Virus record (IMG/VR): IMGVR_UViG_3300042453_004077
Source: an uncultured virus (IMG/VR IMGVR_UViG_3300042453_004077)
Lineage: Duplodnaviria > Heunggongvirae > Uroviricota > Caudoviricetes
DNA length: 20,000 nucleotides
Strand: one strand, 5' to 3'
In this document: positions 1 to 20,000 of the stretch, in pieces
Position numbering within the stretch: position 1 is the first letter of the stretch
Layout of the letters: each line of letters begins with the position of its first letter
The notes under the pieces: generated by a model
The model's database searches: none
The model's input: the letters and a program-made list of their open reading frames with translations, nothing else
Told to the model about the DNA's origin: nothing
Made by a program: the position numbers and the translations under genes

Positions 1-1
1 A

Positions 2-526
2 CAAGTGCTATCAACAAACGGCACCGGCACTTTAAGCTGGGCCACTCCACGAAGAACTGCCACCTATCAATACTCTGCCACTGGCACTGCTATTACTGAT
101 GCTATTGACTCGTATGCGACAAGAGTTGTTATAGACATCATTGGACTTTCTACCACCACCGCTGTTGTTCCCACCCTTCAACTTTCTTACGGTGGCGTGT
201 ATGTAGTCACTGGCTACACAGGCAGTGTGAGTACAGCATCAAGCACTAGCACGACCAATGCCGCCCTTTCTACTGGCTTCGCTTTGGCTGCTGGCACCTG
301 GGCTTCTGGCAATACAATTAGCGGTCGTCTCGTTCTGACAAAATATACATCTGGCTTGGATAGCTGGATTTGCACTGGACAGACTGGACGCCATAGCACT
401 GCTGCATTATATTCAGTGGCTGGCTCTCTCTTTGAGGGTGGCGTCACTGCCGACGCCATTCGTCTTTACATTGATGGCACGGCGCAATTTGACGCTGGAG
501 TGGTGCAATTTACCTATGAAAGTTGA
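2..526 (+). CDS. C-terminal part of a tail fibre/virion protein (5'-truncated by the window)
   Basis: Frame is open from base 2 (QVLSTNGTGTLSWAT, a typical tail-fibre linker). The rest is Thr/Ser/Gly-rich and beta-like, and it lies directly upstream of the long tail fibre. Confidence 0.7.
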   Translation, partial: QVLSTNGTGTLSWATPRRTATYQYSATGTAITDAIDSYATRVVIDIIGLSTTTAVVPTLQLSYGGVYVVTGYTGSVSTASSTSTTNAALSTGFALAAGTWASGNTISGRLVLTKYTSGLDSWICTGQTGRHSTAALYSVAGSLFEGGVTADAIRLYIDGTAQFDAGVVQFTYES

Positions 527-566
527 TTAGACTGCTCAAAGACAGTTCTTTGGCGCCTCGATTATC

Positions 567-3500
567 ATGGCCAATCGCAAGATTTCAGAATTTACAGCAC
601 TGACGCAGCCGGCACCTGCAGACGTTCTGCCGATTGTTGATGTGAGCGAGGCTCTAGACGCAGATAAGAACAAGAAGATTACAGTTGAAGAGATTTTCAA
701 GAGCATCCCTAGCGGCACTGCTGCTTCTCCTGGTATTGCGTTTGAAAGTGACGATGGGAATGGCATTTACCTTGCCGGCACCGACACTATTGGCATTTCT
801 ACCAACGGTACGGGACGTCTATTTATTGACGCAAGTGGGAATATTGGCATTGGCGCGGCGGCAACGGCTCCACTTGACGTATATAGGACAACCAACGCAG
901 AGCTGAGGCTCACAACTTCTGCCGATGGTTATCTGCAAATTGGACAGTTCACTAACGGCGGCTTTATTGGCACGTCTAGCTCGGACTCCGTTCACGGGGC
1001 TCTGCGTTTTGGCACAGCCGCCACTGAGCGGATGCGCCTCACTTCCGCTGGCCTCTTGGGCCTGGGGACTAGCAGCCCTGTCGGCAAGTTAAACGTAGCA
1101 GGATATAGTTCAACTGATGTTGCACAAGATATTCAAATTACCAGATCTTCTTCGGGAACAGGAATTCAAACAGGACCAAACCTAACCCTCAGCACCGGAA
1201 CATCTACCGATACGATTGCGCTTCAAGGGACGCAAGGGCGTTTTGGTATTTGGAACTATGCTTCTAGCAGTTGGGTTGAAAGGTTCTGCGTAACTGGTCC
1301 AGGCAACGTAGGCATAGGAACCAACGCTCCCACGACCACGCTTGACTGCCGTGGTGTTATTTCAACCAACGACGCTCTTTATTGCTACAACAGCGCCAGG
1401 GACGGACTGGGCATTTGGTACAACCCTGGTGGAGCTGGAGTCAATCAGTTAACAGCGCGTGTCAACGGTGGAGATAGGCTCACTATTGATGGTTCAGGCC
1501 GCGTAGGCTTGGGGACTACGAGCCCCAGCGTCAATTTTGAGATTGTTGGTACTACAACAGACGCTGTTTATGCAGGCGTAACAGCAACCAATGCAAGCAG
1601 TTATTCCGTTCTCCAAGTTCGAAATACTGGCACCTCTGGCAGAAACTATCACATAGGAGTCGGCGGCAGCTCGGCGGCATCGCTCGCTAATTCCTTTTAC
1701 ATTTACGACGCAACTGCTGGCGCTGGCAGACTTGTTATTGACTCCTCAGGCCGTGTAGGGGTGGGCACTACGAGCCCTGATAAAACTCTTTCTATTGCTA
1801 CGTCCAATGGTAATGGCGTGCTGATTAGATCTGGCGCTTATGGAACAACCGGATCTAATGCAACACTTTATTTATCAGGAGGTGGATATGACGATGGTCA
1901 ACCGGCTGGTTTTGCTATAGCTTCTGAACAAGTAAGCATAAACAATCACGTATTAAAATTTTGCCAATCAACCGCCAATGCAGACGGTAGCAGTTATGCA
2001 ATCAGCACAGAGCGGATGCGCATCGACAGCTCCGGCCGCCTGTTGGTTGGCACGTCTACGAGCGCTAGCGTTGGTAGCAACGCGCCATATTCGCTCCTTC
2101 AAGTAAAAGGCAACTCGTTCAGCTCGTCTGGTCCTGGCCTTATCAATCTTCAGCGCGGCGAGGCGCCAACCGCGATTACATCTGGCGAGGAAATAGGAAA
2201 GATTGTCTTCTCTGCAAACGACGGTAGCGAGTTTGCAATTATCGAAACGCTAGCCGACGCAAATGCCGGATCGAGCGACTATCCCGGCCGCCTCGTCTTC
2301 AGCACCACTGCCGATAGCGCATCATCACCAACCGCTCGCATGACCATCAAGAGCGATGGGAAGGTGGGTATTGGGACGGAAAGCCCACAAGGCATTCTTG
2401 ATGTTGTAAAAGCTGGCGGAAGCACATCCCCGAATCTAGCTCTTATTTCTGGAGGCCCTGGAGACCCTTCAAGCGTTGATCCATCAATTCAATTTGGCGC
2501 CAGCGGAGCTGAATCTATTGGCACAACTAAGATCGTATCTACGGGAGGTTACAACGACCGTGCATTGGCTTTTCACACAGGCACTGATGGGGCTGGCACG
2601 GAACGCCTTCGTATCACATCTACTGGTCGCGTTGGCATAGGAACCAGCAGCCCTGGCTACGTGCTAGACGTTCTTGGATCTGCACGCGTAAAAACTGGAG
2701 CTACGGAAACGCCTTTCATTATTGCCACGGGTGGCGATTCTCAAGCTGCTTTGCGTTTTGGCAGCACAGGAGGTGGTGGCTTTTACGGAATCTATGGCGG
2801 AGCTGATTACGTTGGACTGCAGCTTTGGACAAGTGGAAATCAAGCTCTTACCATTGACAACTTGCAACGAGTGGGGATCGGCACCGGCAGCCCCACCCAG
2901 GCGCTAAGCGTCGTAGGGAGCATCCAGCTTGGTGCGACACTTGCTGGTGGCGTCAGTGGTACTTCCTATTCAATCCTGGGCAATGGTGTTACTGGCGGGA
3001 ACGCAAGCGGTGGTGATGTTAACGTCATTGCTGGAGCTGGTTCTGGATCTGGTGTAAATGGCAGCGTTTACATTTCTGCTGGATCCACTCTTTCGCCTGC
3101 AAGCGTTACCACTGGCGGCAGCGTTTTCATTACTTCCGGCAAGCCGTCAGATTCGCTGGCGAGCGGAACAATTGACTTCAGGTATTACGCGGGCAATCCT
3201 TCGACACTAGCTACCGCCATGAGGATTGACTCCTCAGGCCGCGTAGGGATTGGCACTACGAGCCCCACTACGATTCTACATCTCCAGAGTTCGGCAGCAA
3301 ACGCATACCTCAGGGTCACGAATGGGACTGTTGACTCTTATTTCGGAATTGACAACGCAAACTCGGCGGCGGACATATATGTTGCAACCACTCATCCACT
3401 TCGATTCTTCACGAATAGCGCGGAACGCGCCCGCATCGACAGCTCCGGCCGTTTGTTGGTGGGAACTTCTACTGCGCGTAGCAACACATACAACGCCTCC

Positions 3501-4382
3501 GTTTCTCAAGCGTTTCAGGTGGAGGGCACGACAGATTCAACCAGGGGGATAGGGGTCTTCTCATCTGCGAGCAACGGATTGGGTGGGTATTTAACGCTTG
3601 CTATGCAACGAAGTGGAACGATTGGTGGAAATACCATCGTAAATAACGCGGATGAACTTGGTTTTATTAGTTTTCAAGGCAGCGATGGAACTGATTTCGT
3701 AGAGGGCGCACGGATTAGCACTTTTGTAGACGGCACCCCCGGCGCTAACGACATGCCAGGCCGCCTAGTGTTCTCCACTACGGCCGATGGGGCGTCTTCT
3801 CCGACGGAGAGGATGAGGATTACGAGTACTGGATCTGTACAGTGCGCCAGCGCTACCGGCGGTGCTCCTGTTTTAAGCGTTGATAACTCTTCTAATGTAA
3901 GCGGCAGTCAAGTTCTGTATCTTGCAAACCGAGCCAACGCGAACAATCAGTCTTCGTATTATATTGTCGCTCAAGAGCCGGGTGTTGCCAATAGGTTCTT
4001 CGTTCTCGGCAACGGCGATGTTCTGAATGCGAATAACGTCTACGGCTCCATGTCTGACATCAAGCTAAAAGAGAACATTATTGATGCTTCATCTCAGTGG
4101 AGTGATCTTAAAGCCTTAAGGGTTCGCAAGTACAACTTCAAGCCCGAAACCGGTCAGCACACTCATACTCAAATTGGCCTGGTCGCCCAAGAAGTCGAGG
4201 TGGTTTCGCCTGGCTTGATTCATGAATCCCCCGACTTGGACGCGGAAGGCAACGACCTTGGCACTGTCACCAAGAGCGTCAACTACTCGGTGCTCTACAT
4301 GAAGGCAGTCAAGGCACTTCAAGAAGCAATGGAGCGCATTGAGGTTCTGGAACAGCGCCTCTCTGATGCTGGCATCGCCTAG
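567..4382 (+). CDS. Long tail fibre protein with C-terminal peptidase S74-type intramolecular chaperone
   Basis: 1271 aa. N-terminus MANRKISEFTAL...GTAASPGIAF; many (E)RMRIDSSGRVGIGTTSP-type repeats; C-terminal SDIKLKENI...IGLVAQEVE...VNYSVLYMKAVKALQEAMERIEVLE fits S74 plus a coiled coil. Confidence 0.92.
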   Translation: MANRKISEFTALTQPAPADVLPIVDVSEALDADKNKKITVEEIFKSIPSGTAASPGIAFESDDGNGIYLAGTDTIGISTNGTGRLFIDASGNIGIGAAATAPLDVYRTTNAELRLTTSADGYLQIGQFTNGGFIGTSSSDSVHGALRFGTAATERMRLTSAGLLGLGTSSPVGKLNVAGYSSTDVAQDIQITRSSSGTGIQTGPNLTLSTGTSTDTIALQGTQGRFGIWNYASSSWVERFCVTGPGNVGIGTNAPTTTLDCRGVISTNDALYCYNSARDGLGIWYNPGGAGVNQLTARVNGGDRLTIDGSGRVGLGTTSPSVNFEIVGTTTDAVYAGVTATNASSYSVLQVRNTGTSGRNYHIGVGGSSAASLANSFYIYDATAGAGRLVIDSSGRVGVGTTSPDKTLSIATSNGNGVLIRSGAYGTTGSNATLYLSGGGYDDGQPAGFAIASEQVSINNHVLKFCQSTANADGSSYAISTERMRIDSSGRLLVGTSTSASVGSNAPYSLLQVKGNSFSSSGPGLINLQRGEAPTAITSGEEIGKIVFSANDGSEFAIIETLADANAGSSDYPGRLVFSTTADSASSPTARMTIKSDGKVGIGTESPQGILDVVKAGGSTSPNLALISGGPGDPSSVDPSIQFGASGAESIGTTKIVSTGGYNDRALAFHTGTDGAGTERLRITSTGRVGIGTSSPGYVLDVLGSARVKTGATETPFIIATGGDSQAALRFGSTGGGGFYGIYGGADYVGLQLWTSGNQALTIDNLQRVGIGTGSPTQALSVVGSIQLGATLAGGVSGTSYSILGNGVTGGNASGGDVNVIAGAGSGSGVNGSVYISAGSTLSPASVTTGGSVFITSGKPSDSLASGTIDFRYYAGNPSTLATAMRIDSSGRVGIGTTSPTTILHLQSSAANAYLRVTNGTVDSYFGIDNANSAADIYVATTHPLRFFTNSAERARIDSSGRLLVGTSTARSNTYNASVSQAFQVEGTTDSTRGIGVFSSASNGLGGYLTLAMQRSGTIGGNTIVNNADELGFISFQGSDGTDFVEGARISTFVDGTPGANDMPGRLVFSTTADGASSPTERMRITSTGSVQCASATGGAPVLSVDNSSNVSGSQVLYLANRANANNQSSYYIVAQEPGVANRFFVLGNGDVLNANNVYGSMSDIKLKENIIDASSQWSDLKALRVRKYNFKPETGQHTHTQIGLVAQEVEVVSPGLIHESPDLDAEGNDLGTVTKSVNYSVLYMKAVKALQEAMERIEVLEQRLSDAGIA
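1737..1777 (+). repeat. Intragenic 41-nt repeat, family A (other copies 3225-3265 and, more diverged, 1485-1525)
   Basis: ATTGACTCCTCAGGCCGTGTAGGGGTGGGCACTACGAGCCC matches 3225-3265 at 38/41. The 1485-1525 copy matches 3225-3265 at 33/41. Confidence 0.85.
2019..2059 (+). repeat. Intragenic 41-nt repeat, family B (second copy 3432-3472)
   Basis: CGCATCGACAGCTCCGGCCG is identical for the first 20 nt, with 36/41 identity overall. It encodes RIDSSGRLLVGTST. Confidence 0.85.
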
Positions 4383-4428
4383 GCCTTATAGGCCTACTCA
4401 CATCGAGGCCTGGCTCAACTATCTGGAA

Positions 4429-4457
4429 TTGCCGGATGGTTGGGCTTGCCCTAGAGT
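4429..4457 (+). promoter_or_regulatory. Sigma70-type promoter for the small-ORF cassette
   Basis: TTGCCG (4429-4434), 17-nt spacer, TAGAGT (4452-4457). Confidence 0.6.
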
Positions 4458-4511
4458 TGAAGGGCAGCGGTGCGTCAACACCCTGCCCCTGGCCACAGCT
4501 CCCTGGAAACC

Positions 4512-4700
4512 ATGACCGAAGGATTTTATTACGAGCCAAGCGAAAGCGTCTATCAGCGCTACGCTTGGGCGGATAACGGCAAAGTGTCACTGTGTAACGA
4601 TTCCGATGGAGAATACGAACAGGTATTTGCCAATCGAGAAGAATTGCAACGTTTTGTTGATCATCTGACAGCAGTAGCTGACGAAGTCTGGCCAAACTGA
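4512..4700 (+). CDS. Hypothetical protein (62 aa, acidic)
   Basis: MTEGFYYEPSES...ADEVWPN. ATG 4512 is preferred over GTG 4470, which lies within the leader hairpin. Confidence 0.7.
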   Translation: MTEGFYYEPSESVYQRYAWADNGKVSLCNDSDGEYEQVFANREELQRFVDHLTAVADEVWPN

Positions 4701-4722
4701 CAAGTCATTCCCACTAATTAGC

Positions 4723-4881
4723 ATGAAATCGATCGACGACTACACAACACTCGGAGCAATAGCATTAGTACTGATTATTTTTACTGTTTTTAGTATCTGG
4801 TGGCTGCCTCAAAAATGGCAAGGCTGCAAAAAGCTGTATGACAATCCGCCAGCTCAGATTGTCTGTCTGCTGAGCGAGTAG
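4723..4881 (+). CDS. Small membrane protein (52 aa; not in ORF track)
   Basis: Hand translation: MKSIDDYTTLGAIALVLIIFTVFSIWWLPQKWQGCKKLYDNPPAQIVCLLSE. One TM helix and two Cys. Confidence 0.7.
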   Translation: MKSIDDYTTLGAIALVLIIFTVFSIWWLPQKWQGCKKLYDNPPAQIVCLLSE

Positions 4882-4895
4882 TCACCTTCACTTCA

Positions 4896-5060
4896 ATGCC
4901 TTGTCCCTCTTACTGCTGCCAGCGCTGCGGTGAACAGATTGGACTGATTGGTCGACTCTTCCAGTTCATCCGCATTCCGTTGCATCACTGTCCAGCGCAG
5001 CAGCCTCCTTCACAAAAGAACATGAGGCGTTTGTGCCCTAGAATGTCCCAAGTCAATTGA
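4896..5060 (+). CDS. Small Cys/His-rich protein (54 aa; not in ORF track)
   Basis: Hand translation: MPCPSYCCQRCGEQIGLIGRLFQFIRIPLHHCPAQ...; CxxC...HxC pattern. It fills the gap between neighbours. Confidence 0.5.
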   Translation: MPCPSYCCQRCGEQIGLIGRLFQFIRIPLHHCPAQQPPSQKNMRRLCPRMSQVN

Positions 5061-5066
5061 CTTTCC

Positions 5067-5378
5067 ATGGAAACAACTTTTACTTGGCGCATTGCGCAAC
5101 TCGAAAGAGAAACTCAAGACGGTTTTGTCTACACGCTTCACTATACGATTGATGCTAATGATGGCGTGTATTCTTCGGGGGCGTATGGCTCGCTGGGTCT
5201 GGAGCGTCCCGAAGGCGAAATGATTCCTTTCGATAGCCTCACGGAAGAGCTTTGCGTGGGCTGGGCTAAAGATGCCCTTGGCGAGGAGAAAGTGGCAGAA
5301 ATCGAAGCCGCTTTGCGAAGCCAGATCGATGAAAAGCGTTCGCCCACTCGCTTGCCGGGCGTGCCTTGGCAGAGCTAA
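5067..5378 (+). CDS. Conserved phage protein usually found after tail fibre genes (possible fibre-associated/assembly protein)
   Basis: TFTWRIAQLER...VYTLHY...IPFDSLTEE..VGW...GVPW pattern; position downstream of the tail fibre. Confidence 0.75.
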   Translation: METTFTWRIAQLERETQDGFVYTLHYTIDANDGVYSSGAYGSLGLERPEGEMIPFDSLTEELCVGWAKDALGEEKVAEIEAALRSQIDEKRSPTRLPGVPWQS

Positions 5379-5401
5379 GCTAAGCCTTTCGTCCGTCCAT
5401 C

Positions 5402-5542
5402 GTGGCAGTCAAAAGCAAAGCAGGAGCATCCAGCTCTAAGCGCATCATCGTCAGCACGCCTAAGCGCACCAGGCAAGGGAATGGCCAAAATAGCCGCCCT
5501 AGTCACGGTCGTAAACTTTTACGAGGCCAAGGCAAAGGCTGA
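5402..5542 (+). CDS. Small basic protein (46 aa; not in ORF track)
   Basis: GTG start; MAVKSKAGASSSKRIIVSTPKRTRQGNGQNSRPSHGRKLLRGQGKG. The PKxTRQG...RGQG motif is recalled from small cyanophage proteins. Confidence 0.75.
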   Translation: MAVKSKAGASSSKRIIVSTPKRTRQGNGQNSRPSHGRKLLRGQGKG

Positions 5543-5571
5543 TTGACGAGCGCACTGCAGGAGGCTAGTCT
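5543..5571 (+). promoter_or_regulatory. Sigma70-type promoter
   Basis: TTGACG (5543-5548), 17-nt spacer, TAGTCT (5566-5571); 23 nt before GTG 5595. Confidence 0.65.
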
Positions 5572-5588
5572 ACGGACTGGCCTCTTTT
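5561..5588 (+). terminator. Rho-independent terminator
   Basis: GAGGCTAGTC-TACG-GACTGGCCTC followed by TTTT; cUACGg tetraloop. Confidence 0.75.
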
Positions 5589-5594
5589 CATGCC

Positions 5595-5852
5595 GTGGCT
5601 TTCGTCAATTCCATTTCCTTTTCCCATCGTTTTTCTGATGACGGAGTGTGCCATGATACGTGTTCGTATCAGGAAATCAATCACACTTACAGCGCTGATA
5701 CTGCCACTGCAGTAACACGAGCGTTCTATCAGTTCATGCTGGGATGCGGCTATGCTCCCATCAGCGTTGTCGAGGCTATGCTTTCAATTGGCACCGAGCA
5801 TGAAGAAGCGCTGATTGGAAAGCAGTACAATGGAGAGAAACAAAGTGATTAA
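5595..5852 (+). CDS. Hypothetical protein (85 aa)
   Basis: ORF fills the gap, has an upstream promoter and has protein-like composition (AFYQFMLGCGYAP). Confidence 0.7.
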   Translation: MAFVNSISFSHRFSDDGVCHDTCSYQEINHTYSADTATAVTRAFYQFMLGCGYAPISVVEAMLSIGTEHEEALIGKQYNGEKQSD

Positions 5853-5854
5853 CG

Positions 5855-7078
5855 ATGGGGCAAATCAAAAGGGGCGGCGAACAGTTTGAAACCCACATTC
5901 TTGCTGATTATCGTGGGCAAATTGTTCAAGGTGGTGTAGACAGTGGAGCAGTGGATGCGTTCGGAAGACAGCGCACCAGTGCTCCCTACACGCTTTTTGA
6001 TAGCACAATGCGCTATGACAAGCGCCCTGATCAGTGGTTTGACAGTCTTGTTGGCAGCGGCACTTCTACGTTTCTGACCAATCAAAGCAGTGTTGCCATG
6101 GCCACCACCACGGCCTCTGGCGACACTGTTCTCAGGCGCACCAAGCAGAACTTTCCCTATCAGGCCGGCAAGAGCATGATGCTTTTGCAAAGTTTTGTTG
6201 GAGCTCCATTAGCTTCTGGTCTCATCCAGGAAGTGGGCATTTTCAATGACGAAAATGGCGTGATGGTTAGGGCTAGTGGCACCACTGTTCAATTCGTCGT
6301 GAGGAGCTACGCAAACGGAACGGTTCAAGAAGACGTGGTAGATCAGTCGTCTTGGAACATTGACACTCTTTCTTCTTTAGATTTTTCAAAAGCGCAAATC
6401 TTTACTGCCGACTTGGAATGGTTGGGAGTGGGGCGCGTGCGTTGCGGCTTTGTCGTAAATGGTGAAGTTACTTACTGTCACGAGTTTGAGCATTACAACA
6501 CGCTGAGCAGTGTCTACATGACCACTGCCATTCTCCCATTGTCCTACCGTCTTCGCAACGCTACGGCTCAAGCATCGGGGGCAACGATGAAGCAAATCTG
6601 TTGCAGTGTCCTGAGTGAGGGAGGTTACGAGCCCGATGGTGCTATTTACTCGGCGGGCCTCGATTTAACAACAGTACCTAACGTTTCCGGAGAGCGCATC
6701 ACTGCAGGCATTCGTATGGCTAGTGGCCGTACGGGCAATGTCATTCTTCCAGTGAGGATCTCCACCACCACTGCTTCAAGCGACGTTGTACTTTGGCGCT
6801 TGCGGCTCAATCCAACGCTCTCTGGCGTCTCCTGGACAGCGGCCGACAATGGAAGGGGCAATGTGGAAGTGACCACTAGCGGCACTGCCACTGGAGGCAC
6901 TGTCATCGACTCGGGCTTTGTGAGTCAAGGAAGCGCCAATAACTACGCAGTGGCAGAAGCCATTCGCTTGGCTCTAGGGCAAAACGCTTCTGGCGTAAGC
7001 GACACGCTGATTCTGACAGTGGACAGCTCCGTGAGTGCCAAGGCTTTGGGGATGATTGGCTGGGTGGAAGTGGTGTGA
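5855..7078 (+). CDS. Conserved beta-rich phage protein, probable virion component
   Basis: 407 aa, Ser/Thr/Gly/Val-rich. Motifs DAFGRQRTS.P.TLFD, YQAGKS, LEWLGVGRVRCGF and YMTTA.LP are recalled from a widespread uncharacterised viral family. Confidence 0.65.
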   Translation: MGQIKRGGEQFETHILADYRGQIVQGGVDSGAVDAFGRQRTSAPYTLFDSTMRYDKRPDQWFDSLVGSGTSTFLTNQSSVAMATTTASGDTVLRRTKQNFPYQAGKSMMLLQSFVGAPLASGLIQEVGIFNDENGVMVRASGTTVQFVVRSYANGTVQEDVVDQSSWNIDTLSSLDFSKAQIFTADLEWLGVGRVRCGFVVNGEVTYCHEFEHYNTLSSVYMTTAILPLSYRLRNATAQASGATMKQICCSVLSEGGYEPDGAIYSAGLDLTTVPNVSGERITAGIRMASGRTGNVILPVRISTTTASSDVVLWRLRLNPTLSGVSWTAADNGRGNVEVTTSGTATGGTVIDSGFVSQGSANNYAVAEAIRLALGQNASGVSDTLILTVDSSVSAKALGMIGWVEVV

Positions 7079-7114
7079 GCGGTGGTATGATTCCACCATC
7101 CAGCCCCTCTTCCA

Positions 7115-7306
7115 TTGGACCCACACTTAAAGCAGCAGCAAGAATCTATTAGCGAAGCTTTGTCCGAGCTAATGACTCCAGAAGACGATCACATACAGGC
7201 TTATCGTGCAATCATTGACGCTGTTGAAGAGTGGGTGGTGTACCACGAAAAAGAGGCAAGAAAATGGCGGATGCTGCGTGTTAGCCTTGGCCCGACAAGG
7301 GTGTGA
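7115..7306 (+). CDS. Hypothetical protein (63 aa)
   Basis: TTG start 23 nt after TGnTATGAT; helical; GTGA overlap with the next gene. Confidence 0.65.
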   Translation: MDPHLKQQQESISEALSELMTPEDDHIQAYRAIIDAVEEWVVYHEKEARKWRMLRVSLGPTRV

Positions 7307-7605
7307 CAATGGAAGACTGGTTGAATTCGGCTGAAATCAAAGAGCTTCGTGAGTCTTTTAGTGTTTTTCAAAAGCAGCAAGAGGCCGAGGATGATGCGTG
7401 GTGGGACAGTCTTAATTACGAAGGCCGAGCACAAGCTTTTCGGCAAGTGTGCAAACTGATGTACAAAGCAGAAGTGCAAGATAAAGGCTCCTACCGCTGG
7501 GCTATTTACGACGTATTTGGCCTGGAATATGGCGATGGCTTGGATCACTTCATGACCCTACACAATCTCATTGGGAAGGGCTTGGACCATCAAGAGTCCA
7601 AGTGA
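7303..7605 (+). CDS. Hypothetical protein (about 100 aa)
   Basis: Coupled to the upstream ORF; contains WWDSL...GSYRWAIYDVFG. The start could be ATG 7309. Confidence 0.7.
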   Translation: MTMEDWLNSAEIKELRESFSVFQKQQEAEDDAWWDSLNYEGRAQAFRQVCKLMYKAEVQDKGSYRWAIYDVFGLEYGDGLDHFMTLHNLIGKGLDHQESK

Positions 7606-7975
7606 TGCGCAGTTCTGCTCCGAGCGATTTGATGGCGTCACTAGCGTCGTCTGGCGCTTCGTGGACAATCATCACGCTAGGAACAATTGCATCTGGCAAT
7701 GGCGTGACAGTGGCCTTCGGGAAGAGCTCCTGAGCCTTAGTCGCTAAAGCTTCCGCTCGGTGCTCCCTTTCTTCTTTTTCCCATTGCTCCACCAAAACGG
7801 CGGCCTGCTTATCAACGGCCTCCATGGTGGTTTTGGTTTTCCATTCCACCCATGCAGGACGGCACCATTCCAGAAGCCGCTTGTACCACCATTTAGAAGC
7901 AATGGAAGGGCGCTGTTTGGCAAGTTCAAGCGCTAGCTCGTAGCACAGCGCCAAGAGCCATTGCTCCCAGTTCAT
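7568..7975 (-). CDS. Hypothetical protein coupled to the endolysin (possible lysis accessory)
   Basis: ATGA overlap with the endolysin stop; Trp-rich amphipathic N-terminus followed by a coiled coil. Confidence 0.7.
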   Translation of the reverse strand: MNWEQWLLALCYELALELAKQRPSIASKWWYKRLLEWCRPAWVEWKTKTTMEAVDKQAAVLVEQWEKEEREHRAEALATKAQELFPKATVTPLPDAIVPSVMIVHEAPDDASDAIKSLGAELRITWTLDGPSPSQ

Positions 7976-8916
7976 GAACCTTCCTGCCAGACGCTCACGA
8001 AAACTGTTCCTTGCCTATAGAGCGGAAGAATTTTGTTGATGAGGTCTTGATTATGAATGCGGCAACATCCGTGAGTTGCGACAAGCGGCTGACGAGGAGC
8101 CCAAGCACCCGGCCATCCCAATGCACTTCCGCCCCCATGGAGACCAATGCCTGCGCGTCCTACTTTGCCCTCTTGATTTTCCAGCTCGACCATGTCATAG
8201 AAGGCCCAGCCATAAGCCATGAGCGTACGGTCGTAAGGAGCCTTTTCTCCATGGAGAGCATGGTCGTTGTAGAGTTGTCCCAGCTTGTACAATCCTGGCG
8301 GAGCGTCAGAATTATGGAGCTTCCATTCAAGGTCGCTGTACTGCCCACGAGCCAAGCAAGGGATTTCCCATAGAAGCTTCCCTTCAAAAGAGAAAGCTTT
8401 CATGGTTTCCTTGGCATCGTTCACGACAAGGTGTGAGTCGCCTTGCTTAAAGCCAAAATCTTGCGGGCGTTTCTTGGGACCAATCATGGCAGAAGTAGTG
8501 GATTCTGGAGCGTATTGCTTCATCAGTTTAGAAAGCTTTGCCGGATAATCAGGATCCGTGGCATATTTCTGTTGATAAAGCATGCGGGCCGCTGCGTAGC
8601 GGTTGGGAGCCGTATTGATGCCCTTGAAATGCCGATAGTCTTTATACCAGCGAGTGACTAGGTATTCAATGCAAGCGGCAATGGAAGGGAAGTCAATAAA
8701 GCCTGCCCTGATCGTCACCCACTGCCCATCGTAAAATTCTTTCGTCGAGACAGTAGAGCCATCGCCTTTCAGGCCAAGCACATTATTCTTGCCCGAAAAG
8801 TGCTTACCAAAGCCGCTTTCAAGACAGCACTGAGCCGCAACAAGCTCTGGAAACCGTGCTCCGCATTTGCGTGCAATATCAAAGCACTGGTTCCAGAAAG
8901 CTTGTTCAGCGGACAT
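7972..8916 (-). CDS. Endolysin: N-terminal GH73 glucosaminidase/FlgJ-like domain + C-terminal YkuD/L,D-transpeptidase-like domain
   Basis: AAQCCLESGFG, NNVLGLK and YATDPDY fit GH73. PPGLYKL...GIGLHG...THGCCRI fits a YkuD His/Cys motif. ATG 8916 follows the holin stop. Confidence 0.85.
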   Translation of the reverse strand: MSAEQAFWNQCFDIARKCGARFPELVAAQCCLESGFGKHFSGKNNVLGLKGDGSTVSTKEFYDGQWVTIRAGFIDFPSIAACIEYLVTRWYKDYRHFKGINTAPNRYAAARMLYQQKYATDPDYPAKLSKLMKQYAPESTTSAMIGPKKRPQDFGFKQGDSHLVVNDAKETMKAFSFEGKLLWEIPCLARGQYSDLEWKLHNSDAPPGLYKLGQLYNDHALHGEKAPYDRTLMAYGWAFYDMVELENQEGKVGRAGIGLHGGGSALGWPGAWAPRQPLVATHGCCRIHNQDLINKILPLYRQGTVFVSVWQEGS

Positions 8917-8918
8917 GC

Positions 8919-9062
8919 TCAACCCTTCACGCGAAAGACTGCCTTGAGGCCAGTCAGAAGCAATTGCACCACGTTATTGCTTTTCCAGGGAGTGTGTTGA
9001 ATCACTTGGTCGGCGGCCGCGATGACAATGCCGCCAACAACAAACCATTCAATGGAGGTCAT
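8919..9062 (-). CDS. Putative holin (47 aa; not in ORF track)
   Basis: Hand translation: MTSIEWFVVGGIVIAAADQVIQHTPWKSNNVVQLLLTGLKAVFRVKG. Hydrophobic segments and a basic tail; immediately upstream of the endolysin. Confidence 0.7.
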   Translation of the reverse strand: MTSIEWFVVGGIVIAAADQVIQHTPWKSNNVVQLLLTGLKAVFRVKG

Positions 9063-9086
9063 GATAAGGAAAGCTTTTCCCTTAGC

Positions 9087-9296
9087 TTAGCGCTCGATTT
9101 CCAGCGAACGCACGCGAGTTTCAAGGCTCTTAATGTTTTCGGTGAGAGCGTCTAGCTTTTCAATGACGGTCTCAACTTGTGTGGTAATGCGAGCTTGCTG
9201 AGTGCCAATAGCTACCATCGTGCCACCAGTGGCAAGAAGCATTCCCGCTGTAACGGTCACCGCCAAATCAGCGGCCTTTTCTTGCCAGGTCTTCAT
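9087..9296 (-). CDS. Membrane-anchored coiled-coil protein (holin/antiholin-like)
   Basis: N-terminal hydrophobic segment, then heptads (LDALTENIKSLETRVRSLE); first gene of the lysis cassette. Confidence 0.65.
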   Translation of the reverse strand: MKTWQEKAADLAVTVTAGMLLATGGTMVAIGTQQARITTQVETVIEKLDALTENIKSLETRVRSLEIER

Positions 9297-9386
9297 TGGA
9301 CGAGTGACACTTTTTCTTCTATTCTACATTCTCCCCTCCATCGCCTTCGGTGGTTTAAGCTAAAGGCAAGCGAGCATTGTGATGCT

Positions 9387-9875
9387 ATGCGGCAAGAAAA
9401 TGGACCAGAGAATCTGCTTTATTCTTTGTCTGTTTTACGCCCTGGAGAGGCTAAGCGTCGCTTCCGCAAAAGCATCTTTGAAGACTATCCCGTTAAGGGA
9501 CCATTTGGCCATTGCGCCTGTGCCTATTGTGGTCGATGGAACGAAAAACTGACCATTGATCACATTGTGCCCAAGAGCAAAGGAGGGCCGCATTTCTCGA
9601 AATGGAACAGCGCTCCGTCGTGCTTAAGCTGCAATGCAAGCAAAAGCAATTTGCCGCTGTTTGAATGGTGGAGGCCCCAGCAGTTTTGGACACAACAGCG
9701 TGAAGATGCTTTGATGGCATGGATTTATGCTCATAGCTTTGTCAGCGCGCACACTGCCATTGGCGACTGGGAGCAGTGGATGCACGAAACGCAACGGGTG
9801 GTGCCCATTCACGAAGCGCATGAAAAAGCGGCCCGAGTATGGCCGCTTTCTTTGCAATTGGGACTAGCTGGTTAG
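9387..9875 (+). CDS. HNH endonuclease
   Basis: CAYCG...LTIDHIVPKSKGG...N..PSCLSCNASKSN. ATG 9387 avoids overlap with the divergent gene. Confidence 0.9.
   Translation: MRQENGPENLLYSLSVLRPGEAKRRFRKSIFEDYPVKGPFGHCACAYCGRWNEKLTIDHIVPKSKGGPHFSKWNSAPSCLSCNASKSNLPLFEWWRPQQFWTQQREDALMAWIYAHSFVSAHTAIGDWEQWMHETQRVVPIHEAHEKAARVWPLSLQLGLAG
9823..9853. terminator. Probable bidirectional terminator between convergent units
   Basis: AAAGCGGCC-CGAGTAT-GGCCGCTTT with an A-tract on the left and a T-rich tract on the right. Confidence 0.6.
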
Positions 9876-10246
9876 CTGACTGGCTTGAACATTTCTGGAG
9901 GCCCTTGTCTCACGCTAGGCAATGGACAGAATCCATCAGGGCATCCGCTGATCATATAGGAGTCGGGGTCGTGCTCGGCAATATGCAAAGTCACTTCTTT
10001 ACTTTGCTCGGCAATCCTTTGAGCTTGGGCTTCTTCTATTTCCTTGATGGCAATCAAGCGCTCAAGATACCACTGTCCTTTGCGCAAATCCTCTGCGCCG
10101 TTTTTCTGCTGGTAGCGCCACAAGTATTTGATGCTGTTGCCCTTGAGAAACCCCTTGAAGGCTTCAGTGGTCATTGATGCTTCAATGGCCTCAATACACT
10201 CAATAGGGCTGGAAGTGTAGTGCGATGGATTGATGGGGTCGTGCAT
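9872..10246 (-). CDS. DUF3310 / T7 gp1.7-like putative nucleotide kinase
   Basis: DPINPSHY...IECIEAI...GFLKGNSIKYLWRYQQKNGAEDLRKGQWYLERLI. Confidence 0.88.
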   Translation of the reverse strand: MHDPINPSHYTSSPIECIEAIEASMTTEAFKGFLKGNSIKYLWRYQQKNGAEDLRKGQWYLERLIAIKEIEEAQAQRIAEQSKEVTLHIAEHDPDSYMISGCPDGFCPLPSVRQGPPEMFKPVS

Positions 10247-10248
10247 GA

Positions 10249-10962
10249 TCAGAATTGATAGTTGTTGGCAGCAAAAGCCTCGAAAGCTTCAGGAGCTACT
10301 GGCCGTCCAAGAGCGAACAGGGCATCGGCATAAGCCACGATTTCTCCCTGGGCGCCAGCTCCTTTACGAAGACTGACGAAATGAAGAAGGGCCTGCAATG
10401 AGCAAGTCCAAACAAAAGAGGTGTACATAGCAGGAGGCAGCACGGCACGAGCCTGCTCCTTGCTCACTCCCATCGTCAGAAGGTCTTCATAGGCCGCTTT
10501 GGCCGCCCACAAGCCGCTTGCGTAGGCAAGCTTGGCCTGTTCCTGCGCAGCGCCAGGCAACGGCCCTGCAGAGGCCTGTCTGTTGCTTTCGCTTTGCTGC
10601 AGGAAAACGCTGGGCATGTAAAACTCAGCATCTTCAGCAGAGCAGTAGCGATAGCTCTTTTCGTTCCAGCCCAGTTGATCATCCACATAAGTGCAAGCCA
10701 CTGTATGTTTCCACCATTGCCTGGCAACAAACAACGGAGCTTTCACAAACCATTTGAAAACAACGCCTCGGAACGGGCTAGTGTGATGCTCGCGAGCCAG
10801 GTAGTTCAACAGTTTGGCGTCCTTTTCGGACCAATCAGCAGAAGCCTTTTCAAAGCTTTGACGGGCATCGTTGACCACGGACAAGCTATTGCCCATGAAA
10901 TCAAGAAGCCTCACCTCGCTAGTGCCGTCTTCGAGAGGGTCGATGGAAGGGAGAGAGTGCAT
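10249..10962 (-). CDS. thyX: FAD-dependent thymidylate synthase (variant motif)
   Basis: VVNDARQSF, HTSPF, KAPLFVARQW, NEKSYRY, GVSKEQARAVLP, LLHFVSLR, AQGEI. Confidence 0.92.
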   Translation of the reverse strand: MHSLPSIDPLEDGTSEVRLLDFMGNSLSVVNDARQSFEKASADWSEKDAKLLNYLAREHHTSPFRGVVFKWFVKAPLFVARQWWKHTVACTYVDDQLGWNEKSYRYCSAEDAEFYMPSVFLQQSESNRQASAGPLPGAAQEQAKLAYASGLWAAKAAYEDLLTMGVSKEQARAVLPPAMYTSFVWTCSLQALLHFVSLRKGAGAQGEIVAYADALFALGRPVAPEAFEAFAANNYQF

Positions 10963-11162
10963 TAGTTCTTAGGAAGAAATACGGCGCGGAAAGTGAAAGC
11001 AGCCAGCCACCACTGCCAGAAAGCAAGGGAAAACAATGGGAAGAAAAATGAAGCACAAATGCTCAGAAGCCAACCGTTAATGGCGGAAGAAATGGCGGCA
11101 GTGACCATCAGGACAAGAAGCTCGCCGTATTTTTCGGCAGTAGTCTTTTCGGGCCGTATCAC
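10962..11162 (-). CDS. Small two-TM membrane protein
   Basis: Two hydrophobic stretches; TAATG overlap with thyX; promoter upstream. Confidence 0.7.
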   Translation of the reverse strand: MIRPEKTTAEKYGELLVLMVTAAISSAINGWLLSICASFFFPLFSLAFWQWWLAAFTFRAVFLPKN

Positions 11163-11185
11163 AAGAAGGAGCCGAACGCTTTGTG

Positions 11186-11214
11186 ATTGTAGGCAAGGCA
11201 GTGCTTTTCGGCAA
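11186..11214 (-). promoter_or_regulatory. Sigma70-type promoter for the thyX operon
   Basis: Minus strand TTGCCG (11214-11209), 17-nt spacer, TACAAT (11191-11186); 23 nt before GTG 11162. Confidence 0.7.
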
Positions 11215-11294
11215 GCCGCCCGCTTCTTTTCGGCTCTCCTCCATGGTCCTTCTTAATGCGCGATTAAGCTTGAGGAAAGGCCATCAGACAAACA

Positions 11295-11660
11295 ATGAAG
11301 TTTTGCTTGCCCGTTGAGCTAACATTCAACAATCGTCACATCCATGCAGTTATGGGGCCATTCGAGCACTCAGCAGAACGAGAGTTTGCTTTGACAGTCA
11401 ATCGAAGGGCCATTGACGATTGCACCGACTTTAAGCAGCTCAAGGAGGTGTCGAAGAACCTGCTGCAGGGCTGGTGTTCCATGCAGACTGCCGTTCAGAG
11501 CTTGATGCTTGAAAACATCCAGCTTCGTCAAGCCATAGCGCAACGGGACAATGACTTGGCTGCTGCTGAAGAAATGCTCAACGAGGCTGCTGAGACTGTG
11601 CAGCAATATGCCCAGCAATCATCGAGAGCCAGGTGGAGTCTTTGGCCATGGCAGAAGTGA
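11295..11660 (+). CDS. Helical protein with possible NblA-like segment and coiled coil
   Basis: SAEREFALTVNRRAIDDCTDFKQLKEVSKNLL helix-turn-helix pattern. Alternative start ATG 11352. The ORF is well supported but the function is tentative. Confidence 0.6.
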   Translation: MKFCLPVELTFNNRHIHAVMGPFEHSAEREFALTVNRRAIDDCTDFKQLKEVSKNLLQGWCSMQTAVQSLMLENIQLRQAIAQRDNDLAAAEEMLNEAAETVQQYAQQSSRARWSLWPWQK

Positions 11661-11955
11661 GAAGAAAAATCGTCCAGCCGCTCGTGTAGGCGAGATTATA
11701 TTTTTTGCAATCTCGCTCATAGCCAGAGCCAGTGACGTGGCGGCCACGATTATAAACACCACCCTGTATTTCGACGCCAGTGCGAGAGTCGGGGTGAGCA
11801 AAGTCAAGACGATACCTCTTAGAGCGTTTACTTCGGGAATAGCGCTCTTGATAGTCTTTTTCCCAGGCCTCAATGTCGCTATATTCTCGTTCTAGAGAGA
11901 GCCGAGGATAGTGCGCCTGCCAGAGGCTCAGGAACTGATCTTCAAGAGCGCTCAA
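11578..11955 (-). CDS. DUF559/Vsr-like PD-(D/E)XK endonuclease
   Basis: YRLDFAHP...GVEIQGG...GRH...YERDCKKYN.A...GW. Confidence 0.82.
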   Translation of the reverse strand: MSALEDQFLSLWQAHYPRLSLEREYSDIEAWEKDYQERYSRSKRSKRYRLDFAHPDSRTGVEIQGGVYNRGRHVTGSGYERDCKKYNLAYTSGWTIFLLTSAMAKDSTWLSMIAGHIAAQSQQPR

Positions 11956-11957
11956 GG

Positions 11958-12551
11958 CTACACAGCAGCTAAATGCACCTTAGCGCCTTGGTTCTGGTAG
12001 TGGCCTGTGTAAGCCTGCTCGACATTGCTGGAAAGCTGCACGAGCATGATTTGCACAATGCCTTCATTGGCATAAATGCGAGCCGGAAATGCCGTGGGAT
12101 TGGCAATGTGCATGGTCAAGTGGCCCGCCCAGCCAGGCTCAATAGGCGTCACGTTGATAATGATGCCGCAACGGGCATAAGTGCTTTTACCATCGCACAA
12201 GCCCATGATACTTGGGGGCATGGAAATCAGCTCCAGACTCACACCAAGGCCAAAGCTATGGGGAGGCAAGTAGAAAAAGGAGCTTCCCTCTGCATGCACT
12301 AGCGGAGCTTCATAGGGAATGGTGGGGTCAGAAAGCTTAGGGTCGAGGAAGGGCTTGTGCTTCCCCTTGCAGCTCTTTCCATCGAACACCAGGAAATGGT
12401 CGGGAGAAAGTCTAATGTCGTAGCCAGCTTGTGACAGGCCGTAAGAAATGGCTTTTATGCCATTGTCAAGCGTGCGACGCTTTTCGCCAATGTAAGGCGA
12501 GAAAATGTCAATTTCAGCAAGCTTGCTAATTTCTTTGTCAGTGAGAAGCAT
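11958..12551 (-). CDS. dcd: dCTP deaminase/dUTPase-family protein (catalytic Glu replaced)
   Basis: ISYGLSQAGYDIRL, GKSTYARCGIIINVTPIEPGW.G, IYANEGIVQ and YQNQ. The usual TLE motif reads TMH. Confidence 0.88.
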   Translation of the reverse strand: MLLTDKEISKLAEIDIFSPYIGEKRRTLDNGIKAISYGLSQAGYDIRLSPDHFLVFDGKSCKGKHKPFLDPKLSDPTIPYEAPLVHAEGSSFFYLPPHSFGLGVSLELISMPPSIMGLCDGKSTYARCGIIINVTPIEPGWAGHLTMHIANPTAFPARIYANEGIVQIMLVQLSSNVEQAYTGHYQNQGAKVHLAAV

Positions 12552-12569
12552 GGTCGTTCAGTGAAGGGA

Positions 12570-12647
12570 CTAATTACGGCTCATTAAGTCGTCAGCCAGG
12601 AGATAGCCGAGCACAAAGCAGAGCGCAAAAATAATGATGTGTTCCAT
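12570..12647 (-). CDS. Tiny single-TM peptide (25 aa; not in ORF track)
   Basis: MEHIIIFALCFVLGYLLADDLMSRN fills the gap between the terminator and dcd. Confidence 0.5.
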   Translation of the reverse strand: MEHIIIFALCFVLGYLLADDLMSRN

Positions 12648-12649
12648 AG

Positions 12650-12672
12650 AAGGAAAGGGGCCGAAGCCCCTT
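12650..12672 (-). terminator. Rho-independent terminator after the SSB-like gene
   Basis: Minus strand AAGGGGC-TTCG-GCCCCTT-TCCTT; cUUCGg loop. Confidence 0.75.
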
Positions 12673-12676
12673 ATTT

Positions 12677-12928
12677 TCAGAACAGATCGTCAGAGCCACC
12701 CATATTGGTCCACACCGAAGCGTAGCCTTTAGGAGCGTCACGATCAGCGCCTTTCACTTTGACGCTGCCCGTATAGCCAGGGGCGCGGTCGGAGGTGCGA
12801 CGAGTGTTCTCCCACACTGCAAGGTCGAGAGAGTAGTTGCCACGATCATTGGGACCAGCGGCCTTCAGTGCATTAAGCACGTCAGGGGTGAGATCGATAG
12901 CGGCAGTGATTGGAGGCTTTCCAGCCAT
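12677..12928 (-). CDS. Putative single-stranded DNA-binding protein (DUF736-like)
   Basis: SDRAPGYTGSV motif, acidic-aromatic tail DDLF, and location in the exonuclease/annealase module. ATG 12928 preferred. Confidence 0.6.
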   Translation of the reverse strand: MAGKPPITAAIDLTPDVLNALKAAGPNDRGNYSLDLAVWENTRRTSDRAPGYTGSVKVKGADRDAPKGYASVWTNMGGSDDLF

Positions 12929-12978
12929 TGTGTTTCTCCAGGGGAGTGATGGTACAGCCCGTTTCGGGCTTGCCAATC

Positions 12979-13743
12979 TTACCCCTTATCCATCGTCAAT
13001 GCAAAGGCCCTGGCGCCAGGGTAGTGCTCATTGAAATATCTCTTCACAGTGTCGACCATGATCCGTTGCTGTGCTACCAGTTCAAAGCCGTCGAGATGGA
13101 CAAGCTGAAGCAAGCCCTCGCTCTTTTCGTCTTCCGGGTCGAAGCATGAGATGACGCACCAGGCTTCGTCGATCTCCTGCCCGTACATTTGAGAAGCGGC
13201 CATGGAATAGGCGCCAAGCTGGCGCTTGTAATCGGCAAGCTGGTAGTCAGGCTTTTCTTTGAAGCTGGTCTTCCAGTCGATGAGCGCAGTGGTGCCGCTG
13301 GCCATTTTTGCCACCATGTCGAGAGTGCCGCTGTAGCCAATGGCATGCGCTTCGTCCCACCATGCCACAGCGCTTTCCACGAGTACTGGCTCGGCAATAT
13401 GCTCTAAGAATGGCTCAACAGTTTGAAAATAGATGGCCCACTCCAAGGCCTTTTCGAGATGGTGTTCAATATCCTCCCCATTGAACCAATCTTCAAGAAT
13501 GCCATGGAGCCAAGTGCCACGATTGGCAGCAAGGCGAGTGCGGCGATTTGCCTCATCATTCCCCACTCGCTTGCGCCAGTTCATGATGGCCATGATCTTG
13601 GCTACTGGCGCCATGGAAGAGAGCGTGGTGGTTACAGACGGAAGAACCATGCCCTCAGGAACGTTTGGAAACCCTTCGCAAATGTAGTGGCGACGATTGT
13701 TCAAGCTAATACGCTTGGGTTCAAAACGCTCGAACAAAGGCAT
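12979..13743 (-). CDS. PD-(D/E)XK exonuclease (phage recombination exonuclease)
   Basis: PSVTT, WRKRVG.EA, RGTWLH, GYSGTLD, LIDWKTS, QLGAY. ATG 13743 preferred. Confidence 0.9.
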   Translation of the reverse strand: MPLFERFEPKRISLNNRRHYICEGFPNVPEGMVLPSVTTTLSSMAPVAKIMAIMNWRKRVGNDEANRRTRLAANRGTWLHGILEDWFNGEDIEHHLEKALEWAIYFQTVEPFLEHIAEPVLVESAVAWWDEAHAIGYSGTLDMVAKMASGTTALIDWKTSFKEKPDYQLADYKRQLGAYSMAASQMYGQEIDEAWCVISCFDPEDEKSEGLLQLVHLDGFELVAQQRIMVDTVKRYFNEHYPGARAFALTMDKG

Positions 13744-13774
13744 GGTTCGGGACAGGAGGAGGTCATAGCAAGCC

Positions 13775-13803
13775 ACTATGACTCCTATCGGCTAGGAATG
13801 CAA
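13775..13803 (-). promoter_or_regulatory. Possible promoter for the exonuclease, with the -10 inside a hairpin
   Basis: Minus strand TTGCAT (13803-13798), 17-nt spacer, CATAGT (13780-13775); inverted repeat 13758-13785. Confidence 0.45.
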
Positions 13804-13922
13804 TAGCCTCCAGAACTGTAGTAACCAAGCGGACACGAGCCTTTCTTGATGATTGGCTCATTACAAGCCAACACGGGCGAAGCAAGGAGAACGATGGAGA
13901 AGAAGGCGAGAATGGTTTTCAT
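13785..13922 (-). CDS. Small secreted or lipoprotein-like Cys peptide (45 aa; not in ORF track)
   Basis: MKTILAFFSIVLLASPVLA|CNEPIIKKGSCPLGYYSSGGYCIPSR. Signal peptide; ATGA overlap with the upstream gene. Confidence 0.72.
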   Translation of the reverse strand: MKTILAFFSIVLLASPVLACNEPIIKKGSCPLGYYSSGGYCIPSR

Positions 13923-14170
13923 CGTGAAAGATCGTAGGAATCGACAATTGCGCCAGAATCACGGTCCCAGCAAGTGTGGCAGTCGGGGCATTGATAAGCA
14001 ATGCAACGATCCTGCTGCCAAGAGCTAATGGCAATCACTCGTGAGAACCATTTGCTATTTCCGAATAGCGAACGGCTTTCTTCTGGAATGGGCGTATCAT
14101 GCCAGAGTGTCCCGCACTCGGGACAGTGCGAGATGTCAGAGAACGAGCGAGGCTTGGGCAAACTGATCAT
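13919..14170 (-). CDS. Zinc-ribbon protein (83 aa)
   Basis: CPECG...YQCPDC; ATG 14170. Confidence 0.75.
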   Translation of the reverse strand: MISLPKPRSFSDISHCPECGTLWHDTPIPEESRSLFGNSKWFSRVIAISSWQQDRCIAYQCPDCHTCWDRDSGAIVDSYDLSR

Positions 14171-14200
14171 AGTCTTCGGAAAGAGGAGAACCTTCGTCGT

Positions 14201-14261
14201 CAAGAGCAATGGCGCCCGCAAAGAATCTTGCGAGCGCTGCTGCTGCCTTGTCTACTTTTTT
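14201..14261 (-). other. Candidate programmed -1 ribosomal frameshift signal
   Basis: In-frame A_AAA_AAG (14261-14255) directly before TAG, followed by a long imperfect hairpin (14250-14201). The -1 frame is open to 14136. Confidence 0.6.
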
Positions 14262-15223
14262 GCTTCTACGTAGGCCCTCACTGCCTCAATGGCGCTATCA
14301 ACACCGTTCAGGCACGCCTCGCGCAGTGCATCAATGTCTTTCCCCATTGTTGTCTTTGCCACTTTGATGCCTTCTTCCTTCACCCATGCAGACACCATGG
14401 CAGTAACTACATTGGCGAACATTGCTGCATCCTTGATCTCTTCGCCTTTTGACAGGCCAACAGTCTCAAGGGCACGCTTGCCAGCCATCATGCTTGACCG
14501 CTCGTCTGCATGAAAGAAGAGATTGGCCTTGCAGAAGCCAAGAAGAGCTCCCTTCCCATCGAACTCACTGGTTCCATTGGAGGCAGTAGTCCCATTGCTT
14601 CCAACTGCTGCATCAGGAGCTGCAGCTTCCTGCTCTGGCGCCTTTGCCCTCGTTGAAGACTGCGCAGTCGTCTGTTGGAGCGGGAGCCGGGGCGATTCCT
14701 TTTCATCGTCTGCTTTGGGAACGTCTTCACCTGCATAGAGCTTGAGACCTAAGCCAGTGAAAGTGGCAATGCACTTCACGGAAGCGCGTTGGATGTTGTC
14801 GCTCACTTGGCGAGCGTCAAGGGCCTTCACTGCATTGTGCTTGTTGTCCATCACTGGAAATACCAGCGCGGGTGTTCGCTTGATGCCATCTGTAAGATAG
14901 GGACGGAGCAACCAGCAGCCCTCTTGGCCGAACACAGGCCAGCCAGCTTCCTTTTCTTCAAAGGCCACGTAGACAGAAGGAAACTGTTCCTTCAAATAGC
15001 GGAAGGCAAAAGGCCACGAAAGATAGGACAGCCCCTTGTAGTTCTTCTCCACATGATCGCCAATCGGCAGCTCATAAGCCTTGGTGAAGGCTTCTGGAGA
15101 GATTTCGAGGGGGCTGAAATGGCCAAGCATGCGCTCAGTGAGCATTGCTTCGTTGACGGCAGTGACGGGCAGGGTCATGTCTTGGAAATGGGCAGGATCG
15201 TAAAAGAGAAGGGAAGAGCTCAT
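14252..15223 (-). CDS. Sak3/DUF1071-like single-strand annealing protein with extra C-terminal domain
   Basis: HVEK..GLSYLSW, PVMDNKHNAV, IQRASVKCIA..GLGLKLYAGED, then a Q/A/T-rich linker and a helical domain. Confidence 0.88.
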   Translation of the reverse strand: MSSSLLFYDPAHFQDMTLPVTAVNEAMLTERMLGHFSPLEISPEAFTKAYELPIGDHVEKNYKGLSYLSWPFAFRYLKEQFPSVYVAFEEKEAGWPVFGQEGCWLLRPYLTDGIKRTPALVFPVMDNKHNAVKALDARQVSDNIQRASVKCIATFTGLGLKLYAGEDVPKADDEKESPRLPLQQTTAQSSTRAKAPEQEAAAPDAAVGSNGTTASNGTSEFDGKGALLGFCKANLFFHADERSSMMAGKRALETVGLSKGEEIKDAAMFANVVTAMVSAWVKEEGIKVAKTTMGKDIDALREACLNGVDSAIEAVRAYVEAKK

Positions 15224-15402
15224 TCTGTCTTCCCTGCGTTAGCAAAGTCGAGACCGACGGATGCTTCATAGAAACCATCGTTGTCAAGCTCGACCACCGC
15301 CGTTACTACTTTCACTCCAGTGTCATTTTCAAACGCTTGAAGCACTGCAATGAGATGATCTTCGAGCTGTTCAAGCTTGACATTGAATTCTTCAACGGTC
15401 AT
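15220..15402 (-). CDS. Hypothetical protein (60 aa)
   Basis: ATGA overlaps at both ends. Confidence 0.75.
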   Translation of the reverse strand: MTVEEFNVKLEQLEDHLIAVLQAFENDTGVKVVTAVVELDNDGFYEASVGLDFANAGKTE

Positions 15403-15665
15403 GCAACCCCCTTAGCAGAATCGAGCTTGTAATGATTGTCGTAGAAGATGACCACCTTTTGGTTTTTCTCCCCTTCCGAAAAGCACAAGCTTTTGCCAGG
15501 GAGGGGCCAGTCTTCTAAAAGGCGAATGTCACTGATGCCTTCAGTGGAAGTCTCTTCATAGCCTTCTTCAAGAGCAGTCTCTTCAAAGGCAAGAAGCACT
15601 TCGGCATTATTGCCTGCCTGGTGACGAGCTTTCTCCAGGGTGTCAATCAGAATGCCAAGTTTCAT
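15399..15665 (-). CDS. Hypothetical protein, paralog of the upstream gene
   Basis: MKL..L...KA...G...EV, RLL...LPGKSL, IFYD. Confidence 0.75.
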   Translation of the reverse strand: MKLGILIDTLEKARHQAGNNAEVLLAFEETALEEGYEETSTEGISDIRLLEDWPLPGKSLCFSEGEKNQKVVIFYDNHYKLDSAKGVA

Positions 15666-15668
15666 GAT

Positions 15669-15911
15669 TCAATCCTCGTAAAAAATGCAAGCAAAGCGAG
15701 AAACTGGAGTACTGGAATCCTCGTCCTCTTCTTTATCCAAGGATTCACCGGGGAGAGAGCCAGATCTGCTTAAGATGCGAAGCTTGACCGAATACATTTC
15801 TTCAGGGCTATCCACGTCAAAAGCATAGTCTTGGCTAAATGCGCCCACTTCCATGTCGCCATACTTTTCGATGGCTTTGTCGCACAATGCGCGGAGCTTA
15901 GAGAGTTTCAT
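15669..15911 (-). CDS. Hypothetical protein, paralog of the downstream gene
   Basis: MKL..L...KA...G..EV, RIL...LPGESL, IFYED. Confidence 0.75.
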   Translation of the reverse strand: MKLSKLRALCDKAIEKYGDMEVGAFSQDYAFDVDSPEEMYSVKLRILSRSGSLPGESLDKEEDEDSSTPVSRFACIFYED

Positions 15912-16125
15912 TAGAAGAAAGAGAAAAGTCAGTCACTTCAGGCCACACTTCATCGGCAAGGGTGAAGCGGCCTTCGGAAAGATGCTGGCAGCGTATCAAG
16001 CGCTCAACAGTTTCGCTTTTGGAAATGCCGGCTTCTTGCGCCAATCGGCACAGATGCTCATGAGCTTGGTCCGAAAGCGTAAAGTGGCGACGCTTTTTGC
16101 CGCCTTCGTAGGGGCTTTTGGGCAA
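15898..16125 (-). CDS. Ribbon-helix-helix (CopG-like) DNA-binding protein
   Basis: KRRHFTLSDQAHEHLCRLAQEAGISKSETVERLIR fits the RHH pattern; first gene of the leftward operon. Confidence 0.8.
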   Translation of the reverse strand: MPKSPYEGGKKRRHFTLSDQAHEHLCRLAQEAGISKSETVERLIRCQHLSEGRFTLADEVWPEVTDFSLSSNETL

Positions 16126-16149
16126 TGGCTGCCTGCGAGGGACTTCCTG

Positions 16150-16177
16150 ACTTTAGGCCCACAATGCCCCTGCGCAA
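16150..16177 (-). promoter_or_regulatory. Leftward promoter (RHH/recombination operon)
   Basis: Minus strand TTGCGC, 16-nt spacer, TAAAGT (16155-16150); 24 nt before TTG 16125. Confidence 0.5.
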
Positions 16178-16234
16178 GGCTTTCTCTGATTAGTGCTCCT
16201 TATGGCTCGTGCATTAAGCCATTAGGCACTCTGC

Positions 16235-16263
16235 TTGCAGCTAGTGGTCAGGACTGCCATGAT
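16235..16263 (+). promoter_or_regulatory. Rightward promoter (primase-helicase)
   Basis: TTGCAG (16235-16240), 17-nt spacer, CATGAT (16258-16263) with extended TGn. Confidence 0.55.
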
Positions 16264-16290
16264 AGAGGGCGCTTCCCCTTCTGCCGCTGA

Positions 16291-18270
16291 ATGGCGTTTT
16301 CCATCCTCGACCACCTCGAACAGCTTGAAGCCAGCAACGAACCCCAGAAGTTCCTTTGCCCAGCTTGCGGCGGCAACGACTTCACCGTGAACAAGGTGAC
16401 GGGCGGCTACAACTGCTGGCACGATCCATCGCCCATGCACAGAGCCGAGATCAGGGATGCGCTTGCCCCTCTTTCCCGATGGGAGAAGCCACCTCGTGAA
16501 GCAGGCCTTCATCATTTCTCTTATTACAACAACGAAGCCAAGGAAGTAGTTGTTGTCCATCGTGACGATTCTTCTGGCTCAAAGCGCATTTGGCAAGATT
16601 TCCCAACGATCAAAGGCGACCAAAATCACAAAACACAGCTTCAGGAAGTAAAGGCAAACGTGCTGCCTTTTCGGTACAAAGAAGCGATGGAGAAGAGTGA
16701 TAAAACTGGACTGCCCATTTTCATCGTTGAAGGAGAGCTCACTTGCCAGGCAGTGTGGGCGCTTGACATTCCTTGCGTGACCTTCCTTGGAGGCAGCAAG
16801 CAATACCGCACTAACGGAGACTATTCAGGCCTATTCCGTAACAAGCAAGTGGTGCTCTGTCCTGATAGGGACCAGCAAGGCGTTGCATTCATGGCGGAAG
16901 TGGCCACGGACAATCCTGGAGCTCAGTGGCTCTATGCCGACCCTCGCAGTTGGGAGTGGGACAATTTACCGCCAGGCAATGGCTATGACCTTGCTGACTA
17001 CATTGAAGAGGGCGTCACTAAAGACGACTTGCTTGCTTCCATTGGTCCTTGTCGTCACAAAGGACGAGATGGCAAGCCTTCGTACGAAGAAATTGTTTCC
17101 ACCATTGAGAATTTTGTTGGCCTCTATGCCAATGATGCTCGCGTGGCTTACGAAACCGTGCTGTGGATGGAACAGCATGGCTTGAAAATGAGCCAGCAAA
17201 ACATTGACAGAATCATTGACGAGGCAAAAGCTCGCATTTACGGCAGGGAAGAAATTGAAACTATTGACGCCCTTACCATCGCAGGCTCTGACAAAGCCAG
17301 GGAATGGTTGATTGCTGGCATCATCCCCCTGGGAAGCGTGATGCTACTGGCCGCGTCAGGAGGCACCGGCAAGAGCACCGTTGCTTACAACTGGGCTCTC
17401 AACGTGGCTCTGGGGCAGCCATGGAGCGGCAGAAGGTGCATGAAGGGCAAGAGCCTCATCATCCAAAGCGACGAGCCTCTTGTGGACACCAGCGAGAAGC
17501 TGGGCGTGATTGGCTATGAAGATGCAGGGATTACTCCTGGCACCATTAGTTTCTGGGAGAACTGGCGCTTTGCCCATATGAAGCAGCTTGAGGACCACGT
17601 GAGGAAGCATCGTCCTTTGTTCGTCGCCATTGACTCTCTCACTGCTTGCCTTGCTGGCATGAACGTGGATCTGATCAAGAGCAACGCAGGCGATGTGATT
17701 TACGGCCTCAGGGACATTGCCAACACCTATCGCTGTTCCATTCTCATTCTTCACCATTTGAACAAGAGCGGAGGCCTGCGTGATTCCACAAGCTTTGTTG
17801 ACAACGTCAGTGAAGTTGTGAAGCTCACTCGCGACGAGCAAAACTACGACCCCAATCAATTCACCCTCGAATGGTTAAAGAGCAGGAGTGGCCTCACTGG
17901 TAAGCATTCATTGCAGCGTGATGCCCTCAACTATGGCTGGCGTTACACGGGGCCGATGGGTGGAAGCCTGGAAGAACTTGACAGGGTGGTCAATGCCATC
18001 AGCATGCGCAAGACCGAGCGTTTCACCAAACAGCAGGCTTCCATGCTTTCTGGCAGCTTTGACACTGCCTCCACTGGTAAGATGCTCGAAGTGGCCAGGC
18101 GTCAAGGCTTGATCACTAGCAGTTTCGTGAATGGTCCCAATGGAGAGAAGCAGCGTCTTTATCATGCTTGGGAATGGGAAGAAAGCATGGACGACGATGG
18201 CCCCTTCGTTCCGTCCGCTCCCATTGTCTCTCCTGCCACAGAAGAGCCCTCAATTGACGATATTTTCTAG
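16291..18270 (+). CDS. Primase-helicase: Zn finger + TOPRIM + AAA_25/RepA-like SF4 helicase
   Basis: CPACG...YNCWH; IFIVEGE, CPDRDQQG, DLADY; Walker A ASGGTGKS, Walker B FVAIDSL, ILILHHLNK; acidic tail IDDIF. Confidence 0.92.
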   Translation: MAFSILDHLEQLEASNEPQKFLCPACGGNDFTVNKVTGGYNCWHDPSPMHRAEIRDALAPLSRWEKPPREAGLHHFSYYNNEAKEVVVVHRDDSSGSKRIWQDFPTIKGDQNHKTQLQEVKANVLPFRYKEAMEKSDKTGLPIFIVEGELTCQAVWALDIPCVTFLGGSKQYRTNGDYSGLFRNKQVVLCPDRDQQGVAFMAEVATDNPGAQWLYADPRSWEWDNLPPGNGYDLADYIEEGVTKDDLLASIGPCRHKGRDGKPSYEEIVSTIENFVGLYANDARVAYETVLWMEQHGLKMSQQNIDRIIDEAKARIYGREEIETIDALTIAGSDKAREWLIAGIIPLGSVMLLAASGGTGKSTVAYNWALNVALGQPWSGRRCMKGKSLIIQSDEPLVDTSEKLGVIGYEDAGITPGTISFWENWRFAHMKQLEDHVRKHRPLFVAIDSLTACLAGMNVDLIKSNAGDVIYGLRDIANTYRCSILILHHLNKSGGLRDSTSFVDNVSEVVKLTRDEQNYDPNQFTLEWLKSRSGLTGKHSLQRDALNYGWRYTGPMGGSLEELDRVVNAISMRKTERFTKQQASMLSGSFDTASTGKMLEVARRQGLITSSFVNGPNGEKQRLYHAWEWEESMDDDGPFVPSAPIVSPATEEPSIDDIF

Positions 18271-18294
18271 ACTGGTGCAACATGCTTTTGAGCA

Positions 18295-18426
18295 ATGAAA
18301 ATCATTTGGCAAGACGAGCAAGGCCCTTCTTTTGAAGAGGGGCCTTCTTTTGTGCAACAAAAAGCCCCCCAGCAGGAGGGCAATGAAACAATGGAAGAGG
18401 AAATTACCGAGGAGAGCTTTTCTTAA
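18295..18426 (+). CDS. Possible small acidic protein (43 aa; not in ORF track)
   Basis: MKIIWQDEQGPSFEEGPSFVQQKAPQQEGNETMEEEITEESFS; ATG 21 nt after TAGACT. It contains a terminator-like hairpin. Confidence 0.4.
   Translation: MKIIWQDEQGPSFEEGPSFVQQKAPQQEGNETMEEEITEESFS
18320..18351 (+). terminator. Terminator-like hairpin after the primase-helicase
   Basis: AAGGCCCTTCTT-TTG-AAGAGGGGCCTT followed by CTTTT. Confidence 0.55.
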
Positions 18427-18562
18427 GGCTATTCCAACGCTGTCGCTCAAGGGCCTTTTCTTCGGCGCGTTGTTTCCCATAGAGCCAGGCAGTTGTTGAC
18501 TGTCCTGGCTTTGGGCCGTTGCGAGGAAGACGAATGATCTTAGGCTCTTCGGGAAGGGTCAT
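18404..18562 (-). CDS. Hypothetical protein (52 aa; not in ORF track)
   Basis: MTLPEEPKIIRLPRNGPKPGQSTTAWLYGKQRAEEKALERQRWNSLKKSSPR; ATGA overlap with the upstream stop. Confidence 0.65.
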   Translation of the reverse strand: MTLPEEPKIIRLPRNGPKPGQSTTAWLYGKQRAEEKALERQRWNSLKKSSPR

Positions 18563-18774
18563 GAGAAGAAGTCGTTTTCAAAGGAAGATTGTCTTTGCTC
18601 ATTGGCTCTCACCACTTCAGTAGGGTGAGGAAGCTTGAGGGCAATACGGAAGGTGTCGTTTTCAAAAGCAAGCATACGCACTAAGTCAATAGTGGTGATG
18701 CTGCAGTCTGGGAAGCGAGGCGCGACGATTTCGACGATCTCCAAATAGGCGCGTTTGTAGTCCATTTCTTCCAT
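18559..18774 (-). CDS. Hypothetical protein (71 aa)
   Basis: MEEMDYKRAY...; TAATG overlap with the upstream gene. Confidence 0.7.
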   Translation of the reverse strand: MEEMDYKRAYLEIVEIVAPRFPDCSITTIDLVRMLAFENDTFRIALKLPHPTEVVRANEQRQSSFENDFFS

Positions 18775-19076
18775 TATTGGCCCTCCAGCTCGGCGGCGAT
18801 GGCGAAAAGTTCTTCGCGAGTGTCTTGCTGAGCGGTCCAAGTTGCCTCTTCCCAGCTATCCGGGTCCGTGGGCTTCCGACGCTGCGGCACCACCTGATCC
18901 GCAGCAGCTCGCAGGGCGGCAGCAACGCCTCGGCGGTCTACGCACTGGACGCAGCCGTTCCACCCAGAGTCGCTCGGGTGACATGGAGGATCGTTGACGG
19001 CGCTCCACTCAAACAGGCAGCGTTCTTTTGCTTGGGCAGTGATCACCGCTTGAGCAGCGGGGGAGAGATCAGTCAT
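18774..19076 (-). CDS. Hypothetical protein (100 aa), MTD array
   Basis: MTDLSPAAQAV...AAALRAAADQVVP...ELFAIAAELEGQ. Confidence 0.78.
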   Translation of the reverse strand: MTDLSPAAQAVITAQAKERCLFEWSAVNDPPCHPSDSGWNGCVQCVDRRGVAAALRAAADQVVPQRRKPTDPDSWEEATWTAQQDTREELFAIAAELEGQ

Positions 19077-19257
19077 TGAGGCCATTGAGATACTCATTTT
19101 GTGAAATTGTTGGCAGTGGATCACCAAGTGCTTCAAGTGCGCAGAGCATGCACCAGTGCCCCTCGTGACCTTTGATGTTGCTTGCGATGGTGTGCGGGTG
19201 TGTTCCATGCTTGGGGCAGATCACACCAAGTCCTTCCCAGAAAGAAAAATCAGTCAT
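19069..19257 (-). CDS. Small Zn-binding protein (62 aa), MTD array
   Basis: MTDFSFW...CPKHG...WCMLC. Confidence 0.72.
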   Translation of the reverse strand: MTDFSFWEGLGVICPKHGTHPHTIASNIKGHEGHWCMLCALEALGDPLPTISQNEYLNGLND

Positions 19258-19601
19258 TGATTCCCCCAGCGGATGAGGACGGCGCGGGCGTATTCCAGTG
19301 CCGTATGGTTCAGGCAAACCCGGAAGATGCCCGGCTTGACCTGACCACCAGTCGCATCGCTGCAGACCTGAGCCGCGTAGCTGAACTCGTCCCGCATGGT
19401 TTCGGGCATCAGTTCCAACAGCTCATCGTCTGTTGGCTCGGGCTTGGTGTTCTGCTTGAGAAACTCCACCATCAACCGATGAGCTTCGCCCGCGTCAGCA
19501 ATGAACTGGCCGCGATAGTGAAAGCCTTCTTTGTCGAGGCGCAATACCTCTTCAGTTGGTGGAGAACAGAACTTAATGCAGTTGGCGGGATGGTCAGTCA
19601 T
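19254..19601 (-). CDS. Hypothetical protein (115 aa), MTD array
   Basis: MTDHPANC...EEVLRLDKEGFHYRG...EPTDDELLEL...YARAVLIRWGNQ. Confidence 0.75.
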   Translation of the reverse strand: MTDHPANCIKFCSPPTEEVLRLDKEGFHYRGQFIADAGEAHRLMVEFLKQNTKPEPTDDELLELMPETMRDEFSYAAQVCSDATGGQVKPGIFRVCLNHTALEYARAVLIRWGNQ

Positions 19602-19905
19602 GAGAACAATACCGAGGGTGGAGGTTGCCGTGTTCATCGGTGAAGCCGGCTTCATGCAGAAACCGCCGAGCGGCTTCCTTGTCGCCAGCCAAGGCGCGAT
19701 CGAGCAGGGTTGGAGCGGTGAGTTCAGCGGCAAACTCTTCAAGGGTGTCAACTGTAACCCCGTGCCAACACTCGTCACCATCGCTGTAGTTATCCCAGGT
19801 AACGGCCAGGTGCAGCAGCACATTGGCAATGCCCTCGCGAACGCTTTCGCCTTCCTCAAACTCTTCGATCAGACGCTGAGCGCGGGAGGTGAGATGGTCA
19901 GTCAT
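19594..19905 (-). CDS. Hypothetical protein (103 aa), MTD array
   Basis: MTDHLTSRAQRLI...GIANVL...FAAELTAP. Confidence 0.75.
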   Translation of the reverse strand: MTDHLTSRAQRLIEEFEEGESVREGIANVLLHLAVTWDNYSDGDECWHGVTVDTLEEFAAELTAPTLLDRALAGDKEAARRFLHEAGFTDEHGNLHPRYCSHD

Positions 19906-20000
19906 CGGATGCTACCTACAAATAAACCAACGATAAAACCAAAAAAGAAAAGCAGAAAAAGAAGTGAATCAAGTTTTTCAAGTGTTAGTTGATCAGTCAT
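19902..20000 (-). CDS. Small single-TM protein (32 aa; not in ORF track), MTD array
   Basis: MTDQLTLEKLDSLLFLLFFFGFIVGLFVGSIR. The ATG is at the window edge, so the ORF could extend further. Confidence 0.6.
   Translation of the reverse strand: MTDQLTLEKLDSLLFLLFFFGFIVGLFVGSIR

Follow-up and report, generated by a model that had tools for sequence, protein, structure and literature searches.

Does a phage recombination gene that ends on a shift-prone run of bases encode one protein or two? The window, that is, the whole stretch of 20,000 nucleotides from an uncultured virus (Caudoviricetes) that was analysed, contains a predicted annealase gene whose stop codon directly follows such a run, and a second reading frame stays open beyond it. 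The features concerned are the following.

14252 to 15223, minus strand: annealase gene, 323 aa, predicted Sak-type single-strand annealing protein (Pfam PF06378), which defines the zero frame
14255 to 14261, minus strand: slippery heptamer A_AAA_AAG, in X_XXY_YYZ phase with the annealase frame
14252 to 14254, minus strand: zero-frame stop TAG, abutting the heptamer
14275 to 14279, minus strand: SD-like GAGGG, a possible upstream stimulator 13 nt upstream of the heptamer
14201 to 14250, minus strand: putative stimulatory RNA hairpin, from RNA folding and covariation
14136 to 14255, minus strand: −1 frame extension, 39 sense codons (14255-14139) and stop TGA (14138-14136), from pN/pS and codon-position entropy; predicted trans-frame product of 362 aa
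13919 to 14170, minus strand: small ORF with CxxC...CxxC, zinc-ribbon-like, with only weak, sub-threshold Pfam zinc-ribbon matches
12979 to 13776, minus strand: PD-(D/E)XK exonuclease (PF12705, E 8e-08; phrog_298, E 3.9e-44)

From the comparison of related sequences, a group of cyanobacterial viruses appears to produce, next to the normal annealase, a form longer by 20-40 residues, which would arise when ribosomes slip back in a programmed manner at the very end of the gene.

The Sak assignment made in the initial annotation is supported by matches of the predicted 323-aa protein to Pfam PF06378 (SSAP_Sak; E 1.6e-18, 67.1 bits, the cut-off being 22.3) over residues 48-178 and to phrog_8492, “Sak-like ssDNA annealing protein” (E 6.8e-43). 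Its SSAP_Sak domain is N-terminal (48-178), and a low-complexity linker connects it to a C-terminal domain (221-323) that is helical. The AF2 model reached a pLDDT of about 88 in the C-terminal domain and stayed below 50 for residues 1-218, and a fold search of the C-terminal domain against 48,161 solved chains gave a top match of Z 5.4, a score that carries no information in the case of helical bundles. The best 120 homologues are, without exception, 290-325 aa long, and an in-frame fusion of annealase and extension was found in none of them.

PD-(D/E)XK exonucleases are the usual partner genes of annealases, and the one in the window lies on the same strand; its start is likely ATG 13743, and relatives align from residue 11-17 on. 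In several clades, the exonuclease gene is found directly 3' of the extension, and in these the small CxxC ORF is missing. In the window, the ATG of this ORF is at 14170, 35 nt inside the −1 extension and in a different frame, which leaves the 81-nt gap after the annealase stop that the initial annotation had pointed out.

The annealase gene (minus-strand ORF 14252-15223) was translated to its end, where GAA is followed by GCA AAA AAG TAG, and this bears out the earlier reading of an in-phase A_AAA_AAG (14261-14255) immediately before the stop (14254-14252). AAAAAAG occurs twice on the two strands of the 20-kb window, against 5.7 expected. The second occurrence (19941-19947, plus strand) lies antisense to plausible genes and was set aside, as was GGGAAAG at 14338-14344 on the minus strand, which is in the wrong phase.

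Conservation of the heptamer had been proposed as a check, and each of the 140 unique relatives proved to have an in-phase A_AAA_AAG or G_GGA_AAG, separated from the stop by 0, 1, or 7 codons (72 of 72, the cultured Synechococcus phage S-CBS4, and 67 of 67 held-out; one, L010, is identical to the window), a count that exaggerates the number of independent events, since the relatives share ancestry. Thus, the heptamer is either kept or exchanged for another shift-prone one. The most frequent configuration is A_AAA_AAG directly before the stop (58 contexts), followed by A_AAA_AAG at one codon (41), G_GGA_AAG at one codon (36), G_GGA_AAG directly before the stop (3), and A_AAA_AAG at seven codons (2). 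A gene tree covering 137 of these contexts requires a minimum of 5 exchanges of one heptamer type for the other and of 11 changes of configuration, and it shows no loss of the heptamer. The zero-frame stop itself varies (TAG 126, TAA 10, TGA 4). This arrangement of the heptamer is far beyond chance.

The codons used at the site point the same way. All 39 G-class sites read NNG GGA AAG, while in the gene bodies GGA accounts for 18.7% of Gly codons, AAG for 58% of Lys codons, and G for 23% of third positions; by this measure, the synonymous sites within the heptamer are held fixed. Passages of PMC5009743 place A_AAA_AAG in the heptamer class of dnaX and describe G_GGA_AAG as highly shift-prone in E. 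coli.

Downstream of the heptamer, RNA folding reproduced the hairpin drawn in the initial annotation (14250-14201). The fold of 14261-14190 has an MFE of −26.6 kcal/mol, a stability matched by 1 of 200 dinucleotide shuffles (z = −2.82). It consists of an 11-bp core (14237-14227 paired with 14222-14212) closed by a 4-nt loop and of imperfect outer stems that extend from 14250 to 14201. The outer stems begin 4 nt past the heptamer, while the strong core begins only at 17 nt. Stimulators are usually spaced 5-9 nt from the heptamer; the strong core in the window is farther away than this, and the 4-nt spacing holds for the weaker outer stems only.

The hairpin is, by its covariation, conserved as a structure. 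When the 48 nt after the heptamer are ranked by folding stability among stretches of equal size from the gene they belong to, they fall in the top 5% in 59 of 67 contexts, in 64 of the 67 held-out contexts, and in 127 of 140 overall, with 13 of 140 relatives showing no strong hairpin. Two hairpin registers were found, each with 98% of cells paired and with compensatory changes at 4 of 10 and 7 of 13 pairs; the register of the window, present in 25 relatives, is the one with 4 compensated pairs. The covariation score was reached by 0 of 500 shuffles, and slid controls were paired at 30-55%. A search of 13900-14500 against Rfam (E up to 10) returned no frameshift element, the only match being noise (flg-Rhizobiales, E 6.2).

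The third proposed signal fared less evenly. GAGGG does lie 13 nt upstream of the heptamer in the window, and SD-like 4-mers are enriched at −20 to −9 (40 of 73 relatives, against a background of 12.8%), but such an element is present in only 44 of the 140 relatives and is not universal. In frameshift cassettes of the dnaX or IS3 type, an SD-like stimulator about 10-14 nt ahead of the heptamer is optional; dnaX has one. It was found in 11 of the 13 contexts that have no strong hairpin, a hint that the SD-like element and the hairpin may compensate for each other.

The −1 frame of the window translates as VDKAAAALARFFAGAIALDDEGSPLSEDYDQFAQASLVL and is open for 39 codons up to the stop at 14138-14136, as had been reported. 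Across the 140 contexts, it is always open, for 21-43 codons, and its peptide is conserved as [VI]DLAAARLARAFAG...DGxPL. Over 21 codons in 73 contexts, pN/pS is 0.487 in this frame, as compared to 0.969 and 1.187 in the other two (uncorrected proportions, with pS close to saturation), and the same codons contain 0 stops in the −1 frame and 46 and 78 in the others. The codon-position entropy is 0.86/0.65/1.32, and at the invariant Gly codon the entropy of the third position is 1.29. By these measures, the −1 frame is coding and under purifying selection.

A profile of the extension, run against 1.84 billion proteins, recovered just orphan calls of the same ORF together with repeat- or CRISPR-like junk, and word-index searches for longer proteins carrying it returned only P0142 and P0143. 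Nothing meaningful was found in Pfam, no usable match in the ESM Atlas, and no match below E 0.17 in the PDB. A profile search of genome contigs gave a single match, L195, which is a phage fragment of the same group binned into a Verrucomicrobia MAG. In these profile searches, no DnaX-like or other cellular protein was recovered.

Could this coding frame instead be an independent small gene, whose translation begins at a start of its own, perhaps a non-canonical one, or by termination-reinitiation, and whose product is never fused to the annealase? An orphan ORF of 30-77 aa has indeed been called in some lineages with an upstream ATG in frame (P0125, P0126, P0128, P0132, P0133, and P0143), and in 20 of 73 relatives a potential start (ATG, GTG, or TTG) precedes the site in the −1 frame. 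In the window there is none: the extension itself is free of ATG, GTG, and TTG, and the previous stop in its frame lies 11 codons before its V, with no start between, which agrees with the initial statement that the frame has no start of its own. In 53 of 73 relatives, the stretch from the preceding −1 stop to the site likewise holds no start codon, and where starts exist their positions are not conserved, so that no conserved start codon was found among the relatives. A separate gene would also leave unexplained an in-phase shift-prone heptamer that is kept in every context and swapped at least 5 times. We consider such a gene very unlikely.

A second alternative is that the hairpin alone is functional, as a terminator, an attenuator, or an element of mRNA stability or processing, and that the open −1 frame is an untranslated by-product. 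The hairpin of the window was flagged as terminator-like in a consensus scan, with its 11-bp stem followed by CATTGCTCTT, but at least 5 T in the 8 nt past the stem were found in just 24 of 140 contexts, and genes of the same module continue downstream on the same strand. An RNA element would have no need of an in-phase heptamer, nor would it account for a frame that has no stops and a pN/pS of about half that elsewhere (0.49 against about 1), or for conservation that runs on beyond the hairpin into the DGxPL motif. There is, accordingly, little room for this reading, to which we assign a very small probability.

The long isoform could also arise from slippage of RNA polymerase, rather than of the ribosome, on the A run. 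Six consecutive A residues are present in 101 of 140 contexts, a run that is short for efficient polymerase slippage, whereas the 39 contexts with G_GGA_AAG have only three A and retain the same −1 ORF; the covarying downstream hairpin also suits a ribosomal stimulator. Transcriptional slippage is, on this evidence, highly improbable. Finally, an assembly or sequencing error, by which an A was gained or lost so that either the true gene is one continuous ORF of 362 aa or the frame beyond it has no significance, is refuted in practice: a six-A run is a classic spot for indel errors, yet the same zero-frame stop and frame layout recur in all 140 contexts, from many independent assemblies without an extra A and from cultured S-CBS4, 39 of them have no long homopolymer at the site, none of the best 120 homologous proteins departs from the length range given above, and contigs of runs X2, X3, and X9 from three other studies span the site with 0 gaps. 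Contigs of run X5 do not reach the site.

Taken together, the heptamer, the hairpin, the coding −1 frame without a start of its own, and the lack of both fusions and indels point to a dnaX-type −1 programmed frameshift, which very probably yields annealase isoforms of 323 and 362 aa. Those checks proposed in the initial annotation that lend themselves to computation all turned out favourably. We infer that the slip does occur and that it occurs at a set ratio. A ribosome at A_AAA_AAG would hold the Lys codon AAA in its P site and AAG in its A site; a fraction of ribosomes would move back by one base, with both tRNA-Lys re-pairing in tandem on A_AA and A_AA. A host whose only tRNA-Lys has the anticodon UUU would favour slippage on A_AAG. 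The slip would be promoted by the hairpin that begins 4 nt downstream, and in this phage GAGGG, 13 nt upstream, perhaps adds stimulation. Ribosomes that do not slip would stop immediately at TAG and release the 323-aa protein, while those that slip would read GTA GAC... through 39 extra codons to give the 362-aa protein.

The longer form would share the annealing core and the C-terminal domain and add a conserved tail, in which an amphipathic helix (DxAAAxLAxxFAG) is predicted to be joined by a short hydrophobic strand and a DGxPL turn, with an end that is variable and acidic or hydrophobic. Conservation of the tail suggests, tentatively, that it might be a docking module that ties a minority of subunits in the oligomer to the exonuclease or to a host replisome or recombination protein. 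A more specific idea, which we regard as rather improbable, is that the tail could be a recruitment peptide by which a fixed minority of annealase subunits is tethered to the replisome or the recombination machinery of the host, such as to Pol III by imitation of the tau tail or to the sliding clamp by C-terminal LPPxLF-like ends. If so, a phage like S-CBS4, whose annotation lists a primase-helicase, an exonuclease, and the annealase, and neither a DNA polymerase nor an SSB, could couple strand annealing directly to host DNA synthesis, and frameshifting would determine in what proportion adaptor and non-adaptor subunits enter the ring. Tail ends such as LPPxLF and QxSLxL, which we take to resemble clamp-binding motifs, were rejected as a universal feature of the tail; an [LFIM]F within the last 9 residues was found in only 52 of 122 unique tail peptides.

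Programmed −1 frameshifting in phages is textbook knowledge for tail chaperones and some capsid genes. For a phage annealase, no description was found in the freely available literature searched, and a look-up by terms found no mention in the accessible part of the Atkins 2016 review. The locus would thus place a known recoding device in a new setting, as a well-supported comparative case in a recombination protein. The strength of the signal lies in its retention in all 140 relatives through two interchangeable heptamers and several interchangeable hairpins, which also form a natural variant series for dissecting frameshift stimulators in cyanobacteria. The prediction is that annealase oligomers are mixed, only a minority of their subunits having the tail, which would point to a further partner protein. 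There is also a consequence for annotation: the long isoform is missing from every genome of the group, including S-CBS4, and the region appears as a gap or an orphan ORF. Sak-type annealases are candidate recombineering tools in cyanobacteria, where both isoforms may matter.

Compared with Sak3 of Lactococcus phage p2 and other PF06378 annealases, the proteins of this group have the N-terminal annealase domain in common; the Sak genes of the lactococcal 936 group match annealase residues 38-176 at about 31% identity, with 36-45% of the protein covered. Both the helical C-terminal domain and the frameshift tail were encountered solely in the S-CBS4-like group, the one whose gene 3' ends were compared.

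The lambda-like tail chaperone G/GT, conserved in long-tailed phages, offers a likeness in its coding arrangement: ribosomes shift to the −1 frame close to where a phage gene ends, and a minor product with a C-terminal extension accompanies a major short one. This frameshift seems to be in use in the same phage group as well: gp032 of S-CBS4 contains an in-phase A_AAA_AAA, and its −1 frame is open through the end of gp033. However, G/GT is a structural or assembly gene with a long T-domain extension (about 150 aa in S-CBS4), whereas here a recombination gene would acquire a tail of 21-43 codons. In T7 10A/10B, a −1 shift gives a short tail to a minority of capsid subunits. The likeness is that the shift lies near the stop and puts a short C-terminal tail on a minority of the subunits of a homo-oligomer, while the T7 protein is a capsid protein and its shift site and signals are different.

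A parallel in signals is E. coli dnaX, in which tau and gamma arise by a −1 frameshift at A_AAA_AAG with a stem-loop and an SD-like element. The locus described here shares the heptamer and the stem-loop 3' of it, and in the window an SD-like element precedes the heptamer by about 10-13 nt; in both cases two isoforms of a DNA-metabolism protein would come from one gene, at a set ratio in dnaX. The outcomes differ: in dnaX, the shifted frame meets a stop almost at once and the shifted product is shorter, whereas here it would be 39 residues longer, and the protein concerned is a clamp-loader subunit in E. coli and an annealase in the phage.

Comparative sequence evidence leads us to conclude with high confidence that a dnaX-type -1 frameshift at the 3' end of the annealase gene is real. 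The gene product belongs to the Sak-type annealing proteins, with residues 48-178 matching Pfam PF06378 (SSAP_Sak) with a score of 67.1 bits (cut-off 22.3) and phrog_8492 ("Sak-like ssDNA annealing protein") matching across the whole length (E 6.8e-43). The gene is part of a phage DNA-metabolism module with the following features:

14252-15223, minus strand: annealase ORF, 323-aa translation
14261-14255, minus strand: A_AAA_AAG heptamer in X_XXY_YYZ phase, abutting the annealase stop
13919-14170, minus strand: small CxxC...CxxC ORF, downstream of the annealase
12979-13776, minus strand: PD-(D/E)XK exonuclease, downstream of the annealase
minus strand, downstream of the annealase: dCTP deaminase
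farther along the module: thymidylate synthase, nucleotide kinase, HNH endonuclease, endolysin and tail-fibre genes
transcribed divergently relative to the annealase module: primase-helicase

The annealase ends GCA AAA AAG TAG, and the -1 frame continues as VDKAAAALARFFAGAIALDDEGSPLSEDYDQFAQASLVL to a stop at 14138-14136; this frame contains no ATG, GTG or TTG between its upstream stop (11 codons before the V) and its end. GAGGG lies 13 nt upstream of the heptamer. RNA folding of 14261-14190 gave an 11-bp core with imperfect outer stems from 4 nt past the heptamer (-26.6 kcal/mol, z -2.82), reproducing the hairpin proposed in the initial annotation, whose coordinates were correct throughout.

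Among 697 database relatives of the annealase at E <= 0.001, the best 120 are all 290-325 aa, none being near 362 aa, and they terminate in KK (51), KQ (52), KR/KH/KS/KL (14), GK (2) or YC (1). The closest named relative, with 53.7% identity over the full length, is from the 69.4-kb phage S-CBS4, which infects Synechococcus sp. CB0101; there the annotation reads only "Sak-like ssDNA annealing protein" and the gene ends TCA AAA AAG TAG. AF2 confidently models the C-terminal domain (residues 221-323; 14252-14560, minus strand) as a five-helix bundle (pLDDT ~88); no solved structure resembles it convincingly (best Z 5.4), and in the phage records searched its only co-occurrence is with the S-CBS4 type.

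The DNA of relatives was taken from viral contigs in three scans. The first set comprised 104 loci, of which two lacked the gene end and the other 102 gave 72 unique 460-nt contexts, all 72 with an in-phase shift-prone heptamer: A_AAA_AAG adjoins the stop in 32 and sits a codon ahead of it in 1; for G_GGA_AAG the counts are 36 a codon ahead and 3 adjoining. A held-out set, for which the S-CBS4 protein served as seed, contained 80 loci (two without the C-terminal match and two without the gene end), and the rest yielded 67 new unique contexts, every one with an in-phase A_AAA_AAG separated from the stop by 0 (25), 1 (40) or 7 (2) codons. Counting S-CBS4, the heptamer is present, as A_AAA_AAG or G_GGA_AAG, in 140/140 unique contexts, including one (L010) identical to the window at the site. 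G_GGA_AAG, like A_AAA_AAG, is described as highly shift-prone in E. coli in a review (Atkins et al. 2016, PMC5009743). The codon preceding GGA ends in G in 39/39 G-class contexts (CAG, GCG, GAG, AAG, GTG); in the bodies of these genes, G occupies only 23% of third positions, GGA accounts for 18.7% of the codons for Gly and AAG for 58% of those for Lys. A maximum-likelihood tree was built from 137 of the 140 contexts (three with missing upstream sequence were omitted); on it there were at least 5 changes of heptamer type and at least 11 of configuration. What is kept at the site is the slippery property, not one particular sequence.

The -1 frame is open for 21-43 codons from the shift site (median 35) in 140/140 contexts and encodes a conserved peptide, [VI]DLAAARLARAFAGx[IV]xx[DN]xDGxPL, and after it a variable end. 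Coding in this frame, a further expectation for homologues, was borne out by pN/pS (Nei-Gojobori proportions, 21 codons) of 0.487 vs 0.969 and 1.187 for the two alternative frames, and 0.665 in the annealase's own last 60 codons. Since the sequences are related, the proportions uncorrected and pS close to saturated, only the contrast between frames is meaningful. There were no stop codons in the -1 frame vs 46 and 78 in the other two. Entropy at codon positions 1/2/3 was 0.86/0.65/1.32 (17 gap-free codons, 73 sequences), and even the invariant Gly has a variable third position. A start codon is absent from the upstream -1 stop to the site in 53/73 relatives.

Neither a profile of the extension run against 1.84 billion representatives nor word-index searches revealed a natural in-frame annealase-tail fusion. 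The profile returned 18 matches, none of annealase length: 6 are orphan calls (30-41 aa) of this -1 ORF; of the other 12, the two inspected are repeat-derived translations and the remaining 10 are 720-3,675 aa long with 5-21 short matched stretches each. Two word-index searches for longer tail carriers retrieved only two proteins, P0142 and P0143. P0142, a metagenome protein of 214 aa, is the only case in which a long ORF upstream shares the tail's frame; its residues 163-214 are an annealase 3' end in the -1 frame plus the tail (GKALDPTAANLALCFNG...), residues 1-160 match nothing among the loci collected, and the contig behind it is probably chimeric or rearranged.

The 48 nt past the heptamer are more stable than 95% of equal windows of the same gene in 59/67 unique sequences and in 64/67 of the held-out set; recomputed for all contexts, the hairpin is strong in 127/140, as anticipated for homologues. 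In the class of the window, the FAG codons hold the 3' arm; a second class has a GGCCCG...CGGGCC stem plus an outer helix, one turn earlier, and a third has a stem 22 nt downstream. Covariation was scored in 25 first-class and 27 second-class sequences from 68 unique 75-nt regions, leaving out 16 with other registers or no clear stem. Paired cells reached 98% in both classes (30-55% when partners were slid by 1-3 columns), compensatory double changes occurred at 4/10 and 7/13 pairs, respectively, and the scores were reached by 0/500 shuffles (0.412 vs 0.180; 0.269 vs 0.165). Since the arms also code for protein and the sequences are related, this covariation is strong evidence without being independent proof. 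The window hairpin passes a loose terminator scan, but only 24/140 contexts have five or more T within the 8 nt past the stem. A homopolymer sequencing or assembly error at the A run is excluded by the existence of G_GGA_AAG variants, the uniform protein lengths of the best 120 relatives, and gap-free contigs across the site from three other studies (sequencing runs X2, X3 and X9). Contigs of X2 have 0 differences over 13900-14300 (depth <5), those of X3 have 10 substitutions and those of X9 have 11 (depth <5); those of a further run, X5, do not reach the site.

The upstream Shine-Dalgarno (SD)-like element, which the initial annotation had also counted as a stimulator, is enriched but not universal: between -20 and -9, an SD-like 4-mer is present in 40/73 sequences vs 12.8% at control positions (5-mers, 33/73 vs 4.9%), yet only 44/140 contexts overall carry the element. 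It is found in 11/13 contexts without a strong hairpin vs 33/127 with one, which suggests that the two may be interchangeable as stimulators, with the limit that 7 of the 11 are one clade. The seven members of the AAASLALCFNG-tail clade (L047, L053, L054, L063, L064, L074, L075) have no strong downstream hairpin, and all have GGAGG about 10-15 nt upstream of G_GGA_AAG (~10-nt spacing), which may be a stimulator swap.

A dnaX-type tandem slip remains the best reading of the annealase 3' end. Both tRNA-Lys would slip -1 in tandem on A_AAA_AAG, or tRNA-Gly and tRNA-Lys on G_GGA_AAG, stimulated by the downstream hairpin and, in some lineages, by SD-like contact, to give 323-aa and 362-aa isoforms. 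The zero-frame stop lies 0-1 codon past the heptamer in 138/140 contexts, and therefore unshifted ribosomes would terminate before the hairpin.

For the tail alone, AF2 gives a helix spanning residues 3-12 and hardly anything more (mean pLDDT 71). Searches with the extension returned nothing resembling DnaX. A possible docking role, with the exonuclease or the host replisome as partner, fits the start of the exonuclease gene at the exact tail end in several clades and the lack of an annotated DNA polymerase or SSB among the 105 CDS of S-CBS4, which are context, not tests. The small ORF at 13919-14170, zinc-ribbon-like with two CxxC pairs, lies between annealase and exonuclease and starts inside the tail; other clades (e.g., L071, L079, L080, L093) lack it, and there the exonuclease starts at the tail end. 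In one relative (L016, 2926-3720) the exonuclease ORF has an internal stop codon, which may reflect a disrupted gene or faulty assembly. A 3.66-kb contig in a Verrucomicrobia MAG (L195, 677-2871), a fragment of this phage group and probably mis-binned, carries a 286-aa annealase ending VEAKK, followed by GCA AAA AAG TAG, the GGCCCG...CGGGCC hairpin, a -1 tail and an exonuclease.

S-CBS4 (NC_016766) has another candidate site at 19848-20749, where gp032 contains an in-phase A_AAA_AAA (20276-20282) and the -1 frame is open from there to the gp033 stop, shortly before the tape-measure gene gp034. This looks like an unannotated G/GT-type -1 frameshift of a tail chaperone, so that Lys-codon slippage seems to serve the phage group in at least two places. 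No description of frameshifting in a phage annealase came up in full-text searches of the openly accessible literature or in term look-ups in the main review. The mechanism is known from dnaX, to which the annealase cassette is close; the use of a phage single-strand annealing protein as the host gene of the frameshift is, as far as we found, new.
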